DNA of 64,000 nucleotides from an uncultured virus (IMG/VR IMGVR_UViG_2061766007_000176) (Duplodnaviria > Heunggongvirae > Uroviricota > Caudoviricetes), in the IMG/VR virus record IMGVR_UViG_2061766007_000176; one strand, 5' to 3'. Both the position numbers and the translations under genes were made by a program. The notes beneath the pieces were generated by a model that had not been told where the DNA came from, did not search any database, and saw nothing but the letters and a program-made list of their open reading frames with translations. This document shows positions 1 to 64,000 of the stretch, one piece after another; the stretch's first letter is position 1; each line of letters opens with the position of its first letter.

Positions 1-4
1 TAAT

Positions 5-772
5 ATGTCATTGCGTGAAATTGAAAATCAATTTGGCGCAACAAGAGCAACAGTAAGTAAATTTTTAGAAACAAAAGGTATTAAAACTACTAAAGGCAAT
101 CATTATAGAAAATATTTTCACGATATAGATTTTTTTGAAACTATTAATACGGAAGAAAAAGCATACTGGTTAGGATTTATGTATGCCGATGGATATATAG
201 TAAATCATGAAAACCGCNNNNNNNNNNNNNNNNNNNNNNNNNNNNNNNNNNNNNNNNNNNNNNNNNNNNNNNNNNNNNNNNNNNNNNTATTGAAAAATTT
301 AAAGCAAGTATAAAGGCGACTAATCCTATTAGATATGATGATTCTAAACAAGGACAAAGACAAGTAAAATTAGTATGTTGCTCTCAAAAAACAGTCAATG
401 ATTTAANNNNNNNNNNNNNNNNNNNNNNNNNNNNNNNNNNNNNNNNNNNNNNNNNNNNNNNNNNNNNNNNNNNNNNNNNNNNNNNNNNNNNNNNNNNNNN
501 NNNNNNNNNNNNNNNNNNNNNNNNNNNNNNNNNNNNNNNNNNNNNNNNNNNNNNNNNNATATGATATGGCAAAATGGCTTCAAGATACTTTACAAATAGG
601 AAATATATTTCCAGATAAACGTAGAGATTCAACTTGGTATTTCTCAGTAGGCGGAAATCAANNNNNNNNNNNNNNNNNNNNNNNNNNNNNNNNNNNNNNN
701 NNNNNNNNNNNNNNNNAATATAATCGTTATAAAGAATTATTAGATAAATATGGCGAAAGCCAGGGTAATTAA
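5..772 (+). CDS. LAGLIDADG-family homing endonuclease (interrupted by N-gaps), probably intron-encoded
   Basis: N-terminal HTH-like segment followed by the LAGLIDADG-type motif 'EEKAYWLGFMYADG'; fragments 5..313 and 566..772 are separated by gaps; TAA at 770-772 overlaps the next ATG. Confidence 0.75.
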
Positions 773-774
773 TG

Positions 775-2216
775 TGTGATGCGGATGGATATACAAGTTC
801 AAGCATTCTCTGGCTTTATATCAAGCATATTTTCCCAGAAGCAAAGCTTGAGTTTACGGTACACGATCACAAACAGCATGGACTAGATGATAAAATTGAT
901 TGGATTTGCGATGAAGCAAGATGGGACTTGATTCTATGTCCTGATGCCGGAAGTTATGATGTAAAAGAACACAGAGCATTGGGCGAATTGGGAATGGATG
1001 TAATCTGTTTAGATCATCACGAACAGTTATATGATGAAAATGGGAATCCAGTTATTTCCAATCTGCCTAATACAATTATTGTAAACAACCAGCTATCTCC
1101 AAATTATTCAAATAAGTCTCTATGCGGAGCCGGGGTAGTATATAAATTTTGTGAAATCCTTGATGAAATGTTGGGAATAAATCAGGCGCATAATTATATT
1201 GACCTCGCCGCCTTGGGCGAAATTGCGGATGTAATGGATAGAACTGATGTAGAAACTAACTATATTATGATGGAAGGACTTAAGAACATTCATAATGAAG
1301 GTTTCCGTACACTTATTGAAGCGCAAGCGTATTCTTTAAAAGAAAAGGCTATATCACCCTATCTGGGACTTAGTCCGGTAGATATTGCATTTTACATTGC
1401 TCCACTAATTAATGCAATTACACGAGTAGGCTCTCAAGTAGAAAAAGAAACATTATTTTATTGTTTTATTGAGCCTAATAAGGCTATGCAAAGTACAAAA
1501 CGTGGAGCACGAGCTGGAGANNNNNNNNNNNNNNNNNNNNNNNNNNNNNNNNNNNNNNNNGCAAAGGCTCGACAGGACCGGTTGAAAGAGCAGGCCATTG
1601 GTACAATCGACTTTAAAATTCAGAAAGATGGATTAGATGATAACAATATTATCATAATTGAACTAGATTCTACAGATAATGTCCCACAAGAACTTACTGG
1701 ATTAATTNNNNNNNNNNNNNNNNNNNNNNNNNNNNNNNNNNNAAGACGTAATAACAATAATGAGATCCAAGGAAGTATTCGTAGTAGTGGAAATTTCGCA
1801 GGATTACCTAGTTTTAAAAAGTTTCTCGAAGATAGCGGTTTAGTAACATATACAGCCGGACATGATAATGCAGCCGGCTGGGGTCTAAACGGTGATAAAT
1901 TACAATCTTTAATTAAGTATGCAAATAGTCATCTTAAAGCTGAAGACTTTGAAAATTGTTATATTGTAGATTATATTCTGGACGGTTCAGAGTATAATGA
2001 TGAATTATTAGGNNNNNNNNNNNNNNNNNNNNNNNNNNNNNNNNNNNNNNNNNNNNNNNNNNNNNNNNNNNNNNNNNNNNNNNNNNNNNNNNNNNNNNNN
2101 NNNNNNNNAATTGATTATGTGAAATTTAAAGATACAGATTTTATACAGGAAGTAATGAATAATAGAATGAAGAAGCTTACTGTATATGGGCGCGCAAACC
2201 TTAATGAGTGGATGGG
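775..2216 (+). CDS. recJ: RecJ-like DHH/DHHA1 ssDNA exonuclease (3' exon or 5'-truncated part; true end lies in the gap after 2216)
   Basis: Motifs CDADG, ICLDHH, SLCGAGV, LAALGEIAD, AGHDNAAG; the sequence starts in the middle of DHH motif I. Confidence 0.85.
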
Positions 2217-2615
2217 NNNNNNNNNNNNNNNNNNNNNNNNNNNNNNNNNNNNNNNNNNNNNNNNNNNNNNNNNNNNNNNNNNNNNNNNNNNNNNNNNNNN
2301 NNNNNNNNNNNNNNNNNNNNNNNNNNNNNNNNNNTTTGGTCTTAAAGAAGATAAAGGATGGAAGGTTATTGCTGGATCAGCATTAACTGCAGTTGGTATT
2401 ATTCTAAATACTATATCTGTATTTAATGGAGGATAATATGAATTGGACTAATACTTTTAAAGGCTCTACTCTTAATGTTTCACCATTATGCCAAGGTTGC
2501 GATTTAATANNNNNNNNNNNNNNNNNNNNNNNNNNNNNNNNNNNNNNNNNNNNNNNNNNNNNNNNNNNNNNNNNNNNNNNNNNNNNNNNGGCCCATACTG
2601 ATATAAGGAGTTAAT

Positions 2616-2816
2616 ATGACAGTAAAAGAATTAATTGAAAAACTACAAGAAATGCCTCAAGATTTGCTTGTAGTAGATTGGGGAGGCTCCCATGTAGAAG
2701 GATGCCATATTAATGAANNNNNNNNNNNNNNNNNNNNNNNNNNNNNNNNNNNNNNNNNNNNNNNNNNNNNNNNNNNNNNNNNNNNNNNNNNNNNNNNNNN
2801 NNNNNGCCAGATTTAA
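2616..2816 (+). CDS. small hypothetical phage protein (gapped)
   Basis: RBS aaggag; 'MTVKELIEKLQEMPQD' start typical of small phage proteins. Confidence 0.5.
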   Translation: MTVKELIEKLQEMPQDLLVVDWGGSHVEGCHINEXXXXXXXXXXXXXXXXXXXXXXXXXXXXXXQI

Positions 2817-3090
2817 GTGTTAATAAAGTATTAGCGTTTTTAGATGAGTCTCCTTATGAAGGAGCTTGGATAGATTTTGAAGGAAAACAACATTCCGGTG
2901 ATTTAGGCTACATTTATGATTTTTTTCGGTGGTTAGAAAAATATTTACAAGAGCATCCAGAACATAAAAATAAATTTNNNNNNNNNNNNNNNNNNNNNNN
3001 NNNNNNNNNNNNNNNNNNNNNNNNNNNNNNNNNNNNNNNNNNNNNNNNNNNNNNNNNNNNNNNNNNNNNNNNNNNNNNNNNNNNNNNNNN

Positions 3091-6000
3091 AATACAGTAG
3101 AAAGTTTGATGGATTTGGCGGTGGAACTTGGGCATGAGTGTGTAGCAATTACAGACCACGAAACTATATCAAGTTATATCAAGGCGGAAAAGTATTATAA
3201 AAAGATTAAAGAAAAGCACNNNNNNNNNNNNNNNNNNNNNNNNNNNNNNNNNNNNNNNNNNNNNNNNNNNNNNNNNNNNNNNNNNNNNNCTTCCACTTCA
3301 TTCTTCTTGCGAAAGATTTGGAAGGATATAAGCAGATTTGTGAGTTATCTACAAGAGCGTGGCAACGTTCATATATGAGTCGGCGCCAGCGCAGACGTCC
3401 AACTTATTATCAGGATTTAAAAGATATTGTAAAGCCGAATCAAGGGCATCTGATTGCGTCAAGTGCATGTCTTGGATCGCAGTTGGATAAGTTCTTATTA
3501 AGGTATATGGACACCAATGATGAAGAGTTTTATGAAACAGCAAAACGTTGGTGCGAATATATTGTAGATATATTTGGAGAAGGAAACTTCTATTTAGAGT
3601 TACAACCATCCAATAGTAAAGAGCAAATCTTCGTAAATAAGCAGTTGCTTCGTTTAGCAAATGAAACTGGCTTAAAGTATATTATCACAACTGATAGCCA
3701 TTATGGGCGTCCAGAAGATGCGATGATTCATGAAGCATTTCTTAATGCACAGGATGGTGATCGCGAGGTTAAAAGTTTCTATGCGACAACTTATATGATG
3801 AAAGATGAAGAAATTAGAAGTTTTCTTCCTTATCTATCAAATGAGCAAATTGAAGCGGCATATGAAGCGATTCGTGAAATTAAAGACAAATGTGAAGATT
3901 TTAGTATCTTAAAACCACTGAAGATTCCAAGTTTGCCGTGGCGCGAGTTCCCTCGTCGTTCTGAAGCAGAGGTACAAGGATTTATTAAAGATTTACCTGC
4001 GCTAAAAAAATTTGTAGAATCTCCTCATAAAGCAGATAATGAATTGGTATATGCTTTGATTGATGGTATCCATTTACATCCAGATCTTCAAAATAAAAGA
4101 GCATTTGAAGCACTGAATGAATGTCTTGAAATGACATGGGAATCTTCAGAAGTAAATAAGGCACAATGGTCAGCATACTTCCTTAATCTTCAGCACATTA
4201 TAGATGAATGTTGGAACTCTGGAACATTAGTGCTACCAGCGCGTGGATCTGGTATGGGATTTGTTCTTCTCTACGCATTGGATATTATTCAGATAAATTG
4301 TTTGCGTGAGAAAACTAAAACTTATCCTTGGCGTTTCCTTAATCCAGCGCGTGTGTCGGTACTTGATATTGACGTAGATATTGAGGGTGTTCGTAGACTT
4401 CAGACATTGGAACATTTAAGAAAGGTCTATGGACAGAACAGAGTATCAAACGTAGCGACATTTAAGACAGAAAAGTCAAAGTCAGCAATTCAAACAGCGG
4501 CGCGTGGTCTTGGAATTGATGTGGATGAAGCATCTTATATTTCAAATTTGATTCCGGTAGAACGTGGTGCGGTTTACACATTAAAGCAAACATATTATGG
4601 TGATGAAGAAAATGGTATCGCGCCAACTCAATCCTTCATAAATGAAGTAAATAAGTATCCACAACTTTGGGAAGTGGCGCAGAAGATTGAAGGATTGATT
4701 TGTGGTCAAGGTATTCATGCGGGTGGTGTGGTATTCACAGATGAGGATTTCACAGAATCAAGCGCATTGATGCGGGCGCCCGATGGTACGATCATTACAC
4801 AATTTGAGTTACATGACCTTGAAGATGTATCAATGATTAAGATGGACTTGCTTTCAGTTGAAGCAGCAGATAAGATTCATACTTGTCTTGATTTGTTAGT
4901 AGAACAAGGTTTTATTAAAAAGTATCCAACATTGCGCGAAACATATGAGAACGCAATTGGAGTATATAAAATAAATCGTGATGATGAAAAGATGTGGGAT
5001 ATGGTTCAGAATCACGAGATAGTATCTCTGTTCCAAATGGAACAACAGAGCGGTGTACGTGGTATTGCGCTGACACATCCAAGAAGTGTTGATGAATTAG
5101 CAGTTCTAAACTCGGTTATCCGTCTAATGGCAACAGAGAAAGGCGCAGAATCTCCTCTCGATAAGTATGCGAGGTTTAGAAGTGATCCAACCGCATGGGA
5201 TAGAGAAATGCGGTTAATGGGTCTAACAGATAAAGATAGAGAGATTATGCACAGAGAATTAGACATCTCTGATGGTATGTCTATCACGCAGGAACAGTTC
5301 ATGCAACTGGTCCAGTTACCAGAGTGCGGCGGTTGGGATTTACAGTGGGCAGATAAATTAAGAAAGTCAATCGCAAAGAAAAATCCTAAAGAATATGACG
5401 CATTAACAAAGCAGTTCTTTGATAATGTAAAGGAAAAAGGATTAAATGAAAAGTTCTGTAACTATGTGTGGAATATAGAGATTGCGCTAAGCCGCGGATA
5501 TGGATTTAATGCGGCACACACTTATTCCTACTCAATGATAGCACTTCAGGAAATGAATCTTGCGAGATTCTATCCGATTATCTTCTGGAATACAGCAAAC
5601 TTAATTGTAGACAGCGGCGGCATCCAAACTGAAGAAGTTGAAGATGAAGATGAAGGTTTGGATGTAGAACCCGAAGCTGAAGAAGATGACGAGGATGAAG
5701 AAGAGTGGGAGGAAGAAAATGAGGTGACCGAAGGTGAAAAGGAGGATAAGAAAAAGGAGAAAACCAAGACGGTAGATTATGGTAAAGTGGCCGCCGCGAT
5801 CGGACGATTCAGTGGTTATGGAATTAAGGTTTCTCCTCCGAACATTAATACTTCATCCTATACATTCACTCCGGTCGTGGAAAGTAATGAAATCCTATAT
5901 GGATTACGAGGAATTACGAGATTATCCACCTCAATTATAAAAGAGATTATGGAAATGCGACCATTCGATTCTCTCGAAGATTTCTTAGAAAGGGTCAAAG

Positions 6001-6956
6001 TAAATAAGATTCAGATGACGAACTTGATAAAGTGCGGCGCATTTGATGATATGATGGGTATTCCGCGTGAAGATATTATGGCGCATTATATTGATTTAGT
6101 TGCGGATAAGAAACAAAGATTGACATTACAGAATATGCAGATGTTAATCAATTATAATTTGGTTCCAGAAGAAATGAACTTTAGTAAGAAAGTATTCCTC
6201 TTCAATAAGTTCTTAAAGCAGCAGAAAAAAGTTGAGTATTATCAGTTGAATGATAAAGCAATTGACTTTATAGCAGATAACTTTAGTGTGGATATTTTAA
6301 GAAATGGAACTGAATTATCCGCGGCGAAGTGGGAACTTATCTATCAGCGTGCGATGGATCCAATGAGAAATTATATTAAAGCACATAAAGATGAAATGCT
6401 AAAGGCATTAAATGATGCATTATACAAGGAAGTATTCGATAAATATGCGCTTGGCTCGGTATCTCATTGGGAAATGGAGGCAGTTAGCTTCTATAGTCAT
6501 CCACATGAATTAGCGGAATCTCAGTATTTATATGATGATTTCTTCAAACTATCCGAAGAGCCAGAAGTAGATTATAGCTTTATTGGTAAGGATGGTAATG
6601 AAGTGCGTGTGTATAAACTACATAGAATCATTGGTACTGTTATTGATAAAAGTAAGATGAAAAATACGGTTACATTATTAACTCCTACGGGCGTTGTTAA
6701 TGTAAAAGTATATAAGAATCAATATGCCGGATATGATAAGCAACTTTCTCAACGTGGAGCAGATGGTAAAAAACATATCGTTGAGTCAAGTTGGTTTAAA
6801 AGAGGCACATTATTAATGATTCAAGGTATAAAAAATGGAGAAAATTTTATACCAAAGAAAAGAAAAGATAGTGTGTTTCCTGTCATCTCAAAAATACTAA
6901 ATATACGTGAGGAAGGATACTTAGACTTCCAATTTGAACGACCTGAGGTGACATAA
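3091..6956 (+). CDS. dnaE: DNA polymerase III alpha subunit (start lies in the gap upstream)
   Basis: PHP motifs AITDH, SSACLG, TTDSHY; ARGSG; catalytic LDIDVD; GIHAGGVV; KMDLL; GYGFNAAH; the frame change 3106/3318 coincides with an N-gap; no in-frame TAG over 1212 aa. Confidence 0.95.
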
Positions 6957-6957
6957 A

Positions 6958-7806
6958 GTGGCAAGAAAAACAATTATTGTTGGCATTTACTTAATTGAAA
7001 ATTTAGTAAATAATAAAAAATATGTTGGATAGAGTAAAAATATTCTTGCGCGATGGAGTGGGCATAGATGTGATAGCAAAACTAAAGATTTACCACTCTA
7101 TCGTGCAATGAGAAAATATGGGTTAGAAAATTTTAAATTTTCTATATTAGAAGAATGTTCTATTTCAGAATTAGCTAATAGAGAAGATTATTGGATGCAT
7201 TATTATGATTGTTTCATTCCAAAAGGATATAATTATAATATTGCAGAGACACATTTTACAAATTTAGCTATTCCAGAAAAGTATAGAAAAATTATAGCTG
7301 ATATTAAATATAGTGATAAGTTATTAAAAGATATTGCCGCTGAAAATGGGCTATAGAAAGATGCTATTACTATGATTAATCGTGGAAAATCATGGCGTGT
7401 TGAAGGAGAGACGTATCCACTACGCGGACATGATGAGATTCCATTAGATTGGGTGGTAGCATTAATTAAAGATAATTATACAATAGGAGAAGTTGCTGAT
7501 TATTTTGAAACTACTAGTCCTACTATAAAAGGAATGTTATATACCAATGGATTACGAGTAAAAGACTTGCGCGAACCACTATCTTCTAGTCGCAGAATTA
7601 AATTAACTAACTTATCTACTAATGAAAGTTGGACTTTTAGAAAAAAATTAGAGGCGGCAGAATGGATGCATGAACATGTGAGTAGTACTGCAACCGCTCA
7701 AAGTCATTTAAGCACATTAACATATCATCTAAAAAATGGGAAGCCATATAAAGGTTATAAAATTGAATATGATGATATAACAGAAAAGGCGAGTGATATT
7801 AAATGA
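6958..7806 (+). CDS. GIY-YIG homing-type endonuclease (TAG read through)
   Basis: GTG start, then VGIYLIENLVNNKKYVG[TAG]SKNILARW..H; TAGs at 7030 and 7354 join ORFs 7108 and 7372 in one frame; ends TGA. Confidence 0.85.
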
Positions 7807-8564
7807 TTGGTTTAGTAGACCTACAATTGCAGAGTTGGCCTAAACCCCAACTCTGCCCTCCTAATTTAGAGATAATGAAACTTGCAAATTATTATACTTC
7901 TGAAGAAAATAAGTTTTGCCGTCTAATCAATTTAGATGAAACTGAATTTGGTGGCTATGAAAAAGTATATGTATTTAGTGAATCAAAAGATTATATCACC
8001 GTTCCTGATGCTTTCAAACGAGCAACAAATATTGTATACGGCGGNNNNNNNNNNNNNNNNNNNNNNNNNNNNNNNNNTGCCGCATCCGCGCATATACTCT
8101 AACTTTCTCAAAGAAAAATATATTGCGGGAATACGAGATATTGAAATCACCCGACTGCTTGATAATACATATTATCGGTGGCACGCAGGAGATGAGGTAT
8201 TGCCGCTGCCAGCTATAAAACGACGCCATCGTATCTATATCTATGATAAAGACTTCTTTCAAGATGGTTGGCGTGAAATTGTAAATAGAATTATATCACG
8301 ACATCCATCTTCTATAAACTTCATTCATCCCGCACATTATAAAAAGATATCTGACTTCTTAGATGTGCGCGAAAATGCCTTGATTGCGCGAGGTAATGAT
8401 GCATATCTAGATTTAGATATACCACTCAAAGAAACTCCTATTCTTATGAAACATTATAAGAATAGATTACTAGCAGTTATAAATCAGAGCTCTCAAGTAT
8501 ATTTATCACTTGGAGGCTCATTTCATTATAGAACAGATTATCTCAAAGACATTATATATAAACT
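7803..8564 (+). CDS. partial variant copy of the 8809..9900 protein (broken by gaps)
   Basis: Colinear and highly similar to 8809..9900 (MIGLVDLQLQSW..PPNLEIMKLA). Confidence 0.7.
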
Positions 8565-8574
8565 NNNNNNNNNN

Positions 8575-8812
8575 GCGCGAACCCTTATCTTCTAGTCGAA
8601 GAATTAAATTAACTAATTTATCCACTAATGAGAGTTGGAGTTTTAGAAAGAAATTGGACGCGGCAGAATGGATGCATAATAATGTGAATAGTAATGCTAC
8701 GGCACAAAGTCATTTAAGTACTTTAACTTATCATTTAAAAAATGGTAAACCATATATGGGATATTAGATAGAATATGATGATATTACTGAAAAGGCAAGT
8801 GATTTGAAATGA
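8575..8812 (+). CDS. variant copy of the C-terminus of the GIY-YIG endonuclease
   Basis: REPLSSSRRIKLTNLSTNESW...GKPYMGY[TAG]IEYDDITEKASDLK matches 7570-7806. Confidence 0.7.
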
Positions 8813-9900
8813 TTGGATTAGTTGATTTACAACTACAGAGTTGGGATAAACCCCAACTCTGTCCTCCTAATTTAGAGATAATGAAACTTGCTACTTACTA
8901 TCAAGCTGAAGAAAATAAATTTTGCCGCCTCATAAATCTTAACGAAACAGAATTTGGTGGCTATGAAAAAATATATGTCTTTAGCGAATCAAAAGATTAT
9001 ATAACTGTACCAGAAGCATTAAGGCGCGCCACTAATGTGGTATATGGCGGCACGGCCTTTACAAATGGAGTTTATGTTCCATTTGAAAATAAACTTATAG
9101 ATTATACTCTCGCACGCACACGCATATATGCGAGTTTCTTAAAAGAAAGACGTGCGGCTGGATTAGACGATAAAGAAATTGAACGTTTATTGGATAACTC
9201 CTATTATAGATGGCACGCTGGAAAAGAAGTTCTTCCACTTCCATCAATACAAAAGCGTAGACGCTTATATGTATATGATGTAGATTTCTTTCAAGAAGGA
9301 TGGCGCGATATTATGAATAAAATGATGGAAAGAAAACCAACCTCAATTCACTTTATTCATCCAATGCGTTATCATAAAATCTCAGATTTCTTAGAGGTGC
9401 GCGAAAACTCTTTAGTAGCAAAGGCGCGAGATGCTTATCTAGATTTAAACATTCCATTAAGTGAAACACCAATTCTTATGAAACATTATAAGAATAGATT
9501 ACTCGCAGTAATCAATCAGAATTCCCAAGTCTTCTTACCACTTGGTGGTTCTTTTCACTATCAATCAGACTATTTACGAGATATAGTTTATAAACTTAAC
9601 TTATTGTATGTATTTTGGAGTAGTAACATCCCAGTCAAAATTAAGTATGAAGAACCAACACTCGGATGTTACAATCCGATACCTGATATATCCAAGTTAA
9701 TATCAACTTGGTCACAAGGCGAAACCTGTAATTATAAAAGTATTATAGAAAGGATACCGAAAGATAAAAAGATGACTGAAATTCGCCCAGAGCGCGAGCA
9801 GCTTAGAGTAATACTAGATAGATATCCTTCTTCAGAAACTTTATTTCGCCAAACAACAGAAACAGCTAAAAAAGGAGGTTTTTGGTTACATGGATATTAA
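8809..9900 (+). CDS. conserved phage protein resembling the N-terminus of phage radical-SAM/B12-binding-like proteins, lacking CxxxCxxC
   Basis: IGLVD...PNLEIMKLATY...YGGTAF pattern; no iron-sulfur motif. Confidence 0.5.
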   Translation: MIGLVDLQLQSWDKPQLCPPNLEIMKLATYYQAEENKFCRLINLNETEFGGYEKIYVFSESKDYITVPEALRRATNVVYGGTAFTNGVYVPFENKLIDYTLARTRIYASFLKERRAAGLDDKEIERLLDNSYYRWHAGKEVLPLPSIQKRRRLYVYDVDFFQEGWRDIMNKMMERKPTSIHFIHPMRYHKISDFLEVRENSLVAKARDAYLDLNIPLSETPILMKHYKNRLLAVINQNSQVFLPLGGSFHYQSDYLRDIVYKLNLLYVFWSSNIPVKIKYEEPTLGCYNPIPDISKLISTWSQGETCNYKSIIERIPKDKKMTEIRPEREQLRVILDRYPSSETLFRQTTETAKKGGFWLHGY

Positions 9901-10096
9901 TAGTATTAAAGTAAAGTATGAAGCTTTAAATCAAGAATTAAAACAAGCGCTTTCGCGCATGGAAAAAACAGATCGAGTATTTATTATTAGAGATGCTATT
10001 AAAGATTTACAACAACTATGTCCGCACAATAATGGCAACTATGACTTTTCTGAAACAGATGAATGTCCTTATTGTGGAAAACACTTTAAGGGGTGA
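9890..10096 (+). CDS. small Zn-ribbon protein
   Basis: CPH...CPYCGK; RBS ggagg. Confidence 0.65.
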   Translation: MDINSIKVKYEALNQELKQALSRMEKTDRVFIIRDAIKDLQQLCPHNNGNYDFSETDECPYCGKHFKG

Positions 10097-12369
10097 TTTG
10101 TGTGGAATTACAAATTAAAAAGAGAACTGGAGAATTAGTTCCGTTCGATAAAGAAAAAATTATTAAAGCTATTTATAAAGCCTATTTTGAAGTATATCCA
10201 CATGATGAGGAGGTACCAAAATACGCAGCTCTGATTGCTGATGCGGTAGAGTCGGTAGCAGAAGAATGTGAATATACTCTTGGTGTTGAAGATATTCAAG
10301 AATTGGTTGAAGATTATTTAACTGATTATGATAGAGCAGTTGGTAAAGCATATATTAAATATAGATATAAACATGGTATTATGCGCGCGAACTCTACAGA
10401 ATTTATTCGGGCTATTTCCGAGAAATTACGGGCTTCCAATGTTCAGAATCAAAATGCTAATATAGATGAACATTCATTTGGCGGCCGTGTGGGTGAAGCC
10501 TCAGATGAAATGATGAAGCAGTACGCGTTAGATTTTATTGTTTCTCCGATGGCTAAAGCCAATCATTTGAATAATGAAATTTATATTCATGATCTAAGCG
10601 CCTATGCCGTTGGTATGCACAACTGCTTAAGTATTCCATTTGATGACTTACTTGCTAATGGATTTAATACAAGGCAGACAGATGTACGTCCAGCAAACTC
10701 AATCAATACTGCTTTCCAGCTAGTAGCTGTTATTTTCCAGTTACAGAGTTTAATGCAGTTTGGCGGTGTTAGCGCCACTCATTTAGATTGGACTATGGTG
10801 CCTTATGTGAGGAAGAGTTTTTGGAAGCACTTCAAAGATGGATTGAAATACTTTGAAGAAGGAAATGAAAATCACTACTTTGCAGGAACAGATATTACTA
10901 AACTCCCTATTGAACCTTATAATCATCCATCAGTAGATGAATCATTGGTAAGTCTAGTACATACAGCTAAATGTTGCAAAGCATATAAATATGCTATGGA
11001 TATGACTGAGCGTGAGCTTCAACAGGCAGTTGAAGGAATGTATCATAACCTCAATACACTTCAATCTAGATCGGGAAATCAGTTACCTTTTACAAGCATT
11101 AATTATGGTACCTGTACACTACCAGAAGGTCGTATGGTAACTAAAGCACTTCTGGACGGTTCAATTAAAGGCGTGGGTAAGTTCCATAAAACTCCAATCT
11201 TCCCCTGTGGTATTTTCCAATGTATGAAAGGAGTTAATAGAGCGCCTGGTGATCCAAATTATGATTTATACAGACTGGCACTTGAATCAACCGCAAGACG
11301 TATTTATCCAAACTATGCAAATGTAGATTGGTCTAATGCGGCTGGATATGATATAAACGACCCTCGTACCTACTTCAGTACAATGGGATGTCGTACAGCA
11401 AACCTCGGAGATATAAATGCTGAGCCAGGCACTAATCCTCAGATGAAGGATGGCCGCGGTAATATCTGTCCTGTAACAATTATTCTTCCGACTCTTGCTA
11501 TGGAAGCAATTGATATGGCATATGCGGCTTATCCAGATACCGACGTAGTCGATAGTTTTATGTTCCTATTAGATAGGAAGATTCAAGAAGCAAAGGATAT
11601 GCTACTTGAGCGCTTTGAACATATCTGCTCCCAATCTCCGGAATCAGCTAAATTTATGTATGAAAATCATACAATGCTTGGCTATCATCCAGAAGAAGGG
11701 ATTCGTTCAGCACTCAAACATGGCACATTGGTAATCGGTCAATTAGGTTTAGCAGAAACCTTACAAATTCTAATTGGTTGTGATCATACCACTGAAAAGG
11801 GTATGGCGCTAGCAAAGAAAATTGAGCAACTATTCAAAACACGTTGTGCGGAATTTAAGAAACAATACAGCTTAAACTTTGGTGTGTACTATACACCCGC
11901 GGAAAATCTATGTTATACCGCTATGAAGAAGTTTAAAGCAAAGTATGGCGAAATCCCTCGTGTATCTGATCATGAATACTTCACTAATAGTATGCACGTA
12001 CCAGTTTGGCACGAAATTTCAGTATTTGATAAAATTGATATTGAAAGCCAGTTAACAGGATATTCTAGCGCCGGATGTATCACTTATGTAGAAGTTCCAA
12101 GTGGAGTAAAGAATAATATAGACGCACTTGAAACAATAGTAAATTATGCGATGGATAAGGACATACCTTATTTCGCGCTCAACGTGCCATTAGATAACTG
12201 TAATGACTGCGGTTATCAAGATGAAATTGGAGAAAAATGTCCGCAGTGTGGAAGCACAAATATATCAAGACTTAGACGCGTAACCGGCTATTTAACCGGA
12301 AACTATAAAACTGCTTTTAATAGGGGCAAACAAGCAGAAACTGAAGAACGCGTTAAACATATACACTAA
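10093..12369 (+). CDS. nrdD: anaerobic (class III) ribonucleoside-triphosphate reductase with N-terminal ATP cone
   Basis: ATP cone (IKKRTG..FDKEKI), IYIHD, HNCL, TPAENL, YFTNS, CxxC..CPQCG, glycyl-radical motif RRVTGYL. Confidence 0.95.
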   Translation: MICVELQIKKRTGELVPFDKEKIIKAIYKAYFEVYPHDEEVPKYAALIADAVESVAEECEYTLGVEDIQELVEDYLTDYDRAVGKAYIKYRYKHGIMRANSTEFIRAISEKLRASNVQNQNANIDEHSFGGRVGEASDEMMKQYALDFIVSPMAKANHLNNEIYIHDLSAYAVGMHNCLSIPFDDLLANGFNTRQTDVRPANSINTAFQLVAVIFQLQSLMQFGGVSATHLDWTMVPYVRKSFWKHFKDGLKYFEEGNENHYFAGTDITKLPIEPYNHPSVDESLVSLVHTAKCCKAYKYAMDMTERELQQAVEGMYHNLNTLQSRSGNQLPFTSINYGTCTLPEGRMVTKALLDGSIKGVGKFHKTPIFPCGIFQCMKGVNRAPGDPNYDLYRLALESTARRIYPNYANVDWSNAAGYDINDPRTYFSTMGCRTANLGDINAEPGTNPQMKDGRGNICPVTIILPTLAMEAIDMAYAAYPDTDVVDSFMFLLDRKIQEAKDMLLERFEHICSQSPESAKFMYENHTMLGYHPEEGIRSALKHGTLVIGQLGLAETLQILIGCDHTTEKGMALAKKIEQLFKTRCAEFKKQYSLNFGVYYTPAENLCYTAMKKFKAKYGEIPRVSDHEYFTNSMHVPVWHEISVFDKIDIESQLTGYSSAGCITYVEVPSGVKNNIDALETIVNYAMDKDIPYFALNVPLDNCNDCGYQDEIGEKCPQCGSTNISRLRRVTGYLTGNYKTAFNRGKQAETEERVKHIH

Positions 12370-12863
12370 TGAGTAAGATTGCTGGTATTTATTGGGATGA
12401 TACCGCGGCAGCGCCAGGTATCTCCCTCTCAGTTTACTTCTCGGGTTGTCATTTCCATTGCCCCGGTTGCCACAACCCTAAAGCACAAAATTTTGATTAT
12501 GGCGAAGAATATACAACTGATATTCGTCAAGAAATAATGGAGAAACTAAAGAAGAATGGAGTAATGAGAACATTATGTATTCTCGGTGGCGAACCCTTAT
12601 GTCCGGAAAATATTGGTGATGTACTTAACCTAATTGGTTGGTGTAAGCAAGATTATCCAGACTTAAAAATATATGTCTGGACCGGATACACTATCGAAGA
12701 GCTTGAAGCGCGCGATGATGCCGATGTGATGGCAGTATTACGTAATATTACCTGCTTAATAGATGGACGCTATGAGCAGGATAAACGCGATACCACTCTT
12801 CCATTAAGAGGGTCTTCAAATCAGCGGATTATAATGATGGAGGATTATTTAAATGGCCGTTAA
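12369..12863 (+). CDS. nrdG: NrdD activase (radical SAM)
   Basis: GCHFHCPGCHN, LGGEP, WTGY, IDGRY, LRGSSNQR. Confidence 0.95.
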   Translation: MSKIAGIYWDDTAAAPGISLSVYFSGCHFHCPGCHNPKAQNFDYGEEYTTDIRQEIMEKLKKNGVMRTLCILGGEPLCPENIGDVLNLIGWCKQDYPDLKIYVWTGYTIEELEARDDADVMAVLRNITCLIDGRYEQDKRDTTLPLRGSSNQRIIMMEDYLNGR

Positions 12864-13416
12864 ATTATCAAGAGCAATATTTGCGGGTATTGCTATCGCA
12901 CTTGGAGGTTGGGCGTTCTTATCGGCGTCCAATCCCCTAATTGGTGCGGTAATATTTGCTTGTGGACTACTTACTGTAAGAATTTATAATTTACATTTAT
13001 TTACCGGTAAAGTTCAGTTTATGCTCACTAAAGAAAATCCTTGGTATTATTATCCTTTAATACTACTAGGTAATTTTTTTGGAGTAGCGCTTATCGCTTG
13101 CCTATCACATATGGTAGTACATGATGTGGCCGCAACAGTTGCCGCGGCTAAAGGTGCTCAAACGATGTCCGCGGCATTAGCTAAAGGAATTGGATGCGGT
13201 ATGTTAATGTCGTTCGCAACATATAAGAATACTCCCCTTTGGGCGACAGTACTTGGAGTAGCCACCTTTATTATAGCTGGATTTAATCACTGTATTGCTG
13301 ACTTCTATTATATGCTAGTTGGCGGTCATTTTAGTGTAAATCTATTACTTACTATTTTAGGAAATATTATTGGCGGACTCCTTTTTAGCGCACAAAGATT
13401 AAAGACTAATACTTGA
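12853..13416 (+). CDS. formate/nitrite transporter (FNT) family channel, short form
   Basis: About 6 hydrophobic helices; LFTG, 'GNFFG', 'GFNHCIAD' and 'GNIIGG' correspond to FNT signature motifs. Confidence 0.8.
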   Translation: MAVKLSRAIFAGIAIALGGWAFLSASNPLIGAVIFACGLLTVRIYNLHLFTGKVQFMLTKENPWYYYPLILLGNFFGVALIACLSHMVVHDVAATVAAAKGAQTMSAALAKGIGCGMLMSFATYKNTPLWATVLGVATFIIAGFNHCIADFYYMLVGGHFSVNLLLTILGNIIGGLLFSAQRLKTNT

Positions 13417-13441
13417 CATTTTTCAAAAAATCTGTTATAAT
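13413..13441 (+). promoter_or_regulatory. consensus sigma70/sigmaA promoter
   Basis: TTGACA-17 nt-TATAAT with extended -10 TG. Confidence 0.85.
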
Positions 13442-13470
13442 AAGGTATCAAGAAAAATAGTGGTGATAAA

Positions 13471-14469
13471 ATGATATACGCTATAATTGGATGCCTTATT
13501 ATAATAGGATTTTTAGGATACAAACTTTACCAAAAATAGACGCTTGATACTAAAGAGCGCGACAAGTTAAAAGATGAGGTTAGGGATTTACGAAATTTAC
13601 GGCAGTATGCTGAAGAAGATTTAAAACTTGCTAAAGAAAAAACGCAAGACGAGAAAACTAAACTTGATGAATGGCGCATAGAGTTATAGAAAGTTTAGAT
13701 AGCTTATAATGATTTAGTTGATAATCGTATGAAAGATTTAGACGAAATCATTGAAGATACTACCAAACGTCGTTTAGAATAGCTTAAAGAAGTTTGTGAG
13801 GAAGCTAAATCTAAATATGATTTATAGTTAAAAGAGTATGAAACTAAGCGAATGTAGCGAACCAAAGATGTTGAAGATTCATGTATTGAAGCAGAAAATC
13901 GGTACTTTGAAGAATGTAATAAAATTAAAGCCGATACAGAATATATGCGGCAATAGTATGAGGCATTACTTGAACCTATTAAATAGTATCTTAAAGATAA
14001 ATAGGAAAAATACTTCTACACAATATAGTTACCAGAAGAATTTCAAGATGATATTGAATTCTTACTTACAACTGTTGCTGCGAAGGTATAGCATCCAGAC
14101 ATAATTTCAAAATTAGTTTGGGCAGAATATGTAAAGCCGAATCTTGATAATACTTTCAAACGTATCGAGATACAATCAGCACCAGGAATCTATAAGCTGA
14201 CCAGTTTGGAAAATGGAATGGCGTACATTGGTAAAAGTACCGATGTAAAGAAACGAATCGCAGACCACTTCAAATCAAGTATTGGAATCCGCAGTATCGC
14301 TGATCAAGCAGTACATCATGCAATACTTAAAGAAGGATTTTGGAATTGGTCAATTGAAATAATTACTTATGCTGAAAAAGAGAAATTAAATGAACTTGAA
14401 AAATACTATATCGAGTTCTTTAAGACGTAGGATTTTGGGTATAATAAGACAGGTGGCGGTGGAGGATAA
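13471..14469 (+). CDS. membrane-anchored coiled-coil protein with C-terminal GIY-YIG nuclease domain (many TAG read-throughs)
   Basis: MIYAIIGCLIIIGFLGY TM helix, charged coiled coil, then PGIYKLT...AYIGKS..KRIADH...E..YI...GYN; single frame if TAG is sense; TAA at 14467. Confidence 0.8.
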
Positions 14470-14470
14470 T

Positions 14471-14875
14471 ATGTCAGAGATTAATGAAGTAAAAGAACCT
14501 ACAACTGAAATAACTGAAGCTCCTACAAAAGAGGAATTAATTAAACGGTATGCGGAAATTCAGCAGATTACTGAATCTGAAGCAAATGAACAAGTCGGCG
14601 CGGATACAATAGAGGAAATATTAAAAAATATTGAAAATAAAACTCTTGAAAAAATTCGTGCCACTCAGCCGCCAATGAATCGCGCGCAAAGACGTGCATT
14701 AAAGAAAAAGGTTGGCGCGAAAAAGTATGCTGAGATGATGGCCGATAGTGGTAATGTGGTTGAGACAGTAGCCGAAACCGCAAAGAAACTTAACTATGTA
14801 GACTTAATTCAAAAATTAAGAAAATTAAATGAGGAGAAAGAGAAAAATGGCGAGACAATTGATAAAGACGACTGA
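14471..14875 (+). CDS. hypothetical protein
   Basis: RBS ggagga, ATG 14471; contains the 'MNRAQRR' motif. Confidence 0.7.
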   Translation: MSEINEVKEPTTEITEAPTKEELIKRYAEIQQITESEANEQVGADTIEEILKNIENKTLEKIRATQPPMNRAQRRALKKKVGAKKYAEMMADSGNVVETVAETAKKLNYVDLIQKLRKLNEEKEKNGETIDKDD

Positions 14876-15053
14876 TGTGTGGCTTGTAGATACTGAAGAA
14901 GCCGCGATGGAAATGATTGAAGACGCAAAGGAGAAGCAGGCTGAAGGCGGTTACACTGTAACTAAGTCTGGATATACTGCAAAACCAAAGAAGTCTAAAG
15001 GCGTGGTTGAATATATTGAATATAAAGTAACCATTGAACGGACTTTTGAGTAA
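14847..15053 (+). CDS. hypothetical protein
   Basis: RBS and ORF MARQLIKTT..., ends TAA. Confidence 0.65.
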   Translation: MARQLIKTTDVWLVDTEEAAMEMIEDAKEKQAEGGYTVTKSGYTAKPKKSKGVVEYIEYKVTIERTFE

Positions 15054-15056
15054 GAG

Positions 15057-15845
15057 GTGTTTTATATGAATGAACTACAAAATTTAATTGATTCTATTAA
15101 AAAATTAACCGATCTTGATGATGAGATATTTAATGAAGAAGCTATGAAGTCATTAAAAGATAGTATAGATGAACAATTTAGTCCAGAAATTATTAATCAA
15201 CTTATTAATCAAATGATTCAAAACTTCGAAGATCAAGAACTAACTAAAGAGGAGGCTATGGCGGCTGTTGCGGCAATAATAGAAACTGTTACTAATATGA
15301 TTTATGGAGAAAATAATTTTGAAGGAAATAAAAAAATATTAATAGATCAAGTAATAGATAGAACATTTGAAATTTTTAATGCCGCAGCTGAAAAATATCA
15401 TTCTTATTCTATCGAACTACCAATGACGGTAGATGTTGAGAGTGGAGCAAAAGTTCCTACTTATGCTCATGATACAGATGCCGCAGCGGATCTATATGCG
15501 ATGGATGAGGTAATTATTCCAGCTCATTCATATGGAAATAAACTTAGAACTGGAGTAAAAATTCAATTACCGGAAGGTTGGCTAGCATTTATTCTTCCTC
15601 GTTCTAGTATTGGTGCAAAAACGCCATTACGTTTAAGCAATAGTGTAGGACTAATTGATAGCGGTTATCGTGGAGAGCTTGGTGTCCTATATGATAATAC
15701 TTCTGATAATGACTATCAAGTAAACGCTGGAGATAGAATTGCTCAGCTACTAGTAATGCCAAGTTATAGATTTAAGGCAAAGGTTGTAGATATCCTTGCT
15801 GATTCAGACCGTGGAGAAGGCGGGTTTGGCGCCAGTGGTAAGTGA
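15057..15845 (+). CDS. dut: trimeric dUTPase with an acidic N-terminal extension of about 120 aa
   Basis: Motifs AAADL, PRSSIG, GLIDSGYRGE, GDRIAQL, RGEGGFGASG. Confidence 0.92.
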   Translation: MFYMNELQNLIDSIKKLTDLDDEIFNEEAMKSLKDSIDEQFSPEIINQLINQMIQNFEDQELTKEEAMAAVAAIIETVTNMIYGENNFEGNKKILIDQVIDRTFEIFNAAAEKYHSYSIELPMTVDVESGAKVPTYAHDTDAAADLYAMDEVIIPAHSYGNKLRTGVKIQLPEGWLAFILPRSSIGAKTPLRLSNSVGLIDSGYRGELGVLYDNTSDNDYQVNAGDRIAQLLVMPSYRFKAKVVDILADSDRGEGGFGASGK

Positions 15846-16597
15846 TGGGAACCATCAATATATATGGTGTAAAAAACGCATTAGAGGCTGAAGGTTGGTA
15901 GCTAGTAAGTGAAGTTTATAAGAATCTCAAAACTCCTTTAGAAATGAAATGCCCAGAAGGTCATTTACAATCATAGACATTTGACCAATGGCGTAAACAT
16001 AAAATATGTGATGCTTGTATGGCAGGCGATCCTTATAAAGTAAAAAAAAATAAAGTACCCGCCAAAGGTACAGAAACATATCGTATACTCGCATTAGATG
16101 CAGCAACAAATGTTACAGGGTATGCGATATATGATGATAAAGTGCTTGTAAGTTTTGGAACATTTAAAACCAATTCTTCTTATGAAGCAACAGAACGTAT
16201 AAATCAAGTAAAAGGTTGGTTAAGAGCTGCACTACGTGCTTGGGTGCCAGATTTTGTGGGAATAGAGAATATTCAATTACAAAAATATGGCACGAAAGCT
16301 ACAGATGTTCAAGTAAAAACGTTTCAAACACTTGCAAATCTACAAGGTGTAATACTTGATACATTATTTGAAGCAAAACTTGAACATGATTTAGTTCGTC
16401 CTAGTGAATGGCGCTCATACTGCGGTATAAATGATGGCGAACAAGACCGTGGCGCAAAAAAGAAACAAGCACAGGCAAAAGCAAAAGTATGGTATAATAT
16501 GGATTGTACGGAAGATGAGGCTGATGCAATTTGTATTGGTAAGTATTTTTGTGGGAAAATTAAATCCAATAAAGTTACATGGGGTGAAGATATATGA
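15845..16597 (+). CDS. RuvC-like Holliday junction resolvase with N-terminal Zn-binding domain (TAG read through)
   Basis: CPEGH..CDAC N-terminus joined in frame across two TAGs; ILALDAAT..TGYA, GIE, EDEADAICIG. Confidence 0.85.
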
Positions 16598-16983
16598 TTA
16601 AGTTAAAGATTTCCGACTTAATCTCAAGCGTAGAAACATTACAGAAATTATCGCAGAAAGATTTTAAGGCTAAGTTAGCTTGGTCTATCGCAAGATTATT
16701 GCGTGCAGCAGAAGCAGAAATATAGAGCTTTAATGAAACTCGTCTTAATTTGATTAGAAAGTATGGCGAGAAAGATGAAAATGGTGAATTAGTTGTTGAT
16801 GATAAGGGAAATTGTAAAATCGCGCCAGATTCGGCTGAACAATTTTCAAAAGAATTAAATGAACTGGTAGATTCGGAGATAGAAATTAATGCAAATAAGA
16901 TTGATATTGAATTATTTGAAGATACTAATTTTACTCCGTATGAAATGTCAGTACTTGAGCCATTTATTGAAATGGATGAATGA
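16594..16983 (+). CDS. conserved phage protein (DUF1617-like), one TAG read through
   Basis: KLAWSIAR...LIRKYGEKDENG pattern; in frame with ORF 16750. Confidence 0.65.
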
Positions 16984-16988
16984 GATAA

Positions 16989-17031
16989 TAAAAAAGAATG
17001 CCCGGGCTTTATGCCCGGGCTTATTTTTTTT
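16989..17031. terminator. bidirectional intrinsic terminator between the convergent gene blocks
   Basis: A-tract, GCCCGGGC-tttat-GCCCGGGC, T-tract. Confidence 0.85.
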
Positions 17032-20000
17032 ATCCTTTTGTCGTTGCAGTTGGAGTAAAGCTAGAGGTAGATCCACTACCTATGCCACCGCCACCTTGCG
17101 GAACTGTTCCGCCAAGAATAGAACCAATTGTCGGCATATCTAAATCTTCATTTGGATCAACAACAACATTATGAACTACAATATCTTCTACTAAAAATGT
17201 ATGATATTGATCAATCGAGCAATGATATACAGTTTCATCCTATAAATCATCTCTATATTTAATTTGTTCAATATAAATATGCTCATTTTGATTATTAATT
17301 AATTCGTCATGTTCTTGTAATAATCCAACATTCATATGATGATCATATTTAGCTGCTTCAATATTTAATGCTTTCCACCCATCTGTAGTTAAGAATGGAT
17401 GACTATGAGTAACTGTAATAATTTTACCAGAAGATAAATATAAATCATAAATACAATTTCTATGTTTAAATCTTTGCATAACACCAACTTCGCCTGGAAC
17501 AAATGTTCCTGTTGTTTCATCATAAGCAAGAATTTCTGTTCCTACTGTAATAGACTCAATTGGAATTTTTGTTCCATCTGGTAAATTAACTAAAGTGCCA
17601 GCAACAAAACAACCAGATGCAGTTTCTGCTCGTAAAACTGCATTATATAATCTCTGTCCGTCAATTTTAACCCATTTATAAACTGTCTATCCATTCGCAG
17701 TACCTTGTATCCAAAAATAAAATTCTCCTACATAACCACTCCAGTCTTCTGTACTATATTCATCTGAATATAATGAAGATGGACCGTTCCCTATACATAG
17801 AGTTTTAATATAGGTTTCACCATTTCTCATAACTCTAAATGGCGCCCAACCTATACCCTTTTTGCTATCAACGCCATTAACTGGTCCTGGTGTCTAAAAT
17901 AAACTATATCCTGGCGCATCTTCTGGCCAATCGGCGCCAGCGTACAGATACCATTTATTTAAATTAATATATTGATTACCACCTGTAACATTGTAAGAAC
18001 TAGTACCAGGGCCTACGAATGTTACACGTGTAATTCTATTACCACCTGTTAATAAAGTAGATACGTGTTGTACTGTTCCACTTTCATGCGTTTTTAAATC
18101 ATCACCAACTTTCCAAGCACCAATTGAACCACCTGTTGCAGTAACATTACCCTTTACTATTAATCCATTAGTACTATCATATGTTAATAAATTATTATTA
18201 GAACCGACCGATAAGGTCGTAGCCGTAATACCACCGCTTATTGATAATACTGAATTATTATACTACAATTTATTAGTTCCAGTACCAATAACTAATCCAT
18301 TAGTAGAATCATATGTCATAATAGAGCCGCTACCAACAGCTAAACTAGTAGCAGTAATTGCACCCTATATTTCTAATCCATTAGTTAATGAATATTTAAT
18401 ATATTTATCAGTAGAAGTGGTGCCACCAGAACCAACATAAAATATCGCATTTGTACTTTGAGCATCTGGATTAACTTTAAAATTAGTAGTATTCATTATA
18501 AATTTACCATTAGTATTAATATTAATACTACCGCCTGAACCAATAACAATTCCGCTACCGGCAATAGTGACAAATGTTCCTGCACTACCTTCTGGATTCG
18601 TACCCGCACCGACTTTTATACCGTTATTATCCATAATAATAACAGAACGTGTATTATTAGAACCAACAGCTAAACCTATTTTATCTTTTTTAATTTCTAC
18701 ACCAGCTAAAGAACCATTTATTGTAATACCATTTGAAGCTATACTACTAACATTACTAACGGCGCTTGAGCTACCTACAACACCGGCCGTTAAAATAATA
18801 TAATCTGTAGTAAGTTCTACTGCTGTAGCATCATTTTTATTTACATTATGCATACCAAAGAAAATATGAGCCGGACTAATTTCCACATTAGCTACAGTAC
18901 CTACATTACCATCAGCAAACATACTAATCTTGTTACTCGAACCAAGCCATATACCATCTTCTGGATCTAATTTAATTGCCGATACTGAAGTAAGTGTATT
19001 ATTAACAGTTTTTCCTACGGCCATTTCTATTGTACTACCAAACATACTAATAGTTTCTGGATGAATGAGAACTTTTGATACTAAAGCCTCAGTATCATAA
19101 CCAATTGCTATAATATTAATTCCACCACAATCATTAGCCAATGCACTTGTGGATCCAATATTAATAGTAGTACCGCCAATATTTACGCTTCTATTACCAA
19201 CAATACTTATATCTTCACCACTAAGTCTTAAAAGGTTCCCAGATCCTATATATAATTCATTTTCAGCAGTAATAGAAATCTTACCTTCTGCAACATTAAT
19301 ATCCATCCCCGCGCCGCGAATCTAACCTAAACCACCATTATAAGTTTCCATCCAACTACAACCATCAATAGTATTAGATGAGTCAGCAACCGCTATATAT
19401 CTTGCTTCCTCCGTATTCTAATTATTTATCTAAATCCAGATATCACCCTTTTTAAATATTTGTGGTGCTTCGGCTTGACGGAATACACTAGGAACGAGAT
19501 TATTCTAAACTTTAATTGCAAAATCAGATAGAATACTAGAATTCTATAAGGTTAAAGCCTAATTCTAATTTAAAGTCTAATTAGCATCACTTAAAATTGT
19601 GCCTGCTTCATAAAATAATGAAGATAAAAAATCTTGAACACCCTCACTTGTAGTAATATATTCATCCAAAAACTAATAAACCACAGGTTGAGCAGATTCT
19701 AAACTAGCAGCTGTACTTTCTGGAGGTAAGCTATATGTTCCTCCAGCGAGTGAAGATAATAATCCTTCACTCTATTTCATTGCTTCTGATGAGGCTACAA
19801 TCGTACTAAATAAATCTTCAAATTTAGTCTTATAGTTTTTAATTTCAATAGAATCGTTGGTTGGGAAATCCAAATCTAAATCAAGTTTAGAAATATATCC
19901 AAATACATTTTCAAACTTTAATTGTACATCATTAATCATAACCAACCAATTAAGTTTCGTATGCAGCATTCTTAGTACATCTTTATTTAATATATTGGGA

Positions 20001-23000
20001 TCTACTATATAAGAAACTTTAGGAACGGCATTTTCATCTGATACTTTAAGCGCATCTACATAAATTGAAGTGCTAGCATTAGAAAGAATATAATTAATGC
20101 GTATCTTTCCATTAAATACCGCTGTTTTACATATATATATTGGTTTAATTGTAATTAAATATTCAGGCGCATAAGTACCAGCTTCAATATGACGATTACG
20201 AATATAATAATTTTCATATTCTTCCAATAATGTTCCATTATATCTAATATATAAGTCACTTGAACTAGTTTTTAACATAAGTGAAGAGAACTTAATACGT
20301 GGAAATACTGTTTCATATTGATCTTCCACAGACGTATCTATCCACTAATCAGTAATATTTATTACACTATTAGTATCAATTTTTAATTTTTTATTAAATT
20401 CAGTACTATTATCAGTATCTGTAATAATTTTTCCTAATCTTGGATGACCTTCAGCAGAATTACACATAAATGCTATCTAATCATCTGGCATATTCTTCGC
20501 GCCAACAAGAATTAAAACAGGAATTATCTTATCATCTGTAGTATCACGAATAAAACCGACAAGCGCCTCAGAACCTACTGAAAAACTACGTGTATATCTT
20601 ACTTCATTCATTTGTTCTGAAGTAATGGTCATATAATAATTATTATTAAAAATAAAACTATAATTCTCTATATCAGCCAATACAGAAGAACTTAATCCAG
20701 ATAATTTAATCATAGGATAAGCAACTTTAACACTGTTAATACTTCTATAATAAAAAGCATCCTGCTCTTCTTCAAATAATTTATTATCCCAACCAACAGC
20801 GAATGAATTACCGCTATCTAATAATTTAAAACTAATATCAAAAGTCGTAGGTAGTCTTTTAGTATTTTCATACAACTCACCATAATCAGCATAATCTTCT
20901 GGCTGCCAATATCCTTCTCTTAGCGCCGGCCCCATTAAATTTTCAAAATCTTTAATAGTGTGCTGTTTCAGAGATAATAGATCATCATAATCATTTTGAG
21001 CTTCTTCTAATAAATGAATTATACCCTTAGTATCATCATTTAATCTATCTTGTAATATTTCTAATTGTTCCTAATCATTCGCGCATTTTTCAATCCAAGT
21101 TTGTGCTACGGCCTCATAATATACTTTTGGCTCATATGAATAAGTTAAATAAACACTGCTTGAATTATTATATGGTTCTACCCCATAAATACGTGATGGA
21201 TTTCCATAATCATCACATTTAAAATTAAATCCACTTAATTCATTAGCAACCTATGGATCAGAATTGGGTATATATTCAGGGAATGAATGATTTCCACTAT
21301 TATAATATCTATATATTTTTACACTATCACAACGAATACCCTTTTTTCTATTATCTAAGTTAATACAATAATTATTATTTTCATCATGCGTAATAATAGT
21401 AAATTCTGGATTATATTCATTATGTGAATCTATATATTCATCTTCAGTACCATCGGCACTAGTTAATCTTGTAACATAGTCCTAATTATATTCTATATTC
21501 TCCTTATCTAAGGCAACTGATTTTTCATAAAATGCTATTTTTGCCTCTAACTCAGTTTTTTCAGTTGTATAAAAACTAATCTTATTTTCTAGAGGATATA
21601 ATTCAGAATTGATACGATGCATTTCTATTTCAAAATCTTCTATAGCTTTAATCTATTCCTCGGTTATATTTCCAGTTTCTTTTAAATAATTAAAATTGAG
21701 AATATAATCTTCTTGTGTTCTATTCGCCGCGCAATACCGTATATTCATATCTCCAAGCAGAGTTGAATAATCTTCAGCAGAACGAACAAATAATTTAGTT
21801 GTAATATCTGTACTATCCATTTCTCTACTAATTCTTGAAGAAGAATATGGATATGTAAGGCTCATAATATCATCATCGTGTAAATAATTATTAAAGAAAA
21901 TAATTTTACGCGCGATAATATTATAATTTATATCATATTCATATACATAACGACAATAAATTTCAAATTTTTCAGCGATTGTCTAAGTAATATTATAAAT
22001 ATTACTTTCTTTTGCCTCTATTGCTCTTTCTTTTTCTCTATAATTTTCAAAAGAGCCAGCTTCTAATTTTCCTGTATTACTATTAATCGTCCAATCAGTA
22101 GCAAAAGGTTCTTCATATACACAATTACTACTACGATTTAAATTATCAGAAAATGAATCATAATTCATTTGAATTTCATAATACCATTGTAAAGGATCTA
22201 TATCTTTTTCACTCATAGGAGTCGGCTTTAAACCAATTTTATCGCACCAAAATTGAACATTTTCGCGCGGGCGCGAAATCTCAACTCCACCAGCTTCTTG
22301 CCATTCTTTATATGCCAACTCATAATCCGCGACAGATAAATCATAAATGTAACCACGCTTACCCAATTCTTGGAAAGCTAAACCATCACAAGTAACTTCA
22401 CAAGTTAAAATATCTCTCTCATGAGTTTCATTAATTTTTGTAATTAAAAATTCAAAGGTATTAATAGAACGTAGATACTTTTTATAATATTTATATGTGG
22501 GCGTCGCGAATGTAATATTATTCGTATTACTTAACATTTCGCACGATGCTCGTATCTAATCCCATTCCTTCTATTTACTATATAATTCTTGCTACCAATT
22601 AGATATATCATAACCAATCGGGAAAATACTTAAAATCTATTTATTCTAATTTCTATCATTAGCCAGCCACTATTCCATAGAGGTTGAAGAACTAATAATG
22701 CTATTTAAATAAGTAGTCATATAAGTATCATTTTTTACACTACCATCTTCCTATATTGGAGTATATATAACTTTATATTCTATTTCATTAACATCAGTAT
22801 AAACTTTATAAGCAGAATAAACAGTAGCATAATCACCCACAACATCAGTATATCCCACGGCGGTAATATTAGATACTGGAACTACAGGCCTATTAAATAA
22901 ATTTACATTGCCGTTATAATTATAGGGCATATAAACTTTATAAAATTCCTTCTTCCAATCAATAATAGCAGGATTAAATTCATTTTTATTAAATATAACT

Positions 23001-23257
23001 TTAATCTTCCTCATATCCACAGCGATATTACCATTTCTTGTATTATACCAAATTGGATTTTCAACCAATTTATTATTCTAATATAGATACATTGGAATAG
23101 AGAAAGTAAAATTACGAGTTCCATCAACATCTAATGTTAATTTAGGATTTTCAATTTCTCCTTTTTGCTCTAAGTTGGGCCACTTTAGGACGGTTATAAA
23201 CTCGTCCTAAAGCGTCCAAATAGAGACTTCATAATTACGAATTGCTTCAGTAACCAT
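17030..23257 (-). CDS. large tail tip/spike protein (~2075 aa) with Gly/Ser/Thr-rich beta-repeat region and C-terminal Hint domain
   Basis: RBS aggaggag and ATG 23257; seven ORF-track fragments (23068, 22537, 21865, 20935, 20329, 19306, 17479) share one frame and are separated by TAGs; lies after the Dit-like gene. Confidence 0.8.
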
Positions 23258-23278
23258 ATAATCTCCTCCTTTGACTCA

Positions 23279-24991
23279 TTATAAGTACATATACTTATAT
23301 ACAATCTATAAATTCTTAATTGCTACGCTTAAATCATGATATATTCTATGAGAATATTTATGTCCAGCTTCAGTATCTTGCCAACATACGATTTTACCAT
23401 ATTCATTAGGATAATTGCGCTCTTTAATAATAATATTATTTGACATGAGCATATCACCAATATCTTCAGTAGCATTTACAATATTACTATTACTTATAGT
23501 AGAATTGGATAAATTAAAAGCTTGAGTAGGTTCACGATAAATAAATTCTCCAATTGCTTCCCCCGTTTTACTATTAAAACTAAACTACATTTCAGTAAAA
23601 TTATTAGAATTATTTTTAAAAAATTCTTCCATTCTACTAGCTATTTTAGCTTTAGTTAAAGTTCCACCATTTTCAACAGCTGTTAATATAGCATTAGCCC
23701 ATTTCCTAACTGCTGGATGTCGAACTTTTTTAATTATTTCATCCCTCATATCTAATGTCGTAGCTGAAGCAATGCGTCCATCCTATAAAATTTTAACCGC
23801 AGTATTATAACTAGTAATAAGATTTGGCGTTGTAAATGATAATTTCTATTTTTCTATTGATTCGATTGTAATCATATTATATGGTGTATTTTCATTAATA
23901 AAAGTATTATTAATAGCTGTAAATATTCCAGAAGAATTAAATTCTGGTGTAAGACTAAAAGAAATAATAGTTGGAGACGGCGCCGTACCAGCATAGAAAA
24001 AATAAGCATTTGTTGATGAGGCTAAAGAAGAAATACCTTCACCACTTACATCAACTATTGCACCTGCAATTTTGCCAATATATTCTCCGACGTCATATTC
24101 ACTAGGTGGATCTTCACTACCTGTAATAGTACCATGAATACGTGCGCCAACATTTTCACTGCTATCCCAAATTAACCCACTTGTATTATTTTCAACATTA
24201 GCATATGCTCTATTGCCTAATAACATATTATTATTAATCATACTACCAAGAGGAATACCATCTTCATATAATATTTTTAAAGCATCCTATGAAGCAAAAA
24301 TTTCTACTTCCTATCCATTAGCATCAATCCACCAGTCCACATAACGAGTAATTGTCTAATTATTAGAACCCTCTTCTTCGATTTTTTTACCCAATACATT
24401 ATCAAGAGCATACCAATGCGGTTCATCCATTACTAATTTTAAAGTAATATCACCTTTAAATAATGTTGTAGTAACCTAGCGTTCTACTCCACTAACAATA
24501 AAAGATGTATGGCCTTCAAATGGTAATAATGAAAGTTGCGGTGGCTCTGATACGCGAGCCATCTGCGCGCGATTAGGATGTTCTGCGAGAATTAATTCAC
24601 GATGAATTCCTGCCGAAAACCAATGTAAAAATTCATCAAGTTTCTTCTGATCAATACCATCAGTTGATAATTGAAAAGTTAAAGTATTTGTCTTATAATG
24701 AGTACTCCAATAATATTGGCCATCCAAATTATCATAATCACTAGTATTATCATTAAAAGAACTATATCCTTCTCTTTCCCATCTATCACCACTAATAGTG
24801 GCAATTAAGTCAAAGTCTTCAATATGTTTTCCACCATAAGAAAAACTAATAAAAGATCGATTCATAAAGGGCAGACGATTTTCACCCAAATGTGTTGCTT
24901 GATATACCTAACTATAACGCTGGGTATAAGTGGAGGAGCCAGGGGCACTGGCTCCATCCACATAACCATAATCTCTATAAATTTCACTCAT
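23279..24991 (-). CDS. distal tail (Dit)/baseplate-like protein (~570 aa, TAG read through)
   Basis: 'SFISFSYGGKHIEDF...DGQYYW' Dit-like N-terminus; directly follows the tape measure gene; ORFs 24889 and 24241 share the frame. Confidence 0.7.
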
Positions 24992-24999
24992 AACTCATT

Positions 25000-27900
25000 T
25001 TACCTCCTTACGCTATTATTAGCTTTTGTTTTGGAAGCAATGCGAAGCATCTCTTCCATAATCGTATTAGCCGCGCGCTTGGAGTCATAATCGTCAGCGA
25101 GTTTCTCAATCTAGAGATTGACTTCTGCGCGTTCAATTGTTGTTATATTGGAACTATCTGTGATTGAATCATATGTTGCTTGTGATAAACCATGATATGC
25201 TTCATTATAAGATTTAAGTAAGCTGATAAGAGAATCAGGACGATTAGAGAGAATATTATCGCGAAGAATCTTAGTCTGTGCAGCATTTAATACTGCTTCT
25301 GGCTTCTGTTGAGTACCATGTAGCATTGCTAATCCAGGAATCGTATTAAGACCACCAGATAAATAACCACCAACATAACTTTCATCAGCTTTTTTGGGAT
25401 TATTCTTTTTCCAAGCATCACTTTCTTCTTTACTATGAACAGTTCCAGTTTTTCTATAAGTTCCATCAGATTTTTTAATTCCTATATATTTAGTTTCTTT
25501 TCCTGCCACTTTAGCTGAATAAGTTGAAGTATCAACTTCAGTATAACGCGATGTTTCACCACCAATACCCATAGTGGAACCCGATAATGCATTCATCTCA
25601 TCACGTTTTGCACGGGCTGCGGAATAACTACTATAAGTTCCATTAGGATCTTGTATTGCTACATATCGCCCAGTTTTTTTATCATAGCGAACTGTCCATT
25701 TAGAATTACCATCAGATTCAGTTCCACTAGTAGTTCCATCTCCAGTTCCAGTACTAGCAGGTTCTTCTTCTTTCTTCTTAGTAATTCCATAGTCCTAAGC
25801 CTCCTAAGATTCCCATACTTTACGCGCGGCTGCATTAGGATCACCAGAAGAACTTAACTCTTCAGCATAAATGGCTTTTAACTTATTCTTCTAATCATCA
25901 CTTAATTTACCCCAAGCATCTTTATACTCATTACTATTAGCCATCATGTTACTAAACTAATTCCATTCAGTATCAAGATTCTGACTAGTTAATAATTTAG
26001 CAATTGCTCTAATTTCATCAGATACGGTATCACGATAAGCGACATATTTCTATGCATCAAATATATCCTCTCTAAATTGCTTTGTCATTTCAGTAGGAGA
26101 TTTGCTCCAATAATCGGAATCATTCTACTTAATATACTCAGCAATTTCTTCTGGAGAGCCTTCCATAATCTATGCTACTTGAGTCCAAAGTAATCCATTT
26201 TCTTTCTAATAATCAAGAGTTTCTTGCATTAATTCAATCTAATGGTCTAGACGCTCAAGTTCATTATCAGAAGCCTCCTGTAGAGCATCAATTTGTTTCT
26301 GTTGAGTATCAAAATAAATACTCTATTGTTTTTCTGCAATTTGTTGCTATAAATCTGCGACAACCGCGGCAGAGCCACCCGAACGCTGAGCAATAGCTAA
26401 TTGACGTTGAAGTTTCTATAATTCATCTGCTTCTTGCTATGAACTATACATATCTTGTTCTTTCTATAATTGATCAGATAAACCATCAATTAATTTCTAA
26501 GCAGATTTTTCAATGATATCTCTTTCATCTTTAGCATCATCAATTTCTCTTTGTCTGCTATCTTCAAGAGCTTTTAATACTTTTCCTTCAACGGTAATCT
26601 AGTTGTCTTCAACCTCTTTAAGAAGTTCATTCTAAGCCTACATCTTTTCAAGAACTTTTGTTTTCTGATCTTCAATAGAATCATGTAATTCCTACATTTC
26701 CTATTTATCAGAATCAATTTTAGCCCAGAATGCTTCGATAGCGGCCTTCATATTACCTTCATCATTCTTATCCTTAACCTTAATTTCATTGCCGCTACTG
26801 TCATACTGCATAGCATAACCATAACCCTAAGAAATTAAGTAATCATATTGTTCTTTAACAGTATGATTTGGAGCGCCAGTAGTATCATCGCCACCAAACA
26901 TTTCAGAAAGTTGAGCAAATTTACCAGAAGCATACTTAATTTGTCCATCTTCGTCAAATGTATAAAGTTCTTTAAAAGCACTCTATTCATTTAACTATTT
27001 CTAACGAAGTATAAAATAATCTTCCTATTCTAGCGCTAGCTATTGCGCTGCGGCAACCTCATCTTGTAAATCTTTAAGAGACTTTGCCTAACTCTTAACA
27101 TATGCTTCACCATTTGTAGTTAAATCTGACGCTAGTTTATTACGTAGAGTTTCTTGATAGGTAATCTACTATTCAAGTTTTGCAATCTGTTGTAATAAAT
27201 TATACCAACGTTCAAGATCTTTTATGAAGTTCGCGGCCTTACCACCGCCGCCTCCACCGCCACCTTTACCGGCAAGATCCTTCGCGCTTAAACCTGCCAA
27301 TGCCTACCATTGAGCACGCAATTGTTTTAATGCTGCTAATGCTGCTGAAGCACTGGCTTTTGCTGGACCTCCACCTACATTACCTTTTGCTGAAGCGGGC
27401 AAAGTAATATCTGCGATTGGAGCCTACCATAAGTGTCCATCAACACCACCAAAGGAAGTCTGTATATTATAAGTATAAGTCCATTCTTTACCTTTACCCC
27501 ATTCTGCTGGTACCCAACCTATCGTGAGTGCAGGACCACTATAATTACCTTTAGCAAAAGAAATAGCATTTGTTTCATTAGTGAAAGGTTTACCACGAGA
27601 ACCAATACTACCATTATTTAATAAATTGGCAGTTTGCTTATGATTAAATACAATAGCATCCTTCTATAGATTAACAAATTCCGCTCCAGACTGACCAGCA
27701 ACAAAATATTTTCCATTTGATACTACTAATTCGGGGCCGAGTTCACCCATAAGCGTTGGGGTTCCTGCGGCTAAAGCAATGTTTCCTTTTGCTTTAGTAG
27801 GACCGGTCAATCCCTTTACTACCTATACTACAATATTCGCTGTAGCCTAAACATTTTTTCCTTCGATAGAAATGTTGTTTAATGCAGTTTTAGCATTCTC

Positions 27901-30900
27901 CGCCGGAGCAGATTTAATATCATTTAAATATTTAGCAGCATCTTTTGCACCAGACGGATCAATAGTTTGTAAGGACTCAATAATAGAACTGATCGCTTCA
28001 AAATTACCACCTTCTGGGGTAATGCTGCTATCTCCAGCTCCATCAATAGACCAATGAATACCAAGTCTATTTAATCCATCAACTATTTGATCATATGAAA
28101 CGCCCTGTAAATCCTATAGTGCAGAGAACATGTTACTTAATGCAGTTGCTGCCTCTTTGAGATTAGTAGCATCAACATCTTTTAAGGCTGCAATAATAGA
28201 AGGAATAGCATCTTGAATACCACGAGAAATATTTTCTTCAAGAAGCTAATCTAAGCCTAATGATTTTAATATAGCAGATTTAGTTTTACCAAGATCTTTT
28301 TCCCCATTAAGCTCAACTTCTTCAGCATCAAGAGAAATAGTAAGATCACCTAATTTACAAGTATAATTTCCTTTTCCATCAGACTATATATCATTCTCAG
28401 TAAGTTTTCCTATGCCTTCTAATACATCTTCCCTATATTTAGATGAAGTAGTTAAGTCTACTTCTATCTCTGGATTCACTGTCAAAACAGCTTTGGTCTT
28501 AATGGTTTTACGCTATCCGTATACTTTCCAGGCATATTCCTCTAAAGAATCGTAACCAGCATGGTCCCTATCATAATTTACTTCTATAGCCTTTTCTAAA
28601 GAAGGATAACCTTTATTATCATTAGCTATATAATGAATTCCTTTTTCATCTGCTTCTACTCGTATTTCAGTTGTAACTCCAGCAGCTCCTTGATATTCAA
28701 CTGGAATATAAGCTTTAGTTTTGTCTTCGTTCATTTCTATTTTTGTACTATCAAAACCAGCTTGTTCTAAAGCTGCTGCGCCTAAAACACCATTAGTAAT
28801 ATCGTTACCAGAATACTCATGACCATTAAATCTAATTACTATAGTATTATCGCGCACTGTGCCTTGTCCCGATAATACCAAAGCCCACTACATTGTTACC
28901 TAATCAAGTTCTTCACCAGCCACATATCTTGTTAGAGCATCAGTTAACTAGCTTCTTTGTGCGCCAGTGGCTTCCATTAAATTACGAACTGTTTGAGAAT
29001 CCCAATTAATAGATGTTTCTCCACTAGAAGTAAATATAAGAGTAGTATTTCCAACGTCTATCGTTATTGGAGTATCGAATATACCCGCAGCGGCGAATTC
29101 CTAACGAACACTTTCAGCAATATTATCTAAATCATAATTACCAGATTTAGCAGCCTAAACCATAGCATTAATTAAAGAAGCATAAACCTATCCTACTTGT
29201 TGATTATCCTAAAAAGCAGATTCATCCCACTCTAATATTTTTGCAAATGCAATATCTTCACCATTAACATGTAAAGTAATTCCATTAATAGCATTTGCTA
29301 AATCTTCATTATAATTTTTAGAGTCTTTCTTAATTTTATCTCTAATGTCATCAACCCATTTTTTATAATCAGCACTAAATTTTTCATAATTTACTTGTTT
29401 ACCATTTTCATCATAGGTTACTTCAAATAAATCACTTAAATCAATACCATTCTTGTCAGTATCAATGTCGCCCAAAGCTTCCATTTGAACTATAAGTTCA
29501 AGCATAGCAATTAATCCATCAAGCATTTTTACTTGAGATTTAGCCATTGCCTAAATACCATCAGTAACACTTTGCTACATAAATGAGGCACTAGAACTTA
29601 AATCAGCGCTAATCGCGCCCAAATTAACCTTTAATTCACCAGTATCAACCGTGGTTAAAGCCTCTGCGCCTTTCTAAATTAATTCAGCCGCAGCTTCCAT
29701 ACTGCCATCTAATTTAACTCCAGCAAGTTCAATTGGACCGCCTAATGCTGCAATATTGTTCATTTCTGTAACAATATTATACCAATCAGTATAATCCATA
29801 AAACCGGATTTACCAGCTTTTTTAACTTTATAAGCATCTCTAATAGTCTAAAATGCCTATGCCCAATTCTTTGCATAATTTAACGGATTATTCTAGCCAC
29901 CCGGAATTTTATTAGACATAAAGTTAAATGAAGAATCTTCAGTAGTAGAACGTACTTCTAAAATCTAATTTGCTATCTCTAATTCCGCTTCATACTATCT
30001 TAATCTAGCGCTAGAAACATTAGAATCGGCGGCATAAGTACCATTTCTAATTTTAGCAATATGCGCCGCTAAAGCCGATGTTGTTTTAAAATTTTCATTA
30101 TTTTTTTGTAATGATTCACTTAATTCATCAAATACTAACTAGGCTTTAATTTTATTAACTTGAGAAAGAGCGTAATATAATTTAATAGCACTAGTTTCAG
30201 ATAATTTTAGACCATTGGCAGTTTCAGTAAAATCTAACTATCCTTCAAGTCCAAACATATCCGCATAAATCTATAGTAAAGATTTATCTGCATTACTTAA
30301 AGAACCATCTAATCCATTTTTAATTAAAGTACTTATTTTATCAAAGAAAGCATTAACACTATCTGCGACAACATCTTCAAAACCTTCAATTTTTGATGTA
30401 TCAATACTTGTAATATCTACAATCCAAGTACCTAATGCTTCATTATAATATGCAATACCCTAATTAACTAAATCAGAAATTTTTAAATTATAAGTATCGG
30501 CAAAAGTTTTTAATTGTTCTTCAGTAGCACCAAAGGTTTTTGTATCATAGAACTATACATCTTTAAAACTATCTGTAGTTTGTTTTTTATGTTCTTTATT
30601 CCAAGCATTTAAAAATAGACTGTTCTGTTCAGTTAATGTTTTACCGGCATTTTCTGCTAAATTCGCGATCCATATAGCAAATTCCTATGCGGTCATCTCC
30701 TGAGCATTGGCTATAGCATTGGCAATAGCATCTTTACCAAAACCAATTTGTATATAATCTTCAGCATATAAAGAGTCTAAATCTTTATTAATTAAATCAT
30801 CAATAAAATTACTATAGCCTTCTTGAATCTGTTTAACAGCATTTTTAATATCTGGTTGTTCTAATTCCCAGTCCTCGTATCTCGCGCCTCGAGCAAGTTC

Positions 30901-33900
30901 ATATAGACGGGCTATACCATCGGTACTAATTTTTTCTTTTTCCTCTCCTGTTGCTGCTTTTTTTCTTGCGTCTTCATATAATTTGCGAATAGATTCATAA
31001 TTTCCCTATTGCCATTGAATAGATTTTACAATTGAATCATTAGCTAACTACATATAAGACCAGTAAGTATCATTAAGTTCAGAAGTTTCTTTCATTCCTT
31101 GAAGAATAATTTCTCCAACATTTTCATTAGTAACACTAGATGCCCATTTAGCACTCTTAAATTTACCATCTTCCATCTCAGTTATAATATATTTACTATA
31201 ATCTTTTCCTAATATAGTTTCTAATGCTCTACGAACGTTTTCGTTACCTAAATCTATATCATGTAATGTTAATGATGATAAATCAGTCGCACTAAAATCA
31301 GTACCTTCTGGCATCCCTGTAACAAGCTCCATTGCATCATTTAAAGTCTTTTCCCAGGTCTTAGACTGCTCATTCATGTAGTTATATTGAGCTTGCCAAT
31401 ATTCTAAAGCTTTTTCTGAACTTAATACAAATTTATCTCCATCAATCTTAAAATCTTGTAAAGATAATAATGGGTTTTCACCATCTTTGGTAGGAGCAAT
31501 TAGTTCAGCATTGTCAATAAGTTCTTGCGCTTCCTTCATATCCATACCAGAAGTAAGCTTTTTAAACTTTTTACTAGTGTCATCCCAAGTATCAAGTAGA
31601 TTATCTGTAGCTGCCTAAATAGTTAATTGTAAATTATGTGAAACAGCATCATAAAATTCTGTTAATGTTGAAATAATTTCACTCTAATCATCAATATCAG
31701 ACTAAGATTTAGCAATCTCAATAACTTTACGCACACCTTCGGTTGTACTTAATCCATATTTTTGTATTGCTTCTAAAACTGCCTATCTAGACTACAAAGA
31801 GATATCTCCAGAATTTAGCTTTGTATGTAATGTTGTAGCGCTCGTTTCATATGATTGAGCTAATTCTTCATATCCTAATTTTTGTAAGCTCAAAATATTA
31901 TCAATTACAGAATTAAAATAACTTCTATCATAATTAGTAAAATCAACACTAGATGTTAAAACAATACCGCGTAATCGAGTTAAAAGATAATTATCTCGCC
32001 CTGGATTACGATTATCAATATTAGCAGTAATTGCCTTTTTTATCGCCGCACTATTCTCTTCCGATCTAGCCTTAATTATATCAAATAAAGCATCATCCAT
32101 CGTAATACCATTCTCATTAAGATATCCTTGAATATCTTTGGCATTATAATGTTCAGGTTCATTTAACATTTTAGTCAATGTATCCGTAATTAATTGATTA
32201 TTAGTATCATACCGTTCTTGAATATTACTCCAAAAAAGTTCTGACTAGGCTACTAAATCATTTGCAACATCAAAACCCTCATCAGTTAGCCATGTAGCTA
32301 AATTCTTAGATTTATCACTTCTTGCCTCATATTTTTTCATTACCTCACCGGTAATTAATGATTTAAAACCGGATTTATCAGTTACAAACTAGTTTTCACC
32401 ATAATATTCATCAAACCATAAGCCTACACTTTTTTTCTCAGTAGATTCTATTAAATTATCAATTTCACTATAATCAATTAATTTTCCAGCAACCTTACCT
32501 TTTGCTTTATTTAATTTTACTAATTGTTCTCTTGCTTCCTCAGATAGTTCTTCTGATGCTAATAATGTAGTAATAATTGTATTAACATATGAGAAAGCTG
32601 CATCCTGTTGTTTTTTAGTGGCCTTGTCATCTTGCATTAATTTATTATATTCTTCGATTGCTTCACCTAAAATATCAAAATCATCTAAAGATTCTGTTGT
32701 ATTATCTAAACGAGCGAGTAATTTCGTATCTTTAATCTTATCTTTCGCATCCAATAAAATACTAGAATGTTCTATTGCTGTATCAGTAATTTCCTATTCT
32801 ATATTATTTATTTCACCTAAAAACTCATACATCGATTGAGCATATTGATAGAACCCTTCACCATAATTTTCAGTAACCCATTTTTCAGTGTTATTAAGAA
32901 AATCTCCTAAAAACGCATATGATTTTTCAAAATCTATATCTTCACCGTTATAGCCGCCATTATGTTGTAAGAGTAGTAATAAATTTCTAGCATTTTGATC
33001 ACTATCCCAATGGAGCCAACGTAAATCAAACGCACTAGTTAAATCTTTTTTAGGATCTTTTGACCAAGATAAATTATTAGAAAGAGTTCTTCTATGATCG
33101 TAAAGATAAGCATCATTCATCCATTTTGGAATTTTTTGTGCTAAATTATCTTCTAATGCTTGCCGTTCTCCAAATTTTTGTTCAGTCCTAGCCTCTCTAA
33201 GAATACCCTAACTTTCACCATAAAATGTCTTACTCTCATTCTTGGCTTCTCTTAAAGCTTTTTCTTTTTTTGCTTTTAAAGTTTCTAATTCTGCTTGCGC
33301 TGCTTCATAAGCTGTTTGAGCTGCTTTTTCTCTCGCAGCTGTTAATGCCTATTCAGCATTAATAGTATCAATAATAGCATTACCAGATTCATCAAAACCA
33401 CTAACTAATTCTGGGAATTTATTAGCCAAATCATCTACAGCTGTTTGATATTCTTCTGCCGCTTCTGCGCTCTCATAACGTTTTTCTTTTAATTCATCAA
33501 TCTTTTTTATACTACTATCTAGCTCTTTATAATCTGATTTAGCTTCTTTAGCCTTGTTTGTTGCTTCTTCTGCTTCTTTTTCTAATCTTTCTATTTTTTC
33601 TTCTTCGGTTTCTACTATCATGTTAATACCATTAACAACAGCCATGATGCCCATTGCTATTGCTAACCATGGATTAGAAGCAGCAGAAGCTTTACTAATA
33701 GCATCAACAACTCTAATAGCACCACCAAGAGTCATTATAGCACCAGCAAGCTATTGTCCACTACGACTCGTTTTATCAATTAAATTAGAAATCATAGTAA
33801 GAGCCATACCAAAGCCACCCATTTGGCTAGGTATTTTTTTAACTACATTTACAGCTTGAGTACCAAAATTTATAAATTTAGCTCCTAAACTATCTATTGT

Positions 33901-36900
33901 ACCAGTTAAATCATGAGGAATTAAATTCATAAAAGCAGCTTTAATACCATTACCAGTCTCTGATGCTGTTGCATGAAGACTCTAAAAAGCTACCTAAAGA
34001 TTCTAAAGTGCTTCCTCAGTTTTTGGGAAATTAGAAGCCGATTCTTCAATAGCCCCAGTGCCACTATTTGGCGCTGCTATCATAGGAGCAGGGGCAGAGC
34101 CAGGAACCTCTCCATTCGATGGCGCCGATCCTACGGTACCAGTACCTTCTTGTACCTATGGTTTTACAGGTAGTTTAGCAGGCTCACTTTCCTCCACTTC
34201 CTTTTTAACCTCGTTAGCCGCCTCGGTACCAGCACCATCTTGTGCCTATGCTCCTACAGGTAGTTCAGCAGTAGTATTCTAGCTTTCATCTACAATTGTA
34301 TCTGCTGCAGCTTCGCCACTGCCAACTCGTGCTTCACCCTCTACAGGTACTTCTGCAGGTTTATCTGATGCTTCTTTAGCAATTTGTTCTGCAGCATTTG
34401 TACCTGTACCCTCTTGTGCTTTACCCGCGACAGGCACTTCTGCAGGTTCAGTTGGAGTAAGGTGCATTTCTTTTTGCTCAGATATTATTCTGTCAAATAA
34501 TGTCTTATCATCAAATTTTAAACTACTAGCTTCAGATGCAAGCATTCTATCTTCACGAGTAACACCTAATTCTTTATAACGTCTCTAACGATCTTCATCT
34601 ACTGCCTATTCTTCTTCAGATAAAATACGAGATTTTTCTAGATAATCTTTTTTATGAAAAATACCCTTAAGACCACTATATTCCTAATTAAGTGCTTGGC
34701 GTCTTGCATCGATACTTTCATTCGAGGCCCTAGCTTCCTAATCAATTTTCTTTTCTTCCTATACTCTCCTATAAGCATCTGCGATCGCACGAACATCTGC
34801 TTCAGTACGATTTGGATACTATTCATGATATCTAGCTTCTTCCTATTTAAGACGTTCTGCTTCTTCCTGTTTACGAACGGCCTCTGCTTCTTCCTATTTA
34901 CGGGCAGCTTCAGCTTCTTTCTATTGACGAATGGCTTCTGCTTCTTTCTGAGCGTCAGCTTCTTTCTATTGACGAATAGCTTCTGATCTTTTCTCTGCTG
35001 TATCCGTATCATTTGCAATACGTGATAATAAAGCTGAAGAATCTTTAGTAAGATCAGTTTGCCTACTAGTTCTAATAAACTCTATACCACGGCGCTAGTC
35101 CTCGATGCGTTGATTAAAGTTTTTATTTGCTATTCCATATTGTTTATAAGTATTATTTAATTCTGTAAGTTCTAGTTTTTCTTTCCCATAAACCGGAAAA
35201 TAATCACCATGTGCTTCTACGCCAGATCCACGACGAGCTATCTAATCCTCTAATGAAGCCACATTTTGTCTAGCTTCTCTAAGAGCATCCTATTTATCTT
35301 TAGATAAAGCCATAATTTCATCAGGATGTTGGTCTTTAAATTCACGAATTTCAGCATCTGTCGCGCCATTTCTTCTTTTATCTAATATTATCTAATTATA
35401 AGCTGTGGCAGCTTCATCCTCTAGTGAATCTCGCTTTTGTCGCCATGGATCAAGTTCAGCCTATAGTGGAGCAATATCTTGTTTAGTTCTACTCGTTATT
35501 TCTTTACGAGAAGTTCTATATTGTTGAAGCTATTCTTCAGTTAAGCCATTTTTATCTAAAACTAATAATTGCGGTAATGCTTCAGTCTCCGCAGTGGCAC
35601 GCTCATCAATCTACTAAGAGCCATAAGCTACTCCAGATTTAACAAATTCCTATTGCCATCTTCCTGCCCACTAATAAAATTCTTTAGGAGCTAAACCCTA
35701 ATTAAAATCTCCTAATGTCATATTAGAGGTAACTGATTTCATCATTGATTTAGTGGCTTCATCAATTTCTGGCCCTAAACTTTCAATTTGTTCAATAATA
35801 GAAGCTTTAAAAGAATCAAAACTATTATTATCAAATTTCATAGACGACTCTAAAGCATTAACAATACTTATACCAGCTTGTCGCGCCATATTAACTGCTT
35901 CAGCAGCAGCAGCGGTTATCTAAGATGATAAACTAGAAATAAGATTTTCTCCATTAATTGAAGAAAAAGATTGATTTTCTAATAAAGTAAATAAATCAAC
36001 ATTACCACCAGCCATAGCCACCGCATTACGCTCATTTGTAATAGGATGACCAGTCCCAAAAGTAGATTCCTTTCTTAATAAATCATCTGTCTATAAATGA
36101 TTAAATACTATAGCATCTGGTGGTAAACTTACCATTTCTGGACCACTTTGTCCAGCAATAAAATACTAACCATTAGATACATACATTTCCGGACCTAATT
36201 CACCCATTAATACCTGAACATTACCACTTGCTGAGGCTGGGCCTCCGGTAACGGGTCCTCCATTTATACCTCCAGAAACATTAGGCTAATCTGCCTATAT
36301 ATGTAATGTAGGATTAGCATCTTCTATTTTAGCTATTGTAGAATCAACTACTTGTAAAGCTGGATCATTATTAGCATTAACTGTTAAAACTGGTTTTTCT
36401 GTCTCAAGTGCGTTTTTAACCTCCTCCGCTGCTGCGATAGAGGTCTCTATTTGACCTTCTGCGGCAATAGCACCAGCAGGAGCAGCTTCCGCACTTTGAG
36501 CTAAAATTTCATTTTTTTGTGCATAAGCGTCCGCTTCAACACGCGCGGCCTCAGCATTCATCAAAGACTATTGAGTAGTATCCACCACTCGCTCTGTAGT
36601 AGGCTTCATTACCTACTCGGCTACTTCTGGTTTCGCTGCAGGCTAATTTAAATCGTTCTAAGCTTTTTCTGTTCCTTTACCAATCTAATTACTTAATTCT
36701 TGTCCAGTTTTTTGTAATTCAGGTGCTTTCTTTTCAGCCTCTGTTTCAGCTCCTTTCTGATATGCATCTAATGCTTCTTTTGCTTTTGCAGCTAATTCAC
36801 CAACTGGTAATGATTTAAGAATCATAGAAGAAATACCAGATAATAAATGCTAACCAACAGATTTAAGCACCATAACAATATCTCCAATCATGCTTATAGC

Positions 36901-39201
36901 GCCAATTGGAATTTTACCAAATAATTTTGGAAGACCATTAAGTGTATTCATAAAATCGGTTAAGCCACCCAATGCTCCTTTCCACATATCTTCAGCACCA
37001 ATGCTGGTATACATCTACTAATATGCTACTTTTAACTATTCTTGTTTAGTTTCAATTGAATCTAAAGTTTTTAAAGCCTAAATATCACCAGTATCCTCAC
37101 TATTTTCAGCATAGGCTAAATTAGATTTTAATAAATCAACATTACTAACCAACGCTAAAAAACGTGATTGCTGTCTATTACCGGCAAATTGTGTAGCGAT
37201 ATAACGTTGCTAAACACTATCTAATGTATCCCATTTTTCACCTAATTCAATAATGACATCTGTCATATTACGGAATTGACCTGTACTATCTTTTAATGAG
37301 ATACCAACTGTTTGTAAAGCTGTATCAACTTTATTATAAGAAAGAGCCTCTCCCTCTTCATCAATCATAGAAGAAACATCTTTCTTCATTTCACCATAAC
37401 GAGCAGCAATTGATTTCATAGCTGAACCAATATTAGTAGAAGATTCACGAGTAACAGCCACCATTGTAGCAATCATCGCAGATGATTCTTCAAATGAAGC
37501 TCCAACACTTTCTAATGAAGAAGCAGTTTTAGACATACCAATAGCTAATTCACCCTGGGTGACAGCAGTATGAGATGCTAAATTACTATAAACATCCACG
37601 ACTCTTGAAGCATCAGTCGCTTCTAACTTAAATCCACGAATAGCTGTTGTCATATAGTCCGTAGATTCAGCATAATCTAAACCAGAGATTTTACTTAATT
37701 TTAATGTTTCATTAGTTAATGTTAATACATCTTCCTATTTAAGACCCTATTGATAATAAATCTATGAAACTTCATATGCTCCTTTAATAGAAACACCATA
37801 TTTCTAAGCCATCTTGCTATAGGCATCTATTTGATCCCATAAATCACCTGTAGACATATCTGTAACGATAGAAATTTTATTCATTACAGAATCTAGATCC
37901 TTAATATGTGATGCAGCTTCTTTTACAGCACGTTTTGTCAAATTTAATACTTGATAGAAACCCATAAAATTGCTAATAGCCATTTTCATATTAGAAAATG
38001 TTCTAGAAGCCTATTCATATCTTAAATATTCAGTATTAGTAGATTTTAATGTATTACGATAGTTTTCAAGTGCAGCATTTCCCTAATCAATACCTTTCTT
38101 TATACCATTATTAGCTAATGCGCGTTCTGTATCTGTTGAAAAAGCCAATATAGCTTCTCGCGCGGCCTAAGCCTTTTGCTAAAATTCTGTAAAAGCGACT
38201 CCAACTTCTCCAGCCCCAGCGCCATTAGCACCAGTATCACTAGCTGTCTAAAACTTATTAAGAAGTTCCTAATATTTATTATATGCTTCTTCTGCTTCTG
38301 TTAAAGATCTCTATAATTTATCTGATTTAGCAAAAGTAGAATTAGTTAGAGCTCTAGTAAACATATTCTCTTTACCCATACTAGTAAAGATCTTATTTAA
38401 TTTTGCTACTCCACCTTTTTGTCCTAAATCAGCCTAAAGTTTACTAATATCGGCGTCACTCAATGAATAAATCTCTTTTAAATACTCTAAAAACTATTGT
38501 TTCATTGGAGTTTCGCCCGCGCCGGCGCGTTTAAAAATAGCTTCCCCTTTATCATTTTTAGTAAAAAATCTATCAAAAGCGGCCTATCCAATAGCTTCTG
38601 AAGAAATACCATTTGTAGTTAAGGATTCAATACGTTTTCCCTAACTAGCTTTCTGACCATTAAATTCTGCTAACTTCTATTTAGCATTAACCATTTTCCT
38701 ACTCAATTCCTAAGTTTTGCGATCAACCATATCAAATAATTGATCAAAATTCTTTTCCATATACTTAGGATCCATATTAGAAAATAAATCTTGAGTAGTA
38801 GAATCAGATAAAATATTACCTTTTACCTTTTCTTTTATCTAGTCAAATTTAGCCGCAGCATCTTCTAATGTTTTATTTAAACTATCCCATTGAGCCTACT
38901 ATTCACCAGACAATTTAATTTCTGGGAATTTAATTTCGCCCATAGCAATCTTAGCTTTATCTAAGATAGTTTCCATTCGTTCAATAGATTTATTACCACG
39001 ATTAAATTGACTCTAATTACTAAAAGCACGAGAAGTTAAAGCCTAAAATTGAGTCATCTCTTTAGTCATGTCTTGAATATATTTACTAATTGTTCTAAAA
39101 CTCTATGTATTAGGTTTTAAATTAGATAAAATATTCTATAACTCACTGATAGAACCTTTTAATAATTCTAACCGAACTGGAATATTAATTTCTGCCGGCA
39201 T
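25000..39201 (-). CDS. giant tape measure protein (~4730 aa, TAG-rich)
   Basis: Tape-measure core at 37.2-38 kb (MTTAIRGF..VVDVYS..IGSAMKSIAAR..LGEKWDTL); 13 ORF-track fragments all in one frame; C-terminal 'AMLHGT..PEAVLNA' motif; not every codon was checked for TAA/TGA. Confidence 0.85.
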
Positions 39202-39228
39202 ATCTATCATCTCCTTTCACACGAATAA

Positions 39229-39262
39229 TAAAAAAAGAGCCACTTTCATAAAGAAAGTGGCT
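39229..39262 (-). terminator. intrinsic terminator upstream of the tape measure gene
   Basis: AGCCACTTTC/GAAAGTGGCT stem followed by a T-tract on the - strand. Confidence 0.75.
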
Positions 39263-39265
39263 ATA

Positions 39266-40189
39266 TTAGATGTCCGCATCCATCGGTTCCCCGAGACGCG
39301 TAATTTCCATAATTAAATTTTTCTAATCTCCAACAGTTTCTGGTAATCCAATGATATTAAAAGTAGAAACAGTGGGATCGGCCCTTTCTCCCAATCGTAA
39401 GTTAATGTTACTTACAATCCTAACTTTCGGCATATACAATATATTTGTATAATTATTGCCCTCATTTTCATCCTTTGAGTAAAACTTTGCTTCAAGTGTG
39501 AAAAGACCATTAAATCTTTCTTTCTACACACTATAAATCAAGGCTTCGTCCTCATATTTATAGTAGTAGTCAATCACATATTTCCTATCATTTTCTACCG
39601 GAATACATAATTTTTTATCCTAAAATAATCCTAAAACATTATAATGATCAATACCTAAAGTATCCAAATAATGTGCTTGATATTCACCATAAACCTTTTT
39701 CTAAATTGCTTTAGTATCAAAATCAAATATAAATATTTTTTTATCTGGATAAAAAATAGGCTCGTGTTCCAATTCAATAAAAGGAACATCTATTTCTTGC
39801 TCCTAACCATTCTCTATAATAGTTTTTTTATACTTATTAAACGAGAAATAAGGACCTTCTTTTTTATTTATATATAAAGGCTTATCTTTTCCACCACCAG
39901 AAAGAACATTTGCACTTAACAAAATACTCATTCCAACGGAGGACATAACACCTTCAATCATCTAAAACTAAACTTCACTTCTTTCATCCCATATTACTCT
40001 TGGCATATTTGCCCAGCCGCCTCGCGCGAACACTGGTCTATTCTATTCAGTAAGAAGTGACATATTTACATTATCAAAATATAGGACAGGTTCATCAGCT
40101 TCAATATATCTGTCCCCAAATTGCATGGGATTTTTCGCGCGAAGAACAACCTCATACAATTCTTTATGTCCAAAATACTAATCATTCAT
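39266..40189 (-). CDS. tail-tube-like minor tail protein, paralog of the major tail protein (TAG read through; absent from the ORF track)
   Basis: FGHKELYEV...GGWANMPRVIWD parallels YGIKEVANV...GGWGNPKLVQWD of 40256..41188. Confidence 0.7.
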
Positions 40190-40207
40190 AGGTATCACCA
40201 CCTATCT

Positions 40208-40241
40208 AAAAAAATAAAGGGCTTCCCATTTGGGAAGCCCC
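40208..40241 (-). terminator. intrinsic terminator after the major tail gene
   Basis: GGGCTTCCCA/TGGGAAGCCC stem and T-tract on the - strand. Confidence 0.8.
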
Positions 40242-40255
40242 ATTATTTAGTTCAA

Positions 40256-41188
40256 TTAGGAACCAGCGACGGAGCCGATGTCATCTTCAGAAGCAGAACT
40301 AGTAGAACCGCTAATGTTATAACGAACTAGCTTCATCATTTCGTTTTCGCCCTGATCGTTAGTAGAACGTAGGACGTTTAGAGTCATTTCAAAGGTAGAA
40401 GGATCGCCTTCAGCCTGTAGAGTAATAGTAACATTGCTCTGTACCTTTGCCTTGTTGATAATGAACTGGAATGGCTCATCCTTACCGGTCTTTTCAGAAC
40501 GCATGAAAGTATCGCCAATTACCTTATAAGTGCCAGGGAAGGTATCTGGAGAAATAGTAACTTCAATAGCAGTTTCAGAACCGTCATTGTTAGATAGAAC
40601 TTCTTCCCAGAAAATACGAATATGATCGCCCTTGACAGAAGCAACAGCAGATTCACCAATCATCTTAGGATTCTTAAAGTTGATTGCACGCTCACCGGAA
40701 ATAGTACCAGAAGTTAACTGAGTACGAGCACCAGTGGTTAGATTGATTAAACGAATTGGATGATCAGCAGAAGCGGTAGGAGTTAATTCGATACCGGTTA
40801 GATGATCTTTTGGCTTTGGTACTACACCTGCATCGCCGCAAACGACTTCTTCAGTATGACGAACAACAACTGGAGCGTTAGCAACTGGCTTTTTGATAGC
40901 GCCGCCTAGCATGAAACGTAAGGATTCTAGAGAAAGTAGAGCATCCTCTAGAGTGATATTGATTTCCTTACCATAGTCCCACTGTACTAGTTTAGGATTG
41001 CCCCAACCGCCTTGTGCAGCAGTGTTTTCAGCAGTGGTTTCAATGGTGGATACCTTTAGAGTATCTAGGAATAGAACAATGTCTCCCTTGTAAACGCCAG
41101 CAGCGAGGTCATCTTCTAGAGCTTCAAAGTATACGTTAGCAACTTCTTTAATGCCATATTTATCAAAGATATTAACATTACTTGCCAT
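40256..41188 (-). CDS. major tail (tube) protein
   Basis: Position, strong RBS, biased codon use, TAG-free; 'GGWGNPKL.WD' and 'AEGDPSTF' tail-tube-type motifs. Confidence 0.8.
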   Translation of the reverse strand: MASNVNIFDKYGIKEVANVYFEALEDDLAAGVYKGDIVLFLDTLKVSTIETTAENTAAQGGWGNPKLVQWDYGKEINITLEDALLSLESLRFMLGGAIKKPVANAPVVVRHTEEVVCGDAGVVPKPKDHLTGIELTPTASADHPIRLINLTTGARTQLTSGTISGERAINFKNPKMIGESAVASVKGDHIRIFWEEVLSNNDGSETAIEVTISPDTFPGTYKVIGDTFMRSEKTGKDEPFQFIINKAKVQSNVTITLQAEGDPSTFEMTLNVLRSTNDQGENEMMKLVRYNISGSTSSASEDDIGSVAGS

Positions 41189-41204
41189 AAGAGTTTACCT
41201 CCTT

Positions 41205-41978
41205 TTATTTGTCTGGACTTGCAATGGATCGCATCCAATGCTTTAGCTAAGACTTGTTAATTTTAGCGCCTGCGAGAGCCGCTTTCTAATTTATATTAAA
41301 CTAGTCACGCCAGCCCATCCGCTTTAGCTAATCGTGAAAAGCATAATATGTAATATTCCAGATATTTGTCATATCTAGACCACAATCATTGAGAGTCATG
41401 CTCCCAATTAAATCTGACATTTTCATATCAGAACCTTCGCGCGCAGCCTATTTTGCTTTAGCTTTACGAACCTTCTCACGGTTCGCGCGCATCTACATTT
41501 TTAAACGCTTTGTAGCTGGATCATCATCATCATATATGATAATTTCTTCTCCTTCTATTTCTATAAAATACATTCTTTTAAGAATACGCTACAAATCATA
41601 AAAATGTTTTTCATCTAAAACATGCTATTCTTCTAATGGCCCTAATAATATTTGAGGCGGGTCAAGAGAAAAAGTTGCATTTGAATGAGTAAAAAAGTGA
41701 AAAGCTGATTTTACTAATGAATTTACCTATGCATCCATTGATACCATTAATAATAAATATTGAAAATCACTAATTGAATTTATTAATTCTCCTAATTCAT
41801 TTTCATCTTTTATATCCGTAGGTTTAGTAACAGTTAGTATTCCTAAATACTACTAAAATTTATCATAACCTATATCAACAATTTCACCTAATGTTACTGA
41901 ATAAACAGCACAAATATCTTCTAAAAATACTGGACCGCCTTTTAAAAATTTTAATACTTCATTATCAGTTAAATTCAT
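41205..41978 (-). CDS. hypothetical tail-region protein (TAG read through; absent from the ORF track)
   Basis: MNLTDNEVLKFLKGGP...HWMRSIASPDK; 257 aa in one frame. Confidence 0.65.
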
Positions 41979-42468
41979 TTATCTAATATAACATCGAATA
42001 ACCACCAATTTGTGGGGTTAATACTATACTCTCTGCTCTAACAAACTATAAAGTTCCAATTCCAGCCATCTATGCGCCATTAAACATTTCATCAATCTCT
42101 TGCATCATAAGATATGGACGTAAAGATTCTTCATTCAACACCCATTCATCATATGGGCAAGCAACATCAAAGCGCACAGTTGACAATTTAAAATCGGGAT
42201 TTAATGTATTCGTTATAAAATTAGAAAATATAGCTACTATGTACGATGTTTTCTCCGTACTTTCATCGAATATTTTTGGCATAATCATAATTTGTCTATT
42301 TAACAAATCTATGCCATTAACATCCGGATATTCTTTACTAAAAGGATCGCGTACCTAATATTTAAGAAGACGACATAATTTCTAATTCTACATCAGCTTA
42401 TTGGCGATATTAAATGCATTCTTGCCCATAACCGCAAATCTGCGTTGTCCGGTTTTTTCTCCTGCCAT
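41965..42468 (-). CDS. putative tail terminator/neck protein (TAG read through)
   Basis: In frame with ORF 42306; RBS gaggtg; 'LRPYLMMQEIDEMFNG'. Confidence 0.6.
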
Positions 42469-42478
42469 TTAACTCACC

Positions 42479-43750
42479 TCACCATAGAGGTACTACTTTA
42501 ATAACCTTTGTATAGGTTTTCGCGCCGTATTCCGCGCTTAAAGTAATTTCTCCTAATTTATTTTTTGCATTCGCATGAAGTACACACACCTATACATTGT
42601 GCTAATTTATCTCTTCAATCTTTATTTCACTTATTTCCGCTAAAGGTTTCTTTAAATCTCCAGCATCTAATGTATAAGTAATACCATCAGAAATCATATC
42701 TTTAGTATCATCATTCATTAAATAATAAGTAGAATAACGATCTAAACGAATTGAATCTGCGCCCTCAATAAACAGAGAATCAACATTGGGTTCATTAATA
42801 GTAATTTCAAATTCCTTTGTAACTGCTTTACGTGGATCTGTTGCATCATAATTTTTTAAACGCATTTTCATAATAAACTATCCTGCTTGATTAGCAATAT
42901 AGTGTTCATTTTCAGCATCCCATCTTACGTAAGTAGTATTCTCTGGTGGAATTAATACTATTTCCCATTCATTTAATGTCTATGCAGTAAATTGCGGAAT
43001 AATTGCTTCTCCAATTGTATAAACATTATTTAAAGTGGGGAATAAAAGTCTATCTGTTTCAGCCACATCAACTATTCTATCATCATATTGATAGTTTACT
43101 TTACTTTCAGTTAAAGACATATATACAATACCCTCAACACTAGTCCAATCACATTCAATTACTACCCATCCTTCATCTTCTATAATGAAGGTGACTCCGC
43201 GCATTAACTAATCTTTATCTGGGCCGTCAGCTAATTCGGGACGAGGCATAATAATTTCTGCAAATTTATTAGGTTGTGGTGAAATAAGAGAATGCCACAT
43301 TCTGAAATTACTTTTAACTTTGCTATCTACAGAACTCACGGCATAAGCCCATGATTTCTTTAGATAGCCATTATTATCAATCCATTTTAATTCATAATTA
43401 CATTTTATAATCTAAAATGTTTGGTATTGTGGGTGTACTTTATGTATTTGCTATAATAAAAGCCATTTTTCAATAGCTCCATTATCTTGGCGCCATGTAA
43501 GTATATCACCAACTTTAATTGGAATATCATTGGCAACATACAAATACATGAGCTTCATTTCTTCCTTATCCTTACTCGTTTCGATTATGCCGCTAAAATA
43601 TAATCCACGTTCAACGGATAAGTCTTCTACTGTAAATGGAGATTGTGCCATCCATTTTTCAAAAGCCACAATCCCGCTATTTTTAATACGCTCAGCTGTA
43701 GTTTCTCCAAAATGATTTAATCGAGAAAAATATACATCAAGATAATTCAT
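42479..43750 (-). CDS. putative head-closure/neck protein (TAG read through)
   Basis: ORFs 43768, 43204 and 42871 share one frame; ends TGA. Confidence 0.65.
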
Positions 43751-44072
43751 GAGGAATATCCAACCCATCTACTAAATTTATACATTCAAAAATATACTTT
43801 CTGAAGTATTCGTAAGATAAGTAACGCAAGAGCGCCATCTTCCCTAACAAGGGCCACCAGTTAATGGAATTGGCGCCAAGTCCCATCAATTCAATCATAA
43901 TGGAATCCAAGAATTTTTCCCACTCACCATCTTTTTCGCGCTCACATAAAAGACCGTATAACCGACCCTTTAACTTATTTTTATAGCCATCAAAGGTTGC
44001 TTCAGCTACGTTGTCTTTTCCCTGCCAATTGTCTGAATATTTCTGCAGGGGCTTTTCCACGCGATCTATCAT
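43737..44072 (-). CDS. hypothetical protein (start uncertain)
   Basis: ORF between the neck genes. Confidence 0.55.
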   Translation of the reverse strand: MIDRVEKPLQKYSDNWQGKDNVAEATFDGYKNKLKGRLYGLLCEREKDGEWEKFLDSIMIELMGLGANSINWWPLLGKMALLRYLSYEYFRKYIFECINLVDGLDIPHELS

Positions 44073-44493
44073 ATAAATCCTACTATTCTTCGACTTCTTT
44101 CAGCACATAAGCTGAAAGGTCATTTAATTTATCAAGATGGTTTGCCATTGAGAAATCTTTGGATGTATAAAGCTGACCGATATGTTCCCAACTTGCCACA
44201 CACCGTTTAATCCATTCATGCTTCATATATACTGCTAGAAGCTGAATTTCATCGTTGGTCAAGTCTTCTTTGAACTAATATATTTTAAGTTGAGGAGAAC
44301 TATCTTCAATATCAGCGGCAGATACCTCCTCAAAATCTAAACTCACACGGGGATATTTAAACCGAGCAATGGCCATTTTGAGAAGTTCTTGCCAATCTCG
44401 TTCGACTATAGCTAACTCTTCTTCTAATGTCCATTCGTCTGCGGTTATACGTGCGAGAAATGCATCATAAACCTTTAAGAAGGGTGTTGCCAT
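44002..44493 (-). CDS. putative head-tail adaptor protein (TAG read through)
   Basis: MATPFLKVYDAFL...LTNDEIQLLA...KDFSMANHL; includes tandem TAG TAG; ends TGA. Confidence 0.65.
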
Positions 44494-44499
44494 AATTCA

Positions 44500-44940
44500 T
44501 CACTTCTCTTCTGCGTCGTGCTTTTTGGCAATAGCATCAATAATATCAACGCCGCAGTATTTCTTAATCAGAGTTACAAATCCCTGATTAGTAATTTTAT
44601 GCTCGACTGCTAATGTAACTGCGCTCTCTTTTTCAGCTTCTGTTGCCTTCGGAATAAACTTTGCGAACTCAGTTATATTATTTTCTAATAGCATTTTCTG
44701 AATCTTACTTGCCTCAAAAACTGGGCCAACATTAGCTACTTGCTGATCTTCAGTAATACCTTCAACAACAATGTAATGTCCATCGACTAAAGCAGTAAAG
44801 CCAGGGTCGAAAGTAAGTTCATCATATTCTTCTTCTGTTACTGGAATTGAACGCCCAGGCGTTAATTCACGATTTAATTTGATACTTGGCACGTATAAAG
44901 ATACGAGCGAAGTACTTACATTTTTAATTCTAATACTCAT
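44500..44940 (-). CDS. hypothetical head-region protein
   Basis: Clean ORF with RBS aggagg directly after the capsid gene. Confidence 0.7.
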   Translation of the reverse strand: MSIRIKNVSTSLVSLYVPSIKLNRELTPGRSIPVTEEEYDELTFDPGFTALVDGHYIVVEGITEDQQVANVGPVFEASKIQKMLLENNITEFAKFIPKATEAEKESAVTLAVEHKITNQGFVTLIKKYCGVDIIDAIAKKHDAEEK

Positions 44941-44967
44941 GGTATTATCCTCCTTTTAACTCCAAAT

Positions 44968-44993
44968 TGGGAGGGGAGTATTACTCCCCTCCC
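44968..44993 (-). terminator. stem-loop after the capsid gene (terminator or mRNA-stabilising hairpin)
   Basis: GGGAGGGGAGTA/TACTCCCCTCCC inverted repeat. Confidence 0.6.
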
Positions 44994-45001
44994 TATATCA
45001 A

Positions 45002-45925
45002 TTAGGCACTGGTGGTGCCAACTAGAGCCTGGTTATAGGTTTCCCAACCGCTGCCAGCATCTAGAGAACTATTATAATAGATTCCCCAGTAGTTAGGAGT
45101 GGTGAAGAGGCCTACGCCAACCTTTACATAGCCCTGTAGTACAAAGCTATTGTCACCTTCGTGGTCATCCCACTCACGGAAGTAAGGAGACCCTTCGAAA
45201 GCCATCTTGATAATCTTTTCTTTGCTAGCTGGTAATACATAAGCAAAGGAAGGATTCATTAGTAATTTCTCGTTCTTTTCGTCAACGAAAGACTGAGGCA
45301 TTACGATAACTGGTACGCCCTGGAACTTACCAATGTATCCACGTTCACGCACATCGATCATATCCTGATCAGAAATCTTGGTGGTCTCGTTATAAACGAT
45401 AGCATTTACCATTTCTGCAGCGAACTCAGGAGTGCAGTAGATAACTGGAGAGCCATAAGGAGCAACAGTATTGCATAGTTTCTTCATAGCAGCAGGATTA
45501 AAAGCATTAGCAGCTACCTTGTTGCGAACTGGACGACCAGCAGCGTTCCAAGAAGCTAGTAAGCATTCCTGTACCATTTCGAATAGACGATCTACGATAC
45601 CTTCTTGGATTACTTCGTAGATGTCGGTCATAGACTCTAAACCATCTAGGTAACGTTCGAAGTCGACATAGCCGGCGCCGCCGATAGCCTGGATGTATAG
45701 ATCAAAACGATCACGGTCAAGACGGAAGGTCTCATAGTTACCAGATTCGGTAGCACGAGTAACGAACTGCTTGCCACGAACTTTACCGCGGGTTACACGG
45801 AACTCTGGGCGAGTGCCCTGAGCATAATTCTTTACTTCAACAAACATATCAAGAGCAGACTTGACATTCTGTGGGAGCATTTCCTCTAGATTTTCTTCTA
45901 AGAGTTCAAACACATCTTCCTTATT
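45002..45925 (-). CDS. major capsid protein, variant A (5' end in gap)
   Basis: Position after protease and decoration genes; highly expressed codon bias; TAG-free. Confidence 0.75.
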   Translation of the reverse strand, partial: NKEDVFELLEENLEEMLPQNVKSALDMFVEVKNYAQGTRPEFRVTRGKVRGKQFVTRATESGNYETFRLDRDRFDLYIQAIGGAGYVDFERYLDGLESMTDIYEVIQEGIVDRLFEMVQECLLASWNAAGRPVRNKVAANAFNPAAMKKLCNTVAPYGSPVIYCTPEFAAEMVNAIVYNETTKISDQDMIDVRERGYIGKFQGVPVIVMPQSFVDEKNEKLLMNPSFAYVLPASKEKIIKMAFEGSPYFREWDDHEGDNSFVLQGYVKVGVGLFTTPNYWGIYYNSSLDAGSGWETYNQALVGTTSA

Positions 45926-45935
45926 NNNNNNNNNN

Positions 45936-46885
45936 TTAGGAGTAGTGAATAGACCAACACCAACCTTTACATAACCCTGTAGTACGAAACTGTTATCGCC
46001 CTCGTGGTCATCCCACTCACGGAAATAAGGAGAACCTTCAAAAGCCATCTTGATAATCTTTTCCTTACCAGCTGGTAGGACATAAGCGAAAGATGGGTTG
46101 AATAATAACTTCTCATTCTTCTCATCAGTAAAGGACTGAGGCATTACAACAACTGGTACGCCCTGGAACTTGCCGATATAGCCACGTTCACGAATATCAA
46201 TCATATCCTGATCAGAAATCTTGCCACCAACCCAGCTTGGATTAACATTGCTGTAAACAATAGCATTTACCATTTCAGCTGCAAACTCAGGAGTGCAGTA
46301 GATAATTGGAGAGCCATAAGGAGCAACAGTGTTGCATAGTTTCTTCATAGCGGTAGGATTGAAAGTGTTAGCAGCGACCTTGTTACGAGCTGGACGTCCA
46401 GCGGCGTTCCAAGAAGCTAATAGACATTCCTGAACCATTTCGAATAGACGATCAACAATACCTTCCTGGATTACTGCATAAATATCAGTCATGTTCTCTA
46501 GACCATCTAAATAACGTTCGAAGTCAACATATCCAGCGCCACCAATAGCCTGAATATATAGATCGAAACGATCACGGTCGAGACGGAAGGTCTCATAGTT
46601 ACCAGATTCAGTAGCACGAGTTACAAACTGCTTGCCACGAACCTTACCACGTACAANNNNNNNNNNNNNNNNNNNNNNNNNNNNCCTGAGCGTAATTCTT
46701 AACCTCAACAAACATATCGAGAGCACTCTTTACGTTCTGAGGGAGCATTTCTTCTAGATTTTCTTCTAGTAATTCAAAAATTTCATACTTATTCTTTTCG
46801 AATACGTGACGATTGAAGTTCTTGCCATCCTTAGTCATTAGCTTTGCTAATTCATCGCGGAGAGCGGCTTCATAATCGTAATTTT
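45936..46885 (-). CDS. major capsid protein, variant B (both ends in gaps)
   Basis: Colinear with variant A, with an insertion 'SNVNPSWVGG'. Confidence 0.7.
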
Positions 46886-46895
46886 NNNNNNNNNN

Positions 46896-47368
46896 GCAAC
46901 AGATAAATCTTTCTCTAAAGCTTCCCATAGAGCAGCTTCAGTAGCAAATTCACTGTCATTATACTGTAAGCAATTGGTGGTTACAGTATCGCCTAGGCCT
47001 AGAATACCAACACGAGGATAATCCCCAGCGATCTTGCGGCCGAAGCGTTGTAGACCATAATGATTCATGTCATATTCTTTTTCAGTAGTATAAACAATAC
47101 CAATTGGGGAAGAGGTTGCAGCGGCAGGAGCATCAATTACTCCAGCGGCTTTATCAGCTACGACCCACATACCATTCTCGCATACACCGTATTTGTTCTC
47201 ACCAGGAACAAACTTTGGTCCGAGAGGAGTCTGAGAAACTACCATACCAGTCTTTGGGAATGCTACCTGGTTTAGTTCTAGGCTGGCGTATAGCTTTTCA
47301 TCGGGATCACGATGCTGAGCAACTAGATCGCCTTCGACATTAGTAATAGGAAATCTATTGTATGCCAT
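46896..47368 (-). CDS. capsid decoration/cement-like protein, variant 1 (3' end in gap)
   Basis: MAYNRFPIT...ENGMWVVADK; lies immediately upstream of the capsid gene. Confidence 0.6.
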
Positions 47369-47403
47369 AAGTTATTCCTCCTTAATTCTTGCGNNNNNNN
47401 NNN

Positions 47404-47950
47404 AAGCTAATAAGCATTCCTGTACCATGCGGAATAGCTCATCGGTGATACCTTCTTGAATGACTTCGTAAATATCGGTCATGTTCTCTAGACCATCTAG
47501 ATAACGTTCGAAGTCAACATATCCACCCATACCAATAGCTTGGATGTATAAATCAAAGCGATCATGGTCTAGACGGAAGGTCTCATAGTTACCAGATTCA
47601 GTGGCACGAGTTACAAACTGTTTACCACGAATTTTACCGCGGGTTACACGGAACTCTGGACGCTGACCCTGAGCATAATATTTAATATCAACAAACATAT
47701 CTAGAGCGCTCTTTACATTCTGTGGAAGAACTTCTTCTAGATTTTCTTCTAATAGTTCAAATACTTCATGCTTATTCTGTTCGAATACATGACGATTGAA
47801 CTCCATTACGCCGGTCTTACGATTTGGCTTACACATTAACTTAGTAAGTTCATCGCGGAGAGCGGCCTCATAATCATAATTTTCTGCTGCAAATTCAGCA
47901 GGAACGGCACGACCAAATACGCCGTTCATTAACATAGATAGCTTATTCAT
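47404..47950 (-). CDS. major capsid protein, variant C (N-terminal half)
   Basis: MNKLSMLMNGVFGRAVPAE...; homologous to variants A and B. Confidence 0.7.
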
Positions 47951-47964
47951 AAGTCGCACCTCCA

Positions 47965-48609
47965 TTATACACGAATAATCTGATACTTAACGCCGAGACC
48001 GCCGTTAGGAATCGTATAGAATTTAGTAATACGTCCGTAAATGCCCGCCTGTGGAATACCAGCAGCTTTGACGATTACAGGAACTGCCTTAGCAGAACTT
48101 GCAGTAGCGTCAGAAGCATTACCAGGAATTACGTATAGAGCATTAGCAGCAACGGATAAGTCTTTCTTTAGAGCTTCTAGTAAAGCAGCATCATTAGCGA
48201 AAACGCTGGTGCTGTACTGTAGGCAGTTAGTAGTGACGGTATCACCAACGCCTAAGATACCAACACGAGGATAATCGCCAGCAATCTTGCGGCCAAAGCG
48301 TTGTAGACCATAATGTTCACGGTCATATTCTTTTTCAGTAGTATATACAATACCAATTGGAGCGTCTGTTGCATTAGCTGGTGGATTAATCGCGCCAGCG
48401 GCCTTATCAGCAACTACCCACATACCATTCTCACATGGAGCGGCCTTGGTGAAGTCAGTTCCGAGAGGGGTCTGAGAAACTACCATACCAGTCTTTGGGA
48501 ATGCTACTTGGTTTAGTTCGAGGCTGGCGTATAGCTTTTCATCAGGATCGCGATGCTGAGCAACTAGATCGCCTTCAACATTAGTAATAGGAAATCTATT
48601 GTATGCCAT
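47965..48609 (-). CDS. capsid decoration/cement-like protein, variant 2 (complete)
   Basis: RBS aggagg; 214 aa; paralogous to 46896..47368 and 48735..49247. Confidence 0.65.
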   Translation of the reverse strand: MAYNRFPITNVEGDLVAQHRDPDEKLYASLELNQVAFPKTGMVVSQTPLGTDFTKAAPCENGMWVVADKAAGAINPPANATDAPIGIVYTTEKEYDREHYGLQRFGRKIAGDYPRVGILGVGDTVTTNCLQYSTSVFANDAALLEALKKDLSVAANALYVIPGNASDATASSAKAVPVIVKAAGIPQAGIYGRITKFYTIPNGGLGVKYQIIRV

Positions 48610-48734
48610 AAGTTATTCCTCCTTAGTTCTTGCGATATTTTTGCATAAATAACNNNNNNNNNNTTCCGCAGGAACGGCACGACCAAATACGCCGTTCATT
48701 AAAGCACGTAGATTATTCATAAGTCGCACCTCCA

Positions 48735-49247
48735 TTATAGTCTCACGATCTGATACTTAACGCCTTTGCCACCATTAGGAATGGTGTAGTACTTCACGAT
48801 CTTAGCTAAAATGCCAGAACCAGGCTTATTAGCTTCTTTGAAGATCTGAGGAACTGGGCTACCAGCTTTAATGCCAACATATAGAGGATTAGCAGCTAAA
48901 TCATTTAAAGCGGCCTCTAAAGCAGCATCATTAGCGAAGTGAGCAGTATCATATTGTAAGCAGTTAGTAGTAACGGTATCGCCTAAGCCTAGGATGCCAA
49001 CACGAGGATAATCCCCAGCGACTTTGCGGCCAAAGCGTTGTAAACCATAGTGATTCATATCATATTCTTTTTCAGTGGTATAAACAATACCAATTGGGGA
49101 AGCAGTTGCAGCAGCAGGAGCATCAATGATGCCAGCGGCCTTATCAGCAACTACCCACATACCATTCTCGCATACACCATATTTGTCGTCACCAACAACA
49201 AATTTTGGTCCGAGAGGGGTCTGAGAAACTACCATACCAGTCTTTGG
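48735..49247 (-). CDS. capsid decoration/cement-like protein, variant 3 (5' end in gap); followed by a capsid 5' fragment at 48664-48720
   Basis: PKTGMVVSQTPLG...GVKYQIVRL, then MNNLRALMNGVFGRAVPAE. Confidence 0.6.
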   Translation of the reverse strand, partial: PKTGMVVSQTPLGPKFVVGDDKYGVCENGMWVVADKAAGIIDAPAAATASPIGIVYTTEKEYDMNHYGLQRFGRKVAGDYPRVGILGLGDTVTTNCLQYDTAHFANDAALEAALNDLAANPLYVGIKAGSPVPQIFKEANKPGSGILAKIVKYYTIPNGGKGVKYQIVRL

Positions 49248-49257
49248 NNNNNNNNNN

Positions 49258-49818
49258 AGTATCATCATTCTTACTAAAGAAAGAAGATACAGAGAAACAT
49301 GGTTCGTGGTCACCGATTATACACAGCCCCATGATTTCAGCTTTAGTATAGACAAAATACTCAGTATCACCGATATTCGCCCAATCACCTTCAATTGAGT
49401 TAATATCAAGTTCCATTGATTGATTTTGTCCTACAACGAAATTGGCTTCGTTGAAATATTTAGTGAATAGCACGACAGAGAAAACCGCATAATCGCGCTC
49501 TACTCCGTCAGTATCCTTAAAAGGTTGCCATCCATCAAAATATTCAACGTAACCATATGCGCTGGCAAGTGTTGGACCAGTATGACTTGCCCAACCCTTT
49601 GATTCTGGATCAAAAAATCCGACCACAGGAGTATCGCCACGAGTTGCACTTTCAATCATCATGTTTGCAACTGGCTCTGTGATATAAGAACCATTTCTAT
49701 TACCATATTTGGTAAAGACGCCAACTTTTAATCTATTAAGACCGGATGAGCCATTGATAGGTTCGGCTGGCGACATTATAATAGCATTATCGAAATAAAT
49801 TGGAATATTTCTTTTCAT
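49258..49818 (-). CDS. prohead protease/scaffold protein (N-terminal part; truncated by gap)
   Basis: NRNGSYI, PVVG, QSMEL, GLCIIG..EPCF motifs; follows the portal gene. Confidence 0.75.
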
Positions 49819-49832
49819 AATTTTCGCCCTCC

Positions 49833-51377
49833 TTAACTTGCGCTATCAATGTTATCCTACGTTTTTTGAGAACGATCTTCATCAGCTAACGTAGGTCTAC
49901 CGCCCTTATTAGTTATGTCTTTAGACTATGACCCACTATTACTATTTTTTTCTGAAGAATTATTTTTTCCTTCAGAATTTTCATCACCTGTTTGAGTATA
50001 AGATGACATAAGTGGTATCATTTTTTCATCTAAATTTAAGAACTCATTTTCAAAATCAATAGCACTTACAAAATTACGCTGTTTTACACCTAGCGCCGCC
50101 GCCAATCTCATACGAGGATAACCAAACTGCGCCGATTGTAAATAATGTCCAATATAATCTTTTAAGTTAAATTTAGTAGTGGGAAGAATTTCAAAATCAA
50201 AACTCAATCCTGTGCGGCTAAATCTGCTATTGATTAAGAATTTAATCCAGTTCGCATAAGCATTAATGTATTCCTACATTGTGCTTTCTAATCTCTTAAT
50301 AACATAAGCTAGTGAAGAACTATTGTCAGCATTAAAGAATAATTTACTCATTCCTAAGCTATCCCAAGCATTATCGTTATATTTTTCAAGACGGTTGTTA
50401 GCTTGAGAGGCAGCAGATGTATCCTGTAAATTTTCAAGAGTAGTTTCACCAAATGTTGTTAAAACATCAACGGTATCTAGCTCTTGTAACATATTAGCTA
50501 CACCGGCGTGAATTTGCGCAACTTCATCTAATTCAAATACTAAATGTCCATCATTATCAATAGGCATTCTCTGAATTAATAATTTATATAGCTCATTTTC
50601 ATCGCGTTTTTCCTCACGCGCAATAGCATCCTTTTGCTTTGCTAAATCAATAAGAGCTGCGATTATTGGAGGAGTGGTATCTTCTGCGAAACAGAAAACC
50701 ACACCGCCCGCGTTAGCAGGAACCATAACCCAAGGATCATCTAAAGCATTTGCTTTATATAATTTCCATGCTTTCTAAATAGCCTCCGGATAATTTAGAA
50801 TAGCATAACTACGAGTTTTGTCATCATCAAATTTAGTAACAAAATAAGTAATATTAAACTCTAAAATTGGTAAATCATTAAAATCCTTAAAGCGAGTACG
50901 GCAGTAATCTAATGGTAAATCCTATACTACAACCTTATCGCCCTACTCTTGTAATACACCATAATATATACCAGATTTTAGCCATTCTTTAGTAATTCGC
51001 GCTAAAAGTGATTTTATATTAAGAGCCTCGACAAAGCTACAAGCATTATAAAATGCTTTTATAATCTATGTTTTAGAACCTTTTCCAGATTCATAAATTG
51101 GAGTTACTAGTGTATCATATAAGAAAAGATTGGATAAAAAACCAACTACATTACGATAGCGCCCATTCGTTCTATAATAGTAACGGGATAGCTCTCGAAT
51201 GGCAGAAGCTTCACCAGAACGAATAATTGTTTCAATTTCATCCACAGTGAAATCTCTATCTACTACACCATTCGATCTGCGGCCACCCCAACGAGAGATG
51301 CGTTCACGAGAGTCGATCGGTACATAATTAATCTTATACTATGCGTTTTTAAACATAGTAGCAAAATCTCTACTCAT
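49833..51377 (-). CDS. portal protein (~514 aa, TAG read through)
   Basis: Between terminase and protease; ORFs 50726 and 50207 in frame; C-terminal 'PLMSSYTQ...GGRP'. Confidence 0.8.
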
Positions 51378-51382
51378 AAAAT

Positions 51383-53170
51383 TCACCTCCTACTTTTAGG
51401 AGTGAAGAAACCAAACATATCAAGGTTCTTTTTTTTCTTCTTAAAAATTTCTTTGTCTTCATAATATTTAATACGATATAAAGCATATTCGAGCGCACTG
51501 AAACGGTCCTTCTCTATAGACTTTGAAATACGTTCAACTTTATATTTATTATCAATACCAGTGGGCTTTAACCGCAAGTTATTAAGTTCATCCATTAGAC
51601 GGGATGTCATCTCATATGGGAGTAGAAATACACGTCTATCATAAGCTGTCATTTTCTATCCCTTTTTAGTTTGCATTAACTTATCTTTTACTATACGTTC
51701 ATGCGCCAAGAAAGATGTTGAACCATTGTTTATAGAAGTGAGAAAAGCTGAATTAATAGCATCCTCATTTCCGGAACCAGCTTTAATATCATATATAATA
51801 GCATTACAACGTGGTTGAGGCTCATCTTCTTCCTTATGTAGTTCTGGCGGTAAATGATTTTCATCATTAAAAGTAAAGTAGGCTGGAAATTGTTCTCCAG
51901 TTTTAGCATCAAATGATGGAAGAACCATAGCATCCATTAATCCAATACCAGGTCCGTTACCGTCGATTACAATCTCTCGTGGATTATATAATTGAATGAG
52001 TTTTTTAAGGCGCGGTGCCTATTCTGTAATATAGTTTGCGCCATTTATAACTTCGGTATAGACCACATTTTTCCTAAAACGCTATGCCCCGGGTAATACT
52101 TTTATGACCATAATAGCTGTATTCGCGCTATATCTACCAACGTCGCATCCAATTAAGTAGAAAGCACCATTTGGTAAACTTTCACGTGCTTTACGTTCAC
52201 ACATTAGAAGTGAACGATGCTTATTAAGTCTACGAGAATCAAGCCAAGCATCGGCGCCACTACCAGTCCATATTGATAAATTTTCACGAGCAAATGAATC
52301 TTCACTAACGTTATTAGAATAACGCTGGTCTAACATTGTTTCCTTATCAATTAGCCCATAATGAAGAGGTACTTCATAGGATAGACCCCAGCAGAAATAG
52401 GCGTTCGGCCGCAAGACTGCGTTTACAGCGATCTCTATCAAACGCTGATACATATAAACAGTACGGTCAGAAGCTGTAGTAATGAAGGTTTGTGGAGAAG
52501 ATGGTTCTTCAGCATTAATAGTTCCATCTACTTCAAGACGTTTGACGTTTAGCTGAGGCCATAGAACTTCAGTATAAGCTTCTTCGCTGATTAAAGCACA
52601 CTCTTCTAAAATAGCTGCGGTGGCACGAAGACCACGAGATGTATCCTTGGAAACAACAGTAATTTGGCTACCATTCTTAAAATAAAGTTCATAATAGTTT
52701 GTACTTGACTTAACACCAGTTTTACCATCTTCTTGGCGTGTTGCTAATTCTCTTTCAAGTAAAGGCCAATGCTGAAAGAATTGCGCGAACTTATCTTTCG
52801 CAATATTAATAACCGTACCTTTTACTTCAGACGCAATCATTATTGAGGATTTTGGTAGCAGGACAGCTCGGACGAGTGCGCACAAGTAAGCTGTAAAGGA
52901 TTTTGACGTAGCACGGGTAGCTGTCCAAAAGTGATAGCGATAGCGCATACTCGCGCGCAAAGCGACTCTCTGATATGGTAATAAATGGAAATGCTACGAA
53001 TCCTCATAGGATTGAATTGAATCCAAAAATAAATCTGGATACATAATCCATAAATTTAAGTATTTCGTAAAAAGTTCTTGATTTGCGTCTAGAAATTCTC
53101 TTGTAAGGGTAACTCCCTTCTCAATTGGTATTCCATCACGCATTTCAATTTTTCCAAATTCATCATTCAT
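51383..53170 (-). CDS. terL: terminase large subunit (TAG read through)
   Basis: Four ORF fragments in one frame; ATPase 'ATRATSKS', 'SRGLRA..ILEE'; nuclease 'IGCDVGR', 'IDGNGPG', 'KDRFSAL'. Confidence 0.9.
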
Positions 53171-54119
53171 TGGTATCGCCTCCCGCTTCAAGCGCAGCGG
53201 TTAGCTCATTCTGCCCTTCATATTCAATATCAGCCATCTCGTCAAAATCTACTTTTTCATTTTCAATTTCTTCAAGGCGCTCGGTCATATTATATCTTGC
53301 CTTTTTATCTTCAACTTGTTCCGCAAAGTTACCCTCATTTAGTACTAAGCGCTTTAAGTAATTCTACATATTTTCCATTAAGAAATCTATGGAATCTTGA
53401 GGTTCATGATGCCATTTTGGATGCCAGCCTTTCTTTCCATAATATATCATTAACTCTCCAACTGACTCAAAGTCAGCCGCAGACTTTGCGTTTGTCGCAG
53501 TGAAATTGTATGTCTTTACAATATCATCCGCCTGCTTCATCATCTTGGAAACATCAGCGCCCGCGCGCAATCCTTTCTTAATACCAAGCTGTAGTTCGCA
53601 AAAATCGCGAGCTTTTTCTTGTAGAATAGGCGTAGACACATTTTGTGTTGCTACAATCTTATTATAAAAAGTATCTAACCAAAGAAGTTCTTCTGGCTTA
53701 TATGCGCCAGACCATACCTTCCTTAATTCTTTTAATTTTGCATCACCCAATGCCTTAATTTCATCATCAATTGTACCAGCTTCGCGCGCGAGTCTCCATC
53801 TCTCATTCTCATCTGCCCATTGTAATGGAGTATAATGATCATCGTATAGGACATTAAAGTATGCGGTTAGCGTATGGTCTTTATGTGTCTCATACAATTG
53901 CGTCCACTTATTGAGGTCAAATGGAAGGTCAAGCCAGCGCATTAGGCGATCAACTTCGCCCAAATTATCCTACTTAATCATTGTTTCAAGACATGGCGTA
54001 CATATATAACATTTGCCACCTGGAAAGAATTTTGAGGGTGTGTCTTGGAAAAATTCCTGCGGCTATTCGCGCTTACACTTTAAGCAACGTCGGGTCTTTT
54101 TTTCTGAGATCTCCGCCAC
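53163..54119 (-). CDS. Zn-finger protein upstream of terL (possible small terminase subunit; TAG read through)
   Basis: GTG start with RBS; CLKC...CTPC N-terminus in frame with ORF 53963; ends TGA. Confidence 0.6.
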
Positions 54120-55374
54120 TGTTAATCACTCCTCTTTTTATGCGCGTTTCCTTATCGCATTGCTTACACGTATTCGATAGACCATCTTTATGAGCATTAT
54201 TGCGGCTGAAAAATAGTGGATCTTTTGGTAACATGCGGCCGCAATGGATACATTTTTTGCGCTGGTCTTCTGGTGTATCTTGCTCCAGGCGCAGCATTCT
54301 TGCGACTTGGGCAATCTTTTTTGGCACCTCATTACTTACGATAGATACGAGGTAATTAGGTGAGTACTCTATTGCGTAGCGTGCCCTCATCTCATCCAAA
54401 ATATCCTCATACGCCATCCCCCGCTTTCTCAATTCAATTAGGAATAGGCGCAGTTCGCTAAAGCCGCATAAGCTGACATATCGGTCAAAATCCCATAGAA
54501 GGGTGCGCCCATACGTATTTAATTTTTCCTTTAAGGCATCATATAAGACGCAATAGTGGTTGAGTAGCGCGCGAACATGTTTGTAGTTTTCCCAATCAAA
54601 GTGATGCTCGCACACCATCCACTTAACCATACCATCCTCTCTTACCTCATAATCCTTAATATCTTTGGAAATGCGAGATGTATATGAATGATTTACACGG
54701 TATTCCCACTGCTCATGGGTTATCCAATAGAAGGAATCGCCCGACCAATCGTAGAATTGGGGTTTTGGGTGATCGAGGTTTTGGAAGTGTAGGGTAGGTT
54801 TTGCGCTATCCTTCAAATAATACTAATGCTTACGAATATCAATTAAGTTGTGTTTGAGCTGGTATACGCGATAGGGGTCGGTTACTAGGGTGTCACTTTC
54901 GTTGGGTGCAACCTTACCTTGCGCAATATCTAACATACGTTGCCACCTATCTATAATTTCCCATTGTTCCACCATACCTGGTACATCGCTGTCGCCGGGA
55001 TCAATCATCTCACCAGTTTTTTTGTCGTACTTCGGCTTATTGATACAGGGTTTGGGTACAGTGTACGAATCACGTTTATATGCGGAGCGCAGCTGCTGTT
55101 CATCGAATCCAGGTACCTCCATCATCTCATCCAGCGACTACACTTTATCATCTTTTGTCTTATAACTCTTATATCTCTTATCCTTGTCAATAGTTTCGTT
55201 TCTCTAAATTGAATTTTTGCCGTTTTCGTCCTTGCCGTAGAGAATGTAGGAAGCCATCTACTCAAGCTCGGTTGGGCTTGGGTCGGTAGCCATTGTATCT
55301 AAAATTTCTTGAACTGCTTTGAGGCGCTCTGTGTCTCGAACTATGGAAAAGTCCAATGAATATTTTTTTCTCAT
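54073..55374 (-). CDS. conserved phage protein with C-terminal HTH-like and Zn-finger segments (TAG read through)
   Basis: RBS aggagg; ORFs 55125 and 54816 in frame; CIHC...CKQC. Confidence 0.7.
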
Positions 55375-55401
55375 AGAATCGCCTCCTTTTTCTTTACTTA
55401 T

Positions 55402-55431
55402 ATTATAACATGAGAGGTTTAATGTTGTCAA
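55402..55431 (-). promoter_or_regulatory. sigma70-type promoter at the head of the packaging/virion block
   Basis: TTGACA-18 nt-TATAAT with extended TG. Confidence 0.75.
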
Positions 55432-55559
55432 ATGTTTGAAAATAAAAAAATTGGTGGAATGGTGGGAGCGCCCGCCGGCCTGACCAAAAAATACATCTTT
55501 TTATCCCAAAACCTGCCCCGGGGAGCCCCATCTGCTGCTGCCGACGGCCGCAGCCCTTA

Positions 55560-55790
55560 TATTTCAACGGTTTCGGCCGCAGACTCCGCGAGAATATCAA
55601 ATTCTTACCGCCAGAAATGTCATTTCTGGTATGGCGCCTATTTCAAAATCAGAACGGGCGACCCTCCGCGAAAATTTCGGCGCCCGCGGGTGCCATTTTT
55701 TCTGGCACCCCCGTCAGCCTATTTCAAAATAAAAACCGCCGACCCTCCGCGAGAATCTTACCACCGCCGCGGGCGTTCTTTTTTTGATCC
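55560..55790. repeat. imperfect ~80-bp tandem repeat (2-3 units)
   Basis: cctatttcaaaat...cgaccctccgcga(a/g)aat...cgcggg near 55638 and 55718; weaker unit near 55560. Confidence 0.65.
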
Positions 55791-56153
55791 CCCATCGATG
55801 TTATTTGGAAAATTGGCCGGGCGATTAAATTATTACGAAAGTGTTACAAATTGTTACAGGTTTGTAATAGTCCGCTTTACTTTAGTACGCTAAAGTATTA
55901 AAGCGAAAAAATCTATTTACATCGATTCCGGTCAAAAATGGTCCGCCGGAGTTAGTCATGACTAACTCAGTGGGACAAAACTGGCCCGCCGAGTTAGTCA
56001 TAACTAACTTTTATCAAAGGTAATGAATAGTCCGCGAAAAATAGTTCGGTACCGAACTAGTTGGAAAGGTCAAAGTCAGTCAAAGTCAAAGTAAAGGTCA
56101 AAAAAAAAGATGTACTTTCTGGTATACCAGATTGTACATCTTCCGGCGGTTCC

Positions 56154-56603
56154 TCACGCGGTGAGGAATCCGTACCGCGCAAGGATTTTTTCATTCGTGA
56201 GTTCTGCTTGATTCAGTTTGATCTGTACGTTCTCGCCATTGATCACCGCGTCACCGGCAACGAAGAACGGAACGGAATCTTTCTGCCATTTCTCATCGGT
56301 GAACATTTCGGTAATGATCTTTTCGAACATCTCGCCCTTGTTCCAATGCGGGTCATTCAGCATTTCAGCGGAGCCGATCAGCAGAGCGTGGGGAATCAGC
56401 GCGGAGAGTTCAGCGCGGTTGGCGCGGATCCGGATCTTGCGGAAACCGCCCTTCGCGGTGCTTGCGCGATCCATCTTGCAGTAGGCGGTGATTTCTTCAA
56501 AGGTCATTCCGCACACCGCATAGAGCAGACCGGCGAAGATGAAGCCGAAGTAGTAGGTGTGGGAAGCGGAGTTCTTGTTGTAGGCGGTCAGCAGGTTCAT
56601 CAT
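56154..56603 (-). CDS. hypothetical early protein (149 aa)
   Basis: Own promoter 56635-56663, RBS gaggagg and downstream hairpin 56109-56140. Confidence 0.75.
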   Translation of the reverse strand: MMNLLTAYNKNSASHTYYFGFIFAGLLYAVCGMTFEEITAYCKMDRASTAKGGFRKIRIRANRAELSALIPHALLIGSAEMLNDPHWNKGEMFEKIITEMFTDEKWQKDSVPFFVAGDAVINGENVQIKLNQAELTNEKILARYGFLTA

Positions 56604-56885
56604 CTTGGGGTTCCTCCTCTCTCTTTCTGTAAACAGTATAGCAGATCCGCGCCGGCTTGTCAACACTTTTTTCGATTTTTCTCAACTTTTTTCAGAGGAA
56701 CTTTTGTACGTACAACTCGCGGATACTGTATACAAAGTTGTACGCATGGACGCGTACAACTTAAAGAAGGGCAGGTCCGCCGTGGGTCCCGGCGTCTTAC
56801 GTTCCTCCTCCGATCTACCATTATTATATAGGAAAGGGGTTGACTTGTCAACCCCTTTTTTTGAAAAATTTTCGCGGGCAATGGA

Positions 56886-57122
56886 TCAAAGATCCATTCC
56901 CATCTCATAGTTCCACTCAGAGAACCCTTCGAGGGTATCGCACAGTTCATCGAACAGGACTTCGGTGTCTTCGGTTTCGTAACCGAACCGCTCACCGATC
57001 CGGATGATCACTTTGTTATAGTCCTCGGAATCGAACAGTTCGTACCACGCGGTCACGTTCAGTTCGGTAGCGACTTCGTCAAAGATCTCTTCGAAAATGG
57101 ACTGATTCATCATAGCGTTCAT
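56886..57122 (-). CDS. small, very acidic protein
   Basis: Own promoter 57173-57201; D/E-rich 78 aa. Confidence 0.75.
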   Translation of the reverse strand: MNAMMNQSIFEEIFDEVATELNVTAWYELFDSEDYNKVIIRIGERFGYETEDTEVLFDELCDTLEGFSEWNYEMGMDL

Positions 57123-57480
57123 AGTTGGTTCCCTTCTGGTTTGGAGGGTTTTCCTTCCCTTTTTCTGACTATAGTATAACAGATGCCGGCGCGTTTGTCA
57201 ACACTTTTTTTCGCTTTTTCTGAAAAAATTTTTCGGCGCGGACAGCATACATATACAGACAAGTTGTACGCATCAGAGCGTACAACTTTTTCAAAATTCG
57301 CCATTGAGAGCGTCTGAGATTTTTTCGTCCGTACGGCCTCCCGAGGGATTTTTCCTCAGAGGCTTAGAATGGCAGATTTTGAAAAAGTTGTACATACAAC
57401 TGTCGCAAACGCAAAACTTTAGTGCTTTAGCGCGCTAAAGTAAGGCAGGTAAAAAGAAAAGGCGGTTTCCCGCCCTGTTT

Positions 57481-57639
57481 TTACTTGAGGGTTTCAGTGG
57501 TGGAGTAAATTCCGAGGTGGGTCTGCCGACCATACACATAACGGGGATACCAGAAGGAAACCGCATCCTTTTTCCGACCTTCGAACAGCACCTCACCGGT
57601 CTTCTCATCAATCACTTTCCAAACCTTCCAATTCTTCAT
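57481..57639 (-). CDS. small protein MKNWKVWKVIDEKTGEVLFEG... (52 aa)
   Basis: Promoter 57690-57718, RBS, TAA and terminator hairpin. Confidence 0.7.
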   Translation of the reverse strand: MKNWKVWKVIDEKTGEVLFEGRKKDAVSFWYPRYVYGRQTHLGIYSTTETLK

Positions 57640-57859
57640 CGTTTCTCCCTTTCTGGTTTGTGGGGTTTTCCTTCCCCTTCTGTGATTATAGTATAGCAGA
57701 CCGGCGCATATTTGTCAATTACAAAATTATCAACAAATTGTTAAGATTCAATGAAGTTTTTGTAACACTTTCGTAATAAATTGCGCCGGCCGGCCAGAGT
57801 CATCGCGCTTTAGTACACTAAAGCACTAAAGTGGTTTGGGCAAAAGAAAACCGGAGGAC

Positions 57860-57949
57860 TTAGTCCTCCGGTTCCTCCTCCGCGAGGAGGTCCGCCAGTT
57901 CGGCGAAGTCCTCGTCGTGAAGTTCGGGGTTCATGTACCAATCAGCCAT
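57860..57949 (-). CDS. 29-aa acidic peptide MADWYMNPELHDEDFAELADLLAEEEPED
   Basis: Promoter 57980-58008, RBS gaggagg; stop lies inside a terminator palindrome. Confidence 0.65.
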   Translation of the reverse strand: MADWYMNPELHDEDFAELADLLAEEEPED

Positions 57950-58067
57950 TCTCGTGTCCTCCTCTCTCTTTCTGTACATAGTATAGCATATGCCGGCGAG
58001 ATTGTCAACACCTTTTTATAAATTTTTTCAAAAAAATCGGCGGGATCTCTCCCGCCGTTTTTAGTGG

Positions 58068-58415
58068 TTAGGGCAGAAAGTCCATCATCTCGGTCATGCC
58101 CAGACAGGTGATGAATACCACATCCACGATCTCGTCATCTTCCTCGTGTTCGTTGCTCATGTCGCGCATGATCAGCACGTACAGGTTTCCGATGTGGGCA
58201 TCTTCTTTCTCTCCAAGGAAGTCCCGCACGTTTCCGTTCTCATCGGTCACGGAGATCACATAGAGGTCAGAGTCGCCAATCTGTTCCCAAGCGGTGACCA
58301 CGGCGGTCAGCCGATAGGTATCAGTGGTTTCGGCGGTTGCGGTTGCGATCCCACACAGAGCGATCAGCAGGGCGGTGATGATGGTGGCGATGGTGGCGAT
58401 TTTCAGAGTCTTCAT
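58068..58415 (-). CDS. small secreted or membrane-anchored protein
   Basis: MKTLK plus hydrophobic signal-like helix; promoter 58450-58478. Confidence 0.7.
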   Translation of the reverse strand: MKTLKIATIATIITALLIALCGIATATAETTDTYRLTAVVTAWEQIGDSDLYVISVTDENGNVRDFLGEKEDAHIGNLYVLIMRDMSNEHEEDDEIVDVVFITCLGMTEMMDFLP

Positions 58416-58515
58416 GTTGGGATTCCTTCCTTTCTCTCTTTCTGTAATCATTATAGCACGAGGTTACCGGTTTGTCAACAGTTTTTTGAAAATTCTTTTT
58501 AATGATTGAGAAGGT

Positions 58516-58680
58516 TTACACCTTCTCAATCTCCATAACATGGTCGGTGTTATCGGTGTAGACCCGATACAGGTCATCACCATCGGGCATATAATAGGCA
58601 TGGTTTCCGCACTGAGTCATGCCCGTACCATCCCACCAAATTTCCTCGTAGATATAAGCACCCATCATCATCTCGATCAT
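58516..58680 (-). CDS. small hypothetical protein (54 aa)
   Basis: Promoter 58714-58742; RBS. Confidence 0.65.
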   Translation of the reverse strand: MIEMMMGAYIYEEIWWDGTGMTQCGNHAYYMPDGDDLYRVYTDNTDHVMEIEKV

Positions 58681-58996
58681 CTTTCCGTACCTTCCTTTCC
58701 TCTTTCTGTGTACAGTATAGCACACCGGCGCCGGTTTGTCAATTACGAAATTCTGAACAAAATGTAACACTTTTGTAACAATTTGCGCGGGCCGGCCAGT
58801 TTTGCGCGAAAATCGCGCCACAGGCCCAATCTGGCCAGAATCACACGGCCGGCCGGCCGGTAGTCAAAAATCCGGCCCGTCTGAATGGCAATTTTCGGCA
58901 ATATGGCCGGCCTGCCGGCCCGCATACTTTAGCACGATAAAGTATTAAAGTACAGAGATATAAAAAGAAGGGCTTTCGCCCTTCCCTTCCGCAGGA

Positions 58997-59281
58997 TTAG
59001 ATATCATAAGAAGCATAGCCGAGCCGAACAGTAAAACCATCGAAGTGATAATCGAAATAGAAATCACCTTCCTGTGACAGGCACTCGGTTTCAAGCATCT
59101 CTTCGAACGCTTCGACCGCTTCCGGATGGTCATAATCCCGCATGATTTCGGACCAATCATCATCAAAACCATCGAAGTCCTGCAGGGTCACATCCATCAC
59201 TTTGTCCTCTTCATCATACCACATAGAAGCATCCGCTCCGAGAGCCTTAACCATCGCCATCATCATTTCCAGAGTCATCAT
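58997..59281 (-). CDS. small, very acidic protein
   Basis: Promoter 59333-59361; terminator 58968-58985. Confidence 0.75.
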   Translation of the reverse strand: MMTLEMMMAMVKALGADASMWYDEEDKVMDVTLQDFDGFDDDWSEIMRDYDHPEAVEAFEEMLETECLSQEGDFYFDYHFDGFTVRLGYASYDI

Positions 59282-59411
59282 TTTCTTTCCCTTTCTGGTG
59301 TTTGGGATTTTCCTTTCCCTTTCTACGGTCTTAGTATATCATAGGTTTGCCGGTTTGTCAACACTTTTTGAAAACTTTTTCAAAAAATTTTTTTGAAGGT
59401 TGGAAGGCTTT

Positions 59412-59540
59412 TCAGCCTTCCACCTCTTCCACCTTCACCACATCATAACCCATCAGTACCACATTGGCAATGCCCTTTTCATCGGTAACCACCACTTCGG
59501 TCTTGTTATTGTAGATGTTTCTCACAGTGTACTTCTTCAT
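59412..59540 (-). CDS. small hypothetical protein (42 aa)
   Basis: Promoter 59589-59617; RBS; hairpin at the stop. Confidence 0.65.
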   Translation of the reverse strand: MKKYTVRNIYNNKTEVVVTDEKGIANVVLMGYDVVKVEEVEG

Positions 59541-59665
59541 TTTCTTTCTTTCCTTTCCTTTAGGGCTCTTGTTCCTTTCCACGCTCTTATTATAGCATAG
59601 CCGGTTTAGTTTGTCAACACTTTTTGAAAACTTTTTTGAAAAATTTTTTACCGGTGGTCTGGGCA

Positions 59666-59872
59666 TCAGATGATGCCCAGAGCCTTCGCCTGTTCATTAA
59701 CCGCTTTCCTCTGTTCGAAGATTTCGGCGAGTTCCCGCTTGGTTACGGAATAGTCATCGCACATATTCGCACAAAACTCGTTTCCGTCGAGGATTTCCAG
59801 AGCCTTTTCATAATCCTCTTTGGTCTTAATGACCCACTCTCTACCACGCTTTACGATATCCATCCTTGGCAC
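59666..59872 (-). CDS. small hypothetical protein
   Basis: RBS, -10 box upstream. Confidence 0.65.
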   Translation of the reverse strand: MPRMDIVKRGREWVIKTKEDYEKALEILDGNEFCANMCDDYSVTKRELAEIFEQRKAVNEQAKALGII

Positions 59873-60016
59873 CTTCCTTTCCTCTTTCTGATTATATTAT
59901 ACACAATCCGCACCGGAATGGAATAGCAAAAATGGGAAAATTTTCAACCAAAATTCACATCAAATTTTTTTCAAAAAAGTGTTGACATTCTGCCTATAGT
60001 ATGCTATACTGATAAT

Positions 60017-60268
60017 GTCGAAAGGGGCAATGCCCCAGAGAACGGAACCGCCCCGAAGGCGGGTGACTGCGGAGAACGAGAGTCCGATGAGGCGAGCAAG
60101 ACACGAATCCCGCCAACAGAAGGAAACGGAGTCGGGGAGAGAAAACTCCCGTAGAACCTAAATCCGTACAACGGGCAGACGATAACTCGCCCAGGGTGGT
60201 AACCTCTCCCACCACTATCGGTGGGTAGTGAATAGCCAAAACGGAGTCCGATGCGACCCCGTTTCTTT
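60017..60268 (+). ncRNA. putative structured ncRNA, copy 1 (unknown family)
   Basis: Promoter TTGACA-17-TATACT at 59982-60010, no RBS-led ORF, many hairpins, 3' hairpin with T-run; shares ordered motifs with 62552..62812. Confidence 0.6.
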
Positions 60269-60502
60269 ATACCCCAATAGTTCGGTACCGAACTATCGCG
60301 GGGCGCAGCAGGCCGGCCAGTGCCATATAAAATTCCGCCCTACAGGCCCGAACTGGCCCGAATGAATGGCCGGCCGGTCGATTGAATCAAAACCGGCCCG
60401 TTAGAATGGCAAATTTTTAAACAGGCCGGCCCGGCGACGAGTTAGTCATGACTAACTGGTTACATGAGAAAAAGGTTACATCTTGCGATGTAACCCTTCG
60501 GC

Positions 60503-60658
60503 TTACTTGGCGAGGATGTAACCCTCGCCTTTCAGTTCCTTCACCCTCGCGTTGAGGGCGGTCTTGGTCTTGTAATACTCGTTTTTCATCATCATTCCGT
60601 TATAGCGGGCGGTCAGATAGAATCCTTTGGGCATGGTCACGATGTTCAGAGTTTTCAT
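60503..60658 (-). CDS. small basic protein (51 aa)
   Basis: Promoter 60702-60730; RBS; terminator 60473-60496. Confidence 0.7.
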   Translation of the reverse strand: MKTLNIVTMPKGFYLTARYNGMMMKNEYYKTKTALNARVKELKGEGYILAK

Positions 60659-60735
60659 TTTCTTTTACTTCCTTTCTTTCTTTCCGTCTTTCGACATTGT
60701 TATTGTAGCATACTTTCGGCGGTTTGTCAACACCC

Positions 60736-60921
60736 TTACCAAATATTTTCGGCGAGGGCGATGGTCATCATGGCTTCAGCAACCGCATGGCGGTCAGCCC
60801 ACTGGGCGAGGGGTATATCCATCGTCTTTTCGGATTTGACGATATTTCCGTTCTCGGTGGTATAGTTCCAAATCTCGGCGGTCTTGGTCTTGGTGTTAAA
60901 CTCTACTTTGCTGAACTTCAT
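60736..60921 (-). CDS. small hypothetical protein (61 aa)
   Basis: Promoter 60964-60992; RBS. Confidence 0.7.
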   Translation of the reverse strand: MKFSKVEFNTKTKTAEIWNYTTENGNIVKSEKTMDIPLAQWADRHAVAEAMMTIALAENIW

Positions 60922-61013
60922 TGTCTTTCCTTCCTTTCTTGTGGTTTCCCTTTCCACGGTCTTATTATAGCACACTTTATTCCGGTTGTCAACACCCAAG
61001 ATTTCGGATTTTC

Positions 61014-61181
61014 TCATTTAGAGAAAATCCGAATGGACTCGGAGCGATAAGGCTTAGTGGAGATAACCCTCTTGACTTCCACGTATTTGTACTGGGAGGC
61101 GAGAGCCTGACCAACACACAGGGCGGACAGTTTATCGGAGGTGGTCCACAGGGTTTTGGTGGCGGTAGTGACTTCGTACAT
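61014..61181 (-). CDS. small hypothetical protein (55 aa)
   Basis: Promoter 61229-61257; RBS. Confidence 0.6.
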   Translation of the reverse strand: MYEVTTATKTLWTTSDKLSALCVGQALASQYKYVEVKRVISTKPYRSESIRIFSK

Positions 61182-61388
61182 TCTTCTTACTTCCTTTCCT
61201 TGAGGGGTTATCCCCTCTCTGTGATTATATGATAGCATACCGGAATGGATTTGTCAATTACAAAAGTGTAAACTATTTGTTAAGATTGTATGAAGTTTCT
61301 GTAATACTTTCGTAACATTTAGTCAGGCCGGCCCGGTAAAATAGTTCGGTACCTAACTATTGCCCATAAAAAAAAGAAGGCGAGACCC

Positions 61389-61592
61389 TTACAGGTCTTC
61401 GCCCCACTCGTCTTCATCGGCGAACACGTCGTAGAAGAAGTAAGCGGTTTTGGCTTCATGATCGACCTCTTCGAGAACGAAAGCATCTTCCATCGCATCG
61501 AGAACATCTTCCCGGTCTTCCATCACCCGGTCGCCGTAGGTGGTTCCGCAGGTCACGGTGTATCCGGCTTCGAACATTTCCATCATAGTCAT
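61389..61592 (-). CDS. small, very acidic protein
   Basis: Promoter 61641-61669; RBS. Confidence 0.7.
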   Translation of the reverse strand: MTMMEMFEAGYTVTCGTTYGDRVMEDREDVLDAMEDAFVLEEVDHEAKTAYFFYDVFADEDEWGEDL

Positions 61593-61748
61593 CGTCTTTC
61601 TTTCCTTTCTTCGAGTGGGTTTCTCCCTCTCTGTGACTATAATATACCATACCGGCGAGTATTTGTCAAGCGTTTTTTTTCAAAAAAAATAAAAAACTTT
61701 TTTCAAAAAAGGGGTTGACATATAGGGCAGGATATGATAATATATAGT

Positions 61749-61862
61749 CACGGAAGGGAAGGAAGTAAGCACCCTCAAATGCCACCCGCGAAAGCGGTTA
61801 CGGGGAGTGGGAACCAAAAAAAATGCTACTAGAGGGGTCAGGTAAGACCGCCCTCTTTTTTA
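61749..61862 (+). ncRNA. putative small RNA (~110 nt)
   Basis: Promoter 61715-61743; CCGC-GAAA-GCGG hairpin; terminator AGAGGG..CCCTCT plus T-run; no ORF. Confidence 0.5.
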
Positions 61863-62074
61863 TACGGCAATAATAGTTCGGTACCTAACTATTCGCGCGG
61901 GCCGGCCATCTAAAAACTTCGATCTACAGGCCCGAACTGGCCATCTTACTGGCCGGCCGGTCGAATGAAAAAATTAGGGCCGGTCTGAGAGGCAAATTAC
62001 GGGCCAGGATTTTATCCTGGCCTTATTGGCCGGCCCGCGCTTTAGTGCGCTAAAGTACTAAAGTATGATCGCAT

Positions 62075-62270
62075 AAAAGAAAGCCATCCTTTACGGGATG
62101 GCACATCCGCACTTGAGGGACGTTTTCTTCAGCAGTTCGTGTCAGCGGTGCGGTTGCGATTCACTCGGTGGTGATTCGGACAGGGCCCTCCTCACCTCTG
62201 AGGGTCTTACGTCGGCTACTTGTGCCTGTCGCCCCTCCGAGCGGTCTTGGGGGTTTTCCCCCCTTTGACA
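62075..62270 (-). ncRNA. putative small RNA (~190 nt)
   Basis: Promoter TTGACA-17-TATAAT at 62304-62276; terminator GCCATCC-cgtaaa-GGATGGC plus T-run; no RBS-led ORF. Confidence 0.5.
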
Positions 62271-62382
62271 CTAACATTATAACCCATTATAGATTATTTG
62301 TCAACCCCTTTTTTAAAAAAATTAAAAAAACTTTTTTGAAAAAACTGTTGACAACCGATCCGGTTTGTGGTATTATAATCCT

Positions 62383-62495
62383 GCGAGAGGGAGAGAAACC
62401 CCAACTCTCCCGAGGGACGCCCACCGCAGACAGGGGATCCAAGGGGCGCAAGCCTGGCGGTGGGAGTTCTCCCGAGAGCAAAGCGCCCAGACTTT
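62383..62495 (+). ncRNA. putative small RNA or leader (~110 nt)
   Basis: Promoter 62348-62376; CCCACCGC/GCGGTGGG stem; no ORF start. Confidence 0.4.
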
Positions 62496-62551
62496 GAAAA
62501 AAAGTTTGGATGAACGCTTGACAGATCCACCGGAAGGTGCTATAATAAGAC

Positions 62552-62812
62552 CATCGAAAGGGGATGATTCCAAAGGGACGGGTGAGCGAGAGCGAGCAGG
62601 TCGCGGTGGCTCGTAATCGCACAAATTGAAGCGACTGGGCGCGCCCACCGAGGCATGGGCGGTACTAAACCAGAGTCAGACTCTGGCGAGCGTACCAAGT
62701 CCCACGAGGGAAGGGAGAGAGACCCGGAAATCGTGGGACGGGGTGGTAACCCCTCCAGACCCGAGGAAATGCGGGGAGCAATAGCCAAAACGGGCGCAAG
62801 TGCGCCCATTTT
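62552..62812 (+). ncRNA. putative structured ncRNA, copy 2 (homolog of 60017..60268)
   Basis: Promoter TTGACA-17-TATAAT at 62518-62546; stems CCAGAGTC/GACTCTGG and GTCCCACGA/TCGTGGGAC; terminator GGGCGCA/TGCGCCC plus T-run. Confidence 0.6.
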
Positions 62813-63044
62813 CCACATCCGGGCCTGCGCGGGCCGGCTATATGTCATTCAAAATTCGCCATTACAGGCCCGATCTGGCCAATTCAACTGGCCGGCCGGC
62901 CACACTTAATTCTGGCCCGTTAGAATGTGAATTACAGGCCAGAATTCAACCAGGCATCGGCCAGATAATAGGCCAGAATTATTAAGGCCGGCCACAGGCC
63001 AGGCCCGCTTTAATACGCTAAAGTATTAAAGTAGATAGATATTA

Positions 63045-63198
63045 AATATGCCCGCCCAATCGGACGGGTCTTACCGGTGCCACCCTCGGGCGACCTACCC
63101 TCAGTGGCTTGGGCGCTTGGTCTCGCCCGTTGAGTCCGCTTCGCGCCTGCCCGCGGACTCGGGGCTTGGGTTCCCACCGGAATCACCTCCCTTCGATG
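63045..63198 (-). ncRNA. putative structured small RNA (~150 nt)
   Basis: Promoter 63232-63204; closing stem CCGGTG/CACCGG with internal stems GAGTCCGC/GCGGACTC and GCCAC/GTGGC. Confidence 0.45.
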
Positions 63199-63436
63199 GT
63201 TAAAGTATAGCACAGTCGCGCCGGTTTGTCAACAGTTTTTTTGAATTTTTTCAAAAAAAATTACGATCAAAATTTGCCTCTCCAGGCCCAAACTGGCCCG
63301 TCGGCATCGACCGGCCGGCCGTATGGTTCTGAAAATCGGCCTGTAGAGGCAAATTCCAACTGGCCGGCCTGCCGCCGAGTTAGTCTCGTCTAACTCTAAG
63401 GATGTAAAATTTGGTCTGACCAGATTTTACATTGTC

Positions 63437-63874
63437 TTATTTGGTCAGACCCTTGAGAACCTTCACGATGTCGGCGGGTTCGTAAGCGTTCTCACCCCAA
63501 GCCTTGCGGTTTCCTTCTTCATCATCGAACAGGATGTATCCGTTGGTAGCGGTTTTCTTATTCGTTCCGTAGGGAACAACCTTGATTTCGTTCCACTTGA
63601 CGGCGGGAAGGTGCTTGGCGAGCCAAGCGACCTTGGCTTTGGCGACCGCCTTGTGATAGGCGGGATTGTCAACCTTGGCGGTCCAAGTGATGACATTCAC
63701 GGTATAGCCGTTCTTCTGAACCTTGTTCAGCAGGCGGGCGATGTGGGCGAGATTTCCGATACCCTTAGCGATTTCGTAGGGGCGGGTCTCGCCGTTGCGG
63801 ATGGCGATCAGCCAATCAGCGACTCCGTAGAGGTCAGCGATTGTGCCATCCATGTCGAACCAGATACCCTTCAT
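63437..63874 (-). CDS. HAD-superfamily phosphatase (5'-nucleotidase-like)
   Basis: FDMDGTIAD motif I, ITW, K, LFDDE motif IV. Confidence 0.85.
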   Translation of the reverse strand: MKGIWFDMDGTIADLYGVADWLIAIRNGETRPYEIAKGIGNLAHIARLLNKVQKNGYTVNVITWTAKVDNPAYHKAVAKAKVAWLAKHLPAVKWNEIKVVPYGTNKKTATNGYILFDDEEGNRKAWGENAYEPADIVKVLKGLTK

Positions 63875-64000
63875 TCCTTAACTCCCCCTTTCTGATTATA
63901 TTATATACTATTGACACCGGATTACAATTGATTATTTGGGAAAATTTCATACCAGATTAACCATCAGGCACACTGTGCTTCAAGCCAATTAATCATTTTA

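Follow-up and report, generated by a model that had tools for sequence, protein, structure and literature searches.

The window, by which we mean the whole stretch of 64,000 nucleotides that was analysed, belongs to a TAG-recoded (TAG read as sense), crAss-like phage of the bovine gut or rumen. CrAss-like phages rank with the most abundant viruses of the gut. Two transcription units, A and B, are located in the GC-rich early block of this phage, where promoter-like sites are dense (27 between 56000 and 64000 vs 8.1 ± 3.2 in shuffles, by promoter scan) and where at least six G-rich, U-poor non-coding cassettes were found: A, C, D and B on the + strand, E and F on the − strand. Both A and B run opposite to small minus-strand genes, and downstream of each follows a GGCC-rich DNA repeat, M, and then a convergent gene or RNA, with no gene in the same direction. 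Among 13 early-region proteins and two larger neighbours, Pfam and PHROGs recognised no RNA-binding protein, and an NT5C nucleotidase was the only one of the 13 that could be named. The features discussed below are:

59982–60010, + strand: promoter of A, TTGACA-17-TATACT (11/12, TG present), with an A/T-rich UP-like tract upstream (family D3, a shared A/T tract)
60017–60268, + strand: RNA A, non-coding, about 252 nt, 58% GC, 30% G, 13% U
60192–60268, + strand: 3' domain of A, with hairpin GGGU-GGUA-ACCU (UGGUAA loop), hairpin CCCACC/GGUGGG, AAUAGCCAAAAC and a terminator hairpin at about 60239–60264
60269–60460, no strand: palindrome AATAGTTCGGTACCGAACTAT and M, copy A, between the terminators of A and of a convergent 51-aa gene
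61715–61862, + strand: promoter and RNA C, about 111 nt, terminator loop with GGUAAGACC; M copy C (61863–62060) follows; a relative lies at the promoter 2632(−) of the related locus L006
62083–62304, − strand: promoter (62304–62276, 12/12) and RNA E, non-coding, about 188 nt, 60% GC, terminator 62102–62083; its 3' part is related to locus L008
62348–62510, + strand: promoter and RNA D, about 122 nt, 61% GC; a partial relative lies at L008:3575–3712
62518–62546, + strand: promoter of B, TTGACA-17-TATAAT (12/12, TG present)
62553–62812, + strand: RNA B, non-coding, about 260 nt, 60% GC, 36% G, 13% U, fold z about −3.5 to −4
62739–62812, + strand: 3' domain of B, with hairpin GGGGU-GGUA-ACCCC, hairpin CCCG/CGGG, AAUAGCCAAAAC and terminator GGGCGC-AAGU-GCGCCC plus U run
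62813–63040, no strand: M, copy B, with three ATTACAGGCCAGAATT-like sites (family D10), between the terminators of B and F
63045–63232, − strand: promoter (63232–63204) and RNA F, non-coding, about 154 nt, 67% GC, terminator 63068–63051

The first-pass annotation had described A and B as units with a consensus promoter, no ORF led by a ribosome-binding site, a terminator-like hairpin at the 3' end and a direction opposite to the neighbouring protein genes, and this description was borne out. Both promoters are near-perfect, no reading frame is conserved, and the predicted folds close both RNAs with a hairpin and a run of U's, although neither end is listed by a simple terminator scan; the start of A was placed from the −10 box and its end from the hairpin and U run. 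A tblastx comparison of A and B with related phage DNA revealed no protein similarity in any frame, and the idea that they are pseudogenes of an early protein was rejected on this basis. As D lacks a clear terminator and continues into the promoter of B, a D–B read-through RNA is possible. Folding was better than in shuffles for B (z −3.95), E (z −3.46) and F (z −2.34) and not better for C (z +0.5), and A is ordinary in this respect (z −1.55 vs a mean of −1.24 and a range of −3.7 to +1.3 in neighbouring mRNAs).

The composition of the cassettes is strand-specific, with 30–38% G and 10–16% U in A to F, and it differs from that of coding cassettes and of the remaining genome; the starts of 288 coding cassettes have on average 23% T and 45% GC. 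In related phages, 42 of 330 promoter cassettes are non-coding according to a crude rule, and 15 of these 42 are GC-rich and U-poor. The word UAAGACC occurs in 7 of these 15, at 3.07 per kb vs 0.084 per kb in coding starts, and this recurrence hints at a common partner; A and B, unlike sister RNAs, do not contain it.

The products of A and B are most likely RNAs that are not translated and that belong to none of the catalogued families. Searches with Rfam 15 gave no match in the whole window at gathering score, and at E ≤ 10 the region 59900–63100 and A and B singly yielded only noise, namely terminator look-alikes and miRNA models. ARAGORN found no tRNA or tmRNA gene in the window, and a tRNA or tmRNA identity was rejected accordingly. 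Antitoxin RNAs of type III toxin–antitoxin systems (ToxI-like) have tandem repeats of about 34–36 nt, and since no tandem repeat with a score of at least 30 is present inside A or B, this candidate was rejected as well.

Searches for homologs, which the first-pass annotation had proposed in phage and metagenome sets, recovered near-identical copies in independent samples and nothing beyond the lineage in the collections searched. Contigs from other bovine-gut runs of other studies carry A and B with differences at 2 of 289, 2 of 246 and 6 of 334 bases, and among the differences listed from contigs of four other runs, only 62622 C>G falls inside A or B; no RNA sequencing run containing the stretch was listed. 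A contig from run X6 is about 88% identical over D–B. No match was obtained by blastn (in 'distant' mode) of 59950–63050 against 50,697 phage records. The motif pair GGTGGTAACC..ATAGCCAAAACG was absent from viral contigs, its four matches in metagenome contigs were all unrelated on reading and most of them seemingly coding, and its three matches in genome contigs were all due to chance; the 16-mer GGGTGGTAACCYCTCC had eight matches in viral contigs, none with a promoter, the second motif or a phage context. Related loci were collected via a 452-aa protein (26 loci) and a 145-aa protein (3 loci), together with the rest of four close records, and in these blastn, nhmmer (with A, B and a 3'-domain profile) and regular expressions run over 526,647 bases detected no A- or B-like RNA; with A or B as query, nhmmer returned only the query itself. 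A match to GGGTGGTAAGA in locus L042 turned out to be the end of a coding gene and not an A- or B-like RNA.

The two RNAs had been regarded as homologous, and this holds for the last 77 nt but not for the cores. The 3' domains (A176–252 vs B187–260) align with a z of 9.2 and none of 500 shuffles was as good, whereas the cores (A12–175 vs B12–186, about 165 nt) reach a z of 1.1 with 64 of 500 shuffles as good; the whole-length comparison (z 5.2, 0 of 200 shuffles) draws its signal from the ends. Two alternative registers of the cores gave z 2.6 (13/500) and z 2.8 (3/500), and remote homology of the cores must therefore be regarded as borderline. As judged by these alignments, clear kinship of A and B is limited to the ~77 bases at the 3' end and to the DNA repeat that follows. 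The ordered series of shared motifs that had been noted fared likewise. The 16-mer at 60194/62741 (one mismatch, family D17) and the exact 14-mer at 60231/62780 (family D12) are real; the 16-mer pair exceeds chance with 2 matches in the window vs 0.15 expected, and neither motif has an extra copy or antisense partner beyond chance in the window. However, TCGAAAGG(GG) is generic, being part of the sequence with which many early transcripts begin, among them mRNAs such as that of the gene at promoter 60730(−), and CGGGTGA, CGAGAG, GCGAGCA and GGGAGAGA are sited in the GA-rich part of A and B where similarity is not significant. The distances from A to B are 2547 for D17 and 2549 for D12, and as they differ by 2 nt, the 3' motifs are not in one conserved frame; a shared peptide, which would have accounted for the similarity, was rejected on these spacings and on the empty tblastx result.

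That A and B form one structured-RNA family, with conserved loops and exchangeable helices as the first-pass annotation proposed, is not supported: the cores are not significantly alike, A has an ordinary fold, and a covariance model of the B core (124 nt, 39 pairs) did not recover A at E ≤ 10 with filters off. RNAalifold on the sequence alignment of A and B, in a comparison of two sequences only, found 30 pairs unchanged, 4 changed on one side and 0 compensatory; the 3' domain, likewise compared in two sequences only, has 9 pairs, 1 of them compensatory. Furthermore, the 3' domain is no better conserved (54/69 identical, 78%) than the adjacent untranscribed M repeat (121/147, 82%). The tail belongs to a larger stretch of DNA that has been duplicated, and this, rather than selection at the RNA level, may be what its conservation reflects. 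The kinship of A and B as one structured family is thus not yet demonstrated.

Evidence for selection on structure comes from the sister RNA F, which has GCCC-AGGGUGG-NACC and the 5' leader in common with A and B. Comparison of F with its ortholog at L006:2708–2875 over 42 predicted pairs showed 6 changed on both sides, 2 changed on one side and 0 broken, and on the strength of these compensatory changes we conclude that selection for structure acts on at least one RNA from cassettes of this class. A covariation comparison of L004 8262–8505 with L010 4162–4345 gave a poor alignment and a consensus energy of −6 kcal/mol. A functional RNA is favoured both by a composition rich in G and poor in U (13% in A and B) and by the compensatory changes seen in F; a decoy, antitoxin, anti-defence RNA or ribozyme, as suggested in the first-pass annotation, would be candidates.

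We tentatively propose, with somewhat less than even confidence, that A and B are stable, trans-acting early RNAs that combine a shared 3' handle with swappable bodies. Host RNA polymerase would transcribe the cassettes soon after infection from their near-consensus sigma-70/sigma-A-type promoters, intrinsic terminators would stop transcription, and the products would be G-rich, U-poor untranslated RNAs of about 250 nt in the case of A and B, whose composition should resist Rho and AU-directed RNases. The putative handle comprises the small UGGUAA hairpin, a second hairpin, the presumably single-stranded AAUAGCCAAAAC and the terminator; it may confer stability and offer a site at which both RNAs bind a protein or the end of an RNA, and the 5' bodies, which appear unrelated or barely related between A and B, may bind factors of the host or the phage or act as decoys for them. 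Action in trans is something we infer, as are the production, the stability and the binding targets of the RNAs. If the handle and the UAAGACC word mark binding sites for a common partner, the cassettes would constitute an RNA-based host-takeover toolkit with fast-swapping bodies.

It is also conceivable, but in our view rather unlikely, that only the surroundings of the RNAs are homologous. Cassette recombination would then have kept the promoter/leader frame and a duplicated block of 3' tail, terminator and M, with unrelated filler between them, and it would be the promoter–terminator unit that matters, as an RNA polymerase sink, an insulator or a supercoiling barrier guarding M as a putative protein-binding element, the RNA sequence being irrelevant. 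This would agree with the finding that the tails and the M copies of A and B are each significantly alike, with similar conservation, and the cores are not, and with the arrangement of M, which at each of the three + strand units lies between terminators that converge on it (A and the 51-aa gene, C and E, B and F) and which carries repeated ATTACAGGCCAGAATT-like sites and GGCCGGCC. In addition, contigs from other samples jump between different cassettes at shared promoter sequences (joints 59987>62544, 59987>61698 and 60966>61698), and L004, which is the closest relative, has almost nothing in the slot of A, just a short unit some 45 nt long. However, two further copies of M (58782–58898 and 63266–63358) lie between co-directional genes with no non-coding RNA adjoining, and neither the strand-specific G-rich, U-poor make-up nor the upkeep of helices by compensatory changes in F is expected of filler, nor do the better-than-shuffled folds of B, E and F fit with it.

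That the cassettes are decaying or selfish and have no present function, being leftovers of early-gene turnover that still possess promoters and terminators, we consider unlikely. Cassette content does vary strongly among close relatives, homologs are absent beyond the lineage in the collections searched, and the fold of A is ordinary, all of which would be in line with decay. Against it speak the lack of protein similarity in every frame, a composition that differs from that of coding cassettes and the remaining genome, the perfect or near-perfect promoters and the compensatory changes in F. Moreover, hardly any change in A and B separates the runs of other studies from 2024–2025 from the 2011–2015 runs that are possibly behind this DNA.

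Still less probable, and very unlikely on present evidence, is a role as a binder of tRNA acceptor ends. T-box leaders have a 7-nt bulge of UGGN plus ACC, which separates helices A1 and A2 and adjoins A1 with its UGGN, and the UGGN word forms base pairs with a tRNA's 3'-NCCA (PMC7583486, PMC7778990). In A and B, the loop UGGU might pair with the tRNA 3'-NCCA in the same manner, and the GCCA in AAUAGCCAAAAC would compete for this UGGU, so that the RNA could sense or sponge tRNA, perhaps a suppressor tRNA or host tRNA under attack, or gate terminator read-through. It would be a stripped-down module in the handle of A and B, with the variant GGGUGGCACC in F and its L006 ortholog, in an architecture unrelated to T-boxes, and it would allow a TAG-recoding phage to sense or sequester tRNA. 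The words GGG-UGGU-AACC in A and B and GGGUGGCACC resemble the T-box element, the succession of promoter, ~250-nt untranslated RNA and intrinsic terminator corresponds to the layout of T-box leaders (RF00230), the centroid fold of A pairs the loop GGU with the GCC of AAUAGCC, and TAG is a sense codon in this phage. In contrast to T-boxes, the word GGG-UGGUAACC in A and B comprises 8 nt and not 7 and is predicted to form a hairpin loop, no complementary A1 3' strand follows the next hairpin, the terminator hairpins, which lie about 40 nt downstream of the motif, fold without involving it and form no antiterminator switch with it, and the purine flanks of Stem III (RRRxG...AA) and a regulated same-direction gene downstream are lacking. 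The Rfam T-box model is unmatched at E ≤ 10 on each RNA alone, and canonical T-box membership was thus rejected on model match, bulge geometry, switch and downstream gene. The proposed UGGU:GCCA pairing comprises 4 bp, is invariant and thus shows no covariation, and is absent from the B fold, the window has no tRNA gene, and the likeness of a conserved 11-mer to one famous motif may well be due to chance. Small-protein genes are the least probable explanation. Open frames are present, one of 48 codons that is leaderless in A (ATG at 60015) and one of 84 codons in B (62655–62909), U-poor sequence has few stops, and several cassettes start with AUGUCG. Against such genes, the 5' end of B has no ATG, its 84-codon frame starts with an ATG just 2 nt behind a GAGG and crosses the terminator into M, the AUGUCG frames of relatives stop after 10–48 codons with unrelated products, the conserved 3' motifs lie in different frames in A and B, and tblastx detects no similarity.

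Returning to A and B as trans-acting early RNAs, some known phage systems offer parallels. The phi29 pRNA is a structured RNA for a packaging motor that has no classical terminase, and its relatives keep the structure with little sequence in common. A and B are similar in being phage RNAs in the range of about 170–250 nt with a strong early host-type promoter; unlike the situation in phi29, a large terminase gene is present (51383–53191), and neither a pRNA-like fold nor a family match was found in A and B. The PeSLs of T4-like phages frame early cassettes of protein genes with repeated promoter and stem-loop sequences, at which the cassettes are exchanged. The small early units described here likewise have a repeated promoter/hairpin frame, and contigs join different cassettes at the shared promoter, but several of the cassettes are non-coding, GC-rich and U-poor, and the frame contains the GGCC-rich M.

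A precedent is the crAss-like phage phi14:2, for which two abundant early long non-coding RNAs of unexplained function are reported, intergenic at the g004–g005 and g005–g006 junctions and at a high level early, as well as sigma-70-like promoters that serve host RNA polymerase (bioRxiv 10.1101/2020.03.07.982082). In this phage, the one cultured crAss-like case studied, the most abundant early transcripts are unexplained non-coding RNAs. A and B, known here from sequence alone and likened to these RNAs by description only, are also intergenic and possess their own host-type promoters. The present phage differs in that its short cassettes number at least six and have a promoter and a terminator apiece. 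These cassettes are dense and cleanly delimited, and with their own host-type promoters and terminators each of them can be cloned and tested singly.

The two putative non-coding RNAs A (60017-60268, + strand) and B (62553-62812, + strand) carry the features that the first-pass annotation had ascribed to them. Their promoters, at 59982 (11/12 consensus) and 62518 (12/12), both face right, the 252 nt (A) and 260 nt (B) downstream hold no RBS-led frame, and in predicted folds a 3' hairpin with a U run closes both, a simple terminator scan listing neither end hairpin. Both motifs of the 3' domain are present, a 16-mer at 60194 and 62741 with one mismatch and a 14-mer at 60231 and 62780 exactly, and the 16-mer has only two copies in the window at <=3 mismatches, versus 0.15 expected. 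An Rfam search was blank at the gathering score and gave noise alone at E<=10, no tandem repeats were found inside A or B, and ARAGORN found no tRNA in the window. The features of A and B are real, and they lie outside every catalogued family.

Judged by alignment, the claim that A and B are homologous over about 250 nt shrinks to a 77-nt tail, itself belonging to a duplicated block of DNA. The whole-length alignment gives z 5.2, with 0/200 shuffles as good, and its segments behave as follows.

Similarity of A and B by segment (z; shuffles scoring as well)
3' domain, A176-252 vs B187-260: z 9.2; 0/500
First 30 nt: z 3.6; 1/500
Core, A12-175 vs B12-186: z 1.1; 64/500
Core in the register of the first-pass annotation, A21-90 vs B12-60: z 2.6; 13/500
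Core in the best local alignment's register, A21-130 vs B77-175: z 2.8; 3/500

As z is borderline in the last two registers, remote or repeated homology of the cores is possible, but no more. With A or B as query, nhmmer recovered the query alone, and a covariance model built from the B core (62635-62758; 39 pairs taken from the minimum-energy fold of B), which scores B itself at 158.7 bits, did not report A at E<=10 with filters off. From these two sequences, RNAalifold gave 0 compensatory pairs in the sequence alignment and, for the 3' domain, 9 pairs of which 1 is compensatory. A has a fold z of -1.55 and B one of -3.95; 13 neighbouring early mRNAs average -1.24 (range -3.7 to +1.3). The proposal of conserved loops with exchangeable helices, attractive from two sequences, is not established, because the cores are not significantly alike, the B-core model misses A, and the fold of A is ordinary.

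Beyond the terminators of A, B and the sister cassette C lies M, a GGCC-rich element of 150-230 bp with the landmarks GCGCGGGCCGGCC, TACAGGCCCGAnCTGGCC, TGGCCGGCCGG and GGCCCGTTAGAATG, whose copy at B has three ATTACAGGCCAGAATT-like sites; GGCCGGCC also occurs in M. A profile search placed five copies in the window, all inside a 5-kb stretch and three of them between convergent terminators, and two in loci of related phages (L numbers); three recurrent palindromes lie at cassette borders.

58782-58898, 60300-60438, 61892-62039, 62820-62969, 63266-63358: M, window copies
L004:3610-3718, L006:2907-3034: M, copies in relatives
56042-56059, 60277-60296, 61342-61361, 61874-61893: palindrome TAGTTCGGTACCGAACTA
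55957-55975, 55991-56009, 60439-60457: palindrome AGTTAGTCATGACTAACT
55879-55902, 62040-62065, 63008-63033: palindrome CTTTAGTGCGCTAAAG(TACTAAAG)

The last 4 kb of the window hold 45 of its 116 GGCC and 12 of its 17 GGCCGGCC sites. The M copies of A and B align at z 10.3 with 121/147 identical positions (82%), and the RNA 3' domains with 54/69 (78%); this similar identity therefore points to one contiguous homology block of 3' domain, terminator and M with roughly even similarity, and the 16-mer and 14-mer need not reflect selection at the RNA level. M itself resembles an array of sites for protein binding, conceivably origin, packaging or regulator ones. The palindromes are perfect or near-perfect and also occur in L004, L006, L008 and L010, and could serve as operators, terminators or hairpin signals.

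Near A and B lie other promoter-driven units that lack coding capacity, together with an additional non-coding unit:

61715-61862, + strand: C
62348-62510, + strand: D, without its own terminator, continuing into the B promoter
62304-62083, - strand: E
63232-63045, - strand: F
56851 to ~56740, - strand: additional promoter-driven non-coding unit

Cassettes A-F contain 30-38% G, 10-16% U and 51-67% GC, compared with means of 45% GC and 23% T over the initial 255 nt of 288 coding cassettes. F has its 5' leader in common with B and the word GCCC-AGGGUGG-NACC in common with A. Across 42 predicted pairs of F and its L006 ortholog, 6 have changes on both sides, 2 on a single side and 0 are broken; these compensatory changes are the best evidence for structural selection on this cassette class, and they bear on F, not on A or B. 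Among 26 related loci retrieved via a neighbouring 452-aa protein, plus extensions, 42 of 330 promoter cassettes are non-coding by a crude rule, 15 of them GC-rich and U-poor; in eight loci from the four closest records, Rfam matched no non-coding cassette and two tRNAs only. UAAGACC occurs in 7 of these 15 (3.07 per kb, versus 0.084 in coding starts and 0.057 in all loci), a count that overstates independence, as some carriers are mutual orthologs. GC-rich non-coding cassettes (window, L002, L004, L006, L008, L010) are enriched >35-fold in the word (G)UAAGACC, which sometimes occurs twice per RNA, is often unpaired just 5' of a helix in predicted folds, and may thus be a common binding site; A and B have GGUAACC in its place. 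A short 'GGACCCACGGCGG' type of non-coding unit recurs in L004, L006, L008 and L010. Of greater interest than the A/B pair is the six-cassette cluster with its M repeats.

Our tentative reading is that A and B are stable trans-acting early RNAs. With a G-rich, U-poor, structured make-up, an RNA that is not translated should be shielded against Rho and against AU-directed RNases. Host polymerase would transcribe A and B from their consensus promoters, the common 3' handle would supply the 3' end and a binding site, and the variable bodies would bind or decoy host or phage factors. A preprint describes a precedent in phi14:2, two abundant early long non-coding RNAs whose role is likewise unexplained (bioRxiv 10.1101/2020.03.07.982082).

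The main rival, which we consider unlikely, is that the frame alone matters, A and B being promoter-terminator units that guard or serve the M repeats. Decay without function is somewhat less probable again.

The block at 55.4-63.3 kb is packed with promoter cassettes: it holds 20 of the 21 window matches to TTGACA-16..18-TAnnnT, and a consensus scan of 56-64 kb found 27 promoter-like sites versus 8.1 +/- 3.2 in shuffles. Most of the 20 promoters point left, towards very small genes whose leaders are GA-rich and whose Shine-Dalgarno sites are strong. The 5' word (A/G)UCGAAAGG of A and B recurs in other early transcripts, among them the mRNA of promoter 60730(-) and several non-coding RNAs of related phages, and is a property of the cassette frame. 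Bovine-gut contigs from other samples join different cassettes at shared promoter/UP sequence (59985-63221; e.g. 59987>62544 and 59987>61698); cassettes are therefore shuffled at their frames, and the joints indicate that shuffling is frequent in the early block.

A/B-like sequence was not found in phage records, IMG/VR (motif search), JGI metagenomes or GTDB genomes, nor in the closest relatives, whether in their early regions or their complete records, and in L004 the slot between the flanking-gene orthologs holds a short G-rich unit only. Bovine-gut contigs of other studies carry A with 2 differences/289 bases and 2/246 bases and B with 6/334, and one bovine-gut contig has a D-B variant that has diverged, with 31 differences plus 8 gaps over 336 bases.

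That the A/B handle binds a tRNA end, as had been speculated, is improbable. Published work on the T-box describes a 7-nt bulge, UGGN plus ACC, immediately after helix A1, whose UGGN pairs with the 3'-NCCA of tRNA (PMC7583486, PMC7778990). The resemblance is real, with GGG-UGGU-AACC in A and B and GGGUGGCACC in F and its ortholog; in the predicted centroid fold of A the loop GGU pairs with the GCC of AAUAGCC, and the two conserved motifs could thus form a UGGU:GCCA pair displaceable by a tRNA end. However, all testable T-box features fail in A and B: Rfam gave no T-box match, the A1/A2 helices that flank the word in a T-box are absent, the terminator does not compete with the UGGU word, and the downstream gene expected of a T-box leader is missing. 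Small peptides are the least probable explanation, and a shared one is excluded, as B separates the 16-mer and 14-mer by 2 nt more than A does (A-to-B spacing 2547 for the 16-mer, 2549 for the 14-mer) and tblastx of both against ~0.5 Mb of related phage DNA gave no match.

The window belongs to a crAss-like phage in which TAG is a sense codon. With TAG opened, ORFs of >=150 codons increase from 35 (totalling 9,655 aa) to 51 (21,280 aa), and minus-strand frames of 4,738 and 2,081 codons also appear. Two genes upstream of the cassette block were named by reading their translations:

51383-53191: putative large terminase
49833-51386: putative portal-sized protein

GC content lies at 25-41% as far as 54 kb, then at 44-52% across 54-64 kb, and the sequencing runs containing the stretch are bovine gut metagenomes. 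The 452-aa protein (54073-55431, - strand, 4 in-frame TAG) has a match in PHROG 5767 'sigma factor' (E 2.6e-14). Its C-terminal tail, CxxC...CxxC, is zinc-ribbon-like, and the protein could be a late sigma-like factor of the phage itself. Beside its promoter, at 55640-55790 (+), two tandem ~100-bp units (CTATTTCAAAAT...GACCCTCCGCGA..., then a hairpin and T run), the pair being conserved in L004 and L006, might represent small transcripts with another type of promoter. Early-region loci of relatives contain tRNA genes (Lys-UUU, Asn-GUU; L015:623-699, L017:3710-3786, L040:3820-3892, L042:3258-3330; none in the window), the one in L015 downstream of a promoter of the cassette kind. At 44500-49320 (-), two gene types (...FVTRATESGNYETFRLDRDRFDLYIQAIG... 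and MAYNRFPITNVEGDLVAQHRDPDEK...) each come in three consecutive copies, with short N-masked runs where these join, and are either tandem paralogs of capsid-region genes or strain variants collapsed in the assembly.
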